Shown here: positions 1-64,000 of the stretch, piece by piece | Numbering within the stretch: the first letter of the stretch is position 1 | Layout of the letters: every line of letters starts with the position of its first letter | DNA from: Bacteroidales bacterium | Lineage (GTDB): Bacteria; Bacteroidota; Bacteroidia; Bacteroidales; UBA10428 | Length of the DNA: 64,000 nucleotides | Assembly (NCBI GenBank): GCA_041737175.1 | Contig: JBGSSF010000035.1 | Coordinates: 10,232-74,231, forward strand | Direction: 5' to 3' | Notes under the pieces: model-generated | The model's input: only the letters and a program-made list of their open reading frames with translations | Told to the model about the DNA's origin: nothing | Database searches by the model: none | Position numbers and translations under genes: made by a program

Positions 1-1645
1 CGTCTTCCTTTTTGGGTCGAATGTATTGGGTTTCGGTATCGAATAAATTTCTGTAAAATGCGGCCTGATTCATCAGCTTTTCATAATCGCCGGTTTTACC
101 AAGCTGTTTTGCCATTTGTGCCACAGCATATGAACTGAAAGCATATTCCAGTGTGTGCGAAGCTCCAAAATTGAAAATCCATCCATTCGATAAAACCGTG
201 TCTTTGTATGGAACGTAACCGTTTTTCACAAAATAGTGAAGGTCGTATTTGCCATTCCCAAGATTACGGCCGTGGTATTCCACTTCGTTTTTAAGGGCAG
301 CCTCGTAGCCTTTGTCCACTTCAAAATCGCGGATTCCGCAGTTGTAAGCCGATGCAATAAGCAAACCCTGAAAATTGGTTTGCACACCGTTGGTGTAAAT
401 TCCGGCAGCCTCGCCATCATGCAGCCAGCCGCGGTTTTTATAATAATCGATATTCGACTGGACATACTCTTTAAAATAATCAGGGTAAACCAAAGCCCAT
501 AATTGCGAAAGATTCCAGAAACCACCCCAAATTCCATCGGTATTGAAATGCCGGTGTGTTGGCTGACCTTTTTCATTCAGTGGAATCTGCCCGATGCCGC
601 CATCCACCAGCGCATATTGTCCGTTCACATCACTCGAAATTCCTCGCCCGAGCAATGCATGGTACAATCCGGTATAAAACTTCACTTTATTTAAACTGTC
701 GGCATCTTCTACTTTAATACGTCTCAATTTTTCGTTCCACGTTTTTGCAGCCAGTTGGTGAACCTGGTCGAATGTTTTACCTGTGGATTCTGTGTCAAGA
801 TTCATTCTTCCATTGGAAACGGAAACATAACTTAGTCCTGTAGCGATTTCAAGCACCTCATCTTTCTTCATTTCGAAATTCAGGAAAAGCCCGTTTCCGA
901 TACCTTTTGTTTCAGCAATCCCGAAATTTTGAACGGAATCCACAAATGTACCAGTGGATGTTGGCGCCTTACTGAATTTCGCCACAAAATACATTTTCAC
1001 CGTTTTCCCGGGGTCGCAGAATTTGGCGTATTCAGGATACGTTTCCACATAACCTTCTACCTCATTTCCGTTTACCACCCTTGCAAAAGCATCGGTAACA
1101 GCGCCGCTTTCACCCTGCCGGTGGCCGATATCAATTATAAGATGAGCTTCTTTTGTTTCAGGAAAAGTGTACCGGTGAAAACCAACCCGTTCAGTAGCTG
1201 AAATTTCAGCTTTTATTCCGTAATCCTTCAGAAATACTGAATAATAACCGGGGTCAGCTTGCTCGGTTTCCTTGTCGAAACGCGATCGGTAGCCGCCATC
1301 AGGATTTTCGAGCGTTCCCGGAACGGTTTGAATTTTCCCAACGGTTGGCATAAAAACCAAACCGCCTATCTGAAATTCATGAAAATGGCCAAACCCCTCG
1401 ATGGAAGTGTGACGGTCGTCATACCCACAAGGGCCCCAGCTTCCAGCACTTCCATAGGCATTGGTATGGGGCGCCAGTTTTGCCATCCCGAACGGAACGG
1501 CTGCCGGTGTATAAAAGAACCAGCGCCCGTGCACCGAACCAATTTGCGGGTCAACATATTGAACCGCATTGAATTCAGACTCCATATGCCGGCTGCAGGC
1601 CGGAATCATCCATAAAAAAGGCAAAGCAAAAATCAGTTTCTTCAT
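1..1645 (-). CDS. GH92-family alpha-mannosidase, partial (C-terminus lies outside the window)
   Basis: Missing from the ORF track because it runs off the left edge. Manual minus-strand translation from the ATG at 1645..1643 stays open to position 1. It reads MKKLIFALPFLWMIPACS (signal/lipobox), VDPQIGS, PFGMAKLAPHT, GFGHFHEFQIGG and ADPGYYSVFLKDYGIKAEISATERVGFHRYTFP, which are typical GH92 signatures. Confidence 0.8.
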   Translation of the reverse strand, partial: MKKLIFALPFLWMIPACSRHMESEFNAVQYVDPQIGSVHGRWFFYTPAAVPFGMAKLAPHTNAYGSAGSWGPCGYDDRHTSIEGFGHFHEFQIGGLVFMPTVGKIQTVPGTLENPDGGYRSRFDKETEQADPGYYSVFLKDYGIKAEISATERVGFHRYTFPETKEAHLIIDIGHRQGESGAVTDAFARVVNGNEVEGYVETYPEYAKFCDPGKTVKMYFVAKFSKAPTSTGTFVDSVQNFGIAETKGIGNGLFLNFEMKKDEVLEIATGLSYVSVSNGRMNLDTESTGKTFDQVHQLAAKTWNEKLRRIKVEDADSLNKVKFYTGLYHALLGRGISSDVNGQYALVDGGIGQIPLNEKGQPTHRHFNTDGIWGGFWNLSQLWALVYPDYFKEYVQSNIDYYKNRGWLHDGEAAGIYTNGVQTNFQGLLIASAYNCGIRDFEVDKGYEAALKNEVEYHGRNLGNGKYDLHYFVKNGYVPYKDTVLSNGWIFNFGASHTLEYAFSSYAVAQMAKQLGKTGDYEKLMNQAAFYRNLFDTETQYIRPKKED

Positions 1646-1932
1646 TTTTATCTGTGTCTGTTATAAGCGTTAACAGAAAGAGAAACTCATCACAAAATAG
1701 CGGAACAAAACCATTATCTGACAGCAATTTTACAATTTATTTTCTTGACAGAGGTTCCATTGTAAATAGACTATCCTTTTAAAACTTGTACAATCCTATT
1801 ATTCAAAACCTCACAATTTTCTATATCCCTTCCAGTTTTTTTTCGTATTTTTCTACTAAAACAACCATCTGATAGCATATAATACAATAGATTATTTTTC
1901 TATATTAACGTATTACAATTTTACATTTTCCA

Positions 1933-2844
1933 ATGAAAACGAATTTGGAAATACCGGAACCACAAACGGGTAAAAAAGACCATTTCTTTGGCGACCGAAG
2001 TGTTGTTTTATCTAAAAAACAAATTGAATTGGTTTTGAATAATCCGATAATTTCAGATTCATTCATTACTGATATCGGTTTTTATCCAAACGCGCGAAAC
2101 CATTACCGGAAACGAAAAAAAGGAATTGGACAAAACATCCTGATCTATTGTATTGGTGGCAGTGGCACAGTTCACGTTAAAGGCCGGTTTCACCAGGTAA
2201 CCCCTGATTCGTATTTCATTATACCGGCTGGTGAACCCCATTCTTACTGGGCATCAGAAGAAACACCATGGTCAATTTACTGGCTGCATTTTGCAGGTGT
2301 AAAAACGAAACATTTCGATAGGTTTTTTTGCCAGGTTGTTCCAATCAGCCACACATCAAACGCCCGTATCGATTACAGAATTAACCAGTTTAACGAGTTG
2401 CTTACTGCATTGGAAATGGGTTTTTCAAAAGAAAATATAGAATATGTTAATTTATGTCTGAACAGCTTGCTGGCCTCATTTTTCTATGTCGATACCTTCC
2501 GTTCGGCTAAAGGAATTCATAGCAACGACCCGGTCGATTTATCAATTTTGTATATGCAGCAAAACGTGAGTAAGTGCCTTAAAATAGAGGACATTGCCTC
2601 ACATGTAAAGCTTTCCAAGTCGCATCTTTCAAAGCTATTCCGAAATAAAACGGGGTTTTCACCTATCGATTATTTTATCGGTCTTAAAATGCAGGAAGCC
2701 ATCCGCCTGCTTATCAACAAGTCTTTACGGATTAAAGAGGTGGCTTTTAAGCTAGGGTATACCGACCAGTATTACTTTACCAGGATATTTACCAAGCAAA
2801 TCGGATCAAGTCCGGCTTCATTTATTAAAACCAGCCGCTGCTAA
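1933..2844 (+). CDS. AraC-family transcriptional regulator (N-terminal cupin-like sensor, C-terminal HTH)
   Basis: 303 aa. The C-terminal IEDIASHVKLSKSHLSKLFRNKTGFSP...GYTDQYYFTRIFTKQIGSSP is the AraC double-HTH. It is divergent from the GH92 gene. Confidence 0.85.
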   Translation: MKTNLEIPEPQTGKKDHFFGDRSVVLSKKQIELVLNNPIISDSFITDIGFYPNARNHYRKRKKGIGQNILIYCIGGSGTVHVKGRFHQVTPDSYFIIPAGEPHSYWASEETPWSIYWLHFAGVKTKHFDRFFCQVVPISHTSNARIDYRINQFNELLTALEMGFSKENIEYVNLCLNSLLASFFYVDTFRSAKGIHSNDPVDLSILYMQQNVSKCLKIEDIASHVKLSKSHLSKLFRNKTGFSPIDYFIGLKMQEAIRLLINKSLRIKEVAFKLGYTDQYYFTRIFTKQIGSSPASFIKTSRC

Positions 2845-2901
2845 TCAGAAAGCCTGGCCGGAAAATTTTCCCATACGGCTACACCGTAACATCATCTGTT
2901 A

Positions 2902-5900
2902 TTAAATCTGCGAAATCAGTTGAAGATGTTTTAAAGCACTCAGATTAGCCCTTTCATCATCAATAACTTCCTGCAATAATTTCCGACTCCTGGTTTTATT
3001 TCCCAGTCCCAGTTCTCCCAGCCCAATCAGATATTTACAAAGCAGGTTATTCCGTTTATCCAAATCGCTATCCCAAATCAATAAATCCGGAAGTGAAATA
3101 GCAAAATAGTCGATTTCAATAGGATCGTTAAAATGGGCTTCACCAAAATCAACCAGTTTTCTGAAACATTCGAGCGCTTCTTTTTCCTTACCGATTTTCT
3201 GCAAGGCCAAACCCTGGTAAAAAGTGATATCGGGTTGCTGGTCATTGTAAAACATGGCTGCCGAAACCACGTTTAAACCGGATGTCGCTTCTATCCATGC
3301 ATTATGTGCATTCTGCATTTGGCCTGCTTTTTCGTAAGCTACTCCCAGCCAGAAAAACAACTCGTTCTCTTTTGCGCCATAAAGTTTTCCTTCTCCAAGA
3401 TTTTCGGGATAATGTTGTACTTTCAACAACAGACTTATTGCCTTTCCCGGGTCATTGTCGCGAATAGCTTTTTTTGCCATGGCAATCAAGCTGAAAACAT
3501 ATTGACTGGTTACCTTTCCTTCTCCCCCTTCCCAAGGATGAAACCTGCGCGACATGATCATTTCGAAGGCTCTTTCGTACTCACCCAAAACATTCAGCAA
3601 ACTGGCCTGTTCAAGATACAAATCATCGCGATAGTTAACCAATTCAGGATAATTCTGTAAAAAAGCCAGCCTTTCTTCCGGGTTGCGGTTGAGACGCTTG
3701 TAAAGCTGGTCGAGTTCCATCAGGATACGGGCATCACAAGTGTCGATACTGAATGCTTTCTCGAGTAATTCAACTGCCCTTTTAGGATCATGAAGTTTAT
3801 TAAAACAGGCCAGCGCCAGGTTTCTGAGTGATGTTGGGAAAGTTCCGTTTAACTCCACTGCTTTCTCCCAACACGATATGGCTGCAATATAGTTCTTAAA
3901 TGCGTACCATAAATTTCCAAGATAATACAAAGCCTTATCATCGGCAGGGCTCACGCTGATTGCCCATTCCAATGCTACCACCGATTCGGGTTGGTTTGGG
4001 AAACCGAAATCAGGCGAAACCGAAGCTGCTTTATTTAATGTTTCCGGCCATACACCATGCATTCCAGCCCTCATCTCGAACCAGGCTTTGTAATAAAGCG
4101 CCATAGGGTAAATTCTGTCTTTATCCTGTAAATCAATTCCTGTAGAAATAACTTCAATGGCATCGTGGTAAAGCCCGGCCCAGGCATAGTCAAGAGCAAA
4201 TTCAACATAGTTGTGAATATTTCCCCTGATGAGCTTATTCATCTCGCCAAGTACCTGTTTGTTGCCTGTCAGTTTGAATTTTTCGTAATATAAACCGAAA
4301 TTAAAGCGGTCGATAACGATTGATTCGTCACATAGATTCAGCGCTTCTTCCATTCTTCCTGAATACCTGAGAATACTCGTTTTTAACTGGCGGGCTTTGT
4401 GGTTGTGCCAGTTTCTTAATAAGGAACGGTTTATATGGTCGAGTGCTTCGTCCAGCCGGCCAAACATGGTATCAATACATGCAACCTGAAAATAGCCGCT
4501 GTCCATCCATGCCGCATTCCAAACCGACTTGTAAAAGTATTTATAGGCCTCATCATATTGCCCCAGAAAACTGTTAGCCAGACCCAGATTGAAGAGTGCT
4601 TCACCATCGTAAGGATTTGGATTACGTTCGGTAACGGTATTAACTGCCTTTGTTACATAATCTTTTGCTTTAATGAATTGTCCGCGACGCAGATACCACA
4701 AACCCAGTGCGTTGTTACAACGATAATCTCCCGGATCGCGGGCAAGCGCTTCTTCGTAATACGGGCGTGGGTCGTAGGTGGCATGACGGTACTGCTCGAT
4801 GTGATGGCCGGTTAAAAACAACTGTTCATTGCTTTCAATTTCGGAAGGTTTTTTTGCAGCTTTAGCCGGCTCGGGTAGAATATTCTCCTTCCCGGAATCC
4901 GGTGAATATTCAGCCAAAATTTTCCCTTCAGCCGAACTTACCTTCAATTTCAGATATTCAGGTTTACAATCCACCGGAGTGGCCATTCTTTTATGATACG
5001 AAACCGAAGGATCAAAATTGAATTTTTCTTCCGAAAGTTTTTCATTTCCATACATCAGAATTACTCTGCCCTGCTGATATACACCCGAAGTAAAGACTTT
5101 AATTTCAATTTCACTTTTATCCAGTTCAAGATTCACCAATGCTTCTTTTGTGGCGCATTTTACAACCCCCACATCGCGGTATGGAATAAAGTACTGCGTG
5201 AATGTTTTTTCCTCATTTGGCATTAACCATGAAAAGTCGGGCTGATTATCGGTATAAACGCCACACATCAGCTCAATGTAAGGTCCATCTTCGTCGGTCA
5301 GATTGCGGTCCCAGGCCTGGCCGAAATCTCCGTGTCCCCAGGTCCATTGCTTTTTACCGGGCGAAACATGATGATTGGCCACATGGATCAAACCGCCCCT
5401 AGTATCATTTTCATAACCGCCAACAAAATCGTAACCGGAGTTGATGGCCATGTAAGATGTGGGAACCGGGATATTTTTATACCGCGAAATATCAGTTCCG
5501 GGCGAGTAGTCCACTTTGTAGTAAGTTCCCTTTGCAATGGGAAATTCAGAAACATCGCGTTTACCATGATCGAATACTGCATAAACATCGGGTGGAAAAA
5601 CCGACTGGTATTCATCGTTCACTTTTACTGCCGGGTTGGCCCACCATAAAAAGGTTTGCGGGAAACTGGTACGGTTATAAAGTTTAACTTTTATTTCGAG
5701 GTACGCTTTGTCGGGGTGCAATGTAAAACCAGCCATACCACGGGTCCGGAACATGCGTTCCAGTTCGTTGCACCAAACGGTAACACTTCCGTCACTGTTA
5801 TTTTCGATGCAAAAATCGGTGGGTTCGAAAGTTGAAGGACGGTGATGCTGTGGCCAGTTAAACTCAATTCCGCCTGAAATCCAGGGACCTGTTAACCCTA

Positions 5901-6207
5901 CCAAAGCCGGTTTAATCACCTGGTTATAATAAACAAAATGTCGTTGTTTCGATTTATCCCACGCCATTTGCACGCGCCCGCCCAATTCAGGCAAAAGCAT
6001 GATTTTCAGGTAATCGTTTTCAATATAAATGGCCTGATAGGTTTTATCTTCTTTTTGGTCGAGAATTTTTTCGATAACGGGATGCGGATACACTACACCG
6101 CTGCTTCCCTGGTAAACTCTTTTTTCGAGAAACATAGGATTCTTTTCGGGCTTACCGATTCCATAGGTTGGAATAGTAACTTCTTCAATCCATGCTTTTA
6201 CTTTCAT
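2902..6207 (-). CDS. DUF5107-domain protein with a long C-terminal TPR region
   Basis: 1101 aa. The N-terminus MKVKAWIEEVTIPTYGIGKPEKNPMFLEKRVYQGSSGVVYP matches the DUF5107 start. The C-terminal two thirds are TPR-like helical repeats. Confidence 0.7.
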   Translation of the reverse strand: MKVKAWIEEVTIPTYGIGKPEKNPMFLEKRVYQGSSGVVYPHPVIEKILDQKEDKTYQAIYIENDYLKIMLLPELGGRVQMAWDKSKQRHFVYYNQVIKPALVGLTGPWISGGIEFNWPQHHRPSTFEPTDFCIENNSDGSVTVWCNELERMFRTRGMAGFTLHPDKAYLEIKVKLYNRTSFPQTFLWWANPAVKVNDEYQSVFPPDVYAVFDHGKRDVSEFPIAKGTYYKVDYSPGTDISRYKNIPVPTSYMAINSGYDFVGGYENDTRGGLIHVANHHVSPGKKQWTWGHGDFGQAWDRNLTDEDGPYIELMCGVYTDNQPDFSWLMPNEEKTFTQYFIPYRDVGVVKCATKEALVNLELDKSEIEIKVFTSGVYQQGRVILMYGNEKLSEEKFNFDPSVSYHKRMATPVDCKPEYLKLKVSSAEGKILAEYSPDSGKENILPEPAKAAKKPSEIESNEQLFLTGHHIEQYRHATYDPRPYYEEALARDPGDYRCNNALGLWYLRRGQFIKAKDYVTKAVNTVTERNPNPYDGEALFNLGLANSFLGQYDEAYKYFYKSVWNAAWMDSGYFQVACIDTMFGRLDEALDHINRSLLRNWHNHKARQLKTSILRYSGRMEEALNLCDESIVIDRFNFGLYYEKFKLTGNKQVLGEMNKLIRGNIHNYVEFALDYAWAGLYHDAIEVISTGIDLQDKDRIYPMALYYKAWFEMRAGMHGVWPETLNKAASVSPDFGFPNQPESVVALEWAISVSPADDKALYYLGNLWYAFKNYIAAISCWEKAVELNGTFPTSLRNLALACFNKLHDPKRAVELLEKAFSIDTCDARILMELDQLYKRLNRNPEERLAFLQNYPELVNYRDDLYLEQASLLNVLGEYERAFEMIMSRRFHPWEGGEGKVTSQYVFSLIAMAKKAIRDNDPGKAISLLLKVQHYPENLGEGKLYGAKENELFFWLGVAYEKAGQMQNAHNAWIEATSGLNVVSAAMFYNDQQPDITFYQGLALQKIGKEKEALECFRKLVDFGEAHFNDPIEIDYFAISLPDLLIWDSDLDKRNNLLCKYLIGLGELGLGNKTRSRKLLQEVIDDERANLSALKHLQLISQI

Positions 6208-6235
6208 TTCTTAAAAGATGATTTATTTGTTACGG

Positions 6236-9070
6236 TTATTTCGATTTTACTAGCGCTATTAATTGTTCTGATTTGATCTCGGTAACAGGGTTAAAATGAG
6301 TGCCTGCAAGGTATTTCTTCAGGCTGAAAAGCAGTTGCTGTGCTTCGGGTCGTTTATTCAATCCGGTTATCAAATCGATGCTGCTGACCATGATTTTCCC
6401 CTTTCCCATTTTTGCCTCGAAAATCAGCGCCAGCGGACGATTTGTAACCCAATCGTCGATTACACGCACTACCGGTTTTAAATCGGCGTTTATTTTCGCA
6501 AGGTTCATTGCCTGTCCGTGATTCATAGCGTCCCACCATTGCCAGTTGCTGTAGTATTCTGTTGGGAAATCAGCCAGCGCAGGGTGTAACGGATTCACGA
6601 GGATGCCCAGTGTGTGAGGCCCCTGACCGCCTGTCCAGGCCGTGTTCCAGAAAATACTGGAAAAACCGGTCTTAATATTTCCACCCATTTCAGGAGACAG
6701 TGTTCCTTGTTTCAATGTTAAAAGCACAGTTCCTCCATCTTCTATAAATTTCAGCGTTGGGGCATCGGGTTGATGAACTACTTTGATTTTGTCAGTTCCG
6801 GTAACTGACTCATATGTTGCCGGATACACCCAAATATCCCAGCTGTTCAGGAATTCTCCGATGGCAATTTCAAGTACCAGCTTTTGGGCGGTTTTGGCAA
6901 AATCAAGCCGTACCGAAATCTTTCCGAGTTTTGTGCCATTTCCGGGCGGAATATCAGTTGACGGAAGTAATCCTTCCTTAACAGTTATCCCTGATGGTTC
7001 TATGATTTTCCATTTTGGCGTACAACTCTCAATAGGGCCATTTCCATAATGAGCCACTTCAACCTCAGCTTCCAGAGATTCACTATTTTTAAAAATGAAT
7101 TTTTTCATTCGTGCCAGCGGAACGGTGGAATTACAAAAACGACTGTATTCGGCGGGTGTTATATATCCTTTTTCCAGCCAGAAAGGGTTGAGTACGCCAA
7201 CCAATGCAGTTCCCTGTCCGGGGAAATCGTGCAGGTCGAGTAACTGGAAACCGCCAAAACCCAACGTGCGCAAAGCAGCTTCAATATCGGCCTTGTAACA
7301 TAGCGCCTGCAACTTACCTGAAGCCAACAAAAAACTATCGGCAAGGTGCAACATTCCATTTTCTTTCAATGATTCCTGAAATATCTCAAAATTTTTAGCC
7401 CTTACCACCCCATCATATTTTGCAATTTCCTTATAATCAGGATAAACACACCATTGACCTATTTCGTGGCTAACTACCGGCTGTGTAAACATTTCAATTC
7501 TCGTTTCCCAGTCGTAATCGCTTTTCGGAGGTTCGGCATTGATGATGGAGCGCATTTCCTCGCCCCACGCCTGAATACGCGGATCGGGTGTGTTCAGGTA
7601 ATCGTTCACATCAAGATTTGGCCAGCCGGCAGCCGAAACATAAATTCTTCGTTTGTCTTTGTTTTTCCAGTAATTGACAAATTCGGTTAAAAATGACTGG
7701 TAATTGGGGCCTCCGGGTTCGTTGCCATATGCCATCATGCAAAACGAAGGGTGATTTCCATAGGATTCAATCATTCTTTCACTCTCTTCATACAGGTATT
7801 TATCAAAAGGTCTGCCGTCGCCAAGTGTGGTTGACTGGTTAGCCCACGATGAGCATTCAACCTGCAGATAAAAACCAGCCTCATCGGCCGCTTCGAAAGC
7901 CGCTTTCGGCGGACACCAAGAATGAAAACGCATGTGATTCAGCCCATGCGCCCGGCAAATACCAAAAATTCGCAACCACTCCTTTTTATCCGTTGGAGGA
8001 AATCCTGTTTTCGGGAAAATGGCGCATTCAAGTGTTCCGCGCAAAAAAACAGGGTTTCCGTTTATCAGAATCTGTTTTCCTGAAACAGAAAATTCGCGCA
8101 TTCCAAAAGTTGTTTCTACCGAATGGGTACTACCGGAAGCATCCGTTAAAATGGCCTGCAATTGATACAAATCGGGGTGAAATTCGCTCCATGTTTTTAC
8201 ATCTTCGCCCATCCCGTATGTAATTGAAATCAAATTTTCTCCGGGTTGAACATCAAATTCAGAATTTTTTGGTTCAGGTGAAGTTGAACCGGTAACTTTC
8301 ATTTCAATTTTGATTTTTCCGGCATCACTGCTTTTCACTTTGAATTTAGCTTCAACCGTTTTATTAAGTATATCAGGAAAAAGCTGCATATTCTGAATAT
8401 TTGTTACAGGGCGTGCCTCAAGGAAAAGCTGACCGACCATCCCGTTCCAGTTGGTTTGGGTATGGTCAGAAATGCTGTGTGAGTTTATTCCGGGATCGAA
8501 ATCCTTCACCCTGTTATCGATGCAAATCGTTAGGGTATGTTTGCCGGGAGTTACCCATTGCGATAGATTGTAGACATGCGGTGTTCCAAGGGAGTTTTGC
8601 ATTCCTGCCTCATGGTTGTCAAGCCATACGTGGCTTTCCCAGTGACACCGTTCGAGAAAAAGCAGGATATCCTTTCCTTTCCAACTCGTTGGAATATCAA
8701 TTTCTTTCTGAAACCAGGCAGCGCCTTTATAATATTTTACGGGCTGCAGCCAGAAGGGTACTTTAAAATTGTCCGGTTCACGGTACCTGGCATATTCTGA
8801 ATTTTTAAAAAATGAACTATCCACAACCTGACCAGTCCACGGGGTGTTCAGGTTAATTTCGTTTCCTATTCCATTGGAAGTAAGCGAGCCGGGAAGTTGA
8901 ATCACATCGCCCAGGTTTTTTGAAAACCATTTTTCGGAGATTCCGGAATCGTTTGAGTCGAGCGCAAAATTCCACGCACCCGAAAGGTCAATTTTTTGTG
9001 CATTGTCTGGCTTCTGACACCCCAGGAAACATGCAGAAACAACAATTAAAAGCAAGTATTTTGTTTTCAT
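6236..9070 (-). CDS. GH2-like glycoside hydrolase, lipoprotein
   Basis: 944 aa. Lipobox LLIVVSACFLGC. A GH2 sugar-binding-like segment (AWFQKEIDIPTSWKGKDILLFLERCHWESHVWLDN) is followed by a TIM-barrel segment (NGNPVFLRGTLE...HGLNHMRFHSWCPP...YLQVECSSW). Confidence 0.7.
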   Translation of the reverse strand: MKTKYLLLIVVSACFLGCQKPDNAQKIDLSGAWNFALDSNDSGISEKWFSKNLGDVIQLPGSLTSNGIGNEINLNTPWTGQVVDSSFFKNSEYARYREPDNFKVPFWLQPVKYYKGAAWFQKEIDIPTSWKGKDILLFLERCHWESHVWLDNHEAGMQNSLGTPHVYNLSQWVTPGKHTLTICIDNRVKDFDPGINSHSISDHTQTNWNGMVGQLFLEARPVTNIQNMQLFPDILNKTVEAKFKVKSSDAGKIKIEMKVTGSTSPEPKNSEFDVQPGENLISITYGMGEDVKTWSEFHPDLYQLQAILTDASGSTHSVETTFGMREFSVSGKQILINGNPVFLRGTLECAIFPKTGFPPTDKKEWLRIFGICRAHGLNHMRFHSWCPPKAAFEAADEAGFYLQVECSSWANQSTTLGDGRPFDKYLYEESERMIESYGNHPSFCMMAYGNEPGGPNYQSFLTEFVNYWKNKDKRRIYVSAAGWPNLDVNDYLNTPDPRIQAWGEEMRSIINAEPPKSDYDWETRIEMFTQPVVSHEIGQWCVYPDYKEIAKYDGVVRAKNFEIFQESLKENGMLHLADSFLLASGKLQALCYKADIEAALRTLGFGGFQLLDLHDFPGQGTALVGVLNPFWLEKGYITPAEYSRFCNSTVPLARMKKFIFKNSESLEAEVEVAHYGNGPIESCTPKWKIIEPSGITVKEGLLPSTDIPPGNGTKLGKISVRLDFAKTAQKLVLEIAIGEFLNSWDIWVYPATYESVTGTDKIKVVHQPDAPTLKFIEDGGTVLLTLKQGTLSPEMGGNIKTGFSSIFWNTAWTGGQGPHTLGILVNPLHPALADFPTEYYSNWQWWDAMNHGQAMNLAKINADLKPVVRVIDDWVTNRPLALIFEAKMGKGKIMVSSIDLITGLNKRPEAQQLLFSLKKYLAGTHFNPVTEIKSEQLIALVKSK

Positions 9071-9106
9071 AATCGGGTACTATTTTTTAATCAGTTAAAT
9101 ATCAAA

Positions 9107-10492
9107 TTACAGTTTCTGGTCCATTTTCTCAATTTCCTCAAGTGTTTTACCCTTCGTTTCCGGGAGTTTTTTCAAAATAAGAATAAACCCTGCTACACAG
9201 ATAATTGCATAAAGCCAGAAGGTTCCACTGGCTTTTAGTATTTTATTCAGGATCGGGAATGTGTAGGTAAGAATAAAACAGGCAATCCACAAGGCGGATG
9301 TGGCAACTGCCATAGCAGCGCCCCGAATCCGGTTTGGAAATATCTCAGAAAGCACCACCCATGTAATAGGGGCGAGTGTCATAGCATACGCAGCTATGGC
9401 AGTCATCACCAGGAACAGGACGACTATGCCCTTCCATGCAAGAAAATAGCCTGAACCGAGAATGAAATATATTATTGCCAGCCCTGATGCCCCTGTTAAC
9501 ATGAGTTTACGGCGCCCCCAGCTATCAACCAGCCTCATGGCCAACAAAGTAAAAACCAGGTTAACAGTACCGGTTATAACCACGTTAAACAACATATCGG
9601 TAACCGAAAATCCGGCTGAAGTAAATACTTCTTCAGCATAATTGAAAATGACATTGATACCACACCATTGTTGAAAAACTGCCAGAAAAATGCCGATCAT
9701 CATAACCGGCCGTATTTCCTTAGCTAACAACTGTTTCCATTCTACCTGATGATGCGTATGCTGCAGGCTCTCGCTGATTGCTTTTGTTTCATCGGCTGCG
9801 TATTCTTTTCCTCCGATTCTCGTAAGAATCCGTTCCGCAGCATCCCATTTGCCCGATTTGCCCAAAAACCTCGGGCTTTCGGGAATAATAAACGATAAAA
9901 TGAAAAACATAAGCGCAGGTACGCCACCTGCCCAGAACATCCAGCGCCATCCAACCTGACCATTCCACGAATTCAGGATGTATTCATTGGTTGCACCATC
10001 CGGTACTTTTTCGGCAATCAGGAAATTTGTAATTTGTGCAGCCAGAATTCCAAGAACAATGGTAAGCTGATTAATGGAAACCAGCCTGCCGCGAAAACCT
10101 GCCGGCGATATTTCGGCAATATACATGGGTGAAATGGCCGAAGCCAGCCCGATTCCCAGACCACCTATCAATCTGTAAACCACAAATACGGTAAAATCAT
10201 TTGCCATCCCGGTACCGATAGCGGCCATTGTGAAAAGGGTGGCTGCAATAATCAACAGCTTTTTCCGCCCAAATCGTTCGGTAAAATAACCTGAACTCAT
10301 GGCTCCGAAAAGACACCCGATTAATGCACTGCTCATGGCCCAACCCTGCAAATGCGCTGAGGAAGTGATATCGAAAAAACGTTCGTAAAAGGGCTTGGCC
10401 CCGCCAATCACCACCCAGTCGTACCCAAAAAGCAATCCCCCCATTGCCGATACAAGGGTTATACCAAGAATAAACGGTTTATTATATTTCAT
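9107..10492 (-). CDS. MFS sugar porter (sugar:H+ symporter family)
   Basis: 461 aa with 12 predicted TM segments. Sugar-porter signatures: GLLFGYD, GRKKLL, PESPRFL, PETKGKTLEEIE. Confidence 0.85.
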   Translation of the reverse strand: MKYNKPFILGITLVSAMGGLLFGYDWVVIGGAKPFYERFFDITSSAHLQGWAMSSALIGCLFGAMSSGYFTERFGRKKLLIIAATLFTMAAIGTGMANDFTVFVVYRLIGGLGIGLASAISPMYIAEISPAGFRGRLVSINQLTIVLGILAAQITNFLIAEKVPDGATNEYILNSWNGQVGWRWMFWAGGVPALMFFILSFIIPESPRFLGKSGKWDAAERILTRIGGKEYAADETKAISESLQHTHHQVEWKQLLAKEIRPVMMIGIFLAVFQQWCGINVIFNYAEEVFTSAGFSVTDMLFNVVITGTVNLVFTLLAMRLVDSWGRRKLMLTGASGLAIIYFILGSGYFLAWKGIVVLFLVMTAIAAYAMTLAPITWVVLSEIFPNRIRGAAMAVATSALWIACFILTYTFPILNKILKASGTFWLYAIICVAGFILILKKLPETKGKTLEEIEKMDQKL

Positions 10493-10730
10493 TTGTCTTG
10501 AAATTATTCCGATTACTTATAATCCATGTAAAGCTATGGATAAAGAAAAATATCAGAAATGAACTATCAAATTAAAAAATAGACAATACGATTGTGAGAA
10601 GTGTTACATATTGCGTTAATCGGTGATAATAACCAAGTATTTCATACCAGCTCTTTGAGCCAGGTTTAACCATTGGTCTAAATTTTGTAGCGTATCATAA
10701 CTTTAACAGAGAATTCTCAACATAAAATAT

Positions 10731-11549
10731 ATGAAAGATAAACTTATACTATTTACACTACCTTTTTTCATTTTTATTTCTTGTGAAGATGAAGAAGCTA
10801 AAACAAGTTATACGGAATCTAAAATAAACTTGCTTACGCATGAGTTAACAACTTATACAATTGATAAAGACTCCAGGTACCTTGTGGTTTTTGAATCAGG
10901 TCTTGGGAACGATCACTCTGTTTGGGATCAAGAAAATATTCCTTCGCAAATAAATAGTAAAGCAGACGTTTTACTTTATGACCGTGCCGGGTATGGAAAA
11001 TCAGAGAAAGGGCCAGGCCCAAGAAATATTGACAAATTACGTTCTGAATTGGAAAGTGTTATCAGTGCCTTTTCAAACGAAAAGAAGGTGATACTTGTAG
11101 GACATTCTTTGGGTGGGATGATCATTAGAGATTACGCAATCAAAAATCCTTCCAAAACAGCTGCAATTCTATTTGTTGATCCTTCACATGAGTTTTATAA
11201 TCAACCAACACAAACTGAAGAAGATTCGGCTTATAGCTTTTTCAGTACAAATTATGGAGTAAACTTTGGTGGTACAATGGAAGCAAGGGAGTTAATGGAA
11301 GATTCTCAATACATGGAGGGCTTACCTGTTTTACCTGATATTCCAATTATTGTGTTGACAAGTATGAAAGAAGATTCTTATAATACTGATGCTGACAAAC
11401 AAAAGTGGTTTGACGCACACGAATTATTAAAAAATGGTGTTACGGACTATACGCATATCGTAACAACTACATCGGGACACTACATAATGCTTGAAGAACC
11501 AAGTCTTATAATTAACAATTTAACGATATTAATAAACAAATTACCATAA
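10731..11549 (+). CDS. alpha/beta-hydrolase lipoprotein
   Basis: 272 aa. Lipobox FFIFISC and nucleophile elbow GHSLGG. The gene is visibly more AT-rich than its neighbours. Confidence 0.7.
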   Translation: MKDKLILFTLPFFIFISCEDEEAKTSYTESKINLLTHELTTYTIDKDSRYLVVFESGLGNDHSVWDQENIPSQINSKADVLLYDRAGYGKSEKGPGPRNIDKLRSELESVISAFSNEKKVILVGHSLGGMIIRDYAIKNPSKTAAILFVDPSHEFYNQPTQTEEDSAYSFFSTNYGVNFGGTMEARELMEDSQYMEGLPVLPDIPIIVLTSMKEDSYNTDADKQKWFDAHELLKNGVTDYTHIVTTTSGHYIMLEEPSLIINNLTILINKLP

Positions 11550-11741
11550 ATATACTACTGCCAGAGCATGCATAAACCAATGCTGACAGAGGGTTCCCGT
11601 AGATCAGTTCTCTTGGCTGCATTGTGGTAACTCTCAACGGGTTAAACAATACCTCCGACCAGATTTTGTTTGATTTACAGAAATTCAATATATTAAGGGA
11701 GTTTTATTTCATTCGGAGTTAATCGCATTAAACGCGAAAAA

Positions 11742-13760
11742 ATGAGAAATAACAAATTATGGTTCTTCATTTTGGCAACGGGTCTGCCCATTATGGTGTT
11801 GTCTCAAAACAGGGACTTTCCGACAGATTATTTTAAAAACCGGTTACCGTTAATGGAAAATCCATATCAGGAACTCCCCTTAGGGAATATCAAACCCGAT
11901 GGCTGGCTGAAGGAAATGCTTGTCCGCCAGAAAAATGGTGCTTCGGGTCATCTCGATGAACTTTATCCGCTGGTAATGGGTAAACGAAATGGGTGGCTTG
12001 GCGGCGATGGTGACCAATGGGAGCGAGGGCCCTATTGGATTGACGGTCTTTTGCCCCTGGCTTATATTTTGGATGATGATGAACTCAAGGCAAAGGTAAA
12101 ACCCTGGGTGGAATGGACATTAAACAGCCAACGGCCCGATGGTTATTTTGGCCCATCCACCGACTATCCTGCTGAGGAGGGACTGCAGCGAAACAATTGC
12201 GGCGACTGGTGGCCCAAAATGGTAATGCTTAAAGTTTTAAAACAATATTATTCTGCCACAGGTGATCCAAGGGTCATTGTATTCCTGACCCGCTATTTTC
12301 AATACCAATTGAAGGAACTGCCTGATCATCCCCTGGATCACTGGACATTCTGGGCAAGGTACCGGGGAGGGGATAACCTTCAGGTCGTGTATTGGCTTTA
12401 CAATATTACCGGCGACCAGTTTCTTCTTGACCTTGCCGATTTGTTGCACAAACAGACTTACGATTACACCCATATGTTCTTAAATACCGATATGATTTCC
12501 ACCCAGGGAGATATGCATTGTGTAAACCTGGCGCAGGGATTGAAAGAGCCTTTGATCTATTACCAGCATCATCCCGAAAAACAATATCCCGAGGCCTTAA
12601 CAAAGGGGTTTGCGGACATTCGCAAATACATGGGACAACCCCAGGGGATGTTCGGTGGCGATGAAAACATACGGAACAGCAATCCTGTCAATGGATCGGA
12701 ATTATGTTCAGCCGTGGAATTGATGTTTAGCCTCGAAAGTATTCTTCCTGTAACCGGAGAGATATCCTATGCAGATCATCTTGAAAAAATTGCTTTTAAC
12801 GCATTACCAGCGCAGATTACCGACGATTTCACCGCTCGCCAGTATTTCCAGCAACCCAACCAGGTAATGTTAACGCGCCAGAGCCGCAACTTTAACGTAG
12901 ATCATCAGGGTACGGATGTTTGTTTTGGACTCTTGACAGGCTATCCGTGCTGTACTTCAAACATGCACCAGGGTTGGCCAAAATTCACGCAAAACTTGTG
13001 GTATGCCACGCCTGACGGCGGACTCGCGGCACTCATTTACGCGCCCAGCCATGTTAAAGCCAAAGTTGCAGATGGAACAGACGTAACCATCGGGGAAAGG
13101 ACCTCCTATCCTTTCGGAGAGAAAATCACTTTTATTGTTTCATTGGGGGAGGTTCCGGTGAATTTCCCTTTGCACTTGCGCATACCTTCCTGGTGCCGGC
13201 AGGCGCAGGTTTCAGTAAATGGAAATGAATTCAGCCATTGCAAGGGAGATACCATCATTGTGCTTCGCAGGGACTGGAAAAACGGAGATATGGTAGAACT
13301 GGAACTGCCCATGAATATAGTGTTCACAAACTGGCACGAAAATTCAACAGCCATAGAGCGCGGACCACTTACCTATGCCTTAAAAATAGGTGAAAATTGG
13401 GATAAGGTTATCAATGAAAAAGATCCTGTAAGGTTTGGAACATACTATTTTGAAGTTCGGCCCACAACGCCTTGGAATTACGGGTTGCCGGACTTTCCGG
13501 AGGATAAAATACGGGAAATGTTCACAATCATTCAAAAGGATACCATGCCCAGCTATCCGTGGAATCTTGATAATGCCCCCGTTGAACTGAAAACCAAAGC
13601 AAAGAGACTGACAAACTGGAAATTATACAATGAAACAGCAGGTCCGCAACCCTATAGTCTCCGGTATGGGGAAGTGACAGAGCCGGATATGGAGGAAATC
13701 ACACTGATACCTTATGGATGCAGTACTTTGAGGATTTCTGAGTTCCCCCGGGTAAGATAG
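11742..13760 (+). CDS. DUF1680 / GH127-GH146-like glycoside hydrolase (beta-L-arabinofuranosidase superfamily)
   Basis: 672 aa with a signal peptide. LPLGNIKPDGWL start motif and a GYPCCTSNMHQGWPKF Cys-Cys motif, as in the Zn-Cys catalytic centre of GH127. Confidence 0.65.
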   Translation: MRNNKLWFFILATGLPIMVLSQNRDFPTDYFKNRLPLMENPYQELPLGNIKPDGWLKEMLVRQKNGASGHLDELYPLVMGKRNGWLGGDGDQWERGPYWIDGLLPLAYILDDDELKAKVKPWVEWTLNSQRPDGYFGPSTDYPAEEGLQRNNCGDWWPKMVMLKVLKQYYSATGDPRVIVFLTRYFQYQLKELPDHPLDHWTFWARYRGGDNLQVVYWLYNITGDQFLLDLADLLHKQTYDYTHMFLNTDMISTQGDMHCVNLAQGLKEPLIYYQHHPEKQYPEALTKGFADIRKYMGQPQGMFGGDENIRNSNPVNGSELCSAVELMFSLESILPVTGEISYADHLEKIAFNALPAQITDDFTARQYFQQPNQVMLTRQSRNFNVDHQGTDVCFGLLTGYPCCTSNMHQGWPKFTQNLWYATPDGGLAALIYAPSHVKAKVADGTDVTIGERTSYPFGEKITFIVSLGEVPVNFPLHLRIPSWCRQAQVSVNGNEFSHCKGDTIIVLRRDWKNGDMVELELPMNIVFTNWHENSTAIERGPLTYALKIGENWDKVINEKDPVRFGTYYFEVRPTTPWNYGLPDFPEDKIREMFTIIQKDTMPSYPWNLDNAPVELKTKAKRLTNWKLYNETAGPQPYSLRYGEVTEPDMEEITLIPYGCSTLRISEFPRVR

Positions 13761-13995
13761 GATACTGCTGATGCACAGAGCAGATCATCTCTTCACAAAC
13801 AGGGAATTCCCATTGTTAAATTTCCTGTCGAGCAATAAATCTAACACCTGCACTCCATTCATCATGGTACCATACAGGCCGCCAGTTTTTCATTATTTAA
13901 TGTTTAGACGGTATTTAAAAGATACAATTAGGTAAATTTTAAAGAATAATCGTTTCGTCTGAGGTCAATATGATTACTTGTGCTTTTTATTTACC

Positions 13996-14003
13996 TACTT
14001 TTG
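13996..14003 (+). promoter_or_regulatory. Bacteroidota -7 box candidate (TACTTTTG = TAnnTTTG) upstream of the ABC-F gene
   Basis: Exact match to the TAnnTTTG consensus, about 54 nt upstream of the ATG at 14057. Confidence 0.3.
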
Positions 14004-14029
14004 CAGGCTCTTTATTCAGCATGATTTAA

Positions 14030-15667
<1,638 letters not shown>

Positions 15668-15941
15668 AACAAATTTGCAAATAATCTTTTTTGGCCAGTT
15701 CCAGATTCTCTCTCATGATGATGCTTTGGTTGCAATGATGAATACCACAATAAACAACCGGTTATTCAGACTTTGTGAATTTTCAATGTAAAATATATTT
15801 TAATGCGACATATTTTTTTTAAACAAAATATTTTTTGTAACTTTTTAATCCTTTTCAAAAAAGCGGCTTATCAGGCTGCAGGCAATGAACAATTAATTAT
15901 TGTGCGTGTTTATTTGCTTAAACCAACTTAATATCTTGCTT

Positions 15942-17981
15942 ATGAAAAGAAATCTACTTTTTCTATCAAACCTTCTGATGTTCTCCCTGATTTTGATGCA
16001 GGGGGTGAGGTCACAGACAACGGTGCTTGACATTATTGTCGGCAGTGCGGATCATGACACCCTGGAAGCCGCAGTTATTGCGGCCGGACTGGACGACGAC
16101 CTTGCAGGGACAGGGCCTTTCACAGTTTTTGCTCCAACCGATGCGGCCTTTAAAGCATTGCCCCTGAATGCACTGGATGCCTTGCTGGAGGATCCGGAAG
16201 GATTCCTGGCTGATCTGCTGCTAAATCATGTGGTAAACGGAACACTGATGGCGGGGGATCTCACAAATGAACAGGTTCTGACAACTTTGCTGGATGAAGA
16301 TGTAACGGTGACCATCAATGATGATGGAGTATTTATTAACAATGCAATGGTCACTGTCGCTGACCTGGAGGCCGATAACGGTGTTGTGCATGTGGTAGAT
16401 GCCGTGATCATTCCTAGTTTTAATACCGTTATGGATATTATTATATTCAGTCCTGAACATGATACACTGGAACTTGCTGTGGGTTTAGCCGAACTGGATG
16501 ATGACCTAGTCGGGGAAGGACCTTTCACCGTCTTCGCACCCACCGATGCTGCTTTCAAGGCACTGCCCGCAGGAACAATTGAAGCGTTGCTGGGAGATCC
16601 CACCGGTGACCTGGCCGATATTCTCCTCTATCACGTTGCAGCCGGGAAGGTCATGTCTGGAGATCTGTCTGACGGACAGGAAATTGTTACTCTGCTGGAC
16701 AGGGAGGTTAACGTAACCATTAGCGAGGAGGGTGTCTTCATCAATAACGCGAAAGTTTTTGTCGCAGATATTGTTGCTGACAATGGCGTGGTTCATGTGT
16801 TGGATGCCGTTTTGATCCCGCAGGCCGAAACGGTTGTGGATATTATTGTAGGTAGTGCTGCGCACGACACTCTCGAAGCTGCCGTGATTGCTGCCGAATT
16901 GGCTGACGACCTGGCAGGCGAAGGCCCCTTTACCGTTTTTGCACCCACCGATGCTGCTTTCAAGGCACTTCCCGCAGGAACAATTGAAGCGTTGCTGGAA
17001 GATCCCACCGGTGACCTGGCCGATATTCTCCTTTATCACGTTGCAACCGGGAAGGTCATGTCTGGAGATCTGTCTGACGGACAGGAAATTACCACACTCC
17101 TGGGCAAGGATGTTACCGTAACCATTAACGAGGACGGTGTCTTTATCAATGATGCCAAAGTCATTCTTGCTGACCTGCTTGCCGATAATGGTGTAGTGCA
17201 TGTTATTGATGCCGTGTTGATACCTGCAGTCGAAGAGGCCGCTTTCCCGATCGACTTTGAAACCGAAACGGATGCCGTGTGGGAAGTTTTTGCCAATGGC
17301 ACAGGAAGTGCGTCTGATTTTGAAGTAATCGCCAATCCGGATAAATCAGGCGTCAATACTTCGGACAATGTACTGAAATTCGTTGTTAATGCCAATGCAG
17401 ATACCTATGCAGGCGCTTTCTCGAATTCCTATGCACCCGTCGAATTCACCCAGTCTTCCCATACCATTACCCTGATGGTCTGGAAATCCGTAATCAGTCC
17501 GGTAGGATTCAAAGTCGAAGCCAGTACGAACGGCGGTCCCGTCACGGAGGTCAAGGTTTCCAATACGGTTACCAACGCATGGGAATTGCTCACGTTTAAC
17601 ATGAGTGCATGCATCGGCTATTCCTATGACAGGATCGTGATATTCCCTGATTTTCCGGAAACCAGGACAGCCGGTACCACGGTTTATATTGATAACATTG
17701 AGAGAAAAGAGGAAGCTACCGGAATACTGAACCTGGACGAAGATTCCAAGGGTCTTACCATCTACCCGAATCCGGCTTCCGGTTATATCCGGCTGTCAGG
17801 TCTCGGGGACCTGAAGGAAGGGATGATGCGGATCATTAATACCGGCGGCGTAGAAGTTGAGAACCGTTTTGTAAAGGATCTCTCTGGCACTATCGATGTC
17901 AGCAGGCTTGATCAGGGGGCCTATTTCCTGATACTTGAGTCCGGAAGCAACCGTTATACCGGAAAACTGTTCAAAAAGTAA
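15942..17981 (+). CDS. secreted protein with three tandem FAS1 (fasciclin) domains, a beta-sandwich domain and a T9SS C-terminal sorting domain
   Basis: The track ORF opens at a TTG (15900). The ATG at 15942 gives MKRNLLFLSNLLMFSLILMQG, a signal peptide. There are three ~135-aa repeats with GPFTVFAPTDAAFKALP and NGVVHV.DAV.IP. The C-terminus LTIYPNPASGYIRL...YTGKLFKK is a type-A T9SS CTD. Confidence 0.8.
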   Translation: MKRNLLFLSNLLMFSLILMQGVRSQTTVLDIIVGSADHDTLEAAVIAAGLDDDLAGTGPFTVFAPTDAAFKALPLNALDALLEDPEGFLADLLLNHVVNGTLMAGDLTNEQVLTTLLDEDVTVTINDDGVFINNAMVTVADLEADNGVVHVVDAVIIPSFNTVMDIIIFSPEHDTLELAVGLAELDDDLVGEGPFTVFAPTDAAFKALPAGTIEALLGDPTGDLADILLYHVAAGKVMSGDLSDGQEIVTLLDREVNVTISEEGVFINNAKVFVADIVADNGVVHVLDAVLIPQAETVVDIIVGSAAHDTLEAAVIAAELADDLAGEGPFTVFAPTDAAFKALPAGTIEALLEDPTGDLADILLYHVATGKVMSGDLSDGQEITTLLGKDVTVTINEDGVFINDAKVILADLLADNGVVHVIDAVLIPAVEEAAFPIDFETETDAVWEVFANGTGSASDFEVIANPDKSGVNTSDNVLKFVVNANADTYAGAFSNSYAPVEFTQSSHTITLMVWKSVISPVGFKVEASTNGGPVTEVKVSNTVTNAWELLTFNMSACIGYSYDRIVIFPDFPETRTAGTTVYIDNIERKEEATGILNLDEDSKGLTIYPNPASGYIRLSGLGDLKEGMMRIINTGGVEVENRFVKDLSGTIDVSRLDQGAYFLILESGSNRYTGKLFKK

Positions 17982-18003
17982 GAATTTTTACATGATTGAT
18001 AAA

Positions 18004-18033
18004 ATGGGATGCCACGGCATCCCATTTTTTTTT
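18004..18033 (+). terminator. rho-independent terminator of the FAS1 gene
   Basis: ATGGGATGCC-AC-GGCATCCCAT stem followed by a run of 9 T. Confidence 0.65.
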
Positions 18034-18051
18034 GATGGCGATACCCGCTCA

Positions 18052-18124
18052 TGATCCCGAGGGGTTCAAACCCCCGACTTCCAGAACCGGAATTTGACCT
18101 TCTATTCAGCTGAACTGCAGGGCC
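18052..18124 (-). pseudogene. decayed full-length copy of tRNA-Arg(CCG)
   Basis: 73 nt. It aligns end to end with the tRNA at 22763..22836, with about 9 substitutions and a 1-nt deletion. The acceptor stem (GGCCCTG vs GGGATC), D stem (G10/G25) and anticodon stem (A30/C40) no longer pair. Confidence 0.7.
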
Positions 18125-18255
18125 GAAAATACGCTGTTTTCCCTTGTGGGTGAAACCAAAAATAACGGCATCGATGCAAATGGATTCCGCGTAGCCAAAG
18201 ATTCACCCAATGCAGTTGATCTTGAACAAAATGAGGGACACTAAGAATAAGGTAA

Positions 18256-18498
18256 CTACTTGCACTGGTTTGTTTTAATTTCATGCAAGGTTTGCTTTAT
18301 TTCATCCAGATCTTTCATAATTACAGTGTTTGAAACTGTATTTTTATGATTCATCATAATAATTTTTATGGATATCAATAATACGCCTGCTTCTAAAAGC
18401 AGGTCGTGGGTGAATCCTTTGGTAAATAAAGCTATCGTAAAGAGAAGAAACGTAATAACAATTACGATTAAATCGGCATTTGATAAATATTTTTTCAT
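18256..18498 (-). CDS. small membrane protein, unknown function
   Basis: 80 aa. Two hydrophobic helices (LIVIVITFLLFTIALF, LLLEAGVLLISIKIIMM) and a charged C-terminal tail. No recognisable family. Confidence 0.45.
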   Translation of the reverse strand: MKKYLSNADLIVIVITFLLFTIALFTKGFTHDLLLEAGVLLISIKIIMMNHKNTVSNTVIMKDLDEIKQTLHEIKTNQCK

Positions 18499-18627
18499 AC
18501 GGATACTAATAATATTGCTGGCATTTATATCTCGAAGTTACGAAAAATCAAAATTTGGCCGGGTTATCTTCAAAATAATCGGCAATCCGCATCAAGATGG
18601 ATTTGAGATCCGGGCAACATGGCGTAC

Positions 18628-18674
18628 CATCAAACGCAGATATGCGGCGATTGACCGCATATCTGCGTTTGATG
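18628..18674. repeat. perfect 20-bp-stem inverted repeat (7-nt loop)
   Basis: CATCAAACGCAGATATGCGG cgattga CCGCATATCTGCGTTTGATG. It lies between the TonB-dependent receptor stop and the small membrane protein gene. Confidence 0.8.
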
Positions 18675-18730
18675 ATAGTGAAATTGCGGGAATATTTTTT
18701 GTTTTTTATATGGAATTTAAATTCCGGAAG

Positions 18731-20779
18731 CTAATCCGTTACTCCTAGCGATTTATAATCCATATTCACGACAATCCCTGCCTTGAACCAAATCCCGGGT
18801 TGTACGATACCTCCAAAATCATAATAACGTGTGTTAAAAACATTGGATGCTTCGGCATACAATGTATAATTTTGATCTCTCCAATATATCTTTGCATCGG
18901 CTAACCAGAATGGCTTATAAGACATTACCTCTCCCTTTGCATCCTGATAAACACCATTGCGATCATGATATGTTAACCGGCAGAAGATTTTCAGTTTCCA
19001 TGCAATCCTGACTTCAATACTTGAATTTATCTGGTACCTCAGGTTATCGAGCACATATTTTGAAAGCATATTATTCCGATTCGAATCGGCTTGTAAAAAA
19101 GCAAAGGATATCCGGATATCTGAGATTCTTTCAAATGTACCTGTTTTTGGAGGTGTCAATGTCAATGCGCATTCGATCCCGGTAAAATTTATTTTGGTAT
19201 GATTCATACTTCGCCAGAAGGTGCTATCCGGTGAAGGATCTTTTACCCAGTCAATCATTTTGTAGCCCCAACGCCGGAATGCACTGACATGGCCTTTGAG
19301 AGTTGGATTATTGTATTTCATTCCAGCTTCAAGAGTAATGGCTTCTTCGGGATTTAAACCTGGATTACCTTGTTGGGAGGGGCTTTTATAAAACATATCC
19401 GTAAATGTGGGCATCCGCAATGTTTTATTGGCAGACAAGTACAATTTGAAATTTTCATTCAATCTGTAGCTTACATCAATTCCCGGATAAATTTTAAATC
19501 CTGCAAGGTCTGAGTTATGATGAGCCATTGCGCCTGCAGTAACCGTAAGCATTCTCCACGAAATAAAGTGTTCTGCATAGATACTGGTATTCAGCCGGGC
19601 GTAAAATTTTGTATAATAAACGCTATCGAAACAAGGCACTTCAATGGGTACACTCAGTGTATTCCCCAGTAGATTACTTTTAATATGTTCTTTACGAAAA
19701 TCAATGCCCACACTGGTTTTTCCGAGACGGTGTACTGTCCAGACATTCAGGTTCAGTCCCGCAGTGTTGGTCTGATGATGATTAAAAGGTATAGAATCAT
19801 TGTTTCGTTTCAGTTCGAAACGATCGAGATGGCGGCGCAGGTAAAAAGTTGGTGCAAATCTTATAAAAGTATTGCTTTGGTATTTCAAACTCACAAATTC
19901 TGTTTTTGTCGCTTCAAACTGCTTTGGATATTTTAACGAATAGAAACCATTTGCGCCGAAATCTTTTGAATCGTAACCTGTTTGAAAGTCAAACGCACCC
20001 GTTTTAAAGTTGTACCTGGCCTGGTAAAAAATATTGCTGTTTGAAAAATCGGTATTTTCAATATATCCGTCGGATGATATCCGGTTCATGCTGATAAAAT
20101 GACTATAATTACCAATGGCATTCGATATATTGACCATCGCTTTATATAATCCAAATTGTCCGAAAGTTTCCGATACCCGGATATGATTGGGTTTACTGTT
20201 GCCGGTAATGATGTTAATAGCTCCATTGAAGGCATTTGGCCCAAATGATTTGGCCGCAGGACCTTGCATGATTTCAATGCGTTCAATGCTTTCAATATCT
20301 ATCGGCAGGTTCAGATTGTGGTGTCCGGTTTGTGGATCTGTAATGTTGACACCATTCAGGAGGATTAAAGTCTGATCGAAGGTCCCTCCGCGAATGCTTA
20401 TGTCGGCTTGTGCTCCAAGTGGTCCCCGTTGTCGGATATCCACTCCGGCAATGTATCGAAGCAGATCACTAAGATTCTGGGCCGGTGCCCGCTCAATTTC
20501 AGATTTGGTAATGACTGTAACGATACGTGCAGCCTGTTGTGCCTCGAGCGGTGTACGTCCGGCTATGACCACCACTTCGTTAAGCTCATAGCTTTTGATT
20601 TGCAGGCTATCGCTGCTTCTCTGGGCTTGTAATTTTTCAGGTATTACTATAATGAAATATGCCAGACACAATGTGCAAATTTTAATTACTTTTTGCAGGC
20701 TGTTGAATACTGCGAAGTTTTTTCTGCTCCAACAACGAAAAGCTATTATTGAAATAGCCTTTCTTTTATTTTGTTTCAT
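18731..20779 (-). CDS. TonB-dependent receptor
   Basis: 682 aa. Plug domain (DLLRYIAGVDIRQRGPLGAQADISIRGGTFDQTLILLNGVNITD, IERIEIMQGPAAKSFGPNAFNGAINIIT) and a beta-barrel ending in an aromatic-rich C-terminus. Confidence 0.85.
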   Translation of the reverse strand: MKQNKRKAISIIAFRCWSRKNFAVFNSLQKVIKICTLCLAYFIIVIPEKLQAQRSSDSLQIKSYELNEVVVIAGRTPLEAQQAARIVTVITKSEIERAPAQNLSDLLRYIAGVDIRQRGPLGAQADISIRGGTFDQTLILLNGVNITDPQTGHHNLNLPIDIESIERIEIMQGPAAKSFGPNAFNGAINIITGNSKPNHIRVSETFGQFGLYKAMVNISNAIGNYSHFISMNRISSDGYIENTDFSNSNIFYQARYNFKTGAFDFQTGYDSKDFGANGFYSLKYPKQFEATKTEFVSLKYQSNTFIRFAPTFYLRRHLDRFELKRNNDSIPFNHHQTNTAGLNLNVWTVHRLGKTSVGIDFRKEHIKSNLLGNTLSVPIEVPCFDSVYYTKFYARLNTSIYAEHFISWRMLTVTAGAMAHHNSDLAGFKIYPGIDVSYRLNENFKLYLSANKTLRMPTFTDMFYKSPSQQGNPGLNPEEAITLEAGMKYNNPTLKGHVSAFRRWGYKMIDWVKDPSPDSTFWRSMNHTKINFTGIECALTLTPPKTGTFERISDIRISFAFLQADSNRNNMLSKYVLDNLRYQINSSIEVRIAWKLKIFCRLTYHDRNGVYQDAKGEVMSYKPFWLADAKIYWRDQNYTLYAEASNVFNTRYYDFGGIVQPGIWFKAGIVVNMDYKSLGVTD

Positions 20780-20965
20780 ATACTATAATTATTTGCGAAA
20801 GTCATATATGATTTACATGTTTTGTCAAAAATACTGACAGGAACGCTATCATAGATAATAGTTGCGCAAAATTCCAGTGGCAAATAAAGAGAAAATTGTC
20901 AAATGATTTTAGAAACCTTTGTATTGTATCAACTTTATATATTTACAGTCCTATAACCTTGTATT

Positions 20966-21940
20966 TTGCTGAAAAAATCAGAAGCCATCAGCCTTATGAA
21001 TGCATTGGGAAGGGAACGATTACCTTTCCTGTTCATCATCGATTTCGAAATGAAAGCCATAAGGCTATTTCCATTGGATAAACAGCTACCCGAAACAGTA
21101 CTGTATGATTTCCAAACCAACGGAAATTTAAATTGTAAACCGAAAGAGAAAGGTGTTTTTACTTTCAGGAAATTTCCCATGTCATTTGAAGCATATAATA
21201 GGGCATTTAATACTGTGCAAAAGCAGATTTATACGGGGAATTCCTTCCTCACCAATCTTACATTTCCTACTCCTGTTGAAACTGATCTGACCCTTAGGGA
21301 GATTTACTTAAAAAGTTCTGCTAAATACAAGATATTTCTCGAAAATGAGTTTGTGTGCTTTTCACCTGAAACTTTTATAACCATAAAAAGTGGTATTATT
21401 TCAACTTTCCCGATGAAGGGAACAATTAAAGTATCATCCACTGAGTCTGAAAAGGAATTGCTCAGTGATACAAAAGAAATCGCTGAACATCATACCATAG
21501 TGGATCTTCTTCGGAACGATCTCAGTATGGTAGCTGACAGTATTAATGTGAAACGGCTTCGGTATGTTGAGAGAATACACACACATGAGGGTGAATTGTT
21601 GCAGGTCTCATCGGAAATCACCGGGAAATTACCCGATGACTATCAGGATCATCTGGGAGAAATTATGTTTAAATTGTTACCTGCAGGTTCTGTAACAGGC
21701 GCTCCCAAGCAAAAAACAGTGGCCATAATACAGGAGGCGGAGAAATCAGATCGCGGCTATTATACAGGAGTATGCGGTGTTTTTGACGGAAACAACCTGA
21801 ATAGCGCTGTGATGATCAGGTTTATTGAAAATCACAAAGGAGAATTACGTTTCAGAAGTGGCGGAGGAATTACCTTTTTAAGCAATGCCCGATCTGAATA
21901 TAAAGAACTTAATGATAAAGTGTATGTGCCAATTGCTTGA
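20966..21940 (+). CDS. pabB: aminodeoxychorismate synthase component I (short chorismate-binding form)
   Basis: 324 aa. The TTG at 20966 retains the conserved N-terminus; an alternative ATG lies at 20996. Chorismate-binding motifs: PMKGT, IAEHHTIVDLLRNDLS, LPAGSVTGAPK, YTGVCGVFD. Confidence 0.7.
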   Translation: MLKKSEAISLMNALGRERLPFLFIIDFEMKAIRLFPLDKQLPETVLYDFQTNGNLNCKPKEKGVFTFRKFPMSFEAYNRAFNTVQKQIYTGNSFLTNLTFPTPVETDLTLREIYLKSSAKYKIFLENEFVCFSPETFITIKSGIISTFPMKGTIKVSSTESEKELLSDTKEIAEHHTIVDLLRNDLSMVADSINVKRLRYVERIHTHEGELLQVSSEITGKLPDDYQDHLGEIMFKLLPAGSVTGAPKQKTVAIIQEAEKSDRGYYTGVCGVFDGNNLNSAVMIRFIENHKGELRFRSGGGITFLSNARSEYKELNDKVYVPIA

Positions 21941-22535
21941 AACCATCAGGATAAAGCAAAATATGCTTCAACATATTGTTTACCATAACCATCGCGTGAA
22001 CAATTCCCGTAAGCTTCTATTTCACACAAAACAATTATGGGATTTATCGGAAATCATCCAAATACCTGACCTGGATCAAAACACCATTTACCGTTGCAGA
22101 TTTCTCTATGCAAGAAAGGTTGTTGGATTTGAATTTGTTCCCTATATCCCCCGGGTTGTGAAGAAATTATACCTGGTGGATTGCGGTGACCTGGATTATT
22201 CCTTTAAATATTCAGACCGAAGTGCCCTGGAAAAACTAAAGAAAAACCTGCCTGATCCAAATCTTTCCGATATATTATTAGTGAAGAATGGTTTTATCAC
22301 CGATACCTCTTTCTCAAACATCACATTGTTTGATGGCAGCAATTGGTACACTCCTTCCTCTCCGTTACTGGAGGGTACAAAGCGGGAATATTATATAAAT
22401 AATAAAACCATCCTGAAATGCGATATTTCTCCGTCTGATCTTCCCAAATTCAAGAAAGTGAGATTGATTAATGCCATGCTTGATTTGGATAACAGTGATG
22501 ACATACCCATGGAGAATATAATAATCTGGAAGTGA
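21924..22535 (+). CDS. pabC: aminotransferase class IV / aminodeoxychorismate lyase-like
   Basis: The track ORF opens at 21885. The internal ATG at 21924 gives MCQLLETIRIKQNMLQHIVYHNHRVN, typical of short ADC lyases, and LLEGTKREY lies near the C-terminus. It overlaps the pabB stop by 17 nt. Confidence 0.6.
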   Translation: MCQLLETIRIKQNMLQHIVYHNHRVNNSRKLLFHTKQLWDLSEIIQIPDLDQNTIYRCRFLYARKVVGFEFVPYIPRVVKKLYLVDCGDLDYSFKYSDRSALEKLKKNLPDPNLSDILLVKNGFITDTSFSNITLFDGSNWYTPSSPLLEGTKREYYINNKTILKCDISPSDLPKFKKVRLINAMLDLDNSDDIPMENIIIWK

Positions 22536-22635
22536 CCCCTTCGGGAGTACTCGCACGCACGGGCCAACACACTAAAGCCGCTCAATAAGCATTGGGATTA
22601 CTCGCTTCGCTCGTGATCCGCTAGGGTGGGGGTTT

Positions 22636-22764
22636 CACAAGCCTAATGATGCGCAGCTGCGCTGCATTCATTTTTTATTTGCTTCCACCAGGATGGCACA
22701 GGAAGTGCCCTCCTGGTGTAAACAAATAAAAAATGCCGCCAAAGGCGGCATCATTAGTCTTGTG
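22636..22764. repeat. 129-bp nested palindromic element abutting the 3' end of tRNA-Arg
   Basis: Outer arms are CACAAGCCTAATGATGC and GCATCATTAGTCTTGTG. Each side carries its own GC hairpin (GCGCAGCTGCGC; GCCGCCAAAGGCGGC). The central 31-bp stem at 22669..22735 has 3 mismatches and an AGGAA loop. Confidence 0.7.
22725..22752 (-). terminator. rho-independent terminator of tRNA-Arg
   Basis: The minus strand reads GATGCCGCC-TTT-GGCGGCATTTTTTATTTG immediately after the tRNA 3' end. Confidence 0.55.
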
Positions 22765-22836
22765 ACCCCGGAGGGATTCAAACCCCCGACTTTCAGAACC
22801 GGAATCTGACGTTCTATTCAGCTGAACTACGGGGCC
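22763..22836 (-). tRNA. tRNA-Arg (anticodon CCG)
   Basis: Folded by hand as a 74-nt cloverleaf: acceptor GGCCCCG/CGGGGTC, D stem GTTC/GAAC, anticodon stem TCAGA/TCTGA with loop TTCCGGT, T stem GGGGG/CCCTC. No encoded CCA. Confidence 0.9.
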
Positions 22837-22842
22837 GGAATG

Positions 22843-22870
22843 GTAGGGACAGGTCGCGACCTGTCCCTAC
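22843..22870. repeat. REP copy 1 (28-bp perfect palindrome)
   Basis: GTAGGGACAGGTCG|CGACCTGTCCCTAC, 6 nt upstream of the tRNA-Arg 5' end. Confidence 0.9.
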
Positions 22871-22885
22871 CTACAATCATGTGCG

Positions 22886-22893
22886 CAAAAATA
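22886..22893 (-). promoter_or_regulatory. -7 box candidate (TATTTTTG) for tRNA-Arg
   Basis: The minus strand reads TATTTTTG, matching TAnnTTTG, about 50 nt upstream of the mature tRNA 5' end. This would place REP copy 1 in the transcribed leader. Confidence 0.3.
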
Positions 22894-22937
22894 GAGAAAA
22901 TTGGGGGAAGGACAAATAAAATGCACGGAATATTAAT

Positions 22938-22983
22938 GTAGGGACAGGTCGCTTTGTAGGGACAGGTCGCGACCTGTCCCTAC
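22938..22983. repeat. REP half-copy plus REP copy 2
   Basis: GTAGGGACAGGTCGC (half copy), then ttt, then the full 28-bp palindrome at 22956..22983. Confidence 0.9.
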
Positions 22984-23081
22984 GTAGACGATCATCTTTA
23001 TAAAATTTGCAAATCAGAATTGAAATATTTGATTAATTTTATTTAATAATGATGGTATTATGTTAAAGGCAATTTTATATA

Positions 23082-23621
23082 ATGAAAAATCGCAAACCAA
23101 ACAGATTACGGGGATTTGATTATTCATCGGATAATCTATATTTTGTTACGGCCTGTGTACATAACAGGATTTGTTGTTTCGGGGAAATCGTAGGGACAGG
23201 GCGCGACCTGTCCCTACCATGTCTCGACATATCCTCTCGACATATGATTTTAAATGAATGTGGTAAAATCGCAGAAAAGCAATGGTTTTGGATGGAAGAA
23301 CAATATCCATACATTGTTTTGCATGAATTTGTTGTTATGCCCAATCATATTCATGGGATAATTGAAATAATTCGTTCACGCGTTGTAGGGACAGGTCGCG
23401 ACCTGTCCCTACAGAAAATCAAATCATTATCGGAATTAATGGGGGCATATAAAACGACAGTTTCAAAACAACTACATTCGTCCGGATTTATTGATTTCAA
23501 TTGGCAAAGGTCGTTTTATGACCATATTATTCGCAATCAAAAATCGTACGAATCAATCTCGGAATATATTGTGAACAATCCATCAAATTGGGATCAGGAT
23601 GATTTTTTTACGAACAAATGA
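23082..23621 (+). CDS. IS200-like Y1 (HUH) transposase / REP-associated tyrosine transposase (RAYT)-like
   Basis: 179 aa. N-terminus RLRGFDYSSDNLYFVTACVHNR, HUH motif MPNHIHGII, catalytic-Tyr context NWQRSFYDHIIRN. REP palindromes flank it on both sides. Confidence 0.8.
   Translation: MKNRKPNRLRGFDYSSDNLYFVTACVHNRICCFGEIVGTGRDLSLPCLDISSRHMILNECGKIAEKQWFWMEEQYPYIVLHEFVVMPNHIHGIIEIIRSRVVGTGRDLSLQKIKSLSELMGAYKTTVSKQLHSSGFIDFNWQRSFYDHIIRNQKSYESISEYIVNNPSNWDQDDFFTNK
23190..23217. repeat. REP copy 3, inside the RAYT CDS (1 mismatch)
   Basis: GTAGGGACAGGGCGCGACCTGTCCCTAC, read in frame as VGTGRDLSL (codons 37-45). Confidence 0.9.
23385..23412. repeat. REP copy 4, inside the RAYT CDS (perfect)
   Basis: In the same codon phase as copy 3. 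It encodes VGTGRDLSL (codons 102-110), ten residues after the HUH motif. Confidence 0.9.
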
Positions 23622-23633
23622 ACGAATCGATAT

Positions 23634-23661
23634 GTAGGGACAGGTCGCGACCTGTCCCTAC
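23634..23661. repeat. REP copy 5 (perfect)
   Basis: Begins 13 nt after the RAYT stop. Its last 4 nt overlap the GH43 gene and supply that gene's TAG stop codon. Confidence 0.9.
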
Positions 23662-25265
23662 GGTTTATATTCAAACCAATCAAAGTACGCCGGGGTTGCT
23701 TTGGATTTGGCATTCCCTTCGGCAAACATTCCCAAATATACCCCGGTAAAACCTCCGGCTACTTCGGATGACAGATACCTTGATTCCATTTTGCCGGCCG
23801 GAATGAATTCACTGGCCCCTTCCGGTAAATAGCTGAACGTATACCATAACGGTTCAGCAGTTATCTTGATTTGAACAGGTCCCGCCGGCAACGGGGCTTT
23901 AAAGGCAACATGCTTCAGGTTGCCGATCCGGTAACTTAAAGTAATAAATTTCTTTTCTCCGTCCCTGATAATATGTAGGTCATAGTGATGCTTTTCATTC
24001 ATCAACACGGTAATCCCCGCCGTTTCGCCTTCGGCAGACGGTTCAAATTCCAGTTTTGCCGTTGCCGTGCAGTTAAAATGCTGCTGGCGCCTGCCCACAA
24101 AGGCAGGGGAGGATGACTGGTCAAGGGTCACGGAATTTCCTGCCAGGGTCAGAAATCCGGGTCTTTCAGCCAGTGACCATGTTGCCGGATCAGGATTCCG
24201 CAGGAAATTCCAGCAAAGGTTCAGTTGCGATTTATCAAATTCATCACGCACCAATGGCCGGGCAACGGAAACCAGGGGAAGCGTTTTAACCTTGATATCA
24301 GGACTGACGATATCATCAGCACTCACAACAGGCCATCCCTGCGCATTCCAGGTAACGGGTGTTAAAAAGGTTTCCCTGCCCAGGTGGTGAAAATCTCCGC
24401 CGGCCTTCCGGAATGCAAGGAATACCATCCACCATGAGCCATCATGCGCTTCAATGATGTCGGCATGCCCGGTTCCCTGAACCTGCAGATATTGTCCGGG
24501 TAAACCCCTGTGGGTGAGTATGGGATTGTCGGGATTGGATTCATAAGGCCCCCAGATGCTTTTACTCCGGGCAATGGTCTCCATGTGACCGTATTCGGTG
24601 CCTCCCTCGGCGATCATCAGGTAGTACCAACCGTTGATCCTATAAATATGGGGCGCTTCGGGGTAACGGCCTCCCGTCCCTCCCCAGATATGCCTTATGG
24701 GTGAAAGGATATCGCCGGTTGCAAGGTCTATCTCCGAAAGGGCGATGCCGGTTTTCCCGTCAGCCATGGCATTGGTAACCAGATAATTCTTGCCATCATC
24801 ATCAAAAAACAGGGTGGGATCGATACCTCCCTGATTGACCCATACGGGCTCAGACCATTCTCCCGCAGGATCCTGTGTATGCACATAAAAGTTACCCTTG
24901 CCGGATACATTCGTCGTTACCATGTAAAACGTGCCCTTGTTGTACCGGATCGTAGGGGCGTAAATGCCCCCGGAGCTACGGCATTTGTCGAGCGGCAGCT
25001 GTGAATTTCGGGTAAGACAATACCCGATATGCTCCCAGTTGATCAGATCCTTGCTGTGATATACCGGTACACCCGGGAAGTACTCAAAGGTGCTGGTCAC
25101 CAGGTAATAATCATCGCCCACCCTGCAAACGCTGGGATCGGGATTGAAACCGGGGATGACGGGGTTGGGGAGGGTGGTGGAAGGAGCAACAACATCGCCC
25201 TGTTGGGTATGTATTGAGAAAATAACACCAAACAGGAAGATGAAATTCAAAAAGAGTGATTTCAT
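23658..25265 (-). CDS. GH43 glycoside hydrolase (beta-xylosidase/alpha-L-arabinofuranosidase type) with a C-terminal beta-sandwich domain
   Basis: The ATG at 25265 gives MKSLFLNFIFLFGVIFSIHTQ, a signal peptide. GFNPDPSVCRVGDDYYLV, APTIRY and YLMIAEGGT are GH43 five-bladed propeller motifs. The C-terminal ~200 aa look like a GH43_C2/LamG domain. Confidence 0.85.
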   Translation of the reverse strand: MKSLFLNFIFLFGVIFSIHTQQGDVVAPSTTLPNPVIPGFNPDPSVCRVGDDYYLVTSTFEYFPGVPVYHSKDLINWEHIGYCLTRNSQLPLDKCRSSGGIYAPTIRYNKGTFYMVTTNVSGKGNFYVHTQDPAGEWSEPVWVNQGGIDPTLFFDDDGKNYLVTNAMADGKTGIALSEIDLATGDILSPIRHIWGGTGGRYPEAPHIYRINGWYYLMIAEGGTEYGHMETIARSKSIWGPYESNPDNPILTHRGLPGQYLQVQGTGHADIIEAHDGSWWMVFLAFRKAGGDFHHLGRETFLTPVTWNAQGWPVVSADDIVSPDIKVKTLPLVSVARPLVRDEFDKSQLNLCWNFLRNPDPATWSLAERPGFLTLAGNSVTLDQSSSPAFVGRRQQHFNCTATAKLEFEPSAEGETAGITVLMNEKHHYDLHIIRDGEKKFITLSYRIGNLKHVAFKAPLPAGPVQIKITAEPLWYTFSYLPEGASEFIPAGKMESRYLSSEVAGGFTGVYLGMFAEGNAKSKATPAYFDWFEYKP

Positions 25266-25300
25266 AGTATTGGATTTAGTTTGTTTATTTTTTAATATCA

Positions 25301-25350
25301 CCCTTGAAGGGTCCCCAGACCCTTCAAGGGTCTAAGGACCGCTTGAAGGG
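25301..25350. repeat. hairpin repeat, CCCTTGAAGGGTC family (locus A)
   Basis: CCCTTGAAGGGTC-ccca-GACCCTTCAAGGG followed by TCTAAGGACCGCTTGAAGGG. A 32-mer here recurs at 37700..37731 with 1 mismatch. Confidence 0.8.
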
Positions 25351-27135
25351 TTATACGCGTATACCCATTTTTTTCATCAGAATCGATGCGTTCAGGCTCG
25401 TGCAAACACCCGGGGTCAGCTTATAATCAAAATACAATTCCTCGCCATCCACCTTCACGTCGAAATGATAGTTATCGATTTTACCGGGCAGATCCTTTTC
25501 CAACTCGGCGAGTTTCAGATCATGGGTGGCCACCACGGCAACTGTACCATAACCTGCCAGCTGTTTTATCAGTGCCACCGAACCGGTAAAACGGTCATTG
25601 GAATTGGTACCGCGAAGGATCTCATCCAGCAGGAGGAAAACCTTCGGATCCTGTTCGGACTGCCTGATGATGGCAGCCAAACGTTTCAGCTCAGCGTAGA
25701 ATGAGGAGGTATTGTCTTCGAGTGAATCGGAAATCCGCATGCTGGAGTAAACCTGAACATGCGATATCTTGAAGGACGAAGCGCAAACCGGGGCTCCTGC
25801 CATGGCCAGAACGGCATTCACCCCGCATGTACGCAGGAAAGTGCTTTTGCCCGACATGTTCGAACCGGTGACTACCACTATCTTGCCGCCCTCGATGATT
25901 TCGATGTCATTCAGGATCCTCCGGCTTTCGGGAATGAGCGGATGACCTGTATTTTCGGCTTTCAGGGTAAAGTACCCGGGAACAATCTCCGGTAAAACCC
26001 AGGCAGGATTGTTAAATGCCATATTGGCCAGGCTGGTCAGCACTTCAAATTCAGCCATGGCATCAAGCCACGGCTCAATATCCGCGGCATGCTGCTTCTT
26101 CCACTTTTCCAGTGCCAGGGAAACGTGAATATCCCAGAAGAAGTAAAGGTTCAGCGGAACGGATACCATGACGTTCAGCCGGGTGTCCAGTCGGTTTACC
26201 AGTTGTGATAACCTTTTTATAGCCGTTGAAGCAGCAGGTTGCGATCTGAAGATCTGTTGCAGGGAGATTAATTTCTGGGTCCTGAATTCTTTGGCTTCAA
26301 TAAGGCTGATAAGGACCGCATAGGTCTGCAGCAGGTCGGCCGATTTGCTTACCTGCTGGTGAAGCCGGTTGATCTTGCGGCTCTGGCTGAAATAAAACAA
26401 AAAGTTAAGGACAAAGACGAGCAGCAGGACTGCAGGTGGTGTTCCTGCAATCACCAAAAAGGTCAATACGATAGTCAGGATGCTCAGGGCCAGGGTAATG
26501 TATTTCAACCGGCGGATCTTATGAAATTCGTTCTCACGGCGCATCCAGGACAACAATTCCCCCGGATTATCCAGGGAGCGCTTTGAGAAGTAGCCTGTTG
26601 TCATGAGCTTTTGCCGCCAGTCGATCTCCGGTTTAAGTTCTTCCACAGCCTGCTGCCTTTCCTTAATCTCAGCCGGATTGGCTGGCGCTATCAGCCATTG
26701 GGCAAGCATGTGAGCTCCCGGCTGACTGCTGGTCCGGTTCATGAACTGGAATACCGAGGCATGCCCAAACAGGTCCAGGTCATAGGAATTGGGATGCTCA
26801 CGGTCAACATACTCATGTCCGTCGGCAAATCCGCTGCTTTCACCGGACAGACTTTTAAGCTCAAGGGTATTGATTTCAACGAGATGATTGTAAAATTCCT
26901 TCAGCTTTTCGGTTTTCGCATATTGCTTGATCAGGAAGCCGAAGGCTATGACGCAAGCCAGGGATGCGGTTACGGCCCATGTGACGGACAGGGAATTCAA
27001 GGCGAAGAAAAGGACAAAAATCAGCACGAAGGTTACCAGCCGGCCCATGGACAGCCTGTCCTCCTTATGCTGCAAGTGTTCCGCATTTTGCCGGTAGCGG
27101 TCGACTTTGTCCTGGTAGAATTCGATTAAAGTCAT
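25351..27135 (-). CDS. membrane-anchored MutS-family ATPase (domain V only, MutS-related paralog)
   Basis: 594 aa. N-terminal and central TM helices. The C-terminal MutS ATPase has VVTGSNMSGKSTFLRT (Walker A), a SF.AEL-type motif (SSFYAELKRL) and LLLDEILRGTN. No mismatch-binding domain. Confidence 0.75.
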   Translation of the reverse strand: MTLIEFYQDKVDRYRQNAEHLQHKEDRLSMGRLVTFVLIFVLFFALNSLSVTWAVTASLACVIAFGFLIKQYAKTEKLKEFYNHLVEINTLELKSLSGESSGFADGHEYVDREHPNSYDLDLFGHASVFQFMNRTSSQPGAHMLAQWLIAPANPAEIKERQQAVEELKPEIDWRQKLMTTGYFSKRSLDNPGELLSWMRRENEFHKIRRLKYITLALSILTIVLTFLVIAGTPPAVLLLVFVLNFLFYFSQSRKINRLHQQVSKSADLLQTYAVLISLIEAKEFRTQKLISLQQIFRSQPAASTAIKRLSQLVNRLDTRLNVMVSVPLNLYFFWDIHVSLALEKWKKQHAADIEPWLDAMAEFEVLTSLANMAFNNPAWVLPEIVPGYFTLKAENTGHPLIPESRRILNDIEIIEGGKIVVVTGSNMSGKSTFLRTCGVNAVLAMAGAPVCASSFKISHVQVYSSMRISDSLEDNTSSFYAELKRLAAIIRQSEQDPKVFLLLDEILRGTNSNDRFTGSVALIKQLAGYGTVAVVATHDLKLAELEKDLPGKIDNYHFDVKVDGEELYFDYKLTPGVCTSLNASILMKKMGIRV

Positions 27136-27139
27136 CCTG

Positions 27140-28768
27140 TTACTTTTCTTTTACAAATTTACAGGATATTCTTTTCTGTCCCTCGAGCGTGATCCGTGCA
27201 ATGTATAAACCCGCCGGTCTGCCTGCAAGATCAACCCGGATGTCATAACTGTCATGTGCATCCTGCTGGTGAACAGGAATTCCGCTGCTATTCAGGATCT
27301 CGATTTTCAGGATCTTATCCATCGATTCAATATACAGCACATCATGAACTGGATTTGGGAAAAGCCGGAGACGGATATCTTCCGAAGGGCTTTCATAAAT
27401 ATCAGTTACTTCAGAAGGCGGCATGTTTTCGTCGAGCCAGGCCATCCGCAGCGCAATCCAGTTCCTGAATTTCTCAATCTCTCCTTCGAAGGTATCTGCC
27501 GGCGGATCAACTTCGGGGGCGCCCACACTTTCTCCGAGTATGGGCCATTTGACGTAATGGCGCTTCTGGGACTCATTTACAAGGGCACTGACCGAATCGA
27601 TGTAATGATCCAGGTATTCGGCGCTCAGGATGGTCTGGCGCAATGCGGTGTACCTCGTATGAAGTTCCTCGCGGAATGCAGGATCCTGCAGGAGTCGTTT
27701 TACCCAGGACGGCACCACCGGCCAGTTGTTGCATTCATTTACCCTGTAAGCCCAGTTGGATCCGTCGGTGACCTCCCAGATATAGCAATTATCCCAGAGG
27801 TTTTTCCAGGCCCAGTCGAAATCCCATACCGGTCCCGCATGCAGCAAGCCACCGTTGTCGTCCCTGTCTTTGTAATAGAAACAGCTCTTCTTATAAGCAT
27901 CCACATTCCTGGATACCTCACCGATTATAAAATAATCGATGAAGGAGCTTACATTCATATAAGCCCGGTAACCCGCGGCCGGATCTGTAAAATGGCTGCC
28001 GTATAACTTGCTCTCGGCAATGTTAACGTAGGTCTTGATGTAGTTTTTCTGCTGCGGGGTGATTACATCCGGCTCCGGGTATTTGTAAACGAAATGCACA
28101 TGCCGGTCGGGCCTGTCGATAGGTACAAAATTGCTGGTCCAGCTGTTGTAATCATCATAATAGTCAATGGCAAAAATATAGCCGCCCGATAAACTGTCAC
28201 CGGCATTATCATCAGAATCCAGTTTGGCAATGTTCAGCCGGTTATCGTCGCTTTTAATCTTTTCGGTGAGCACAAATATCCCCAGGTATTCGTCATTGAC
28301 CATTACTTCACAGATATTGTCACGGGGCGCATAGTGGCCCATTTTTCTGAACAAGTGAAAAGCAAGCGTGTTGCGCATAAATACCTTATCGTTGTAATTG
28401 GCCAACAGTATCCAGTCGTTTTCAGCCGGCATGCCCAGCAGGGGAACATTTAAATTGTTGCCCAGGGCATCGCGGGTTTCAAAGCCATACGGTTTTTGCG
28501 GCAGGCTCTGAGAGTATGCACCACGGTATTCAATCCCTGCCTTGCCGGTATATGCATTTCCCGAATCGGCAGGGTGGTTGTATTTGCCTGGCCCGTTGAA
28601 GATTATTTTCAGGTCAACGGTTATCTTGGGATCATCAACAATGGTGCCTCCGTTGGTATTGATGATCACGAGGGGGAGGTTCGTGGAATCCAGGAACGCC
28701 TGAAGTTCCCGGGCAGCAACAAAGCAACTGCAAGTGAATACGAGAGTGAAACAGATGATAAATCGCAT
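27140..28768 (-). CDS. CotH-family protein with a T9SS C-terminal sorting domain
   Basis: 542 aa with a signal peptide. CotH core (LLANYNDKVFMRNTLAFHLFRKMGHYAPR...VMVNDEYLGIFVLTEKIK). C-terminus RLFPNPVHDVLYIES...ISCKFVKEK. Its stop is 4 nt from the MutS-like start. Confidence 0.75.
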   Translation of the reverse strand: MRFIICFTLVFTCSCFVAARELQAFLDSTNLPLVIINTNGGTIVDDPKITVDLKIIFNGPGKYNHPADSGNAYTGKAGIEYRGAYSQSLPQKPYGFETRDALGNNLNVPLLGMPAENDWILLANYNDKVFMRNTLAFHLFRKMGHYAPRDNICEVMVNDEYLGIFVLTEKIKSDDNRLNIAKLDSDDNAGDSLSGGYIFAIDYYDDYNSWTSNFVPIDRPDRHVHFVYKYPEPDVITPQQKNYIKTYVNIAESKLYGSHFTDPAAGYRAYMNVSSFIDYFIIGEVSRNVDAYKKSCFYYKDRDDNGGLLHAGPVWDFDWAWKNLWDNCYIWEVTDGSNWAYRVNECNNWPVVPSWVKRLLQDPAFREELHTRYTALRQTILSAEYLDHYIDSVSALVNESQKRHYVKWPILGESVGAPEVDPPADTFEGEIEKFRNWIALRMAWLDENMPPSEVTDIYESPSEDIRLRLFPNPVHDVLYIESMDKILKIEILNSSGIPVHQQDAHDSYDIRVDLAGRPAGLYIARITLEGQKRISCKFVKEK

Positions 28769-28864
28769 GAGACAAATATACTATTTCAAATGATTTCTGT
28801 GATATGTGCTTTTCGGCAGACATGATTTAACAGTTGCTTATTCAGGCTTTAATTATTTATTTTT

Positions 28865-28872
28865 TACATTTG
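28865..28872 (+). promoter_or_regulatory. -7 box candidate (TACATTTG) for leuS
   Basis: Exact TAnnTTTG match, 27 nt upstream of the ATG at 28899. Confidence 0.35.
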
Positions 28873-28898
28873 CCGGTCAATCATTCAGCATAATCACA

Positions 28899-31553
28899 AT
28901 GGAATACGATTTCAGCCGGATCGAGAAGAAATGGCAGCATTACTGGGAAGAAAACAAGACATTTAAAACATTCGATGACTATTCGAAAAAGAAATTCTAT
29001 ATCCTGGATATGTTTCCCTATCCGTCCGGAAGCGGTCTGCATGTCGGTCATCCCGAAGGATACACAGCTACCGATATCGTAGCCCGTTATAAGCGGATGA
29101 AGGGCTTTAATGTTCTGCATCCCATGGGATGGGATTCCTTTGGCCTGCCTGCCGAGCAATACGCCATTCAGACCGGGACGCATCCGAAGGTCACCACGCA
29201 GAATAACTGTGATACCTTCAGGCGGCAGATCAAGTCACTGGGGCTGGGGTACGACTGGGACAGGGAGATCAGTACATCGGATGCCGACTATTTCAGGTGG
29301 ACACAGTGGATATTCATGAGGCTGTTCAATACCTGGTTTGACGAACAACAACAAAAAGGACGTCCTATCAGTGAGCTGAGCATCCCGGATGAGATTACAG
29401 CCAAAGGAAAAGTTGCCACCCGGGAATATATCGACAGCAAACGCCTGGCCTATTATGACAAGGCCCAGGTGTGGTATTGTGAACACTGTCGCATTGTTTG
29501 TGCCAATGAGGAGGTGCTGACCGACGGATCGCATGAGAAGTGCGGGAACATGGTTGTCCGTAAGAATCTGAAACAATGGATGCTGAGGATTCCACTCTAT
29601 GCCGAACGATTGCTCAGTGGGCTGGAGAGCGTTGACTGGCCGGAGGGCGTTAAGGAAATGCAGCGGAACTGGATTGGCAAATCCACCGGTGCCGAAGTTG
29701 ATTTCGAGATTGAAGGGCTTTCCGCGAAGCTCCGGGTTTATACTACCCGACCTGACACCCTTTTCGGGGCTACTTATATGGTGATAGCACCTGAGCACGA
29801 AATGACAAGGGTTATCACTGCCTCATCACAAAGTGGCCTGGTGGCGGAATACATACAGGCTGCCTCCTTAAAATCTGATCTCGACCGGACTGACCTGGCC
29901 AAGGAAAAAACAGGGGTATTTACAGGCAGGTATGCCATTAACCCGGTTAACGGAAAGAAAATACCCATCTGGATCGCGGATTATGTGCTTATAGGTTATG
30001 GAACCGGAGCCATTATGGCGGTCCCCGCGCACGACACCCGCGACTTTGAATTTGCAGAAAAATTTGGTCTGCCCATCGATTGTATCATGGATCCTGCAGG
30101 AGATGATGAAAAAATCCGTACTGCCGTGCTGGCCGGTAAGGCGTGCTGGACTGAAGACGGTATTTATATCAATTCCGCCAGCGTGGAGAAAGGAATATCC
30201 ATCAATGGTCTCAACAAAGAAAAGGGAATTGAGACCATCATCTCGTGGCTGGAGAAAAAAGGAATTGGCCAGCCCATGGTAAACTACAAGCTGCGTGACT
30301 GGTTATTCAGCCGGCAAAGGTACTGGGGAGAGCCTTTTCCGGTGATTCACTGGGAAGATGGAGAGATCACGCTGGTACCGGAGGATGAACTTCCGGTAAC
30401 ACTGCCCGATCTGAAGAAATACCAGCCCGGGGAAGACGGGGAATCCCCTTTGGCCAACGCTGAGGAATGGCTGATCGTAAACAAAGACGGTCGTAAAGGT
30501 CGCCGGGAAACCAATACCATGCCCCAATGGGCCGGTTCATGCTGGTATTACCTGCGCTTCATTGACCCTGCCAACAGCAACGAACCCTTCGCGAAAGAAA
30601 AAGAACAATACTGGATGCCGGTTGATCTTTACATCGGCGGTACGGAACATGCAGTGCTTCACCTGTTGTACAGCCGGTTCTGGCATAAGGTGTTGTTTGA
30701 CCTGGGCATCGTATCAACGAATGAACCGTTTCAGAAGCTCTTCAACCAGGGAATGATCCTCGCTTTTGCCTATGAATCACATGCCGGAGCCAAGATACCG
30801 GCTGACCTTGTGGAGGACCGGGACGGGAAGTTTATCCATAAAGAAACCGGTGAGGAATTAAAGCAGATTGTGGCTAAAATGTCCAAATCCCTCAAGAATG
30901 TCGTGAATCCCGATGATGTAGTCAAAAAATATGGCGCTGATTCCCTGCGGCTTTACGAAATGTTCATGGGCCCTCTCGATGTGATCAAACCCTGGACCGA
31001 TACAGGTGTCAAGGGTCTTTACGGGTTCCTGAACCGGGTAGCCCGGTTTTTTGGGGAGGTATCCAACATCAATGCCGATGAAGAAGATGGTGAAATTTTG
31101 AAAGGTTTGCACCAGACCATTCGGAAAGTCAGCCAGGACATTGAAAATCTGAAGTTCAATACAGCCATTTCACAGATGATGATTTTTACCAATCTCTGTA
31201 TCAAAAAGGGAAAGATTACTCACCGTACGGCAGAGACTTTTGCCTGCGTGCTTTCTCCCTTTGCACCGCACCTGGCTGAAGAACTGTGGGCGCTGTATGG
31301 TAATAAGCCAAGTATCAGCCAATTGGATTTCCCGCTTGCAAATGAAACTTATTTACAGGAAGATACGTTTGATTATCCGGTATCCTTTAATGGCAAGCTC
31401 CGGTTTAAGCTGACGCTGCCGCTGACAATGCAGGCTGCGGAAGCGGAGAAGGCAGTCAGGGAGGATCCCCAGTCCAGGAAATGGATTGAAGGCAAGGTCA
31501 TCAAAAAGATCATTTTTGTGCCTGGCAAGATTATTAACGTCGTAGCAGGTTAA
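28899..31553 (+). CDS. leuS: leucyl-tRNA synthetase
   Basis: The internal ATG gives MEYDFSRIEKKWQHYWEENKTFK. HVGH (HIGH) and KMSKS motifs are present, along with the CP1 editing domain. Confidence 0.95.
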   Translation: MEYDFSRIEKKWQHYWEENKTFKTFDDYSKKKFYILDMFPYPSGSGLHVGHPEGYTATDIVARYKRMKGFNVLHPMGWDSFGLPAEQYAIQTGTHPKVTTQNNCDTFRRQIKSLGLGYDWDREISTSDADYFRWTQWIFMRLFNTWFDEQQQKGRPISELSIPDEITAKGKVATREYIDSKRLAYYDKAQVWYCEHCRIVCANEEVLTDGSHEKCGNMVVRKNLKQWMLRIPLYAERLLSGLESVDWPEGVKEMQRNWIGKSTGAEVDFEIEGLSAKLRVYTTRPDTLFGATYMVIAPEHEMTRVITASSQSGLVAEYIQAASLKSDLDRTDLAKEKTGVFTGRYAINPVNGKKIPIWIADYVLIGYGTGAIMAVPAHDTRDFEFAEKFGLPIDCIMDPAGDDEKIRTAVLAGKACWTEDGIYINSASVEKGISINGLNKEKGIETIISWLEKKGIGQPMVNYKLRDWLFSRQRYWGEPFPVIHWEDGEITLVPEDELPVTLPDLKKYQPGEDGESPLANAEEWLIVNKDGRKGRRETNTMPQWAGSCWYYLRFIDPANSNEPFAKEKEQYWMPVDLYIGGTEHAVLHLLYSRFWHKVLFDLGIVSTNEPFQKLFNQGMILAFAYESHAGAKIPADLVEDRDGKFIHKETGEELKQIVAKMSKSLKNVVNPDDVVKKYGADSLRLYEMFMGPLDVIKPWTDTGVKGLYGFLNRVARFFGEVSNINADEEDGEILKGLHQTIRKVSQDIENLKFNTAISQMMIFTNLCIKKGKITHRTAETFACVLSPFAPHLAEELWALYGNKPSISQLDFPLANETYLQEDTFDYPVSFNGKLRFKLTLPLTMQAAEAEKAVREDPQSRKWIEGKVIKKIIFVPGKIINVVAG

Positions 31554-31556
31554 CGT

Positions 31557-32855
31557 ATGAAAAAATTCCTTTGGATCATTTCGACAGTCACTGCGCTGGC
31601 GCTGGTTGCAGCCGCTGTATACTGGTATTTGCTTCCGGATTTGAAAAGCATTACGCAGCAGGAACCGGCCATTGAACAGGCTGCTTCAGGTGAGTCTGTG
31701 GCCAGGATTTACGGCCTCGCGGTGGATTCTTTCACGATTGAATCCGATAAAGTGGGCAGGGATCAGAACCTGGGGCAGATACTCAACCGATATTCACTGC
31801 CGGAACGCGCACTGACCCAGCTCCTGTTGTATGCGGACAATGTTTTTGACGTCCGAAAAATACGGCAGGGAAATAATTATACGGCTTTCCTTTCGAAGGA
31901 TTCACTCAGCCGGCTTCAATATTTTGTGTATGAACATTCCCCTATCGAATATGTGGTTTTCGATTTCACGGACAGCGTGAAAATTTATCTCCGTGAAAAA
32001 GAAGTGGTCACCAGGCAGAAAAGGGTAAATGGTGAGATCATCACTTCTCTTTGGGATGCGGTCACCCGGAATAACATCAATCCGCAGGTTGCCCTCGAAT
32101 TGTCGGAAATGTACGCATGGACCGTGGATTTCTTTGGATTGCAGCCCGGTGATCATTTCGCCGTGGTTTACGATGAGCTTTATGTAGATACCATTTCAAT
32201 AGGACTCGGTCGTATTCATGCCGCCAGCTTTCATCACGTGGGAAAGGAATTACTGGCCATACCGTTTATGCAGGACAGTGTAGAAACTTATTTTGATGCA
32301 GACGGGAACAGCCTGAGGCGTGCGTTTTTAAAAGCTCCGCTCAAATTCAACAGGATATCCTCCAGGTTTTCGGGAAGCCGTTTGCATCCCATTCTGAAGA
32401 TCCGGCGTCCGCATTATGGCGTGGATTACGCCGCCCCGATCGGCACGCCGGTTCATGCCATTGGTGATGGCCGGGTCATGCTGGCAGGGTATCAAAGCGG
32501 TGCCGGAAGAATTGTAAAAGTAAGGCATAATGCGGTCTACACATCAACTTATATGCATCTTAGCGGTTTCGGTAAAGGAATTGCGACCGGAACCTATGTC
32601 AAGCAGGGTGAATTGCTGGGGTATGTCGGCAGTTCGGGACTCTCAACCGGCCCGCATCTCGATTTCAGGGTAACCATGAATGGCTCCCCCATTGATCCGC
32701 TTAAAATGGTATCACCGCCTGTAGATCCGATAAAGCCTATAAACAGAATGGCTTTCAATTCAGTCAAGATGGCCACCATCGATCTGCTTACCAGCAAGGA
32801 AGAGAACGAAATGGCGGAGGAGTTTATACCGACGGGATTGCCGAAGGATTTTTAA
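31557..32855 (+). CDS. M23-family peptidoglycan metalloendopeptidase
   Basis: 432 aa with an N-terminal TM anchor. HYGVDYAAPIGTPVHAIGDGRV and GSSGLSTGPHLDFRV are the M23 Zn-ligand motifs. Confidence 0.85.
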   Translation: MKKFLWIISTVTALALVAAAVYWYLLPDLKSITQQEPAIEQAASGESVARIYGLAVDSFTIESDKVGRDQNLGQILNRYSLPERALTQLLLYADNVFDVRKIRQGNNYTAFLSKDSLSRLQYFVYEHSPIEYVVFDFTDSVKIYLREKEVVTRQKRVNGEIITSLWDAVTRNNINPQVALELSEMYAWTVDFFGLQPGDHFAVVYDELYVDTISIGLGRIHAASFHHVGKELLAIPFMQDSVETYFDADGNSLRRAFLKAPLKFNRISSRFSGSRLHPILKIRRPHYGVDYAAPIGTPVHAIGDGRVMLAGYQSGAGRIVKVRHNAVYTSTYMHLSGFGKGIATGTYVKQGELLGYVGSSGLSTGPHLDFRVTMNGSPIDPLKMVSPPVDPIKPINRMAFNSVKMATIDLLTSKEENEMAEEFIPTGLPKDF

Positions 32856-32856
32856 C

Positions 32857-33021
32857 GGATTACTTCGTGATCCCTGCGGGGGTGATCCCAGCAAAAGAAA
32901 ATAAATCCCCCTCCGTTGCTGCGCAACGGGTGAATGATAAATGCAAATGGATTACTTCGTGATCCCTGCGGGGGTGATCCCAGCAAAAGAAAATAAATCC
33001 CCCTCCGTTGCTGCGCAACGG
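32857..33021. repeat. two perfect 73-bp direct repeats separated by 19 bp
   Basis: 32857..32929 and 32949..33021 are identical: GGATTACTTCGTGATCCCTGCGGGGGTGATCCCAGCAAAAGAAAATAAATCCCCCTCCGTTGCTGCGCAACGG. Each contains the hairpin CCGTTGC-tgc-GCAACGG. Confidence 0.9.
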
Positions 33022-33031
33022 TCGGTCTTTT

Positions 33032-33076
33032 CCCATAAAAAAAGGCCTCAAACGGAGTTTGGGCCTTTTTTATGGG
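33032..33076. terminator. bidirectional terminator-like palindrome between the M23 gene and tRNA-Ser
   Basis: CCCATAAAAAAAGGCCTCAAAC-gga-GTTTGGGCCTTTTTTATGGG. A GC-containing stem is flanked by A/T runs on both strands. Confidence 0.55.
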
Positions 33077-33114
33077 AAAATCCCGAGCTTCGCCGGGGGA
33101 TTTATTTTCTTTTG

Positions 33115-33202
33115 CGGAGAGAATGGGATTCGAACCCATGAACCGCTTTTGGCGATTACACACTTTCCAGGCGTGCGCCTTCGACCACTCGGCCATCTCT
33201 CC
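33115..33202 (-). tRNA. tRNA-Ser (anticodon GGA)
   Basis: 88 nt: GGAGAGA acceptor, anticodon stem CACGC/GTGTG with loop CTGGAAA, a long variable arm, and T arm ATGGG-TTCGAAT-CCCAT. Confidence 0.9.
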
Positions 33203-33258
33203 TGATTACCCCTGAATACGGGGGCGTAAAAATAGTAAAAAAAACCAATATAAAACCA

Positions 33259-34296
33259 CTACACCGTCATTTCTCCCCTGAGAGAAACAGCAAGCTGTCC
33301 GGAGATCCAGGATATGTCTCGGCTTACCCCGGTGAGGTGCATAAGCTTGGTAACGGCAGCTTCGGTGGTCATGTCCCTTCCGCTGATCACACCAGTTGCG
33401 GCAAGCATTCTGCTGGTCTCATACACTCCCATTTCCACACTACCGGTCTTGCATTGCGTAACGTTCATGACAATGATGCCACTTTGCAGGGCATGACTTA
33501 CAGCTGAGATAAACCAGTCTTCCTCAGGAGCATTGCCAGCTCCAAAGGTCTCCAGAATAACGGCCCGTAATCCGGGAATGCCAAGCGTGGATTCAACAAC
33601 TGTGCGACTGATCCCCGGAAAGAGCTTCAATATGGCCAGATTATTGTCAAGCTGCTTATGAACAACCAGCGGAAGCTTTTTCCCGGGACTTCTTATGACG
33701 CTGTGATTATAACGGATGTGTACACCACTTTCCGCCAGGGGAGGGTAATTGCCGGACATAAAGGCATTAAAATCCTCCGTGTTGTTCTTGGAAGTTCGGT
33801 TACCCCGATAGAGGCTGTTTTCAAAGTAAATGCCCACCTCGGGCACAACAGGTTCAGCGTTTTTAAAAGCAGCGGCAATTTCAACCGACGAGATCAGATT
33901 TTCTTTGCCATCGGTCCTGAGTGAACCAATGGGCAGCTGAGATCCTGTAAATATCACCGGTTTGGAGAGGTTCTCAAGCATAAAGCTGAGGGCGGAAGCC
34001 GAGTAGGCCATGGTATCCGTGCCGTGAAGCACGATGAAACCATCAAAACTGCCGTAGTTCTGTTCAATGATTTCAGCAACCTTGATCCAGGCAGCCGGAT
34101 TGATATTGGATGAATCCAGTGGCGGATTGAATGCGAAAGAGGTGAGGTTGAAACCGAATTTTCTCAGTTCAGGCACTTCTTCAAGTATGTTGTCGAATCT
34201 GAAAGGCTTTAAGGCCCCTGTTTCCTGATCCTGCACCATGCCGATGGTCCCGCCGGTATAAATGATCAGGATGGATGTTTTTTTATTGTCGCGCAT
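33259..34296 (-). CDS. ansA: L-asparaginase, type I
   Basis: The ATG at 34296 gives MRDNKKTSILIIYTGGTIGM, containing the TGGTIG catalytic motif. HGTDTM is also present. Confidence 0.85.
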   Translation of the reverse strand: MRDNKKTSILIIYTGGTIGMVQDQETGALKPFRFDNILEEVPELRKFGFNLTSFAFNPPLDSSNINPAAWIKVAEIIEQNYGSFDGFIVLHGTDTMAYSASALSFMLENLSKPVIFTGSQLPIGSLRTDGKENLISSVEIAAAFKNAEPVVPEVGIYFENSLYRGNRTSKNNTEDFNAFMSGNYPPLAESGVHIRYNHSVIRSPGKKLPLVVHKQLDNNLAILKLFPGISRTVVESTLGIPGLRAVILETFGAGNAPEEDWFISAVSHALQSGIIVMNVTQCKTGSVEMGVYETSRMLAATGVISGRDMTTEAAVTKLMHLTGVSRDISWISGQLAVSLRGEMTV

Positions 34297-34300
34297 GATT

Positions 34301-35080
34301 TTACAAAGAAAATAAGCGAAGCACATTTTCAGTGGTTACCTGGGCCACTACATCCAAAGGTATGCTTTTTATTTGTTCCACCTTCTCTGCGATGTAAGGG
34401 ATGTAACTGCTTTCGTTGCGTTTTCCCCTGTAAGGAACCGGAGTTAGGTACGGCGAATCGGTTTCCAGCACCAGGTCATTCAGTTCGGATTTAAGCACAA
34501 TATCCGGCAGGGTGGAGTTCTTATACGTCACAATCCCCCCGATACCCAGTTTAAATCCCAGGCCGGTAACCTGACGGGCTATCTCCGGTGTACCGGTGAA
34601 AGCATGGAATATTCCGGTTAATCCCTTGTTCTTGTATCCTTCCAGAATTTCAACGATTTCAGGAAAGGATTCCCTGGCATGTATGACTACCGGCAGGCCA
34701 TACCGGAGCGACAGATCAAGCTGCCTTGAAAAGGCCAGGCACTGTTCCTTAAAATGGCTCTTGTCCCAGTACAGGTCAATGCCAATCTCGCCTATACCGA
34801 CGTAGGATCCGTGTTCCAGCTCGAATTCGACCTTCTCCAGCTCATCCTGGTAATTTTCTTTCACGGATGTGGGATGCAGTCCCATCATGGGATGGCACAC
34901 GCCCGGATACCGGACGACCATGGCATTCATTGGGGCAATGGAGGAACTGTCGATATTGGGAAGAAGAATTTTTTTGACTCCCCTTTGCAAAGCGGCACCG
35001 ATCACCTGATCCCGGTCAGGGTCAAATTCGGGAAGGTAAAGATGGGCATGGGTGTCGATGAAGTAAGATGGAAGATTCAA
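34301..35080 (-). CDS. TatD-family metal-dependent hydrolase
   Basis: 259 aa. FIDTHAHL start, GEIGIDLYW, VIHARES. Confidence 0.85.
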   Translation of the reverse strand: MNLPSYFIDTHAHLYLPEFDPDRDQVIGAALQRGVKKILLPNIDSSSIAPMNAMVVRYPGVCHPMMGLHPTSVKENYQDELEKVEFELEHGSYVGIGEIGIDLYWDKSHFKEQCLAFSRQLDLSLRYGLPVVIHARESFPEIVEILEGYKNKGLTGIFHAFTGTPEIARQVTGLGFKLGIGGIVTYKNSTLPDIVLKSELNDLVLETDSPYLTPVPYRGKRNESSYIPYIAEKVEQIKSIPLDVVAQVTTENVLRLFSL

Positions 35081-35127
35081 GATATAAGATTCAAGATTTT
35101 AGGACAAAGATAGCAGGAAAGGGGAAA

Positions 35128-35212
35128 TGTTGTGATTGTTGTGATTGTTGTGATTGTTGTGGTTGTTGTGATGGTTGTGATGGTTGTGATGGTTGTGGGT
35201 TGTGGGTTGTGT
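35128..35212. repeat. GT-rich degenerate microsatellite array downstream of dprA
   Basis: (GTGATTGTT)x3, GTGGTTGTT, (GTGATGGTT)x3, (GTGGGTT)x2. It is complementary in composition to the array at 36365..36436. Confidence 0.85.
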
Positions 35213-35230
35213 ACTTATAGTTATTCGTTA

Positions 35231-36364
35231 TTAGTTTTTAGTTGATAATTGATAGACTTTACCCGGCAAACACTTCACCAAACCTTTGAATTCGAGATTC
35301 AAAAGAATACCTGAAATTTTACTGACAGGCATATTACCGTACAGGCTGAGTTGGTCGATGGTCAGACTGTTTTCCTTCTGAAGAAGTCCTGTAAGGGTCT
35401 GTTCTTCAGAAGTCAGTTCAACGAAAAGATCTTTCTGAACGGCATCCGTCGATTTCCCATCTTTCTGCCATCCCATGAGGTATTCCAGATCTGCAACAGT
35501 TTCTAACAGGGCTGCCCGGTTGGTCTTGATTAGCCTGTTGCAACCCACGGAGTATTTATCGCTGATGCGCCCGGGAAAAGCAAACACATCGCGGTTGTAT
35601 GAATTGGCGATGTCAGCCGTGATCAGTGCGCCGCCCTGTTCGCCTGATTCCATGACCAGGGTGGCATCGGCAAGTCCGGCAATGATCCTGTTTCGTTTCA
35701 CAAAATTGGGAGACTCCGGTTTTTCATCGTGCCTGAATTCTGTGATGAGCGCTCCATTCCCGATCATCTTTCCTGCCACCTCACGATGTGCTGACGGATA
35801 CAGAAAACTTAATCCGTGACCTAAAACACCCACGGTCTCCAGGTTATTCTTAAGGGCTGCTTTATGCGCGCAAATATCGATTCCGTAGGCAAGGCCACTT
35901 ACGATGAGGATATCCGGATAACCGGCTGCAAGGCTTTCAACGATCTCCCGGGTATTGTTTCGACCGTAATCGGTAGGATTACGCGTTCCCACAATGCTGA
36001 TCACCTTTTTCCGGTTCAGTTCGGTTTTACCCTTCATATAAAGAAGCACCGGGGCATCTTCGCACTGCCGCAGCCGGTCGGGGTAAATCTCATCCAGGTA
36101 AAACAGCACGGTAATACCCTGTTGTGTGATGAATTCAATTTCGGAATCTGCAGCAGACAGGTTTTTATGACTGGCAATATGATCTGCCAAACGCGAGCCA
36201 ATGCCCGGGATTTTGGCCAATCGGGCCCGCTTTTCCCTGAAAACGCCTTCGGCGCTGCCACAATAGGCTATCAAACGCCTGGTGAGAACCGGACCAATTT
36301 TAGGAATAAGGCCAATGCCGATTTTGAAGCGGATGTCTTCCGCAATGTAACTTTTTTCTGACAT
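35231..36364 (-). CDS. dprA: DNA-processing protein DprA
   Basis: 377 aa. The Rossmann-like DprA core has IVGTRNPTDYG, VSGLAYGIDICAHKAAL and GGALITADIA. A C-terminal winged-helix tail is present. Confidence 0.85.
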   Translation of the reverse strand: MSEKSYIAEDIRFKIGIGLIPKIGPVLTRRLIAYCGSAEGVFREKRARLAKIPGIGSRLADHIASHKNLSAADSEIEFITQQGITVLFYLDEIYPDRLRQCEDAPVLLYMKGKTELNRKKVISIVGTRNPTDYGRNNTREIVESLAAGYPDILIVSGLAYGIDICAHKAALKNNLETVGVLGHGLSFLYPSAHREVAGKMIGNGALITEFRHDEKPESPNFVKRNRIIAGLADATLVMESGEQGGALITADIANSYNRDVFAFPGRISDKYSVGCNRLIKTNRAALLETVADLEYLMGWQKDGKSTDAVQKDLFVELTSEEQTLTGLLQKENSLTIDQLSLYGNMPVSKISGILLNLEFKGLVKCLPGKVYQLSTKN

Positions 36365-36436
36365 CCAATAACTAACTTATAACTTACAACCTACAACCTA
36401 CAACTTACAACCTACAACAACCACAACAACCACAAC
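36365..36436. repeat. CA-rich degenerate microsatellite array upstream of dprA
   Basis: CTTACAACCTACAACCTACAACTTACAACCTACAACAACCACAACAACCACAACC. Its reverse complement is (GGTTGT)n-like, mirroring 35128..35212. Confidence 0.85.
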
Positions 36437-36931
36437 CTACTTCTCACCCTTCCTCTTCCACTCCCCCAGCGCATGCAATAGCATATCCCGCTCGTGTGCG
36501 GTAAGTGCCGTTATGGAAACGGGCGGATACTTGGCAATGCCCATGCCGGTTCGCCTTAAAAGAGTGATACTTTCCCGGTATCTCATGAAAAAGGATTTTA
36601 TGTCATAACCGGCAAAATCTTTTTTCGGGATTTCGATGGAATTCTTTTTTGAAGTGAAGATATTGGGAGAGAAGAAGCGCAATACTATTTTATCGGATTC
36701 ATCGTTGTAATAGATGTAATGGTAATTTCTGAAGGAGTTGTAGATGTTCAGAATCACATAGGCTATACCAACAAAGAGAGCCAGAAGGCTGTTTTTTATG
36801 CCCTTGAAGATATCACCGACCGGCAGCATCAGGAGTGCAATAATAACTAACGCCACAATGATTATGGTGATGAAACTGCTCAGGTTCTTACGGATTATGG
36901 TTCTTTTTATATCGATGATCATGACAGGCAA
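36437..36931 (-). CDS. hypothetical two-TM membrane protein
   Basis: 164 aa. Two N-terminal TM helices and a soluble C-terminal domain. No family recognised. Confidence 0.5.
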   Translation of the reverse strand: MPVMIIDIKRTIIRKNLSSFITIIIVALVIIALLMLPVGDIFKGIKNSLLALFVGIAYVILNIYNSFRNYHYIYYNDESDKIVLRFFSPNIFTSKKNSIEIPKKDFAGYDIKSFFMRYRESITLLRRTGMGIAKYPPVSITALTAHERDMLLHALGEWKRKGEK

Positions 36932-37060
36932 AGCTTGATCAAAGTTAAAATTTAATTAAGAATGCACAAACATAATATGCGATGAAACAGAAAATCAGAA
37001 CAATCGTATATTAAAGTAATTTGATTTGCTGCAATAAATTTCGCTAATAAACCATCCACC

Positions 37061-37687
37061 ATGAAACGAATCGCAGTTATCGCATTAATGCTGGTCTTTG
37101 TTTTAGGGCAGTCAGGTAAGGCCCAGGACAAGGAATTCAGGTTCACCCTGAAAACCAATCCGTTGGCCGCAATGGGCGGCCCTATCTGGGTTCTATTTAT
37201 TCCCGTTACCGGGGAATACAAGGTCATGTTTGAGGCCAGAACCACGAAACATCAGTCCATTGAAACCGGGCTAAGTTTTCTGGGACCCAGCCTCTTCCTG
37301 AACCTGGATGAACTATCGGAAGGGGATACCATCGACGGGGTGAATACACACGGCTTCAGAGCGCAGGTGATGTATAAGTTCTTCCTTACCAGGGATCAGC
37401 TGGCACCGGAAGGATTTTATGTGGGACCTCATATTTCTTATGCGAAAGCGCGGATCGCAAACAGGGACAATTCTGATGATGAATTCACCGCTGCAAAACT
37501 GAACGCCAATGTATTATTCGGGTACCAGTTAATTACGCCGGGCGGATTCACGCTTAACGTGTATACCGGACTGGGATTCAAGTTACGTGATTATGACCTT
37601 CCGGAAGATTCTTCCTTTGATTTCGACTACGGCAACAGGGTAACACCCAATGTGGCGTTTGGATTCACGTTTGGATTTGCATTCTGA
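37061..37687 (+). CDS. putative outer-membrane beta-barrel protein (DUF3575-like)
   Basis: 208 aa. Signal peptide MKRIAVIALMLVFVLGQSGKAQ, an LKTNPL start, alternating hydrophobic beta-strand pattern, and a C-terminal FGFTFGFAF. Confidence 0.5.
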   Translation: MKRIAVIALMLVFVLGQSGKAQDKEFRFTLKTNPLAAMGGPIWVLFIPVTGEYKVMFEARTTKHQSIETGLSFLGPSLFLNLDELSEGDTIDGVNTHGFRAQVMYKFFLTRDQLAPEGFYVGPHISYAKARIANRDNSDDEFTAAKLNANVLFGYQLITPGGFTLNVYTGLGFKLRDYDLPEDSSFDFDYGNRVTPNVAFGFTFGFAF

Positions 37688-37699
37688 TCAGGTCTTTTT

Positions 37700-37776
37700 G
37701 ACCCTTCAAGGGTCTTAGGACCGCTTGAAGGAATCTTCAAAGACCGCTTGAAAAATCTTCAAAGACCGATTGAAGG
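37700..37776. repeat. tandem array of three hairpins, CCCTTGAAGGGTC family (locus B)
   Basis: GACCCTTCAAGGGTCTTAGGACCGCTTGAAGG, then AATCTTCAAAGACCGCTTGAA, then AAATCTTCAAAGACCGATTGAAGG. Each unit is a CTTCAA...TTGAAG hairpin. Confidence 0.8.
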
Positions 37777-37852
37777 GATTTCCAAAGAATACTCTGCAAA
37801 TTTGAGTAGTTGGTATAGTTTTCGTATTTTTAGGTAATAAAATACACCGAAT

Positions 37853-38638
37853 ATGAGAACTGTATGGATTGCCCTTACCTGCATGCTCATCTGGTCATGC
37901 GGCTCCCCGAAGGAATTGGCCGAGACAAATTGGATCCGGCTGTTCAACGGTACGGATCTGACCGGCTGGGATCTGAAGATCACCGGATACCCGTTAAATG
38001 AAAATTACAAAGGAATTTTCAGTGTTGAGGACAGTATTCTGAAAGTTTCCTACAATAATCTGGACAGCTTCAGGGGGGAGTTTGGTCATATTTTTTACAA
38101 ACAGCCTTTCTCGCATTACCGTTTGCGTATTGAATACAGGTTTGTTGGTGAGCAACGGCCGGGCGGACCCGGTTGGGCCATACGCAACAGCGGTGTGATG
38201 CTGCATTCGCAATCTGCCGAAAGCATGACGCTTGAACAGGATTTCCCCGTCAGCATTGAAGCGCAATTCCTGGGAGGCCTGGGTGAAGGGGAGAGATCAA
38301 CGTTAAATGTTTGTACTCCGGGCACGGATATTGATTTTAACGGACAAATGGTAGAGGGTCATTGCACGAATTCCAGCTCCAAAACCTATCATGGAGATCA
38401 ATGGGTCACTGCTGAAATAACTGTTCTCGGAGACAGCATTATCCAACATGTGATTGGGGGTGATACGGTTCTTACCTATACCCATCCGCGGATCGGACCG
38501 GAAATGAAACCTGAGGGGTTCAGCATTCCTGACGGGACACCCTTAAAGGATGGTTATATTGCGCTTCAGGCTGAAAGCCATAATGTGGAATTCCGGAAGG
38601 TTGAGTTACTGGATCTGTCGCTTTCTTTCAAAAAATAA
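37853..38638 (+). CDS. DUF1080 (3-keto-disaccharide hydrolase-like) secreted protein
   Basis: 261 aa. WIRLFNGTDLTGWD start motif and C-terminal [19 protein letters not shown], the hallmark of DUF1080/LamG-fold proteins. Confidence 0.75.
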   Translation: MRTVWIALTCMLIWSCGSPKELAETNWIRLFNGTDLTGWDLKITGYPLNENYKGIFSVEDSILKVSYNNLDSFRGEFGHIFYKQPFSHYRLRIEYRFVGEQRPGGPGWAIRNSGVMLHSQSAESMTLEQDFPVSIEAQFLGGLGEGERSTLNVCTPGTDIDFNGQMVEGHCTNSSSKTYHGDQWVTAEITVLGDSIIQHVIGGDTVLTYTHPRIGPEMKPEGFSIPDGTPLKDGYIALQAESHNVEFRKVELLDLSLSFKK

Positions 38639-39061
38639 TTTTAACAGCCTGCTGCATTCCTCCTTCATGATCCCTCCCTGCACAACAGTTTTGGGGTGAA
38701 GCAGGTTTTGCCTGATGAGGGTATAACCCCTTTTTTCATCACCGGCGCCATAGACTATTTTGGCCAGTTGGGTCCAGAATGAAGCCCCTGCGCACATCAC
38801 GCAGGGTTCAAGGGTGACATACAGGGTACAATCATTGAGGTACTTTCCGCCAATGGTATTGGTGGCTGCGGTAAAAGCCTGCATTTCGGCATGCGCTGTA
38901 GGATCGTTCAATGTTTCAGTGAGATTGTGTGCCCGGGCAATGATGCGGTTGTTCCAGACAATGACTGCCCCCACGGGTACCTCATCCTTCTCAAAGGCCC
39001 TTTGCGCTTCTTTCAGCGCTTCTTTCATGAAATACTCGTCTGTATATAGTTCCATAGACAA
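38606..39061 (-). CDS. tadA: tRNA-specific adenosine deaminase
   Basis: 151 aa with the HAEMQA and PCVMCAGA zinc motifs. Confidence 0.85.
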
Positions 39062-39111
39062 ATATTGTGATTAAATTCCTATTTTCGCAACCGTATCAAC
39101 CTATTAATTCC

Positions 39112-40863
39112 ATGTACAGAACACATACCTGCGGAGAATTGCGCCTGAGCGACAAGCAAAAGAAAGTTACATTGAGTGGCTGGATCCAGCGTTCGCGGGA
39201 TCTGGGCGGAATGACTTTCGTTGATCTCCGTGACAGATACGGCTTAACCCAGCTGGTTTTTAACATGGATACCGATGCCTCATTGTGCCAGGAAGTCCGA
39301 AAACTGGGAAGAGAATGCGTCATCCAGGCTGAAGGGATGGTAGCAGAGCGGAGCAATAAGAATCCCAAAATGCCAACAGGCGACATTGAGATCCAGGTTA
39401 AACGTTTCAGCATTCTGAATTCATCTGTCACACCGCCGTTCACCATCGAGGATGAGTCTGACGGCGGAGACGAGTTGAGAATGAAATACCGTTACCTCGA
39501 TTTGCGCAGAAATCCTTTGAAGAACAATTTACTCCTCAGGCACCAGATGGCTTACGAAACCCGTTCCTACTTGAACAGTCAGGAATTCATTGAGGTGGAG
39601 ACGCCGGTGCTGATAAAAAGCACTCCGGAAGGAGCCCGGGACTTTGTAGTCCCTTCGAGGGTAAATGCCGGTCAGTTTTATGCACTACCGCAGTCGCCGC
39701 AGACTTTCAAGCAATTGCTTATGGTGGCAGGATATGACCGGTATATGCAGATTGTCAAATGTTTCAGGGATGAGGACCTACGGGCCGACCGGCAACCTGA
39801 GTTCACCCAGATCGATTGCGAAATGGCATTCGTGCACCAGGAAGATATCCTGGTCATGTTCGAAGGCATGGTAAAACATCTTTTCAAGGCCATCAAGGGC
39901 ATTGAATTCAGTTCCGCATTTCCCAGGTTAACTTATGCAAAGGCTCTGGAGAAGTACGGGAATGACAAGCCTGACCTGCGTTTTGGGATGGAATTCGTTG
40001 ACCTTACAGGAAGTGCCAAAGGGAAGGGATTTTCAGTGCTGGACATTGCAGCATACATCGGGGCTATCGTAGCTCCCGGATGCGCAGAGTATACGCGAAA
40101 ACAAATCGACGAACTCACGGATTTCGTGAAGAAGCCACAGGTCGGAGGAAAGGGGTTGATTTATATCCGGATGGGGACTGACGGTTCGGTTAAATCATCG
40201 ATGGATAAGTTTTACACCCCGGAAGACCTGTTGGCAATAGCAGCAGTGGCAGGGGCAACGGCAGGTGACCTGGTGTTTGTCATGGCAGGGGACAAGATTC
40301 CCACGCTGAAAGCCATGAGTGAATTGCGGCTTGAAATGGGCAACCGTTTGGGCCTTCGAAAAAAGAATGTGTTCAGGCCCCTGTGGGTTGTTGATTTCCC
40401 CTTGTTCGAATGGGACGAGGAAACGAAGCGATTTTATGCGATGCATCATCCGTTTACCTCACCGAAACCCGAGGATGTGCAATATATTGAATCCGATCCT
40501 GCACGCATCCGGGCCAATGCTTATGATTGTGTGATCAACGGCGCGGAAGTCGGGGGTGGTTCCATTCGGATTTTCGAAGAACAGTTGCAAAAGAAAATGT
40601 TTAAAACGCTTGGTTTTACCGATGAAGAAGCTAAACGCCAGTTTGGATTCCTGATGGATGCCTTCCGCTATGGCGCACCTCCGCATGGTGGCATAGCTTT
40701 TGGTCTCGACAGGCTCGTATCCATCTTTGCCGGTGAAGATTCCATCCGCGATGTGATTGCCTTTCCGAAGAACAACGCCGGACGTGATGTGATGGCGGAT
40801 TGTCCGGCTGAGATTTCAGAAGAACAGTTGAAAGAGTTGTCGATTAAAGTGGTGAAACTATAA
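39112..40863 (+). CDS. aspS: aspartyl-tRNA synthetase
   Basis: The ATG at 39112 gives [11 protein letters not shown]. Class II motifs are present ([34 protein letters not shown]). Confidence 0.95.
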
Positions 40864-42790
40864 TTTTCCCCACGATATCCTTTTGCGAAGGCCTCAATAT
40901 CCTGATAAGGTAAATCCCTGCGGGGATTCCTGTTTTTAGCTTTACCTCAATAATTCCCGCCTGGTGATTCACAGAATACTGATCGATTATTTTCAGCATC
41001 CTCCCGTTCAGATCCGTTATGATCAGAGCCAAGGATTTATCCGCCACGGGATCATCCAGGCGAATAAACAGGTTACCGGACACGGGATTCGGATATAGTG
41101 CAGGTACATTCCCGGCCTGCAAGCCGGAAGTCCCCAGCCGGCTTGCCGTTTGAAAAGGATTATCCCAGGTAAGTACCCTGTCGGGATTTAAACCATATCC
41201 TCTGAACACCAGTTTTCCGGTATGCACTTCGAGCACGGAAAAAGAATTGAATTCCTGGGTAAGAAGCATGCCTGCCTGGTCGATGTAATGGATCCCGTTC
41301 CTGAATCCGTAGTTGCCATAATGGTAATGCCCGTTAATGTATGCTACCACATGGGGATACTCCTCAATCAATGCCATGATCTCTTCATTGTTCCATAAGT
41401 TCAGGTAAATCGTATCGGGATAAAGCGGAAAATGGCAAAAAAGGATGACATGCTGTTTTGCATTGTACGCTGAAAGCAGCTGGTCTCTGATCCATTTTCT
41501 TTGATCTCTCCCGATCCCACCGTTCGATTCACGATTATTGACCTTGTCCTGTACCTCCTGGAAAAGGCTGTCGCCCTCCCCGGCAAGGTCCGGATGGAGG
41601 TAGCGCGTATAGGCGGCAAGTTCAGTCCCGTCGAGCATCAGGAATCGCCAGTTCTTATAATTGAATCCGTAGTAATAATCGGGCATGCCATTGCGCTGTA
41701 AAATCGATGACATCATTGAATCAGGAATTTCTTCAAATTCATGATTGCCAAGAACATTGTGCCACGGCATCCTGAGATCCTGGTAAAACTGGTAAACGGA
41801 ATCATAGTTAGCATAATTCCGGTCAATCATATCACCCAGGTTCATGACAAAATCAACCTGGAATTTATTCATGGAATCGATCGCCACAGGAAGTTTATGG
41901 AGTGCACTCCGGAATATTTTTGCGCCGTCGGGATCACAATCGCAGTATTGCGGATCGGCTATGAGTCCAATGCTGAACAGAAATGTATCTTCGTTTGCGG
42001 GCTGCAATTCGGCATCGAAGGGAGCGTTTTCAGCCCAGCTTCCCCCTGATCCCGACCAGTTCAGATGGGGAATCGCCCCGGAGCAGGATATCATGGTACC
42101 GGTTCCCTCATTAAAACCTGCACGGATTATCAAACCTGTTTCACTGGCAGGTATTTCCCTGTTCATGTTTTCAACGATCTGCTGCTGTGTTCTGGCATAA
42201 TTCCAGATCCTCAACTCATCCAGCTTTCCGGCAAACTCACCGTCAAACTGACCCGGGGAACCCGCCATACCTCCTATAACCAATGCACTGGTATCCTCAA
42301 AAGAGGGTAGGGCGCCTATTTCCATTTCAGTTTCAGGTTTACCGTCGAGAAATATTCTGAGTGTTTTTTTATCATAGGTGGCTGATACATGATACCACCG
42401 GTTGTTTTCCAGCGGATGATAACCGGCAACAGGGTGATTCCGGTATGGATTGACAGCTGACCCGGATGATTCAAAGTCAAAGACCAATATGCCATCCTCC
42501 TGGCGTAATCCCAGAAAGTAATTCAAACCGGATTCACGTGACAGATTCTCCACCCCTTTGCTGATGATTGGAATTGCCTCTACGCCACCCCGTCCGGTGT
42601 GCACGCTTATTCCTTCCCCGTTTCGCATCAGCCAGCATTCCAGGGTGAATTCCTGCAGGGAAAGCTCTCCCTGGTAAGGAGATGAAAGGTAGATCTCCCC
42701 GTCCCTGAAATGAATGGAGGTCTGGGAATGTATACCGGTAAATAAACAGGTGCTGATGAATGCGAGGAGGATTCTTTTTGAGATATCCAT
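40844..42790 (-). CDS. LamG-domain metallophosphoesterase with a T9SS C-terminal sorting domain
   Basis: The ATG at 42790 gives [23 protein letters not shown]. It has a LamG-like lectin domain (LDELRIWN), a calcineurin-like core (GDMIDR, GNHEF, INGHYH), and a C-terminal [14 protein letters not shown]...IIVSPL. Confidence 0.7.
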
Positions 42791-42863
42791 GGGATCGATA
42801 GTTGGTAAACGAATATAATGATAAATAGGGATTATTCCAAGAATTGCCCGAGTGCAGTATGGG

Positions 42864-42905
42864 CTTCGACTACGCCTGCCGGCAGGCAGGCAGGTGTAGT
42901 CGAAG
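42864..42905. repeat. GC-rich hairpin repeat upstream of the metallophosphoesterase gene
   Basis: CTTCGACTAC-GCCTGCCGGCAGGC-aggcagg-t-GTAGTCGAAG. The inner GCCTGCC|GGCAGGC is a perfect 14-bp palindrome. Confidence 0.75.
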
Positions 42906-43064
42906 GGATCGTCCGTTACCGTACACATGTTGTATCGAAATAATACAGGACTTATAAATCCTAAATATCATTTAAAACACAGATATATAGACAGATATAG
43001 AGTTTGGCATGGTTCATGTTTTCTATGTTTAAACAAGACAACTAAAAAACCAACATAAGCAACC

Positions 43065-43562
43065 ATGAAAACAAAAACCAATATCAACGGGCTTGCCAAA
43101 ATGAGTTTACTCACTTCGGCCATTTTCTTCATGTCAGCCATATCGCCTGCCCAGGCTTTCCCGGGCAATGATACTGAAACCCTTGCAGCCTATGACAGGC
43201 TCAATGCGCTGAACAGGACCATGGAAGAATCACTGAAATACAGGGCATCTATGGTGAACGAAGATGCAGAAAACTATGCAGTTCAAACAGCGCAGGACAG
43301 ACTTGAAAACTTAGAACTGGCCGTTCAGGAAGCAATCATTTACGAGGCATCCATGGTAAATGAAGATGCAGAGGTCTATGAACTTGCAGCTGCCATGGAT
43401 AGGCTTGAGAACAGGATCCTGGCAAGCGAGGAAGCCGTCAAATTTCACGCTCCGTCAGCACTGGAAAATGATGTTCTCCGGGACAGGATTGAATATGTCG
43501 ATAACAGGGTTTATACCCTGCCGGTATCTGAAATGGCATTCGGTTTGGGATTGACAAGATAA
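43065..43562 (+). CDS. hypothetical secreted protein with an internal ~34-aa duplication
   Basis: 165 aa with a signal peptide ending PAQA. ASMVNEDAENYAVQTAQDRLENLELAVQEAI repeats as ASMVNEDAEVYELAAAMDRLENRILASEEAV. Confidence 0.5.
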   Translation: MKTKTNINGLAKMSLLTSAIFFMSAISPAQAFPGNDTETLAAYDRLNALNRTMEESLKYRASMVNEDAENYAVQTAQDRLENLELAVQEAIIYEASMVNEDAEVYELAAAMDRLENRILASEEAVKFHAPSALENDVLRDRIEYVDNRVYTLPVSEMAFGLGLTR

Positions 43563-43571
43563 GGTATCTTG

Positions 43572-45359
43572 TCAATCCAGTTTCAGCACAGCCAGAAAGG
43601 CTGACTGGGGAACTTCCACGTTCCCGATCTGACGCATCCGTTTCTTGCCCTTCTTCTGTTTTTCAAGCAACTTCCGCTTTCTGGTAATATCACCACCATA
43701 ACATTTCGCTGTAACGTCTTTCCTGAGTGCTTTTACAGTCTCCCTTGAAATTATTTTTGCACCGATAGCTGCCTGAATGGCAATATCAAATTGCTGTCGC
43801 GGGATCAACTCACGCAGTTTTTCGCATATCCTGCGGCCGAATGAATAGGCATTGTCGCGATGGATCAGGGATGATAAGGCATCCACCATATCTCCGTTCA
43901 GCAGGATATCAAGCTTGACCAGATTGGCCGGCTTATAACCCGTATAATGGTAGTCAAAGGAGGCATATCCTTTGGAAATGCTTTTCAGTTTATCATAAAA
44001 ATCAAAAACAATTTCAGCCAGGGGCATTTCAAATCTGAGTTCGATCCTGTTCGTTGTAAGATACACCTGGTTTTTCAGTACACCGCGTTTATCGATGCAA
44101 AGCTTCATCACGGGACCTACATAATCAGCCTGGCAGATGATTTCAGCCTCAATATAGGGTTCTTCAATCACATCGAGATAGATTTGATCGGGCAAACCGG
44201 AAGGATTGTGCACATCAATGGATTCACCCTTATTGGTGATTACCCGGTATGAAACGTTGGGGACCGTGTTAATTACATCCATGTCGAATTCCCTGTCGAG
44301 ACGTTCCTGCACAATTTCCATGTGTAGCAGACCCAGGAACCCGCAACGAAAACCAAATCCAAGGGCAGCTGAGGATTCGGGAATGAAGGAAAGCGAAGCA
44401 TCGTTGAGCTGCAGTTTTTCAAGTGAGGCCCTCAATTCTTCATAATCATCCGCATCAATCGGGTAAATACCGGCGAACACCATGGGCTTCACTTCCACGA
44501 ACCCATCGATGGCCTTATCACAGGGCTTGTCGTAGTGGGTGATGGTGTCTCCTACTTTGACATCCCTGGCCGATTTGATACCGGAAATTATATAACCCAC
44601 ATCGCCGGTACTGAGTTCCTGACGCGATTCGAATTTTAGTTTGAGTACCCCGATCTCATCGGCCCCGTAATCCTTTCCCATGTTCACAAACTTCACATGA
44701 TCGCCCTTTCGGATTGTTCCGTTCATGATCTTGAAATAGGCAAATATACCCCGGAAGGAATTGAAGACCGAATCGAAGATCAGTGCTTGCAGCGGTGCCG
44801 CGGGGTCACCTTTGGGCGGTGGTATCTGCGTGATTATCCTTTCCAGGATTTTGTCAACACCAGCCCCGGTTTTTGCACTAACCTCTATGATCTCTTCGCG
44901 CTTGCAACCGGTAAGATCCACGATCTGATCCTTCACTTCCTCAGGCATGGCACTGGGCATATCCATTTTATTAAGCACAGGAATGATCTCGAGGGCATGG
45001 TCAACAGCCTGGTAGAGGTTCGATATGGTCTGGGCTTGTATGCCCTGCGTGGCATCAACTACCAGGAGGGCGCCTTCACAGGCAGCAATGGCTCTTGATA
45101 CTTCATAGGAAAAATCTACATGCCCGGGAGTATCAATCAGGTTCAATATGTAATTGTTGCCCTGGAATTCGTATTCCATCTGAATCGCGTGACTCTTGAT
45201 GGTTATTCCCCTTTCCCTTTCCAGGTCCATGTTATCGAGGACCTGATCCTGGAAATCCCTGTCAGCCAGGGTATGTGTTATCTGAATAAGGCGATCCGCC
45301 AGGGTGCTCTTACCGTGGTCAATATGGGCTATGATGCAAAAATTACGGATCCTGTCCAT
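43572..45359 (-). CDS. lepA: translation elongation factor 4
   Basis: 595 aa. [20 protein letters not shown] and DTPGHVDF, with the LepA-specific C-terminal domain. Confidence 0.95.
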
Positions 45360-45384
45360 TCACAAATCTTTAGTGTAACGGGCA

Positions 45385-45392
45385 CAAAGATA
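45385..45392 (-). promoter_or_regulatory. -7 box candidate (TATCTTTG) for lepA
   Basis: The minus strand reads TATCTTTG, matching TAnnTTTG, about 26 nt upstream of the ATG. Confidence 0.3.
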
Positions 45393-45459
45393 TTTATTTG
45401 GGAATAAATTCACATATTTTTAATATTTTCGGCGATGTAAAGCCTAATTCATCACCAAA

Positions 45460-45936
45460 ATGACAGACAAAACCGTTGACATCATCCCCTGTGATTTCGG
45501 CAATCCGGCTCATTGCAATGCACTTGTCGCGCTGATGAATGAATACATCTGTGACAAAATGGGCGGCGGAGTTCCTTACACCGAATTGCAAAAGACGCAG
45601 CTGGTAGAAGGATTGAAAAACCATCCCTCGAAACTGGTATTGCTGGCCGTTGCCGGTGATGAGTATATCGGTCTGACGAATTGTTTTGTCAATTTCGCTA
45701 CTTTTACGGTAAAGCCATTTGTCAATATCCACGACGTTATTGTAACCGATTCCTGGAGGAACAACCGGATTGGCCGGAAACTGATTGAAAAGGTAATTGA
45801 AAAGGCCGCGGAGCTGGGCTGTTCCAAAGTCACGCTTGAGGTCAGGGCAGATAACCATAATGCCAGGTATCTTTATGATTCCCTGGGCTTTCATGACGCT
45901 GAACCACGACAATATTACTGGACCAAATATTTGTAA
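45460..45936 (+). CDS. GNAT-family N-acetyltransferase
   Basis: 158 aa. The acetyl-CoA binding motif is WRNNRIGRKLIEKVIEKA (R/Q-x-x-G-x-G/A type). Confidence 0.8.
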   Translation: MTDKTVDIIPCDFGNPAHCNALVALMNEYICDKMGGGVPYTELQKTQLVEGLKNHPSKLVLLAVAGDEYIGLTNCFVNFATFTVKPFVNIHDVIVTDSWRNNRIGRKLIEKVIEKAAELGCSKVTLEVRADNHNARYLYDSLGFHDAEPRQYYWTKYL

Positions 45937-45954
45937 ACCCAAAAGAATCGCGTT

Positions 45955-46812
45955 ATGCTGTACTTTACCGATCAGGAAATTGATCAGCTTATGACTGAGG
46001 ATGTGCCGTATTTTGATCTGACAACCTCTCTGCTGAGACTCGAAAACAAACCTGCCAAGATACAGGTGACAACCCGTGAACCCACTGTAGTCTGTTGCAC
46101 GGAGGAGGTCATGAAGATATTCAATAAATCCGGTGTTCAAACCACGCTGTTCACCCCAAGCGGCGAGCACCTCGAGAAGGATGTGAAGTTCCTGGAAGGA
46201 GAAGGTCTGTCGGGAAGCCTTTTTACCATTGCCCGAACCATTGAGAATCTGTTGCGGTATGCTTCCGGAATAGCTACCCGCACGCGCATGCTCCTGGAGA
46301 AGGCGCATGAGGCCAATCCGGATATAATGGTCGCCACCACCCGCAAGGTTATTCCCTACACCCGGAAAATTGCCATCAAGGCTGTAAATTCAGGCGGCGC
46401 TACCATTCATCGGTTCGGGCTCTCCGAATCCATACTGATTTATAAAAACCATTATCATTTTCTGGGGGGAATTGAAAACCTGGAGAAGAGACTGAAAGAA
46501 CAAAGGGCAAGGGCCGGAGGAAAAATGATTACGGTGGAAGTGGAAACACCGGAAGATGCACTTAGGGTAGTCAAAACCGGTGTGGATGTCGTGCAGCTGG
46601 ATAAGTTCTCCCCGGCAGACATCCGAAAGATCAGGAAGGCGATCCTGAAATCGGGATCCGGCACTAAACTGGCGGCAGCAGGAAATATTACGATTAAAAA
46701 TGTCTCCGATTACGCCGGCTCGGGCGCAGATATACTGGTCACATCCTGGCCTTATTATGGTGAGCCGGCAGATATGACAATCAGCATTCAACCCATTTTT
46801 GACCTGTACTGA
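45955..46812 (+). CDS. modD: ModD protein (quinolinate phosphoribosyltransferase-like)
   Basis: 285 aa. The N-terminus DQEIDQLMTEDVPYFDLTT and overall length are typical of ModD. Confidence 0.7.
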   Translation: MLYFTDQEIDQLMTEDVPYFDLTTSLLRLENKPAKIQVTTREPTVVCCTEEVMKIFNKSGVQTTLFTPSGEHLEKDVKFLEGEGLSGSLFTIARTIENLLRYASGIATRTRMLLEKAHEANPDIMVATTRKVIPYTRKIAIKAVNSGGATIHRFGLSESILIYKNHYHFLGGIENLEKRLKEQRARAGGKMITVEVETPEDALRVVKTGVDVVQLDKFSPADIRKIRKAILKSGSGTKLAAAGNITIKNVSDYAGSGADILVTSWPYYGEPADMTISIQPIFDLY

Positions 46813-49236
46813 TCACTCGTATTTCAGGGCCATGCCCGGATTGGTGCGTGATAGCAGCCAGGCATGATAATAGATCGTCACCAGGGAGATGATGAGTACA
46901 ATTCCTGATGCAGCCAGAAAATAAAGCACATTCACGTTGGTGTGATACGCATAGTCCTCTAACCAGGCCTTGATCAGGAAGTGCGACAGAATCCATGCCC
47001 CAACCGATGCCGTCAGGGTCATACCTGTAATTTCCCAGATCTTTTGAAGAATAATATGCCGGTTGCTGGCACCTAAAGCCTTTTGAACACCAACCTCGCG
47101 TTTTCGCCTGAAGTAATTGTATGAAGCGAGCGCAAACAAGCCCAGGCTGGAAATTATAACTGCGATGATCGAGAGAAGTGAGAATACCCTGCCGGTTTCC
47201 CGCACAGGATTATAGTAGGATACCCTGTCATCGTCAAGGATATAGCTCACAAACGGATATGCGGAGGTATAGCTTTCCCAAACCGTGCGGAGATACTGAA
47301 TCGTGCTATCCTGATCTTCGGGGGTCATTCTCACGGTAAGGTATCCTTCCAAATTGCCGGGCATAAGGACCATCACCATGGGAGGTATCGGATTATCAAG
47401 TGTTTCCAGGTGAAAGTCCTTCACGACACCGATGATGCTGTATGCAGATTTTTTACTATGCTTTTCGGTGAGGTGGATAATTCTTTTGCCCAGAGGATCC
47501 TCAATTCCCATAGTTCGGGCAGTGGTTTCATTGATTACACAAGATAACGAATCGGTCGGAACGGACCGGTCAAAAAACCGGCCCCGGGTGATTTCGAACC
47601 TGTAAGTGGAATCGAAACCATAACTCACCAAAATTAGGGCAGCGGAGTAGTTTTGGGTAACCGGACTTCCTTCCGGATAAAATGGCGTATGGGTGAAGAT
47701 TCCGCCGGGTATACTGTTTGAATTGGTAACGGATGCAATACCGGGATGCCTGCTGATTTGTTCTTTGTATGCTTCCAGCTTGCCGGCAAGTCCATCAGGT
47801 CGTCTGATGACCACAAGGTCCTTTGTGTCGTACCCGCGTTCTTTGTTGATCAGATACCGGTACTGGCCAAAGATCAACAGGGTCATGGTAATCACACCAA
47901 CGGCAATAAAGAGCTGGAACAGGACGAGACCTGACCTGAAATAGCTTTTCCGGGGGCTCTCCTGCAACCAGTTGCGCATGGTCTTTGCAGGATTATATTT
48001 TGACAGGTGCAAGGCAGGATACAACCCTGATAACAGACCAATCACCAGGATCAGTATAACCAACAGCAGGATGCCCGAAGAATTCAGGATTTGGCGAAGG
48101 CTGAGGTGCAGGCCAAGATACCTGCTGAATGACGGCAATGCCAGTTCAGTGATGAGCAAGGCAATTGCCATGCCAAAGAAAGTCATCAGAGAGGATTCCA
48201 ACAGGAACTGACGAACCAGTATCCTTCTGTCGGATCCGGCAATTTTGCGGATGCCTACTTCCTTGGCCCGGAAAATGGAGTGGGCAGTGACCAGGCTCAT
48301 AAAATTCAGGCAGGAAAAAATCAGGATGATCATGGCCAAAGCAACAAAAACATAGATGTACAGAATTTTTCCGACAGGTTCAAATTCAGCAGAAAAATCT
48401 GATTTCAGATGAATGGCCGTGAGCGGTTGCATGATGTAGGAATAATGGTCCCTGTCGGATGAGGCTTGTTCGGTGTTTACCCCCAGCATTTTTTGATAGT
48501 TCGGGAACACGTATTTTACTACGATATTATCGAGATCTTTCCGGATTTTTTCAAGGGATGCATCCTCCCTGGCCAGGACATAGGTATACAGAAAACTGGC
48601 CACCCATTGTTTGTTTAATCGTTTATCATAGGTGGAAAGCGCCCCAACCATGTCGAAATGCATGTGGGAGTTCTCGGGGATATCCTCCATGACGCCCGTC
48701 ACCAGGTAATAGGTGGAATCGTTTTCAATCCGCAATCTTTTACCGATTGGATCTTCCTGACCGAAATATCTCTCCACAGCTGTTCTGCTAAGAACAATGC
48801 TGAAGGGCTTTTTAATCACTTCCTCCGGGGAACCCTGGATGAGTGGAAAGGAGAAAATCCGGAAAAATGTGGAGTCTGCAAAAATGATATTGTCTTCATT
48901 GTATTTTGCATTTCCGTAACGCACAAGCCAGGCGCCAAAACGGCCTATCCTGACTGCGTTTTCGATATCCGGGATCTCTCGGACCGCCGTACGGGCAAGC
49001 GGCGAGGGTGTGATTGCATGATTAAAGGTGTTGTCCGCTACCTGCCCCTTAATGCCAATCCGGTAAATCCGCCTGGCATTTTCATGAAAACGGTCATAAC
49101 TGAGCTCTTTATGGGCGTAAAGGAAGATGACAATACCAAACGCAAGGCCAATAGCCAAGCCAAAGATATTAATGAGGGTGTATGCACGGTCCCTAAGTAA
49201 TATCCTGATTGCTACCTTAAAGAAGCTACCAAACAT
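46813..49236 (-). CDS. FtsX-like ABC transporter permease (MacB-type, duplicated)
   Basis: 807 aa. Two FtsX 4-TM modules are separated by large periplasmic domains. There is no adjacent ATPase gene. Confidence 0.8.
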   Translation of the reverse strand: MFGSFFKVAIRILLRDRAYTLINIFGLAIGLAFGIVIFLYAHKELSYDRFHENARRIYRIGIKGQVADNTFNHAITPSPLARTAVREIPDIENAVRIGRFGAWLVRYGNAKYNEDNIIFADSTFFRIFSFPLIQGSPEEVIKKPFSIVLSRTAVERYFGQEDPIGKRLRIENDSTYYLVTGVMEDIPENSHMHFDMVGALSTYDKRLNKQWVASFLYTYVLAREDASLEKIRKDLDNIVVKYVFPNYQKMLGVNTEQASSDRDHYSYIMQPLTAIHLKSDFSAEFEPVGKILYIYVFVALAMIILIFSCLNFMSLVTAHSIFRAKEVGIRKIAGSDRRILVRQFLLESSLMTFFGMAIALLITELALPSFSRYLGLHLSLRQILNSSGILLLVILILVIGLLSGLYPALHLSKYNPAKTMRNWLQESPRKSYFRSGLVLFQLFIAVGVITMTLLIFGQYRYLINKERGYDTKDLVVIRRPDGLAGKLEAYKEQISRHPGIASVTNSNSIPGGIFTHTPFYPEGSPVTQNYSAALILVSYGFDSTYRFEITRGRFFDRSVPTDSLSCVINETTARTMGIEDPLGKRIIHLTEKHSKKSAYSIIGVVKDFHLETLDNPIPPMVMVLMPGNLEGYLTVRMTPEDQDSTIQYLRTVWESYTSAYPFVSYILDDDRVSYYNPVRETGRVFSLLSIIAVIISSLGLFALASYNYFRRKREVGVQKALGASNRHIILQKIWEITGMTLTASVGAWILSHFLIKAWLEDYAYHTNVNVLYFLAASGIVLIISLVTIYYHAWLLSRTNPGMALKYE

Positions 49237-49406
49237 ACAGGCAAACGATTGAAATGATAAGGTCCTCCCCGCCCATAGGGCTCAACATTCATGCCAGCGA
49301 TTGTAATCGTAATATATATAGAAGGTTAGTTGTTTTTCTAACGTAAAAAAATATTTCAATGTGTACGATTCCGAACAAATGATGTTCGGAAACGGACGAT
49401 TTTGGG

Positions 49407-50579
49407 TTAATAATACCGACCAATCATTGGATGATCAACGATCATTCTTTTCAACGCCATCAGATCCACCGAACCCTGTATGGAATAAACGACCCTGCCC
49501 CCGGGCTCCACAAGAATACTGTAAGGCAATGCCCCGTTCCATGCAGGATCAATGGCCTCGATCAATGCGTATTTATCATCGCTGTCAAAAATGTAATTTT
49601 GGATGGCTGCATTTCTGGATTTCAGAAATTCCAGGGCTTGTTCCGACTGACCGGGTTTATCGGCAGAAACAGATATGAACTCAAAATTCCTGTTTCCAAA
49701 CATACGCTGTAAATTCACCAGTTCGGGAAACTCAATGATGCAAGGACCACACCAGGTAGCCCAAACGTTGATCAATCTCAGCTTCTTCGATGGGTTGATG
49801 ATTAATTCTGTAATTTCCTTTTTTGAGATTTTATCCAGCGTAACGGGTTTGCTATTCCACTCCGCATTGACTTTATCTGTCCATTCAGTCTTCCAGGCCC
49901 ATTTAATGGAACAACCGAAAGCTTTATTTACCGGTGTGGATACAGGTTGACCGCTGATCGTAGCTTCAACGGCTGTTCTCAGATCTTCCGCATTCGCGGT
50001 TCCCGGTTTTTCAGAAGCATCTAACCGACCCGAATAGACCAGTTCCCGATTTTTGTTGAACACAAAAGCATGCGGTGTCGCAGTGGGCCCATACTGCATG
50101 GAGACAACCTCAACATCACCATCATACAAATAGGGGAAATTGAATTTTTTATCTTTTGCCCTGATGATCATACTTTCGTAAGTATCATCCAGATCTGAAT
50201 ATCCGCATTCCTCAAGCAGGAGAGCCAGGGAACTGTTAGGCATAATGGCCACGACGGATACGCCCCTTTCCATGTAATCCGTGGTAAACTGTATGATACG
50301 GTCCTCATATGCCTGGGCAGTAGGACAATGATTGCAGGTAAAAATCACGACCAGGATGTCTGCCTTGTCAAAATCGCTAAGCTGGAAGTATTTTCCCGAT
50401 ACATCAGGAAGGTTAAAATCAACTGCCTTTGCTCCGGTGGCCAGGGTATGGATATCACGTTCCTCTACCCGCTGCGGTGAGGGTACAAAGCCCTGCCGTT
50501 TGCACGCCAGGGTTGCAGAAATAAACAATGCCAAAATCAGGAAAGGCATTTTGCCGTGAGTTTTTAACAGAATTTCCAT
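49407..50579 (-). CDS. two-domain thioredoxin-fold (TlpA/redoxin-like) lipoprotein
   Basis: 390 aa. An alternative start at 50549 gives MPFLILALFISATLAC (lipobox). CxxC motifs are CNHCPTAQ and WATWCGPC. Confidence 0.75.
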   Translation of the reverse strand: MEILLKTHGKMPFLILALFISATLACKRQGFVPSPQRVEERDIHTLATGAKAVDFNLPDVSGKYFQLSDFDKADILVVIFTCNHCPTAQAYEDRIIQFTTDYMERGVSVVAIMPNSSLALLLEECGYSDLDDTYESMIIRAKDKKFNFPYLYDGDVEVVSMQYGPTATPHAFVFNKNRELVYSGRLDASEKPGTANAEDLRTAVEATISGQPVSTPVNKAFGCSIKWAWKTEWTDKVNAEWNSKPVTLDKISKKEITELIINPSKKLRLINVWATWCGPCIIEFPELVNLQRMFGNRNFEFISVSADKPGQSEQALEFLKSRNAAIQNYIFDSDDKYALIEAIDPAWNGALPYSILVEPGGRVVYSIQGSVDLMALKRMIVDHPMIGRYY

Positions 50580-50658
50580 GGGATTAAATATCAGGTAAAG
50601 GTTATTGTAACGGTTCGAATAAAATTAATGTTTTTTCGTTACATTCGTGGAAGGGACC

Positions 50659-50757
50659 GTATCAAAAGCCAATTTGTTAGGCGGAGTTACAAACTCCGCC
50701 TAGCATAATAAATGGATAATTTGCATGTTACGCTAAGCGTAGTTTGCAACTACGCTT
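50659..50757. repeat. hairpin repeat, TAGGCGGAGT-TACAA-ACTCCGCCTA family (intact copy)
   Basis: GTATCAAAAGCC...TAGGCGGAGTTACAAACTCCGCCTA...TTACGC, followed by AGCGTAGTT-tgc-AACTACGCT. It shares about 75 nt with 53676..54011. Confidence 0.8.
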
Positions 50758-50818
50758 TTCTTTCATTCTTTTAATGCAGTCTCCAAGGGTTATAGTTTAA
50801 AATAAAAGCAAAATAATC

Positions 50819-51475
50819 ATGAAAAAGGCCATCAGCATTTATTTCAGGATAATCGTTGTAATCTTTGCGTTTGCAGGCTGTTCCCATGATAAGGTATATA
50901 CGCAGAACAATCAGACGTTAAGTGAAATCGATCAGAAGGTCAATGCTTTTCTGAAAAGCAAGGAATATGGCTGGCGGGATATGAATGTGCCGGCATCCGA
51001 CGGGAAATTATTATATGATATTATCATTAAAAACAACTATAAGAATGCTGTCGAGATTGGCACTTCCACGGGCCATTCCGCTATCTGGATAGCCTGGGCG
51101 CTCAGCAAGACCGGGGGCAAACTGATCACCATTGAAATTGATGAGAGGCGGTACAAAGAAGCTCTTATCAACTTTGAGAAAGCAGGTGTAGCCCAATATA
51201 TTGATGCCCGCCTGGGCGACGCCCATGACCTGGTGCCTAAGCTGAGCGGCCCTATCGATTTTGTTTTCAGTGATGCGGATAAAGACTGGTATGTCAGTTA
51301 TTTTAAATCGATAGATCCGAAACTCATCGTGGGAGGTTGTTATACAAGCCACAATGTCAGGGAGTATGACGGCCGGCAGTATTATGAATATGTCAGCAGT
51401 CTCCCCAACTATAAAACAACAGTTGATAACCGCGGCGGAGGGATGGCAATAAGCTACAAAACGGCCTTGCGGTAA
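50819..51475 (+). CDS. class I SAM-dependent O-methyltransferase (family 3, CCoAOMT-like) with a lipoprotein signal
   Basis: 218 aa. Lipobox FAFAGC, SAM motif VEIGTSTGHSAIW, and FVFSDADKDWY. Confidence 0.7.
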   Translation: MKKAISIYFRIIVVIFAFAGCSHDKVYTQNNQTLSEIDQKVNAFLKSKEYGWRDMNVPASDGKLLYDIIIKNNYKNAVEIGTSTGHSAIWIAWALSKTGGKLITIEIDERRYKEALINFEKAGVAQYIDARLGDAHDLVPKLSGPIDFVFSDADKDWYVSYFKSIDPKLIVGGCYTSHNVREYDGRQYYEYVSSLPNYKTTVDNRGGGMAISYKTALR

Positions 51476-51478
51476 GGA

Positions 51479-53632
51479 TTATTCCGCCGTGATCTCAATT
51501 ACCGAGCTGGTAAGAGGCTGAAAGGACGTAACATTCAATCCCACGTTCATCAGGTAGTCACCGGTGTACAGCCTTTTTGTCGGGTACAGGCTCATGGTAC
51601 CCGGAAACTGGTTGATTTCCTGAACTGCATAAGTTCTTGCCGCATCAAGACCCTGTAAACGCACATTGTTGAAGTTCTCCCCATACCTCATGTTCATGGT
51701 GTAAGAAAAAAGCAAAGCCTTGTCTTTATCAGGACTGACGTACATCAACACGGCCCGGTTCTCCTTATAAGGCGATATCAGCCTGTAAAGATCGCCACGC
51801 CAGATCACTTCACTCAGCCGCTTGTAATTTTTAACAGCTTCCTGGCAGAATGCCAGTTCCTTTTCATTGAATTCATTCACCTGGATATCAAATCCCATCT
51901 TACCCATCATGGCCACATCGGTCCTGAATTTAACAGATTGTTTTCCCCAGGAGGTAACATGGTTGCAAACCGACAGGGCAGGGAAGAAATAGGAATAGCC
52001 CCATTGTATGTAAATGCGCTCCACGGGATCGGTGTCATCACTGGCCCAGAATTCAGTGAAATAGCGCATGGCGCCATAGTCGACCCTTCCTCCGCCACCT
52101 GAGCACAGCATCATGGGAACATGCCGGTATTTCTGGCGCAGACGGTCAAGTACCCTGTAAAGCCCGTTCACATAATCGATATAGACATGCGATTGCCGGT
52201 CCTTCAGATAGACTGAGTATGTATTGGTCATCATGCGGTTGCAGTCCCATTTAAAGAATGCAAGCCCGGGAAACCGGGTCAGCATGCCATCGACCAGGTC
52301 ATAGACAAAATCCTGAACTTCGGGATTGGTAAGGTCGAGAACGAGCTGGTTCCTGTAATAATGTTCCGGACGGTTGGGAAGTTTCAGAACCCAGTCAGGA
52401 TGCGTTTCATACAACTCACTTTTGGGATTCACCATCTCGGGTTCGATCCAGATGCCGAATTTCACAGCACGTTTTTCTGCCTCCTTCACCAGGTAACCGA
52501 CTCCGTTGGGCAATTTGGTCTTATTCTCCTGCCAGTCGCCCAACCCGGCCCTGTCATTGTTTCGTGGATACTTGTTGGCAAACCAGCCGTCATCGAGCAG
52601 GAACAAATCGAGCCCCATCTTTTTTGTGTCATCGAGCAGGGCGGTGAGTTTTTCCTCATTGAAGTCGAAATAGGTGGTTTCCCAGTTGTTCAGAAGGGTG
52701 AGCCTGGATTCCTTTCCATCCATAATGCCATAATTAATAGCCCAGCGGTGAAGGTTCCGGCTGGCATATCCCTTACCCTGTGCGGAATAGGTGAAGATAA
52801 AGGGGGGCGTGACAAACGATTTTCCCGGTTGCAGTAAATATTCGGAAGCATATGGATTGATTCCCGAAATAACACGGAGCGAGTTTTTTTCATCCACCTC
52901 GAACAGGAACCTGAAGTTACCCGACCAGCCCAGTGTTCCGGCAACCAATTCTCCGGAGTTTTCACCGGATTTTTCATTCAGCGAAAGGAAGAACACGGGT
53001 GTCTGGTACATGTGGGCCCGGGTACCCAGTTTGGAATCGAGGATCTTAATGCCGCTGGAGAGTTCATTCTCCTGCATCTTCATTTCTTCGGCCCAGTCGC
53101 CATGAAACTGGGTAAGCCAGTACTGCGGGGCGTCAAAATGAAGCAACGATGAAGCATAATTGTAAACCGTGACGGGATTCTTTTCCTGGTGAATTATTTC
53201 CACCCATTGCTCCATGACATTCTCGCGGGCAAATGCCTTGAAATGAAGGATCACTTCAACGGGGTACTGCGGATCTTTCAGCCGGATACGGGTGATGGTG
53301 ACATTCTCATCGGATTTTTCGGTCTGGTGATTCACATAATTCAGTTCGAGAGAAGGATTGCCGTCGCTGTGGGTGATCCGAATGGCAGGTTCGAACAGGT
53401 TATCAGTTCCCGAAGTGACATAGGCCAGGTGCGCCGGCCGGGGGAATGTTTTGCTGTCAGGAGTTTGCACCAGCTTCGGACCATAATACACCTGGTATAA
53501 CCGGTGATCATTTCCCACCTTGAAAATCAGGTCGGTATTTTGCGTGCTCACAGGGATCAGGATGTCAGACTGTCCTGAAACGACAGTAATAACTGCAGCG
53601 AAAAGAAAAATGGCGGTACAGATCTTTTTCAT
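51479..53632 (-). CDS. GH36 alpha-galactosidase
   Basis: 717 aa with a signal peptide. FLLDDGWF and FKWDCNR are GH36 catalytic-region motifs. Confidence 0.85.
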   Translation of the reverse strand: MKKICTAIFLFAAVITVVSGQSDILIPVSTQNTDLIFKVGNDHRLYQVYYGPKLVQTPDSKTFPRPAHLAYVTSGTDNLFEPAIRITHSDGNPSLELNYVNHQTEKSDENVTITRIRLKDPQYPVEVILHFKAFARENVMEQWVEIIHQEKNPVTVYNYASSLLHFDAPQYWLTQFHGDWAEEMKMQENELSSGIKILDSKLGTRAHMYQTPVFFLSLNEKSGENSGELVAGTLGWSGNFRFLFEVDEKNSLRVISGINPYASEYLLQPGKSFVTPPFIFTYSAQGKGYASRNLHRWAINYGIMDGKESRLTLLNNWETTYFDFNEEKLTALLDDTKKMGLDLFLLDDGWFANKYPRNNDRAGLGDWQENKTKLPNGVGYLVKEAEKRAVKFGIWIEPEMVNPKSELYETHPDWVLKLPNRPEHYYRNQLVLDLTNPEVQDFVYDLVDGMLTRFPGLAFFKWDCNRMMTNTYSVYLKDRQSHVYIDYVNGLYRVLDRLRQKYRHVPMMLCSGGGGRVDYGAMRYFTEFWASDDTDPVERIYIQWGYSYFFPALSVCNHVTSWGKQSVKFRTDVAMMGKMGFDIQVNEFNEKELAFCQEAVKNYKRLSEVIWRGDLYRLISPYKENRAVLMYVSPDKDKALLFSYTMNMRYGENFNNVRLQGLDAARTYAVQEINQFPGTMSLYPTKRLYTGDYLMNVGLNVTSFQPLTSSVIEITAE

Positions 53633-53675
53633 GGGTTAAAATTAATTAGGGTCAAATATATTAAATGTAGAGGCT

Positions 53676-54011
53676 GTATCAAAAGCCATAATTTTAGGCG
53701 GAGTTACAAATCATAGCCGTCAACTTAAGATCAAACCGCGTTAGCGGTTAAATGTGAATAGCGCCGGGCGGAGCCCGGTGTAACTGGCATTGATGTTTTC
53801 TACAACCACGTAGTGGTTGAATTTAATTGAAATAGCTCTGTCTTGCAATATTCAACCACGCCGTGGTTGTGAAAAATCAGCCTCATATATACACCGGGTT
53901 ATCACCCGGCGCTATTCAAATTAAAGCACTCCGTGCTTTCTAAAATCACATATGTTGACTATGGTTACAAACTCCACCTAGTATAATATAAAGATTATCT
54001 GCGTATTACGC
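53676..54011. repeat. second copy of the TAGGCGGAGT hairpin repeat, split by an insertion
   Basis: The left half ends ...TAGGCGGAGTTACAAA at 53710. The right half resumes GTTACAAACTCCACCTA at 53964. Confidence 0.8.
53711..53963. mobile_element. 253-bp palindromic MITE-like insertion with an 8-bp target-site duplication
   Basis: GTTACAAA is present on both sides (53703..53710 and 53964..53971). Termini are CATAGCCGTCAAC and GTTGACTATG. The interior is a mirror-symmetric series of hairpins (AACCGC/GCGGTT, CCGGG/CCCGG, CAACCAC/GTGGTTG, then their mirror images). Confidence 0.7.
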
Positions 54012-54302
54012 TTACGGGCAATTCTTCAAAAATTTCAGGCTGTAAAAATCCTCCAGGTTATCATCAATGATCAGGGTATCACCCTGTTCCCATTTTTCGA
54101 CATACTGCTTGCCTTTCAGAAAATAACAGCGGGTGCCAGTGGGATTTGTAAACAGCACCCTGTTTTCTTCAACCGCATAAACAACCAGGGCTTTCTGCTT
54201 GTAGAGAGCATCATGCGAATCTTCTATCTTATAGGTGAGCTTATGCATTGCCGTACAGGAGGCAAGCATTGCCAATATCAGAATGGAAAGTCGCCGTGTC
54301 AC
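54012..54302 (-). CDS. small hypothetical lipoprotein
   Basis: 96 aa with a GTG start and lipobox LILAMLASC. It lies 19 nt downstream of the Gfo/Idh/MocA gene. Confidence 0.4.
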   Translation of the reverse strand: MTRRLSILILAMLASCTAMHKLTYKIEDSHDALYKQKALVVYAVEENRVLFTNPTGTRCYFLKGKQYVEKWEQGDTLIIDDNLEDFYSLKFLKNCP

Positions 54303-54321
54303 AGATCCTGTGGTATGAAAA

Positions 54322-55845
54322 TTATAATTTCAGTTCGCCCCAGCCCTGTCTGTAAGTCCGTTTCACAAACTGGTTGGCCGGTTCAAAGTTAGTGATTCGC
54401 ATATTCTCTCCGTCCCATTTGTAGTTGATATATCGGCCGGGGAAGACAAAACCTTCCATCTCGCCGTATACCGGATCAACCCGCTTTATCTTCTCCCGGA
54501 TGTTGAAACTGCGCAACAACAGGTTTCCCATCAGTACGGTTTCGGTAAGTGGACCGGCATATCCTTCGAAGGGTGAGTCCACTTCCATATTCCCATATCC
54601 TGCAATGCAGGCATCTACCCACTGCCACCAGTGGCCATCCATGTCCCCTTCGACACGCGGGTATTTTTTGGGTACTTTAATGATCTCATTCAGTGAAAGG
54701 GGCAGGAGAATAGGATTTCTGCCTCCCCAGCCACAGGCTGCCTTGCCCTTGGTCCCTATGAACAGGGTAGCACCTTCATAATCGAAAAGGCCGGGCCAAT
54801 CGCCCATAATGTCATTCATGTTTTTGTCCGAATCCAGTTCAAGCGGCCTCTCGGGGGTTATTCCTCCGTCCATCCAATAAAGGCGAAGGTCACGGCCGTT
54901 TTGCAGCTTGTAGTTGAACCGTATGGAAGAAGCAACCGGTCCGCTTTCGGGGTATTGGGCTTCAGTAAAGATTCCGTTATACACCGTGCTGGCGCTGCAT
55001 GATACTTCAGTCGGATATCCCAACCCGAGCAGCTTGAACGGAGGCCCCATGATGTGGCATCCCATGTCGCCCAGGGCGCCGGTGCCAAAGCGCCACCAGC
55101 CTCGCCAGTTAAATGGCACCAGGTTATCGATGTATTCGGTATTCTCGGCTGTTCCAAGCCACAGATCCCACTTCAGCTCTTTGGGCACTTTGGGACGCTG
55201 AGTGGGCCAGGGAATTCCCTGCGGCCAAACAGGTCTGTCAGTCCAGCAATATACCTCCTCAATCTCTCCCAGCACGCCTGCTTCAATCCATTCACGCAAG
55301 GTTCTCATGCCTTCGCAGGAAGCGCCCTGATCGCCCATTTGCGTGACCACCTTGTATTTTTTTGCTGCCTGGGTGAGGATACGGGCTTCGTAAATATCGT
55401 GTGACAGAGGTTTTTGCAGGTAAAGGTGTTTGTTCAGTTGCATGGCGCCGAGTCCCATAATGGCATGGTTATGGTCTGGCGTGGCAATGGTAACAGCATC
55501 GAAGTTCTTACTTTCCTTTTCGAACATCTCACGCCAGTCGTAGTAGAATTTGGCCTTGGGAAGTTCCTTGATCTTCTGGGCGGCCTGCCTGTCGTCCACA
55601 TCGCACAGAAAAGCCACTACGGCATTGTTTTTGGGTGCTTTCACATAGTGATCAATGTCAGAGGCGCCTTCTCCCCCGCAACCTATCGCGGCAATATACA
55701 GTTTGTCACTGGGGGCAACATGTCCCAGGCCGCTGATGGTATGGCTCGGCAGGATCGTAAATCCGGCGGCTCCCAGAGCGGTCAAACCAACAAATTCCCG
55801 GCGTGATAACATACCGGAATTTGTTTTTTGATAGTTTATTTTCAT
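54322..55845 (-). CDS. Tat-exported Gfo/Idh/MocA-family oxidoreductase (glycoside 3-dehydrogenase-like)
   Basis: 507 aa. Twin-arginine signal SRREFVGLTALGAAG and Rossmann motif IAAIGCGGEGASD. Confidence 0.85.
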   Translation of the reverse strand: MKINYQKTNSGMLSRREFVGLTALGAAGFTILPSHTISGLGHVAPSDKLYIAAIGCGGEGASDIDHYVKAPKNNAVVAFLCDVDDRQAAQKIKELPKAKFYYDWREMFEKESKNFDAVTIATPDHNHAIMGLGAMQLNKHLYLQKPLSHDIYEARILTQAAKKYKVVTQMGDQGASCEGMRTLREWIEAGVLGEIEEVYCWTDRPVWPQGIPWPTQRPKVPKELKWDLWLGTAENTEYIDNLVPFNWRGWWRFGTGALGDMGCHIMGPPFKLLGLGYPTEVSCSASTVYNGIFTEAQYPESGPVASSIRFNYKLQNGRDLRLYWMDGGITPERPLELDSDKNMNDIMGDWPGLFDYEGATLFIGTKGKAACGWGGRNPILLPLSLNEIIKVPKKYPRVEGDMDGHWWQWVDACIAGYGNMEVDSPFEGYAGPLTETVLMGNLLLRSFNIREKIKRVDPVYGEMEGFVFPGRYINYKWDGENMRITNFEPANQFVKRTYRQGWGELKL

Positions 55846-55871
55846 GGTGAGAATAGGTTAATTATCCTTAT

Positions 55872-57506
55872 TTAGGACTTTCGGATTTCATCCTTGATGC
55901 GCTGGATATGACCGCGTCCAAGCCCCTTCACTTCACAGTCGAGTTGAAAGTACCGCCGTATTTTGTCGTCACTCAATATGCCGAAACAGTCAATGATGGC
56001 AGCCGGTTTCCCAATTTTCCGGACCACTTCATCGGGATCCAGGTTCAGATAGGCCTCATGGCGCACGCACAGAAGAACTGCATCCGCGCCTTTTAATGCT
56101 TTATCCAGATCCGGCTCGATGTGCATTTCCTTCAGTTTTTCCTGGCTGCGGAAGAACCGTGCCTTGCTTTGTCCCGTGGCGGGATAACTGTCCTGCTGTT
56201 CAAACTCCCACCAGTGTTCCACATAGGGATCATGCACCCGGATCTCGGCCCCCATTTCGGCCAGTTTACGGATCACAATTTCCGAACCGCTGTAACGGGT
56301 ATCTCCGACATCTTCGCGATAGGCTGCACCCAGGATCAGGACTTCAGCTGCCGCAATCGGTTGACCCATATTGCGCAGGGCATCACGGGTGAGCTGCCCG
56401 ACATGCAGGCCGCGCGTATCGTTGATATCAATGGCCATCGGTGTAATCTTGAAAATATCATCCTCAAAGCCGAGGATGTGTTTGTAAGCCCATACGCCCA
56501 ATCCTCCGTCTTTGGGCAGGCAGTATCCGCCGACCCCGGGTCCCGGGAAAATAATATTGCTGTGTGTTGGCCGCACTTTGATGGCACCGATCACCTTGAT
56601 CAGGTCAACGCCATTGCGTTCTGCATACAGGCTCCATTCATCAAGGAAGGCAAGGATGGTAGCCCGGTAGCTGTTCTCAACAATCTTGGCGGTTTCTGAT
56701 TCAATAGGCCGGTCCATCACGGTAAGCGGATATTTCTTGGTATTCAGCACTTCATTCAGGAATTTTACGACCCGTTTTTTGGCCTCTTCATTGATCCCGC
56801 TGCAGACACGCCAGAAATCCCGGATGCTGGCAACGTAATTGCGCCCCGGCATAACCCTCTCATAACTATGGGCCAGCAAGGGATCACTCTTGATGCCCCG
56901 TTTTTTGAAAATCTTTTTCATGATCGGGTAAGCAACCTGTTCCGTAGTGCCGGGCGCCACGGTGGTTTCGATCAAAACCAGGGCTTTCGGAGGTACGTTT
57001 TCGGCAATAACACCAATGGAAGCTTCCAGCGCGGCCATATCGGTTTCGCCGTTGCGGACATTGCCCAGGTCCCCTTTGATATAATCACACTGAACATCAA
57101 CCACAACAACATCAGCAAGTTTTAATACGTCATAAGTATAGGTCGCGATGAGTGTCTTTTTCTTGTTGACGCAACGGTCAATCATGGGATCCACCTCAGG
57201 ATCTTCAGCTTTTACCGGAGATATGCCGCGATTGAGCAAGGGAATTTTCCAGAAACTCCGCGCACTGGGCCTTTGCATGCCAATTACAAATTTGGAAGGC
57301 TGCCCTTTTTCATCAACACTATCGGCAACAATGGCGGCCATGACTGCACCGACAAAACCGACACCCATGACAACAACGATTTCACGATTTTTGGCACGTT
57401 CCTGTTCAACGCGTTTTTTCAGGTTTTCGAATTCTGCCATGTATTCCTCGGGATTGGGCAAAGGAAATTTTTCTCCGGCCGGACTGATGGATATTTTTTC
57501 GCTCAT
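55872..57506 (-). CDS. nucleotide-sugar dehydrogenase (UDP-glucose/GDP-mannose dehydrogenase family), long form
   Basis: 544 aa. An N-terminal ~40-aa extension is followed by VVMGVGFVGAVMAA (NAD fold), and a central GGYCLPKDG holds the catalytic Cys. Confidence 0.8.
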   Translation of the reverse strand: MSEKISISPAGEKFPLPNPEEYMAEFENLKKRVEQERAKNREIVVVMGVGFVGAVMAAIVADSVDEKGQPSKFVIGMQRPSARSFWKIPLLNRGISPVKAEDPEVDPMIDRCVNKKKTLIATYTYDVLKLADVVVVDVQCDYIKGDLGNVRNGETDMAALEASIGVIAENVPPKALVLIETTVAPGTTEQVAYPIMKKIFKKRGIKSDPLLAHSYERVMPGRNYVASIRDFWRVCSGINEEAKKRVVKFLNEVLNTKKYPLTVMDRPIESETAKIVENSYRATILAFLDEWSLYAERNGVDLIKVIGAIKVRPTHSNIIFPGPGVGGYCLPKDGGLGVWAYKHILGFEDDIFKITPMAIDINDTRGLHVGQLTRDALRNMGQPIAAAEVLILGAAYREDVGDTRYSGSEIVIRKLAEMGAEIRVHDPYVEHWWEFEQQDSYPATGQSKARFFRSQEKLKEMHIEPDLDKALKGADAVLLCVRHEAYLNLDPDEVVRKIGKPAAIIDCFGILSDDKIRRYFQLDCEVKGLGRGHIQRIKDEIRKS

Positions 57507-57593
57507 AGATTTGAGGTATTTGAGAGATTAAAAGATAAGCTAATAAAAATCAATACTAATGGAGACTAAATATACAAATTATGATTTGGTATA

Positions 57594-57623
57594 CAAAAAA
57601 AACCAGCAGTATGCCGCTGGTTT
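57594..57623 (-). terminator. rho-independent terminator after the 4Fe-4S gene
   Basis: The minus strand reads AAACCAGC-ggcatact-GCTGGTTTTTTTTTGT. Confidence 0.65.
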
Positions 57624-57652
57624 ATTCTTATCAAAATCATACATTCCTTAAA

Positions 57653-58774
57653 TTACCTGGGTGTTAGCAGCCTGTCCACCTTTGATTTAAAAAGCATACC
57701 GATCATGCTTACTGTACTCAGCTTGCCCCGGTCTTTTGCAAGGTTTATATAGGCATGATTCATGTCTTTGGGGACTTTCTTTTGATCAGGCCGTGGTTTT
57801 CGGGACAGGTTGATAGCTTGAACAGCGCATTCGGTGACACAAAGACCACAGCCTATACAACGGTCGGCATCGATAGTGATCCTGCAGTCATAGGCTTTTA
57901 TGGCTTCCATCTGGCAACGGTCGATGCATGTACCGCATTGTGTGCAGGTTTCTTCCTTTATTACAGCAAAAAAGGGTGTGATAACGATGGATGCCGGACG
58001 GGGATGCCTTTTGATGTTGCGCAGCACTGAACAACAACATGTGCAGCAACAGCAAAGAAACGAAACATCCTTTGAATTGCTGGGTTGAATTACAAGTCCA
58101 TGTTTATTAGCCTGATGGAGTATATCCAGTGCTTCCTCCCGGGTTATCCTACGGCCCGTACCGCGATGGAGGTAGAACTCAGCAACGTTGCCAAACATCA
58201 TGCAGGTTTCAACGGGCCGGTTACAGGTGTTACCTTTTATGCCCTGTTCCTGCCGGCATATACAAGGATTAACACTAAATACATGGTGTTTCCGGACGAT
58301 TTCTTCAGCCTGTTCATAGGACATCACGTGGTGTTCAACGTTGATGCTTTGGTTTACGGGGATTGTCCTGAACTGGGGCGTCTTTTGCCAGGTGTCGAGA
58401 TCGAAGAAAGTGGGCCAGTATTCCTCCATATCCTGAACAAATTCAGGTGAAAGCCGGTTAACCTGAAATTCCCAAATGCCGCAGGCAAAATGGGCCGCCT
58501 GGTATTTGGGCTGCTTTTTCTCACGATAGATGGCGAAAATAAGGCCTTTTTGTGCCATCTCTTCGAGTTGTTGCCCGGCAGCTTCTTTGTCCATTCCCGC
58601 ACGCCGGGCTATTACCCTGGGTTCTTCGGGTATAAGCGTTAGATACAGGGCAAGTGCTGCATTTTCGGGTGAAAAGAGTCTCTTCAGGATGCGTATTTCA
58701 ACCCCGCTTTCCGTCGATGGAAATCCACCCGGGAGATTATCCAGGTGTTTTGCCAGCTTTTGATAGATATCCAT
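57653..58774 (-). CDS. uncharacterised 4Fe-4S dicluster protein with a poly-cysteine segment
   Basis: 373 aa. Two ferredoxin motifs (CTQCGTCIDRC, CIGCGLCVTEC), extra Cys clusters (NPCICRQ, NTCNRPVETC) and CCCCTCCC. There is no signal peptide. Confidence 0.75.
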   Translation of the reverse strand: MDIYQKLAKHLDNLPGGFPSTESGVEIRILKRLFSPENAALALYLTLIPEEPRVIARRAGMDKEAAGQQLEEMAQKGLIFAIYREKKQPKYQAAHFACGIWEFQVNRLSPEFVQDMEEYWPTFFDLDTWQKTPQFRTIPVNQSINVEHHVMSYEQAEEIVRKHHVFSVNPCICRQEQGIKGNTCNRPVETCMMFGNVAEFYLHRGTGRRITREEALDILHQANKHGLVIQPSNSKDVSFLCCCCTCCCSVLRNIKRHPRPASIVITPFFAVIKEETCTQCGTCIDRCQMEAIKAYDCRITIDADRCIGCGLCVTECAVQAINLSRKPRPDQKKVPKDMNHAYINLAKDRGKLSTVSMIGMLFKSKVDRLLTPR

Positions 58775-58860
58775 ATTAAGGGTTTATTCTAAAGAAATAT
58801 ACAAAATCTGGCGCTTAAAGTCAAAGATTTAGAGATCTTTCGATAACGAACCCATGCTGG

Positions 58861-60216
58861 TTAAGAAAACACAAGCTTTGTATTTCCCTTTTCAAGATTG
58901 AGTGACACCAATGTTCCGACCGGATCCCAGCAAAAGGCTCCCGGCTTTAGATATAATGGATCGATTATTTTTTCGATAATAATTTCCTTGCCTTCATGAT
59001 GCACTGATATCTTCCGGATCTTCTTGCTGACATGGACCGTGAAACGGTTTGTCCCAAAAGGTGCTTTAAAAGTAATTTCATTGTCCTGTGTAACAATATC
59101 CGTGAGCTTTTTTGCAGCCCAGTACCGGGCAATTTCGCTGTTCTTCATCCAGATCAGGTTGTTGTATTTTCGGTTCAGCCTGCTTACAACCTGCTTGAAT
59201 ATACTGAATCCTGTTCGCTCACCATTAAAATAGATACCCGGCCAATGGCAAACCAGGATAGCAGGTTCTCCTTGATCAATAACATCCACGAGCCGGCCTT
59301 TCTTTAAATCCTCTGTGATGAAAAAATCCGCATTACCAGGGGACATGCCGTCCCAACCTCCGAACCAGTCATCGGTGCATCCTATGATATGAACGGAACA
59401 CCTCGGATCTCCTGAATCCAGTCCGGATACATGGAATAATTGCGGTTCAACGCTTGTTCCAGGATCTGTGATCACATCCCTGAAAAAATGCGGCATATCC
59501 GCTTTGAAAACATCACGGACGGCCTCCAGGGTTCCTTTGGCGAGATTATCCATGTTCCTGCTGCCAAATCCTCCTGGTGTAGTAATGCCTTCACAATTCA
59601 ATCCTGCTTCTTTTAGGACGTTGAGTGCATACGCCATGTAAGATCCCAACTCATCGGCGCTTTTATCCTGGCTCCATTCCCAGTTTTCCATGAATTCCGG
59701 CAGAGCATCTGGGTAGGGCTGTCCTGTTTTTATATTGATCACACGGGTATGGCTGATCATTTCGGGATGGATATCCCAGTTGGGCATCATGAATTCCCTC
59801 ACCAGTTTCAGACTGTCCTCCAGCTCCTTTTTCGTCCATCCCGGGATGAACCGGTGAAGCCATCCGGTGCAGGCCGGGTAGGGGACCATGCTGTACTTCC
59901 CTTTGATACCCTGATCGAGGCACCATGCTCCGAATTCCCTGACAAAAGCATCCGGTATTTCACGGGGCAGCCTTCGCCAGTCCTGCGGATATTGTTCCGG
60001 AAATACTTCATGAAACTGCGGTATCCCAAAATGAGCCATGTTCACCAGCGCCGTGGAATCATCAATAATGAAGCTAACCGGTACGCGGTTGAGCGGATTG
60101 ACAATGGTTACCCTGGGTTTCAATGGATCAGCGGAAGCCTGGTTGTGCAAACCTGTAAATAGCGCTGCAGAGGCGACAGCGCTTTTTTTCAGGAATTCTC
60201 TCCGTGGCAAAGGCAT
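58861..60216 (-). CDS. Tat-exported hypothetical protein
   Basis: 451 aa. Twin-arginine signal PRREFLKKSAVASAALF. The body is not recognisable from sequence alone; a deacetylase-like fold is only a guess. Confidence 0.55.
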   Translation of the reverse strand: MPLPRREFLKKSAVASAALFTGLHNQASADPLKPRVTIVNPLNRVPVSFIIDDSTALVNMAHFGIPQFHEVFPEQYPQDWRRLPREIPDAFVREFGAWCLDQGIKGKYSMVPYPACTGWLHRFIPGWTKKELEDSLKLVREFMMPNWDIHPEMISHTRVINIKTGQPYPDALPEFMENWEWSQDKSADELGSYMAYALNVLKEAGLNCEGITTPGGFGSRNMDNLAKGTLEAVRDVFKADMPHFFRDVITDPGTSVEPQLFHVSGLDSGDPRCSVHIIGCTDDWFGGWDGMSPGNADFFITEDLKKGRLVDVIDQGEPAILVCHWPGIYFNGERTGFSIFKQVVSRLNRKYNNLIWMKNSEIARYWAAKKLTDIVTQDNEITFKAPFGTNRFTVHVSKKIRKISVHHEGKEIIIEKIIDPLYLKPGAFCWDPVGTLVSLNLEKGNTKLVFS

Positions 60217-60240
60217 GTTCTAATAGTCTTTTAAAAAAGC

Positions 60241-61185
60241 TTACAGGTATTTTTGCAGCAGCGCCTGGGTATTCCTAATCCCTTCCTCCTCAGGCTGATA
60301 AATACCTTCGTACTCGATGCCGATATACCCTTTAAAGCCGGATGCCTTGACAATACCCAACAATCTTTTGTAATCGAGCAGTGGTTGCAGTCCGTTGCCG
60401 TCAAAGTCATAAGTTTTGGCACTGACTCCCTTGGCAAACGGAAGCATCTGTTCGATGCCCTTATACACATCATACTTTTCATCACAGCCTTCTTGTATGG
60501 TGCCCCAGGGATGCGACATGCAGAAATTCCCGAAATCGGGTAGCGTGCCTACGTTGTCGCGATTTACCTGTTTCATGACAGCGGTTAACCAGTCCGCATT
60601 GGAGGTCACACTGCCATGATTTTCAACTACTACATTGATCTTCATGGGCTTTGCGAATTCGCCGAGCCTACTGAGGGCATCCACCGACGCTTTCTTCCGG
60701 TCTTCCGGATCTCCTTCTCCATGCAGGTTTACGCGGACGGTCTGGCAACCCAGTATCTTCGCGGCCTCGATCCATTTTTTATGGTTATCGACGGATTCAA
60801 GCCTTTCTTTTTGGTCTACCGAAGAAAGTGGTCCCTCATCGTCACACATCAGAAGATGGTTGAAGACGCCGGCATCCTGGCTTCGTTTCAGTAATTCATT
60901 CAGATAGGGCTTGTTTTTGGCAGCCGTTTTAAAATCCATTTTTGTACCACCGAAGAAACCGTTGACATATTCCACGGCCGATATGCCGAACTCTTTTTTA
61001 GCCCTGGCGGGGAAGTCCATATGATCCATCTTGCCCGACTGCAGCGCCCGGTGAAACGACCATTCTGCCAGTGAAATCTTAATATCAGGATCAGCGGTAC
61101 CGAATGACCTGAATGAGGAGGCCACCATCAAGGTCCCGGCTCCCATCAATGATTGTCTGATAAATTGCCTGCGTGTTGAATTCAT
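60241..61185 (-). CDS. Tat-exported sugar phosphate isomerase/epimerase (xylose isomerase-like TIM barrel)
   Basis: 314 aa. Twin-arginine signal TRRQFIRQSLMGAGTL, with TIM-barrel segments VRVNLHGEG and VVENHG. Confidence 0.8.
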   Translation of the reverse strand: MNSTRRQFIRQSLMGAGTLMVASSFRSFGTADPDIKISLAEWSFHRALQSGKMDHMDFPARAKKEFGISAVEYVNGFFGGTKMDFKTAAKNKPYLNELLKRSQDAGVFNHLLMCDDEGPLSSVDQKERLESVDNHKKWIEAAKILGCQTVRVNLHGEGDPEDRKKASVDALSRLGEFAKPMKINVVVENHGSVTSNADWLTAVMKQVNRDNVGTLPDFGNFCMSHPWGTIQEGCDEKYDVYKGIEQMLPFAKGVSAKTYDFDGNGLQPLLDYKRLLGIVKASGFKGYIGIEYEGIYQPEEEGIRNTQALLQKYL

Positions 61186-61301
61186 GATTTTCAGGTTAGT
61201 GTTTTTTACGTGATTAGAATCTCTACCTGAAAGATATTAAATATTCTTTTTGAATGCGTTGAATTTCATAAATTAGTAAAGAAATTGACACTTATGAATT
61301 A

Positions 61302-62387
61302 ATGTCATTAAAGATTAACAGCAGAGTATTTGTTTCCTTGCTGGCGTTGTTTTTATGCAATCACTGCAGGAAGGATATTGATACTGATCCCATCATTACT
61401 ATCCGTGATGCTAACTTTCTGAATGTTTTGATAAGTACTGGCGCTGATAAAAACGGTGATGGTAAAATCAGCGTCTCGGAGGCAGAGATGGTAACGGATT
61501 TGTGCCTGAATGCGGCATCCGTTTCTGATATGAGAGGGATACAGGCATTTGCCAATTTGGAAATATTACGTTGTGGCTGGAATAATATTTCCAGTCTGGA
61601 TGTTTCACAAAATGCTGCACTGACTATTCTTGAGTGCCCGATAAACGAATTGACCAGCCTGGATGTTTCACATAATCCTGATTTGGAATATTTGAATTGC
61701 GCTGGTAATAAACTAACAACCCTGGATGTTTCAGGAAATTCAGCTTTACAAATGTTTAATTGCAGCAGTAATAAATTACCCGAATTGGATATTTCCAATA
61801 ATCCGTTATTAACTGCCTTATCATGTGGTGAAAACCAGTTAACATCGCTCGATGTTTCTGGTTTGGATTCATTATCCCATCTAGAATGCTATATAAACCA
61901 GTTAACCAACCTGGATATTTCCAATAATACTGCCCTCGAGATTCTATGGTGCTCTACCAACCAGTTGGCCAGCCTGGATGTTTCAAAAAATAACGCCTTG
62001 ATAAGATTGTGGTGCTATGAAAACCAGTTGACCAGCCTGGATGTTTCATATTGTCCGGATTTGGAATGGTTGAGTTGTGGTATTAACCAATTAACCAGTT
62101 TGGATATTACCAGAAATAGCGCATTAAGTTGGCTGAACTGTTGCTGCAATCAGTTGATGAGCCTGGATCTTTCAAAAAGTGTATTTCTAAGTTCCTTAGA
62201 TTGTAGTTGTAATCAATTAATCGATCTGGATATTTCTGTTAATACCGAGCTGACCAGATTAAGCTCAACTTTTATGCCGTCGTTGAATCACGTTTGTGTT
62301 TGGACAGTGCCTTTCCCACCGGCGGGGTTAACCATCGATACAACGGCCAGCCCGAATGTATTGTTTACCATGGAGTGCAGTAAATAA
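61302..62387 (+). CDS. leucine-rich-repeat lipoprotein
   Basis: 361 aa with lipobox ALFLCNHC. About 11 tandem 22-23-aa LRR units of the form L..L.C..NQLTSLDVS.N. The gene is AT-rich. Confidence 0.75.
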   Translation: MSLKINSRVFVSLLALFLCNHCRKDIDTDPIITIRDANFLNVLISTGADKNGDGKISVSEAEMVTDLCLNAASVSDMRGIQAFANLEILRCGWNNISSLDVSQNAALTILECPINELTSLDVSHNPDLEYLNCAGNKLTTLDVSGNSALQMFNCSSNKLPELDISNNPLLTALSCGENQLTSLDVSGLDSLSHLECYINQLTNLDISNNTALEILWCSTNQLASLDVSKNNALIRLWCYENQLTSLDVSYCPDLEWLSCGINQLTSLDITRNSALSWLNCCCNQLMSLDLSKSVFLSSLDCSCNQLIDLDISVNTELTRLSSTFMPSLNHVCVWTVPFPPAGLTIDTTASPNVLFTMECSK

Positions 62388-62424
62388 TTTGTTTCACTCT
62401 CACTCCGACACCTTAACACCTTAT

Positions 62425-62502
62425 TACTTCATCACTTCATCACTTCATCACTTCATCACCCCTTCACCCAATCACCCCATCACTTCATCACTTCATTACT
62501 TA
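62425..62502. repeat. octamer tandem repeat (CACTTCAT)n, degenerate
   Basis: TACTTCAT (CACTTCAT)x3 CACCCCTT CACCCAAT CACCCCAT (CACTTCAT)x2 TACTTA. It overlaps the last codons and the stop codon of the methyltransferase gene. Confidence 0.85.
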
Positions 62503-63094
62503 CCGCCACCACAAACACCCCTCCTCCTCTGATCTTCTGTGATTGGAGATTTATTCCGGCCTGCCTGGCAAAATGCAAAATGCCACCCTTTTTCATATAT
62601 ATCCTGAAGTTCCGGTAATGGTCACCTCCTGCCATACGTTCAATGGTCCATGCCAGTGACTTTCCCCAACTGCGTGGCATGTGGTGGTTGTAATCAACGA
62701 AGATCAGACTGCGGGCGACCCGCTTCATTTCAGTAAGTATTTTCACCGCAAGGTCAGCATCGAACTGGTGGATGGCCATGGAGGTAACGGCGATATCAAA
62801 TTCATTTTCGGTGTAAAGCGACAGGTCACCGGCATCGTGAATTTCAAAGGAGACGTTGTTTATTGCCTTTCGCCGGGCCACTCGCTTTGCCGCAGCAATG
62901 GCCTCTTCCGAAAGATCTATACCCGTGACATGTTCGGCCTTTTGGGCTATTGCCATGGCCAGCGCGCCGGTGCCGCAGGCTATATCCAGAACGCGGAGTG
63001 ACGGCTCCACTTGTTCCAACACACTCTTATGCAATGGTGCAAGTATGGGATCAATGCAGGCCTGGTAAATGAGAGTTTGAAGGGAGAAGGGCAT
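62480..63094 (-). CDS. class I SAM-dependent methyltransferase
   Basis: The ATG at 63094 gives MPFSLQTL. The track ORF opens at a TTG at 63118. The SAM motif is VLDIACGTGALAMAIA. Confidence 0.75.
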   Translation of the reverse strand: MPFSLQTLIYQACIDPILAPLHKSVLEQVEPSLRVLDIACGTGALAMAIAQKAEHVTGIDLSEEAIAAAKRVARRKAINNVSFEIHDAGDLSLYTENEFDIAVTSMAIHQFDADLAVKILTEMKRVARSLIFVDYNHHMPRSWGKSLAWTIERMAGGDHYRNFRIYMKKGGILHFARQAGINLQSQKIRGGGVFVVAVSNEVMK

Positions 63095-63258
63095 CAGGTG
63101 TAAGGATTTAGTATGCAATATTATAAAATATTAGACTGACTTGTTGTTGATAAACGGGATTCACTGCCAACCATTTTGTGGTGACTTGAAGTATTCCTAC
63201 CACAATTCAATTGCATTTAAATTTTTACTAAATTCAGATGTTTTATAAAATTAAGATC

Positions 63259-63990
63259 ATGAAAAAATTCAGGGTGATTGCTTCCTGTGCCCTCTTTTTT
63301 TTGATAATGGCTTTCTTGGCGATCCAACCGGTCATGGGTCAGCAAAGCGGTAAAAAGGTTACCGTAACAGGCGTGGTGGTTGATTTAGACGGGTATCCGG
63401 TTCCGGATGCCATCCTCATGGTGGATGGCACAAAGAGCATGTTGGTAACCAATCACAGGGGGATGTACAAAATCAGGGTCAAAACATCTGCAACAAAGAT
63501 CGGAATATTTACTTCGCCGCCTGCAAATATCGAAGAGCCGATTGACGGAAGGACCACCATCAACTTCACACTGCCTGATTCCATCGTTGTTCAGATCAAA
63601 AGTCAACGATACGAATACTTCGAGGAAGAGGTGAATATAGGGTACGGGACCGAAAAAAGGAAAAACGTTACTGTTCCTGTCGGTAAGATTGATGGAAAAA
63701 AGGAACGATATGCCTTTTACAATACCATTTATGATATGATCCGGGGCGAAGTTCCGGGTGTTCAGGTAACCGGCACAAGCATCAGGATCCGCGATAGCTG
63801 GTCCGTCAATGGAGAGACCGAACCACTCTTTGTTGTAAACGGAACGCCTGTAATTTCCATAGAAGGCATTCACCCCCAGATGGTAAAATCAATTTCCATT
63901 CTTAAAGGTTCCGCTGCGTCGATCTATGGCACACGGGGTATGAACGGTGTGATCCTGATCACGTTAAAGAATGCTGAAGACAACAAATAG
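63259..63990 (+). CDS. stand-alone CarboxypepD_reg + TonB-plug protein (SusC N-terminus without a barrel)
   Basis: The ATG at 63259 gives MKKFRVIASCALFFLIMAFLA. VTVTGVVVDLDGYPVPDAILMVDGT is the CarboxypepD_reg motif, and VKSISILKGSAASIYGTRGMNGVILITLK is the plug motif. The stop is at 63988..63990. Confidence 0.6.
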   Translation: MKKFRVIASCALFFLIMAFLAIQPVMGQQSGKKVTVTGVVVDLDGYPVPDAILMVDGTKSMLVTNHRGMYKIRVKTSATKIGIFTSPPANIEEPIDGRTTINFTLPDSIVVQIKSQRYEYFEEEVNIGYGTEKRKNVTVPVGKIDGKKERYAFYNTIYDMIRGEVPGVQVTGTSIRIRDSWSVNGETEPLFVVNGTPVISIEGIHPQMVKSISILKGSAASIYGTRGMNGVILITLKNAEDNK

Positions 63991-64000
63991 CATTCCAAAG

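Follow-up and report, generated by a model that had tools for sequence, protein, structure and literature searches.

Introduction

The closest described relatives of the locus analysed here belong to TnpA_REP subclass 2.4 (Quentin et al. 2018, BMC Genomics 19:475, PMC6006769), which corresponds to RAYT Group 4 (Bertels et al. 2017, GBE 9:2110). Proteins of this subclass, which abound in Cyanobacteria and Bacteroidetes and occur in a scattered way in further phyla, have a length of ~180-190 aa and carry the motifs NH[IFV]H (HuH), WQ (W) and YIxNNP (Y) (Quentin et al. 2018, PMC6006769). Their REPs occur at low genomic copy number and have either a "double foot", GT[AG]G...C[TC]AC, or the form of a canonical long REP. 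In-frame REP insertions within the gene, at a site after the HUH motif, were described as a "unique feature" of the subclass, and its length heterogeneity was explained by short DNA repeats (Quentin et al. 2018, PMC6006769). The supplementary table of the same study lists GTAGGGACAGGTCGTGACCTGTCC as the REP of the subclass 2.4 entry PaprA01 (ADQ78812.1). Subclass 2.6 is the other one found mostly in Bacteroidetes. We found no biochemistry of any subclass 2.4 enzyme in the literature.

The reference enzyme for comparison is the E. coli TnpA_REP of the REP-BIME system, which falls in subclass 2.2 (Group 2) and is represented by PDB 4ER8 (Ton-Hoang 2012, Messing 2012, Corneloup 2021). Residues W94-R104 of this enzyme are listed as GTAG contacts, and N119 is essential (Quentin et al. 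2018, PMC6006769). The E. coli REPs are imperfect palindromes with bulges and one foot, and they do not lie inside the gene. They number in the hundreds. A more distant comparison is offered by the IS200/IS605 elements, which are multicopy, mobile as a unit and often accompanied by tnpB.

Here, we describe a region within a 64-kb stretch of a Bacteroidota chromosome (the window) that is very probably a "REPtron", comprising one chromosomal, domesticated HUH/Y1 RAYT of subclass 2.4 (Group 4) and copies of its cognate REP. An earlier note on this DNA had read the region as a RAYT with its hairpin substrates and possibly a new class of REP sequence, the latter because the architecture was believed to be essentially proteobacterial. 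The first half of that reading stands, as the locus is a real REP-RAYT module, with a Y1/HUH RAYT and cognate hairpins; the second half does not, as we find a clean new example of the arrangement described in 2018 rather than a new kind. The published abundance of subclass 2.4 in Cyanobacteria and Bacteroidetes also removes the premise that the architecture had been worked out mainly in Proteobacteria.

Palindrome copies in the window

The palindrome GTAGGGACAGGTCGCGACCTGTCCCTAC is perfect over its 28 bp and is present in five copies and a half copy, all located in 22843-23661. Exact copies start at 22843, 22956, 23385 and 23634, and a further copy at 23190 carries one mismatch (T to G at base 12). 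These copies and positions, together with the half copy, agree with the earlier note, and with as many as 3 mismatches allowed, shuffled sequences give a chance expectation of 0.00 matches. The palindrome is also absent from the rest of the window, as had been noted, and the other ~63 kb remain empty even when up to 6 substitutions are allowed; the source genome may accordingly be REP-poor. As single-stranded DNA, each copy is predicted to form a hairpin with a 12-bp stem and a 4-nt CGCG loop (about -12 kcal/mol, z = -6.8), with GTAG at its 5' end and CTAC at its 3' end, i.e., a double foot.

Upstream of the RAYT gene, copy 1 (22843..22870, exact) lies 6 nt past the 5' end of a tRNA-Arg(ccg) encoded on the minus strand, and copy 2 (22956..22983, exact) is preceded by the half copy (22938..22952, plus strand), the left arm GTAGGGACAGGTCGC, from which TTT separates it. 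This half copy represents an 18-nt arm duplication, and duplications of the same kind adjoin full copies in other genomes. Downstream, copy 5 (23634..23661, exact) begins 13 nt past the RAYT stop codon. It sits between convergent genes and is terminator-like on the plus strand, and on the minus strand it contains the TAG (23658-23660) at which the convergent GH43 ORF stops. The gene is thus flanked by two copies and the half copy upstream and by one copy downstream, all of which start with GTAG. All copies had been described as flanking the ORF, whereas two of the five (23190 and 23385) lie inside it and in frame: copy 3 (23190..23217, one mismatch) before the HUH motif, encoding V37-L45, and copy 4 (23385..23412, exact) after it, encoding V102-L110. 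Their offsets from the ATG, 108 and 303, place both in the same frame, and both read VGTGRDLSL. The five full copies are assigned to neither strand.

At gathering scores, Rfam models match only two tRNAs, with nothing credible on the palindromes or for a structured element beside tRNA-Arg. A scan for sigma-70 promoters gave no enrichment relative to shuffles, using a consensus that is unsuited to Bacteroidota.

The RAYT protein

The RAYT (TnpA_REP) gene (23082..23621, plus strand) encodes 179 aa with a predicted HUH-Y1 fold, and both the ORF and its PNHIHGI motif are as the earlier note had given them. The AlphaFold model has a pLDDT of 84.9 and a pTM of 0.80, and the only low-confidence blocks inside the protein are residues 41-50 and 101-110. 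These overlap the two REP-derived peptides: that of copy 3 is placed in a loop joining predicted strand 34-37 to strand 54-57, and that of copy 4 in a loop leading from the HUH strand to helix 116-133. The best PDB match of the model is 4er8_A (E = 2e-6), TnpA_REP with a bound REP hairpin; next come the TnpA structures of IS608, ISDra2 and IS200. All of the top 30 Foldseek matches are chains of these proteins or of related transposases (probability 1.00, TM 0.39-0.69). When the PDB was searched by sequence, 4er8 was the sole match of the family profile and the sole relevant match of the single sequence.

Alignment with 4er8 assigns roles to the main motifs. The HUH motif, N88-H89-I90-H91 (23343..23354, plus strand), lies on predicted strand 89-96 and aligns with PEHMH; among 120 homologues, H91 is invariant and H89 nearly so. 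The segment W141-R151 (WQRSFYDHIIR; 23502..23534, plus strand) had been taken for the catalytic-tyrosine signature, but it aligns instead with the GTAG-contacting strand W94-R104 of E. coli TnpA_REP. In the full alignment, W141/Q142/Y146/D147/H148/R151/Y162/N166 pair with W94/Q95/W99/E100/H101/R104/Y115/N119, such that four of the GTAG-contact residues (W141, Q142, H148 and R151) are identical and two are replaced (W99 by Y146 and E100 by D147). The presumed catalytic tyrosine is Y162, which lies in Y162-P167 (YIVNNP; 23565..23582, plus strand) on predicted helix 153-164 and is nearly invariant in the alignment of 120 homologues. Within the sequence SEYIVNNP, it is aligned to E. coli TnpA_REP at chain residue Tyr115, which we take to be the catalytic residue of that enzyme, and N166 pairs with N119.

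The ORF matches both Y1_Tnp and RAYT models, as the earlier note had anticipated, but each under its curated cut-off: Pfam PF01797 (Y1_Tnp) gives 19.6 bits against a gathering cut-off of 23, and NCBIfam NF047646 (REP_Tyr_transpos), the best and sole NCBIfam match, gives 52.2 bits against an equivalog cut-off of 80. The Y1_Tnp match covers the C-terminal half only, probably owing to interruption of the domain by the two inserts. Judged by its modelled fold and motifs, the 179-aa ORF is an HUH/Y1 enzyme. Identities to five homologues of about 0.80/0.85/0.53 by codon position indicate purifying selection, which supports a functional resident gene.

Comparison with described systems

The motifs NHIH, WQ and YIVNNP equal those published for subclass 2.4, while the subclass 2.6 motif YIH[QN]NP is not matched by YIVNNP in this protein. 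With its length, its double-foot GTAG...CTAC REP and the in-frame REPs within the gene, the protein fits subclass 2.4 (Group 4), an assignment judged by motifs, REP type and architecture. The new-class reading is likewise countered by the near-identity of the window REP to that of PaprA01, from which it differs by one loop base (CGCG here, CGTG there).

The locus resembles the E. coli system in its HUH-Y1 fold, in the GTAG foot 5' of the hairpin, in contact residues that are conserved or conservatively replaced, and in having one chromosomal gene with REPs on its flanks. The two proteins nonetheless share only about 19% identity and differ in their motifs (NHIH versus DHLH and YIVNNP versus YIHYNP), and unlike the E. 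coli REPs, the window REP is perfectly palindromic and has two feet, occurs at low copy number, and has two copies within the ORF.

By homology with the studied enzymes of E. coli, Stenotrophomonas and Marinomonas, from which we infer the cleavage site and the activity itself, a mechanism can be proposed. The REP hairpin would extrude on single-stranded DNA, where the RAYT would bind the stem and the W141-R151 strand would read the GTAG foot. With a metal held by the two His of NHIH, Y162 would cleave at a dinucleotide beside the hairpin, forming a 5'-phosphotyrosyl link before the strand is rejoined elsewhere; such cleavage and rejoining would disperse or remove REP copies. By analogy with the CT site of the studied enzymes, the CT of the CTAC foot is a speculative candidate for the cleaved dinucleotide. 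Both strands offer the same substrate, since the palindrome is perfect. Copies accumulate around the gene, and two of them are tolerated in frame in poorly predicted loops. Across this clade, the number of REP-derived units at the two in-gene sites ranges from none to five or more, with units gained and lost through in-frame tandem duplication of REP arms.

Dispersal of the 28-mer in other genomes

The earlier note had proposed looking for the 28-mer in related genomes, and it is abundant in genomes other than the source: exact matches lie in at least 120 stretches of metagenome-assembled genomes (MAGs) whose titles name about a dozen higher taxa, in unrelated flanks. Because only exact 28-mers were scanned for, copy numbers are lower bounds, and single assemblies carry at least 3-8 copies each. 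Among the matches listed, 16 of 120 8-kb chunks also carry a homologue of the window RAYT and 104 do not, which amounts to a roughly 50-fold enrichment beside homologues if the expected value is taken from our estimate for a single-copy gene in a 3-4 Mb genome. Dispersed copies avoid genes, with 22% of the listed matches falling in long open frames versus 70% of random positions. A larger mobile unit around the 28-mer, such as a MITE or REPIN, was considered and rejected, as the flanks are unrelated across 124 sites. At these sites, the flanks extend the hairpin by at least 5 nt in 7% of cases versus 0.13% of controls.

These distributions bear on a reading in which the RAYT is inert or irrelevant and the palindromes are kept as host terminators, mRNA stabilisers or protein-binding sites whose spread and variation come from replication slippage and recombination alone. 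Such a reading draws on the terminator-like copy 5 between convergent genes, the resemblance of the arm arrays to slippage products, the lack of dispersed copies in the window, and the host functions ascribed to REPs in the literature. We nevertheless consider it very improbable. The homologue alignments show conservation of the catalytic and GTAG-contact residues, the codon-position identities indicate purifying selection, the 28-mer is enriched beside homologues to the estimated extent given above, and slippage cannot put solo copies at unrelated loci. A RAYT with cognate REPs is instead supported by the fold, the motifs, the conserved GTAG-contact residues, the strong co-location of 28-mer and homologue elsewhere, and the dispersal of the 28-mer as singletons.

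Genomic setting and mobility

The gene is single in the 64-kb window, and its right-hand neighbours are kept in related genomes (GH43 at 75%, a MutS-like gene at 58-80% and LeuRS at 80% identity). On the left flank, the window lacks the FtsX and LolA-like genes found ahead of the RAYT in two other loci (L123 and L124). Carriage by a plasmid or phage was rejected, as the protein is almost absent from both: just 5 plasmid matches were found, all weak (<40% identity) and on large non-mobilisable plasmids, and one phage-labelled record matches the protein. Among 2.9 million viral contigs, there are four solo 28-mers, none with a RAYT. GC content was uninformative about a foreign origin, the ORF having 37% (34% without REPs) versus 45% for the window, with left-hand housekeeping genes that are equally AT-rich.

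An autonomous insertion sequence of the IS200/IS605 type, in which transposase and subterminal hairpins move together as one ~820-bp unit, is less probable still. It finds some support in the fold shared with the TnpA of IS608, ISDra2 and IS200, in the presence of hairpins on both sides of the gene and in the weak Y1_Tnp match, and the presumed logic of hairpin recognition on single-stranded DNA is the same. However, the motifs NHIH and YIVNNP are not the class 1 pair DH[VI]H and Y[IV]ENQ, and the left and right ends of such elements differ from each other, whereas here the same perfect palindrome stands at both ends of the unit and within the gene. Neither multiple copies of the element, unit mobility nor tnpB is seen at the window locus. 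The top sequence and structure matches are to TnpA_REP, the gene is single among constant right-hand neighbours and nearly absent from plasmids and phages, and the 28-mer elsewhere is solo, with flanks unrelated right to its edges.

In-gene REP units among homologues

Units resembling GTGRDLS occur in 108 of the 120 closest homologues, at 0-5 per protein. They fall at two sites, 110 of them preceding the HUH motif and 109 following it, and some homologues lack a unit at one site or the other. The published in-frame site of subclass 2.4 follows the HUH motif; unlike in that description, a second hot spot before the motif is thus used as heavily. The VGTGRDLSL frame is strongly favoured among homologues (239 versus 7), a bias that follows from the presence of a TAG stop in one frame together with the inheritance of units by in-frame tandem duplication (periods: 24, 27 and 33 nt).

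Several observations show that the conserved unit is the DNA and not the peptide. The units are either kept at the DNA level (85-90% nucleotide identity) or decayed (48%), independent of the well-conserved core. Variants of the peptide change together in the way expected from hairpin complementarity (T/L, T/P, N/R and N/H), with 226 of 232 unit instances compatible with pairing. For variant instances alone, the count is 42 of 48 (shuffles: mean 28.6, maximum 36). Both counts take in related proteins and so overstate the number of independent events. In one locus (L122), even the feet are compensated, reading GTAC...GTAC.

The least probable alternative, that VGTGRDLSL is a functional, selected peptide repeat and the extragenic palindromes are by-products or coincidences rather than substrates, has in its favour the frame shared by both in-gene copies and the bias among homologues, but that bias is accounted for above, and the reading sits poorly with copy numbers from 0 to 5 or more, with homologues that have no unit at either site, with units that lie in low-confidence loops and are kept or decayed as DNA, with residue pairs that co-vary by base-pair complementarity, and with identical DNA outside genes in many genomes.

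Read as a REPtron, the window locus would be a compact, intact Group 4 (subclass 2.4) example in a Bacteroidota chromosome. The 2018 description does not set out the pre-HUH hot spot, the hairpin covariation at the protein level or the identity of the REP across phyla. One speculation, which we regard as unlikely, is that in-gene hot spots help the system persist: a gene that carries its own substrate would be a self-contained replicator, with REP and RAYT co-inherited or co-transferred. If true, this could explain why an identical 28-nt REP stands beside homologues that are just 42-69% identical to the window RAYT, in MAGs whose titles span about a dozen higher taxa. Under the same condition, arm arrays could be expanded and contracted in frame by the enzyme or by hairpin slippage, so that RAYT activity would have an intrinsic switch, either length-variable or on/off.

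With a simple, perfect 28-mer as substrate and a small, confidently modelled protein, this pair is suited to a first in vitro study of bulge-free, double-foot REP recognition, and the in-gene copies offer a natural test of whether RAYTs prefer to act in cis. For annotation, VGTGRDLS-type peptide repeats in small "transposases" can be recognised as translated REPs, which push such proteins under Pfam and NCBIfam cut-offs.

REP palindromes within and around the RAYT gene

The 28-bp perfect palindrome GTAGGGACAGGTCGCGACCTGTCCCTAC occurs exactly at window positions 22843, 22956, 23385 and 23634 and with one mismatch at 23190, while a solitary left arm lies at 22938, in agreement with the earlier note; shuffled sequences predict no match at three or fewer mismatches. 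The 14-nt arm is found 11 times versus 0.16 expected, with 11/11 occurrences falling within 22843-23661. Relaxing the search to six substitutions across the 64 kb gave no additional 28-mer, such that the palindrome is indeed confined to this locus in the window, and a generic scan of the 64 kb for hairpins with GTAG feet returned only the known REP sites and one unrelated weak match. In single-stranded form, each copy gives a hairpin with a 12-bp stem and a 4-nt loop (-12.2 kcal/mol, z = -6.8).

The 179-aa ORF that these copies were said to flank (23082-23621, plus strand) is confirmed, and its start matches the MKxRKPNRL start of homologues. The copies at 22843, 22956 and 23634 do flank it, whereas those at 23190 and 23385 lie inside it, at offsets of 108 and 303 from the ATG, and therefore share one reading frame, in which both are read as VGTGRDLSL. 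Directly after the first in-gene copy, we observe two copies of a 10-nt direct repeat, TCTCGACATA, with a 13-nt period (23222-23244), which looks like a slippage footprint within a variable loop.

Fold and subclass of the RAYT protein

The window protein matches both Pfam Y1_Tnp and NCBIfam REP_Tyr_transpos, although in each case below the cut-off (19.6 vs. 23 bits and 52.2 vs. 80 bits, respectively). Searched singly, its sequence has one relevant PDB match, the E. coli TnpA_REP structure 4er8, which is also the sole PDB match of a family profile made from 120 sequences. AlphaFold, given 120 homologues, models the protein with confidence (pLDDT 84.9, pTM 0.80), and the top Foldseek match of the model is 4er8_A, TnpA_REP with a bound REP hairpin, followed by the IS608, ISDra2 and IS200 transposases. 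In HMMER alignments, Y162 pairs with Tyr115 of E. coli TnpA_REP, the catalytic residue of that enzyme, and N166 with the essential N119; on this alignment, the predicted catalytic tyrosine is Y162, in YIVNNP. The stretch previously read as the catalytic-Tyr motif, WQRSFYDHIIR, instead aligns with residues that contact the GTAG foot: W141/Q142/Y146/D147/H148/R151 pair with W94/Q95/W99/E100/H101/R104 of the E. coli enzyme (Quentin et al. 2018, PMC6006769).

When compared to the motif definitions of Quentin et al. 2018, the window protein (NHIH, WQ, YIVNNP) resembles TnpA_REP subclass 2.4, defined by the HuH motif NH[IFV]H, the W motif WQ and the Y motif YIxNNP (mean length of 194 aa), and differs from subclass 2.6, a second subclass found mainly in Bacteroidetes, whose required Y motif is YIH[QN]NP (PMC6006769). 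Subclass 2.4, which corresponds to RAYT Group 4 of Bertels et al. [quoted passage not shown] C[TC]AC 3' (PMC6006769). The supplementary table of the same paper gives GTAGGGACAGGTCGTGACCTGTCC, one loop base apart from the window REP, for the subclass 2.4 entry PaprA01 / ADQ78812.1, along with several further 28-nt double-foot REPs. Group 4 RAYTs were reported from 61 species in 17 classes, with modestly abundant flanking 16-mers (~14 occurrences; Bertels et al. 2017). This subclass is already described, with matching motifs and a near-identical REP. The REP-RAYT reading is therefore right, but the suggested new REP class is not: the module is a genuine REP-RAYT module, placed by its motifs in subclass 2.4 / Group 4. 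Compared with what was described in 2018, three points are modestly new: a hot spot before the HUH motif that is used as much as the site after it, a covariation test at the protein level, and the identical 28-mer beside homologues just 42-69% identical in very distant taxa.

In-gene REP units among homologues

Our protein search recovered 3358 homologues, of which the best 120 were analyzed. These range from 161 to 278 aa, a heterogeneity that arises because the number of REP units varies: the alignment contains from zero to at least five GTGRDLS-type units at two fixed places, after CCFGEIV (before HUH) and after HGIIEINR (after HUH), with a few at the C terminus. Among these closest 120, 108 have at least one unit, and the units are positioned before HUH (110), between HUH and WQ (109) or after the Tyr (5). 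They are read as VGTGRDLSL in 239 cases versus RDRSRPVP in 7, while the third frame contains TAG. In the AlphaFold model, the only low-confidence blocks besides the N-terminal tail, residues 41-50 (pLDDT 53) and 101-110 (pLDDT 56), are the two REP-encoded peptides, which are placed in loops, the first between predicted strands 34-37 and 54-57 and the second between the HUH strand and predicted helix 116-133.

Sequence comparison indicates that it is the DNA palindrome, rather than the peptide, that is conserved. Residues encoded by paired codons co-vary according to base complementarity, as T/L (ACA/CTG), T/P (ACG/CCG), N/R (AAC/CGT) and N/H (AAT/CAT), in 226/232 instances; excluding T/L, 42/48 are compatible versus a shuffle mean of 28.6 and maximum of 36, although these instances are not independent events because related proteins are included. 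At one homologue locus (L122), both feet are altered jointly (GTAC...GTAC). In a comparison with five homologue genes selected by their protein, codon-position identities in the non-REP core are ~0.80/0.85/0.53, a pattern of purifying selection. The REP segments have either been retained (85-90% nucleotide identity) or have decayed (48%).

Adjoining full REP copies, a single arm and a short spacer are repeated in perfect tandem arrays, with periods of 18, 24, 27 and 33 nt that inside ORFs are multiples of three; at 22938, the half copy represents one such unit of 18 nt. Quentin et al. already attributed the variable region to short DNA repeats (PMC6006769). The arrays may be products of the enzyme or of hairpin slippage. 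The L122 locus, on a metagenomic contig, has a 256-aa RAYT homologue with at least five REP-derived units (3001-3771), which lies in a type I restriction-modification operon, between its hsdS-like (Methylase_S) and hsdM-like (N6_Mtase) genes.

Dispersal and linkage across genomes

The earlier note considered that the palindrome might be a dispersed family, and a scan of one genome per species found exact matches in at least 120 stretches. By record title, the matches listed include Bacteroidota (many families), Patescibacteria, Nitrospinota, Fibrobacter, Methylococcales, other Gammaproteobacteria, Spirochaetia, Calditrichia, Ignavibacteria, Aminicenantes, Zixiibacteriota, Planctomycetales, Bacillota and sponge-associated MAGs, and single assemblies contain at least 3-8 exact copies. 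Solo REPs are dispersed: among the matches listed, flanks are unrelated up to the palindrome edge, with T/C preferred at -1 and A/G at +1, and the sites avoid long open frames, with 22% falling within one of 250 aa or longer versus 70% of random positions. REP and gene are also linked, with 16/120 of the listed 8-kb chunks containing the 28-mer also encoding a RAYT homologue (40-69% identity), versus ~0.3/120 by our estimate for a single-copy gene in a 3-4 Mb genome. Plasmids and phages almost lack the protein, with 5 weak matches in 72,556 plasmid records and 1 phage match, and 2.9 million viral contigs contain only four solo 28-mers. A 50%-identity representative library includes 22,589 relatives at E <= 1e-3, many aligning in two or three stretches with inserts between. 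Other GTAG-footed palindromes, of types GTAGGGGCGGCCC and GTAGGCGACCC, occur within tens of bases of the 28-mer at six Nitrospinota and sponge-associated MAG loci (L006, L024, L035, L079, L085, L114), which suggests that several REP families co-exist in those genomes.

By analogy with the E. coli, S. maltophilia and Marinomonas systems, the RAYT would act upon the REP hairpin in single-stranded DNA, with the cleavage dinucleotide presumably chosen via the GTAG foot, and may form a 5'-phosphotyrosyl intermediate with Y162 before the strand is rejoined. The perfect palindrome and its two feet make the substrate identical on both strands.

Genomic context

The RAYT lies among chromosomal genes for housekeeping or glycan use: PabB and tRNA-Arg(ccg) to its left, and a GH43-like gene, a MutS-family gene, a T9SS sorting-domain protein and LeuRS to its right. 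The T9SS sorting domains point to a Bacteroidota host. The same right-hand junction is kept in two related assemblies, with identities to the window of 64% (RAYT), 75% (GH43) and 80% (MutS-like) in L123 and 67% (RAYT), 58% (MutS-like) and 80% (LeuRS) in L124, but the left-hand genes differ, as the FtsX and LolA-like genes found there are absent from the window. The RAYT is thus a long-term resident at a synteny breakpoint, which fits the picture of RAYTs as domesticated and vertically inherited. Upstream of the L123 homologue, whose in-gene REPs are decayed, the REP variant GTAGGGACAGGTCGTGACCTGTCCGTAC plus a 20-nt spacer forms a 48-nt-period tandem array of ~3 units (2297-2420).

Just 6 nt separate the mature 5' end of tRNA-Arg(ccg) (minus strand, 22762-22836) from the first REP copy (spacer plus copy, 22837-22870), which lies upstream of the tRNA and would fall in its leader or promoter region. 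The convergent GH43-like ORF (23658..25301, minus strand) takes its stop codon from the TAG in the GTAG foot of the fifth copy (23658-23660), as noted for GTAG REPs generally (Di Nocera et al. 2013).

Adjoining the 3' end of the tRNA is a ~130-nt nested inverted repeat (22635-22765) in which one pair of arms spans 46 nt (72% complementarity) and an inner one 31 nt (90%). Folded as RNA, 22540-22765 (MFE -95.7 kcal/mol, z = -6.05) includes a bidirectional terminator-like hairpin at 22732-22752. Rfam gave no family at threshold; candidate identities for the element are a complex terminator, a MITE and a small RNA. Elsewhere in the window are tandem repeats of 9 nt x 7.8 (TGTTGTGAT, 35128-35197), 7 nt x 6.4 (AACTTAC, 36374-36440) and 8 nt x 9.5 (ACTTCATC, 62426-62501), and a repeat with a 405-nt period x 1.8 (16488-17229) inside an ORF with a T9SS sorting domain (15900-17981).

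Follow-up and report, generated by a model that had tools for sequence, protein, structure and literature searches.

REP palindromes that lie in frame inside RAYT genes are a family-wide trait and not a local accident. The window analysed here, a stretch of 64,000 nucleotides from a Bacteroidales bacterium, contains one such gene, a 179-aa ORF that, judged by its sequence, encodes a RAYT (TnpA-REP), a predicted HUH/Tyr single-strand DNA endonuclease. Two REPs lie within this ORF in the same codon phase, at 23190 and 23385, and the ORF stays open. This confirms what a first-pass annotation of the DNA had observed; the interpretation offered there is partly supported. In-frame REPs in a RAYT's own gene were already published as the hallmark of subclass 2.4, in the description of that subclass by Quentin, Siguier, Chandler and Fichant (2018, BMC Genomics 19:475; PMC6006769), and our finding is a rediscovery.

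REP copies and the RAYT gene in the window

The element GTAGGGACAGGTCGCGACCTGTCCCTAC is a 28-bp perfect palindrome, present in five copies in the 64-kb window where shuffled sequences predict none. All five fall within 820 bp, two of them upstream of the RAYT ORF, two inside it and one downstream. The features of the region are as follows.

22843..22870, no strand: REP copy 1, exact, a double-foot palindrome of 28 bp, upstream of the RAYT gene
22937..22952, no strand: half REP, TGTAGGGACAGGTCGC, left arm to centre, placed 18 bp ahead of the matching bases in copy 2
22956..22983, no strand: REP copy 2, exact, with the RAYT start codon 99 nt downstream
23082..23621, plus strand: RAYT / TnpA-REP gene, open ORF, 179 aa, with the HUH motif H89-I90-H91, WQ at 141-142 and Y162-IVNNP
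23190..23217, no strand: REP copy 3, in the gene at codons 37-45 (VGTGRDLSL), 1 mismatch; site 1
23222..23245, plus strand: 13-bp tandem duplication, TCTCGACATAT cc TCTCGACATAT, units 23222-23232 and 23235-23245
23385..23412, no strand: REP copy 4, exact, in the gene at codons 102-110 (VGTGRDLSL); site 2
23634..23661, no strand: REP copy 5, exact, 13 nt past the RAYT stop codon

Both in-gene copies begin at base 1 of a codon (23190 at codon 37, 23385 at codon 102) and are read as GTA GGG ACA GGx CGC GAC CTG TCC CTA, which gives VGTGRDLSL at each site, just as first annotated. The mismatch of copy 3 is a T to G change at its 12th base. One frame of the palindrome contains TAG, again in agreement with the earlier reading, and the second open frame encodes RDRSRPVPT. 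As single-stranded DNA every copy forms a hairpin of 12-13 bp with a folding energy of -11.5 to -14.9 kcal/mol (z -4.8 to -7.6); the values for the copies in the gene are -11.5 kcal/mol (z -4.8) for copy 3 and -14.2 kcal/mol (z -7.0) for copy 4. When RNA is folded at full length, the separate REP copies pair with one another.

The REP-RAYT cluster as a whole is bounded by a tRNA gene and a convergent ORF. The tRNA-Arg(CCG) gene (22762-22836, minus strand) has its 5' end 6 nt away from copy 1, and copy 5 forms a single hairpin between two convergent genes, RAYT and an ORF of 547 aa (23658-25301, minus strand, ending in FEYKP*). The TAG stop of this ORF, which by eye resembles a glycoside hydrolase, is supplied by the CTAC foot of copy 5. 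Further tandem repeats occur in the window at 35072-35211, 36374-36440, 37719-37788, 62426-62501 and 16488-17229, and their units are a 9-bp unit x7.8 (TGTTGTGAT), a 7-bp unit x6.4 (AACTTAC), a 22-bp unit x3.1, an 8-bp unit x9.5 (ACTTCATC) and a 405-bp unit x1.8, the last being a duplication that looks coding.

N88-H89-I90-H91 lies on the strand 89-96 and Y162 of YIVNNP on the helix 153-172. Neither varies in the alignment of homologues, and the window protein retains all invariant residues and catalytic motifs of the family (HUH, WQ and YIxNNP). Profile scores rise when the inserts (residues 37-54 and 102-110) are taken out, from 19.6 to 25.9 bits for Pfam Y1_Tnp (cutoff 23) and from 52 to 64 bits for NCBIfam REP_Tyr_transpos (cutoff 80), where the match to the shortened protein spans profile positions 7-131 of 146. 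REP inserts drag the gene under the Pfam cutoff and further below the NCBIfam one, and such genes are easily called 'hypothetical'.

An AlphaFold2 model (pLDDT 79, pTM 0.72) has the IS200-like HUH fold, composed of beta1 (19-26), a beta-hairpin (34-37/54-57), a helix (59-74), strands 78-85 and 89-96, a helix (116-133), a strand (141-147) and a helix with Y162 (153-172). Its top Foldseek match is 4er8_A, the E. coli TnpA-REP with its REP hairpin (E 3.2e-5, TM 0.51/0.55), followed by the TnpA structures of IS608 and ISDra2, and a profile search of PDB sequences returned 4er8 as the sole match. The site 1 peptide forms the tip of the 34-37/54-57 beta-hairpin after beta1, in a block with a pLDDT of about 50. 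The site 2 peptide occupies the beta3-alphaC loop between the HUH strand and helix 116-133, beginning ten residues past the HUH motif (H91 to V102) as had been claimed, and its block has a pLDDT of 58. Model confidence is 85-95 in the core and about 50-58 at both REP peptides. The structural check suggested at first pass thus places both 9-aa peptides in low-confidence loops and not in the catalytic core, the location that had been named as the sign of a dead gene.

The events at site 1 can be followed closely. The direct repeat that had been described as a 10-bp repeat after copy 3 is real but slightly longer, consisting of TCTCGACATAT twice with a 13-bp period; the window holds 17 direct repeats of this kind, against about 1.1 in shuffled sequences. 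Deleting one 13-bp unit in silico leads to ...PCLDI and an immediate TGA, and deleting the site 1 REP alone breaks the frame too, so the duplication is required for the open ORF in the window. Removal of the REP, the CATG behind it and one 13-bp unit, 45 bp together, gives CCFGEI-SRH-MILN, and the three-residue turn in GEI-SRH-MILN resembles the tight turn that REP-free homologues have at this site. The extra DNA at site 1 is therefore 45 bp, made up of the 28-bp REP, 4 nt and the 13-bp duplication, in line with the earlier argument that additional nucleotides must accompany the 28 bp. We infer as the simplest history a REP-containing insertion of 3n+2 bases that was rescued by the 13-bp (3n+1) duplication, and a frame restored in this way implies selection for the ORF.

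The boundaries at site 1 were drawn from the short turns of distant REP-free homologues, and insert limits are given for this site only. For site 2 there is no close REP-free relative, so the proposed alignment with REP-free homologues defined the limits of the first site. In a search for sister strains, the window protein had no exact match on record, and its closest homologue is about 71-75% identical.

Recurrence of the inserts and their frame across the family

At E <= 0.001 the window protein has 3,358 homologues, the best of which are 161-278 aa long. Their alignment traces the variation in length almost wholly to two sites that hold VGTGRDLS-like peptides, often in several copies. Among the best 120 of the 3,358, at least one GTGRDLS-like peptide is present in 106, and GTGRD occurs 174 times against two occurrences of RDRSRP, from the other open frame. 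In the 101 proteins that could be parsed, the peptide was found in loop 1 in 75 and in loop 2 in 56, with both loops occupied in 41 and neither in 11; a single protein has it in a core segment. Loop 1 measures 6 to 112 residues and loop 2 measures 9 to 92. REP-free homologues have a four-residue turn at site 1 (ISQK, YHGE, DDGN or VGKK) and a linker of 9-11 residues at site 2. Decayed REP relics are common at the sites in other homologues, and between lineages the left boundary of the insert hardly shifts.

A scan with one genome per species identified 437 confirmed relatives, of which 80 loci were fetched, making 81 with the window. Represented among them are Flavobacterium, Pontibacter, Chitinophagales, Bacteroidales, Prolixibacteraceae and a few MAGs of other phyla, and gene limits were set by tblastn boundaries. 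The palindrome itself lies inside the gene at 57 of the 81 loci, at about +80 to +180 or +250 to +460. Seventy-one in-gene copies are read as GTA GGG... (phase 0). Another nine were assigned to the second open frame, of which about four are genuine and five belong to the frameshifted gene of L069. Two more, assigned to the phase with the TAG, are located downstream of the gene at L011. Frame-broken alleles at the loops are rare, as at L069 and L135. The first-pass annotation had supposed two independent insertions in this genome, which is doubtful, as the sites are inherited and continually remodelled hot spots of the whole family.

The inserts turn over rapidly between close relatives. Three proteins (P0031, P0037 and P0040) with identical cores differ in their counts of 16-aa (48-bp) REP units in loop 1 and also of 8-aa half-REP units in loop 2. 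The orthologues P0017 (contig L201) and P0019 (contig L202) share about 98% nucleotide identity outside the loops. Their sole indels are one of 81 bp at site 1 and two of 6 bp each at site 2, and none shifts the frame. The 81-bp segment consists of a half REP, three 9-bp REP fragments and a full REP, and the shorter allele retains the left foot GTACGGAC. In both of these metagenomic contigs (L201:205-2546 and L202) the RAYT homologue is part of a type I restriction-modification operon, where it follows or precedes hsdS (Methylase_S) on one side and hsdM (HsdM_N/N6_Mtase) on the other, with the RAYT stop overlapping the hsdM start.

Within genes, 15 of 18 spacings between REPs are divisible by 3, against 24 of 65 outside them, where 48 bp is the commonest value. 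As spacings keep to 3n inside genes and not outside, selection on the ORF is the best explanation of the constant phase, with the frame kept at the level of the protein and not by the repeat mechanism. We considered an intrinsic repeat period as the sole cause of the constant phase and rejected it on the same extragenic count.

Regular REP arrays adjoin RAYT genes at several loci (L008, L010, L011, L069, L029, L035 and L039). In one class of array the copies repeat every 48 bp (or 45 bp). In a second class, seen at Lutibacter and Flavobacterium loci, the interval is about 110-128 bp and as many as 10 copies lie upstream of the gene. Half REPs, running from the left arm to the central CGC(G), recur both inside and outside genes, directly before or near a full copy: in the window at 22937-22952, at site 2 of L004 and L013, and at site 1 of L202. 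Their recurrence suggests breakage or slippage at the centre of the hairpin.

Palindromic DNA inside and outside RAYT genes

Several lines of evidence concern the DNA of the inserts and not the peptide. Exact 28-mers are found in genes whose proteins are only about 50-65% identical to that of the window (L015, L017, L020, L022, L028, L034, L047 and L061). At other loci, including L001, L024, L038, L049 and L062, lineage-specific compensatory stem variants recur in both the in-gene copies and the flanking copies of one locus. These variants are ACGGGT/ACCCGT at L001, ACAGCT/AGCTGT at L024, L027, L038 and L071, ACAAGT/ACTTGT at L049 and GAGACAGG/CCTGTCTC at L062, and they alter the encoded peptide, giving for instance GTGRDPSL or GTARELS. 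Since in-gene copies vary together with their flanking copies, what is conserved is a genuine hairpin element at the DNA level and not a peptide.

Among 62 distinct in-gene copies, 9 of the 12 stem pairs are changed on both sides. Double-sided changes fill 27 cells, against 11.0 +/- 2.5 in shuffles (none of 500 shuffles reaches the observed value) and 5-12 in slid controls, counts that are inflated by the relatedness of the sequences and that may include variants taken over from the extragenic pool without selection at the site itself. Palindromes with perfect 14-bp arms make up 24 of 81 in-gene copies and 17 of 146 flanking copies at the 81 loci, in counts that ignore kinship.

The element also occurs in stretches without a RAYT-like match. 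Its exact 22-bp core occurs in at least 120 stretches (L081-L200) from many phyla, with several loci per genome in places, and the hosts among the matches listed include Patescibacteria, Nitrospinota, Poriferihabitaceae, Gammaproteobacteria, Fibrobacter, Calditrichia and Ignavibacteria. A RAYT-like match is present in just 13 of the 120, again among the matches listed. The element is thus a truly dispersed REP, with a sequence unusually conserved between phyla. Four Pfam-verified genes other than RAYT among the matches listed carry VGTGRDLSL in frame.

L087:3-2210, minus strand: gene with a Ser/Thr kinase domain, in-frame REP, Pfam-verified
L113:6744-7814, minus strand: YchF gene, in-frame REP, Pfam-verified
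L143:400-1680, plus strand: Kdo transferase gene, in-frame REP, Pfam-verified
L161:74-919, plus strand: gene for a PSCyt1 protein, in-frame REP, Pfam-verified

The RDRSRPVPT frame is used in none of these four genes from the matches listed, a number too small for a statistic on phase. Many other long ORFs that cross dispersed REPs in GC-rich genomes have no Pfam match and were taken as spurious.

Relation to known systems and origin of the in-gene REPs

As described in PMC6006769, subclass 2.4 is defined by the motifs NH[IFV]H, WQ and YIxNNP; its members abound in Cyanobacteria and Bacteroidetes and have a scattered distribution elsewhere. The associated REPs are of a canonical long type or of a 'double foot' type with 5' GT[AG]G and 3' C[TC]AC. 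In-frame insertion of REPs inside tnpA-REP genes is given there as the unique feature of the subclass, with the insertion modelled as a peripheral extension of the beta3-alphaC loop, and a table in the same paper treats subclass 2.4 as equivalent to the Group 4 RAYTs of Bertels et al. (2017). The latter, in their account of the groups, find Group 4 to be taxonomically scattered, with flanking 16-mers modest in number.

The window gene agrees with this description (PMC6006769) in its NHIH, WQ (141-142) and YIVNNP motifs and in its long double-foot REP, GTAG-GGACAGGTCGCGACCTGTCC-CTAC. REPs flank the gene and sit in frame inside it, including in the beta3-alphaC loop (copy 4), whose insertion is variable, the protein is without a C-terminal extension, and the hosts are Bacteroidetes together with scattered phyla. 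Set against the published description, nothing essential is different, and by sequence signature and REP type the window gene is a typical further member of the subclass. Four points go beyond what is described in the relevant parts of PMC6006769, PMC3733652 and Bertels et al. (2017): the beta1-alphaA site is occupied equally often, one codon phase is used almost exclusively, compensatory variants are common to in-gene and flanking copies, and near-identical orthologues differ by in-frame indels only.

The E. coli TnpA-REP (RayT/YafM, 4ER8) shares with the window protein the HUH-Y1 fold, REP hairpins with a 5' GTAG foot and flanking REPs (the REPtron arrangement). The two proteins are nevertheless only about 19% identical, and the C-terminal extension belongs to the E. 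coli enzyme. The REPs of E. coli (REP/BIME), in contrast to those of the window, are imperfect, single-footed and highly dispersed, with none inside the gene. A second comparison is offered by Di Nocera et al. (2013, PMC3733652), whose catalogue of intragenic GTAG/CGTC REPs includes the observation that REP termini often give TAG stops, and who liken intragenic REPs to the RPEs of Rickettsia, presented there as REP-like palindromic elements from Rickettsia conorii. RPEs too are palindromic repeats that lie in frame in protein genes and encode short peptides at tolerated positions. In the window, however, the host gene is the cognate transposase of the repeat, and the two sites recur throughout the family; RPE-1 inserts are reported as longer palindromic insertions, and the account in PMC3733652 describes no RAYT association for RPEs. 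At 28 bp and with its RAYT association, the window element is not of the RPE type, and the resemblance is functional only.

Our preferred explanation, which we consider probable, is that REPs multiply locally around and in the gene of their own enzyme, that slippage and deletion driven by the hairpins remodel them, and that selection leaves in-frame copies in two tolerant loops. The predicted cognate substrate of a subclass-2.4 TnpA-REP would be the double-foot hairpin GTAG...CTAC. Such REPs would accumulate beside and inside the gene of the enzyme, where the only survivors would be frame-keeping copies that land or persist in the tip of the beta1-alphaA hairpin or in the beta3-alphaC loop, out-of-frame outcomes being purged by selection for an intact RAYT. 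In-gene copies would remain hairpins at the DNA level, evolving in concert with the flanking REPs, and would expand, contract, fragment and decay rapidly, in the manner of a minisatellite. The window would then represent the simplest state, with a single REP in each loop. RAYT itself may place or amplify the copies, preferentially in cis, and the encoded peptides would be tolerated passengers and not functional parts. These results support the first-pass suggestion of a transposase gene targeted by its own cargo, which for subclass 2.4 was already in print.

Two other explanations are very hard to sustain. That VGTGRDLSL is a functional protein motif, with the palindromic DNA as its by-product, would account for the identical peptide at the two sites in most homologues. 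It is nonetheless highly improbable, as synonymous sites do not drift (the 28-mers are exact in genes with only 50-60% protein identity), paired stem changes alter the peptide, copy number and loop length vary (6 to 112 residues), the same REP sequence is abundant outside genes, and both segments have low confidence in the structural model. We rejected the functional-peptide idea on the paired stem changes, the variable copy number and the extragenic abundance. The first-pass annotation had also looked for homologues that encode VGTGRDLSL in non-palindromic DNA and REP-free surroundings; the homologues use palindromic DNA and have REPs nearby. It is just as improbable that the window gene is a recently dead pseudogene, left open by chance after two independent recent REP hits in this genome. 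Two of the three frames of the palindrome are open, so that a single hit can spare the ORF by chance. Against this stand the retention of every invariant family residue, the 13-bp duplication, which by restoring the frame implies selection on the ORF, and the position of the inserts at shared hot spots and not at random positions. Intact in-frame versions are moreover the norm in the 81 loci and 120 proteins examined, out of some 3,400 homologues. The idea of a recently inactivated gene, raised at first pass, is contradicted by the kept motifs, the family-wide intact frames and the shared sites, and we rejected it.

A more serious alternative, although still an unlikely one, is that the in-gene hairpins are kept for gene regulation, a cis-regulatory role having also been raised at first pass, either through autoregulation by a RAYT that binds or cuts its own DNA or mRNA or as an on/off switch that works by frame-shifting. 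In its favour, the hairpin is preserved by compensatory changes despite their amino-acid cost, occupancy of the two sites is very high, repeat number differs between identical cores, and frame-broken loop alleles, although rare, occur at L069 and L135. Perfect palindromes are also commoner in the gene than in its flanks, which is unexpected for pure passenger DNA. ORF maintenance alone leaves unaccounted for the bias toward the VGTGRDLSL frame, 71 copies against about 4 in the other open frame, and the near-constant left boundary could reflect one ancient insertion kept for a function. On the other side, no REP peptide can be recognised in 11 of the 101 homologues, and from one or the other site it is missing in 26 to 45, and their cores are conserved all the same; decayed relics are common; and concerted evolution with the flanking copies accounts for the compensatory variants without any selection on the in-gene hairpin. 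A bolder version, quite unlikely in our estimation, would make the in-gene REPs a self-targeting control device, in which RAYT activity or slippage shifts the repeat number and so leads to frame switching or to hypervariable loops that tune RAYT. If it were true, the strict VGTGRDLSL phase and the greater perfection of in-gene palindromes would reflect selection on the device.

The locus raises no new question beyond those of 2018. It is a clean example of the gene of a mobile-element enzyme colonised by its own substrate, and may serve as a model for how selection filters hairpin-driven indels.

Follow-up and report, generated by a model that had tools for sequence, protein, structure and literature searches.

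How a short, hairpin-filled element came to sit within the loop of another hairpin is the question raised by one locus of the 64,000-nucleotide stretch of Bacteroidales DNA analysed here (hereafter the window). The original prediction described a nested insertion of a palindromic, non-autonomous element, and saw in its choice of a hairpin loop a likeness to the single-strand chemistry of HUH/Y1 enzymes. The nested insertion is borne out by the junctions, the target site duplication (TSD), an intact paralogue and further copies of the element. The chemistry is another matter: the element has terminal inverted repeats (TIRs) and a TSD, and the 17-mer that forms its end also flanks genes for IS4-family transposases of the DDE/YREK type. 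The evidence for each of these points, and for the way in which the target is chosen, is set out below.

An insert of 252/253 bp (53712-53963) divides a hairpin repeat whose uninterrupted paralogue, TAGGCGGAGTTACAAACTCCGCCTA, lies at 50678-50702, where no match is expected by chance. The junctions read TAGGCGGAGTTACAAAT/CATAGCCGTCAAC...GTTGACTATG/GTTACAAACTCCACCTA or, taken more widely, ...TTTTAGGCGGAGTTACAAAT/CATAGCCGTCAACTTAAG...CATATGTTGACTATG/GTTACAAACTCCACCTAGTATAAT..., the slashes marking the borders of the insert. The octamer GTTACAAA is present twice, at 53703-53710 and 53964-53971, once on either side. When the insert and one of the duplicates were deleted in silico, the restored locus aligned with 50652-50750 at 78% identity over 101 columns, and 24 of the 25 hairpin positions were the same. 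Homology outside the hairpin, on which the original prediction depended, is thus found: about 83 nt are common to both loci at 82-83% identity (50652-50734 against 53669-53710 plus 53964-54012). The left part of the interrupted repeat (53669-53702, plus strand), which ends in the 5′ hairpin arm TAGGCGGA (53695-53702), is 83% identical to 50652-50693, and the right part (53973-54012, plus strand), with the 3′ arm TCCACCTA, is 82% identical to 50686-50734. The paralogue (50652-50734, plus strand; -11.5 kcal/mol) stands beside genes for a redoxin/thioredoxin protein and an O-methyltransferase, the interrupted copy beside a GH36 alpha-galactosidase gene and a 96-aa ORF. Since the neighbouring genes of the two loci are unrelated, the common stretch of about 83 nt is a dispersed repeat; for the same reason, we rejected the possibility of a paralogous regulatory region. 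A second solo member of the hairpin family, AAGCGTAGTT TGC AACTACGCTT, adjoins the intact paralogue at 50735-50757 (plus strand). The proposal that 50678-50702 represents the pre-insertion state is valid, and an orthologous empty site is described below.

The duplication had been put at 8 bp. That the target was duplicated holds, and its length is better given as 9 bp, with a left copy GTTACAAAT (53703-53711, plus strand) and a right copy GTTACAAAC (53964-53972, plus strand), because every relative has a TIR that begins at CAT, preceded in most copies by a C, the left flank of relatives ending in ...AAC directly before CAT. The two copies agree at 8 of 9 positions, the last base of the left one being unlike that of the right one, and the asymmetric loop TACAA is in direct orientation on both sides. 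On the best reading of these sequences the duplicated segment would be GTTACAAAC, centred on the dyad and spanning GTT-loop-AAC, of which the left copy now appears as GTTACAAAT.

The insert qualifies as a true MITE by its TIRs, its lack of an ORF, its six hairpins and its multiple copies. This 252-bp non-coding palindromic element (53712-53963, plus strand) has ends of IS231 type, a word depth of up to 375 against 17 on its flanks, and relatives at 81-89% identity. As had been noted from the sequence, its interior is mirror-symmetric: the arms are mirror images at 68% identity, each with three local hairpins, and no reading frame exceeds 36 codons. Hairpin A (AACCGC GTTA GCGGTT, 53734-53749; depth 340-375) is the most conserved and most repeated part. 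It is followed by hairpin B (CGCCGGGC GGA GCCCGGTG, 53762-53780), in which the stem is kept and the loop variable among copies, and by hairpin C (CAACCAC GTA GTGGTTG, 53803-53819). In the other arm come C′, the mirror of C (CAACCAC GCC GTGGTTG, 53853-53869), B′, the mirror of B (CCGGGT TATC ACCCGG, 53894-53909), and A′ (AAAGCAC TCC GTGCTTT, 53923-53939). B′ was also detected as an inverted repeat. Folded as single-stranded DNA, the whole MITE reaches -76 kcal/mol, with z = -12 against shuffled sequences. No Rfam match was obtained above threshold in 50000-54600 and in five related loci, two chance matches lying far below the gathering score.

The left TIR is CATAGCCGTCAACTTAA (53712-53728, plus strand), and the right one (53950-53963, minus strand) is degenerate, appearing in the alignment of copies as ATATGTTGAC---TATG; the pair reads CATAGCCGTCAACTTAA / (TT)ATGTTGAC---TATG. 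The TIRs had been called imperfect, and they are, with one correction: the right TIR of the window copy, GTTGAC---TATG, has lost 3 nt relative to family members, which have GTTGACGGCAATG there. Another copy in the same genome likewise has the right end GTTGACGGCAATG, without this loss. Relatives have intact TIRs, with CATTGCCGTCAACTTAA at either end in L007a and CATACGCGTCAACTTAA in L002, and the consensus end across aligned copies starts with CAT and reads CAT(A/T)GCCGTCAACTTAA. With the 3-nt deletion in its right TIR, the window copy may no longer be mobile.

Copy number and an empty site were read from two metagenome runs: X1, a hot-spring run containing the window (95% of sampled words), and X2, a freshwater run. 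In X1 the assembler word depth is 16.6-17.1 on the flanks, 99-115 at the left TIR and up to 375 at hairpin A, so that MITE depth is 6-22 times flank depth, and distinct flank-bearing contigs were recovered. These contigs, with other MITE flanks, have depths of 14.8-17.6; therefore the copies, roughly 6-20 in number, sit in the same genome. For the source genome, most of the flanks recovered are one-sided, being loose ends of 30 nt. The subfamily of the ~83-nt repeat counts about 3 copies in this genome (depth ~50 versus 17), and a second member bearing the MITE was found on an 8824-nt contig of X1, which covers 53669-53739 with 8 mismatches. Relatives of the MITE at 81-89% identity were recovered from two uncultured Bacteroidales MAGs (L001, L002, L005, L007 and L008) by scanning species-representative genomes with a 20-mer of hairpin A. 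An orthologous site without the insert is provided by an 843-nt contig of X2, 93% identical over 411 nt on the GH36 side, which runs ...GTTACAAA/CTCCGCCTA, the right hairpin arm following the loop directly. This site could equally stem from precise excision in that lineage; never filled or emptied, either reading implies mobility.

The ends point to a transposase family. The signature of the IS231 subgroup is CAT-------AA--TAA, with direct repeats of 10-12 bp (De Palmenaer et al., PMC2266710 Table 1). The MITE end CATAGCCGTCAACTTAAG fits this signature at every specified position (A11 A12, T15 A16 A17), and the ends of IS231F on plasmid pBTHD789-3 (NC_018510) are CATGCCCATCAACTTAAG on both sides. 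The exact 17-nt TIR was found in more than 120 metagenome contigs among the matches listed, and at least 52 two-ended elements could be delimited with it, comprising MITEs of 100-760 bp and at least 11 elements of 1443-1612 bp. The latter encode single ORFs with hits to DDE_Tnp_1 of Pfam (E 5e-18 to 3e-27) and to NF033592, the IS4 transposase model of NCBIfam (201 bits, cut-off 115); among the matches listed, every coding element with these ends specifies an IS4 DDE transposase. The Y-2-R-3-E-6-K motif is present in 8/8 transposase ORFs examined from TIR-sharing elements. In one of them (L020) it was identified by eye as YGIRWQIEIVFKAWK, the motif scan having picked an earlier chance match. 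The nearest plasmid relatives of these proteins are of Bacillus IS231C/F type, at 30-34% identity over 88-96% of the query. Mutual identity among the TIR-sharing transposases is just 26-59%; the TIR therefore names a clade, not a specific partner.

In agreement with the original prediction, the window holds no IS4-type transposase for the MITE, eight IS4 transposases used as tblastn queries giving noise (E > 0.7), and none was found in the 8-kb MAG loci L001-L008. A full-length parent with matching ends had been suggested as something to look for: same-TIR IS4 elements of 1443-1612 bp exist, and none of those recovered resembles the MITE beyond the TIR. In a BLAST against 128 loci, the matches outside the Bacteroidales MAG copies were confined to the TIR (17-20 nt). 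Movement by means of the ends has a precedent in the MIC231 cassettes, TIR-only elements mobilised by an IS231 transposase (PMC6199540).

In TSD length, the window copy, L002 and L069 agree at 9 bp, and at least 23 TIR-sharing elements range over 9-11 bp, 10 and 11 bp being commonest; the 9 bp of the window copy falls just under the 10-12 bp quoted for the IS231 subgroup. Separately, inverted instead of direct flanks were observed in 8/49 TIR-bounded elements among the matches listed (L014, L024, L071, L073, L074, L076, L094 and L115), and also around IS231F (L129; NC_018510, 14516-16170). These inverted flanks match at 10-12 of 12 positions with no direct duplication, as in GTTTGTGTCCCCAC/IS/GTGGGGACACAAAC and, for IS231F, GGCCTCACCATA/IS/TATGGTGAGGCC. 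They are possibly due to recombination between copies lodged in the same repeated target, by analogy with ISRm22 (PMC1525189). An assembly artefact was rejected as their cause, the flanks carrying mismatches and IS231F showing the same pattern on a finished plasmid.

To get insight into target choice, we considered elements with these ends in general and then the MITE family itself. Clean direct repeats of 9-11 bp surround 23 metagenome elements among the matches listed, and symmetric complementarity around the centre of the TSD amounts to 0.51, compared with 0.26 +/- 0.027 at random sites of the same contigs; 0/2000 controls reach 0.51. Reconstructed empty sites are palindromic, for instance GCAAGGGG-TACAG-CCCCTTGC, GACCCGCC-CCA-GGCGGGTC and CCGGTTCGTG-TCT-CACGAACCGG. 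Palindrome-centred insertion by elements with these ends matches the published behaviour of IS231A, whose target is GGG(N)5CCC; the target table has GGGNNNNNCCC with an 11-bp TSD (PMC2577343 Table 1).

The MITE family is more selective. The question of what flanks the other copies, raised with the original prediction, has a clear answer: 14/16 MITE-family flanks prove to be hairpin arms, all from a single family, GCGNAGTT-loop-AACTNCGC, and all cut at A/GTT...AAC/T. The flanks were drawn from the window, three metagenome runs (X1, X2 and X3) and the MAGs (among them L001, L007 and L008). Left flanks end in ...AGTTACAGAAAC, ...AGTTTTGTTAAC, ...AGTTTTCTTAAC or ...AGCTGTAAAC, and right flanks begin with GTTTTAAAACTCCGCC, GTTTTCTTAACTTCG, GTTAAGAAAACTAC, GTTACGAAAACTACG or GTTAAAAACTTCGCC; in the recovered flanks the duplicated segment spans from GTT, the end of the 5′ arm, to AAC, the start of the 3′ arm. 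Hairpin stems vary among copies (GCGG, GCGT, GCGA) and both loop orientations are present; the insertions are therefore independent and the targeting is real. The same position in the same hairpin family is occupied in L069 by a different, 335-bp MITE with the same TIR and the TSD GTTTGCAAC, and the MAG copy L002 lies in an unrelated palindrome with a perfect 9/9-bp TSD, CCCTCCGGG. Solo hairpins occur in the window at 50681-50699 and 50737-50755, and also in L007, L008 and L069. The 64-kb window contains 3 members of the hairpin family and the MAG loci 5 within 32 kb, where 0.1 would be expected by chance. Judging from one flank and the solo hairpins for most copies, the TSD would be 9, 10 or 11 bp according to loop length.

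As regards genomic context, the GH36 start codon (53632, minus strand) has the MITE 79 bp upstream of it; the MITE is also downstream of the 96-aa ORF, and could affect these neighbouring genes. A scan for sigma-70 promoters and for terminators at the locus gave chance-level results; for promoters of Bacteroidetes type, a search by eye for TAnnTTTG found no clear match there. The window holds other small repeats. Five copies of a perfect 28-nt palindrome, GTAGGGACAGGTCGCGACCTGTCCCTAC, are found at 22843-23670, adjoining tRNA-Arg(CCG) (22762-22836). Amid these palindromes lies a RAYT-like ORF of 179 aa (23082-23621, plus strand) whose product has an HUH-like motif, PNHIHG, and matches Y1_Tnp weakly, at E 0.0011 and short of the Pfam cut-off. 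Two of the palindromes are inside it (23190-23217 and 23385-23412) and are translated in frame as VGTGRDLSL. A 32-nt palindromic repeat, GACCCTTCAAGGGTCT.AGGACCGCTTGAAGG, occurs at 25299-25349 and 37700-37731 with 97% identity. At 32854-33120, a pair of direct repeats of 76 nt (99% identical, with 92 nt between them) and a 35-nt inverted partner look like another small cluster of structured intergenic repeats. Longer arrays comprise three 405-nt tandem repeats (16020-17129) and about nine units of a 63-nt periodic repeat with leucine-rich-repeat-like periodicity (61591-62245), after which comes an 8-nt periodic tract of TCACTTCA-like units (62392-62509).

The hairpins themselves were also met elsewhere. 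In an Ignavibacteriae MAG (JABFGH010000008; L004, 4853-6030), tandem non-coding repeats of 376-452 bp contain AACCGCGTTAGCGGTT and CAACCACGTTAGTGGTTG, the same two hairpins (A and C) as the MITE arms, in a different phylum and again with no Rfam match. MITE hairpins lie at 1626-1653 and 7565-7586 of L006, and hairpins A and C are found in a planctomycete MAG as well. Three members of the target hairpin family, GAAGTTAAGAAAACTTC, are spaced by about 334 nt in L008 (6352-7043), which suggests that in this Bacteroidales MAG the target hairpin belongs in turn to a longer unit, tandem or clustered.

Could the nested arrangement be only apparent? The hairpin halves might be the outer ends of a single unit of ~336 bp that was amplified whole, solo hairpins then being deletions by recombination between the 9-bp repeats. 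Such a composite would account for at least one further ~83-nt repeat of the source genome with the MITE in the identical place and orientation (the 8824-nt contig of X1), and for an 83-nt subfamily of about 3 copies only. It is at odds with the flanking stems, which differ among copies yet pair with their partners (GCGG/CCGC, GCGT/ACGC, GCGA/TCGC), with copies that share no related sequence outside the hairpin, and with the presence of the MITE in both orientations relative to the loop. Solo hairpins at other loci and in other genomes, and the clean 9-bp TSD of the copy in a different palindrome (L002), tell against it too. We consider a composite origin improbable, outweighed as it is by stems that vary, by insertion in both orientations, by an unrelated MITE in the same target (L069) and by solo hairpins. 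Rather less probable still is the idea that the six-hairpin module is primarily functional, as a structured RNA, a protein-binding array or a terminator/attenuator, its ends being secondary, which would be compatible with transposition by an IS231-type enzyme. Multi-copy status, TIRs, TSD and empty site suffice to explain its spread, no Rfam family matches it, and promoter-like and terminator-like sites are at chance level; these weigh against the conservation of stems with variable loops, the 5′ intergenic position and the recurrence of hairpins A and C in the Ignavibacteriae tandem repeats and the planctomycete MAG.

The HUH/Y1 proposal holds that an IS200/IS605- or RAYT-like enzyme inserted the MITE into the single-stranded loop of an extruded hairpin, and it draws on the insertion point being a hairpin loop, on the wealth of hairpins in the MITE itself and on the RAYT-like ORF with its HIH motif at 23082-23621 (Y1_Tnp E 0.0011, below the Pfam cut-off). 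We give it next to no credence. That ORF goes with another palindrome, GTAGGGACAGGTCGCGACCTGTCCCTAC. The MITE has TIRs and a direct TSD, neither of which IS200/IS605-type elements possess, and its ends are those of IS4-family DDE elements. Elements with the same ends have moreover entered palindromes that differ widely in sequence, each time with 9-11-bp direct repeats.

The anatomy of the MITE, its mobility, the family of its ends and its choice of target are shown by the observations above. On the IS4/IS231 reading, the MITE very probably derives from, and is moved in trans by, an IS4-family DDE transposase of IS231 type. The transposase, presumably encoded elsewhere in the genome, would bind the CATAGCCGTCAACTTAA ends, and the element would be excised by cut-and-paste, as judged from IS231A, Tn5 and Tn10. 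It would then be joined at staggered positions symmetric about the dyad of a short palindrome, and gap repair would duplicate the GTT-loop-AAC segment (9 bp in the window). The palindrome hit is a member of the REP-like dispersed hairpin family GCGNAGTT-loop-AACTNCGC, the preferred target of this MITE family. Targeting of the dyad would reflect the two-fold symmetry of the DDE transpososome on a symmetric, probably bendable duplex rather than attack on a single-stranded loop. The hairpin is the habitual target of the element family, and this well-documented instance of a known behaviour calls for no new transposition chemistry.

The locus offers a natural example of IS4/IS231-type target choice outside Bacillota, with filled, paralogous-empty and orthologous-empty sites. 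It also explains one class of nested intergenic repeats in Bacteroidales genomes, which is useful for annotation, and it advises caution: insertion into a hairpin loop is by itself no evidence for single-strand (HUH) chemistry. More broadly, one invariant 17-bp end is common to a large and diverse set of environmental ISs and MITEs, all homing to palindrome centres. The strict A/GTT...AAC/T cuts and the 9-11-bp duplication make a simple set of substrates for asking how a DDE transpososome measures its target. There is some chance, though a small one, that the IS231-like clade might place its two strand-transfer sites by the hairpin arms and not by a fixed stagger. If so, a DDE transpososome could recognise a REP-like element by its extruded geometry, cruciform or hairpin, and such structure-specific targeting would give the MITE a safe-harbour niche. 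The inverted flanks (8/49 and IS231F) might then arise from insertion into folded targets, not from later recombination.

How does this element compare with known systems? Y1 elements of the IS200/IS605 type lack both TIRs and TSD, and enter single-stranded DNA on the 3′ side of a short specific sequence. As in IS200/IS605 and REP/RAYT systems, hairpins are central here, and another part of the window (22843-23670) has a RAYT-like ORF accompanied by REP palindromes of its own; unlike IS200/IS605 elements, the MITE has TIRs, a 9-bp TSD and IS4-type ends. Correia, RUP and cyanobacterial Nezha-type MITEs are likewise small, non-coding, TIR-bounded, structured, multi-copy, intergenic and sometimes nested. 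Unlike the window MITE, they derive from IS5/IS630/IS200-like families with other TSDs.

With the IS231 subgroup and MIC231 the MITE shares the signature CAT-------AA--TAA (CATGCCCATCAACTTAAG in IS231F, CATAGCCGTCAACTTAAG in the MITE), and the DDE/YREK transposases of TIR-sharing elements are nearest to IS231C/F. The palindromic target duplicated on insertion recalls IS231A, as far as its tabulated site goes (GGGNNNNNCCC, 11-bp TSD), and retention of the ends only, with movement in trans, is known of MIC231 and may be supposed for the MITE on that precedent. In contrast to these elements of Bacillota, the MITE has a Bacteroidales-like host and comes from hot-spring and freshwater metagenomes. 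MIC231 cassettes carry genes, whereas the MITE, at 252 bp, is filled with hairpins and has no passenger genes. Its TSD is 9 bp (9-11 bp in the clade), it targets a single dispersed hairpin family, specifically one whose loop is A/T, and the transposases sharing its TIR are only ~30% identical to those of IS231.

ISs that target REP sequences are the other close parallel. They include ISRm22 (IS4, S. meliloti), IS1397/ISKpn1 (IS3), ISPpu9/10, ISPa11 and IS621 (IS110) (PMC1525189). Among them ISRm22 inserts exactly at the palindromy axis of REP, with direct repeats, and its hybrid flanks were ascribed to recombination between copies; insertion at the REP axis is also on record for members of the IS3 and IS110 families (PMC1525189). 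Like these ISs, the MITE inserts specifically into a dispersed extragenic palindrome, and some copies have hybrid flanks. It differs in being a MITE and not a full IS, in its palindrome family and host phylum, and in a TSD that covers the whole loop and 3 bp of each arm. The insert is thus a MITE of Bacteroidales that bears IS4/IS231-type ends and targets a REP-like hairpin, a behaviour already known.
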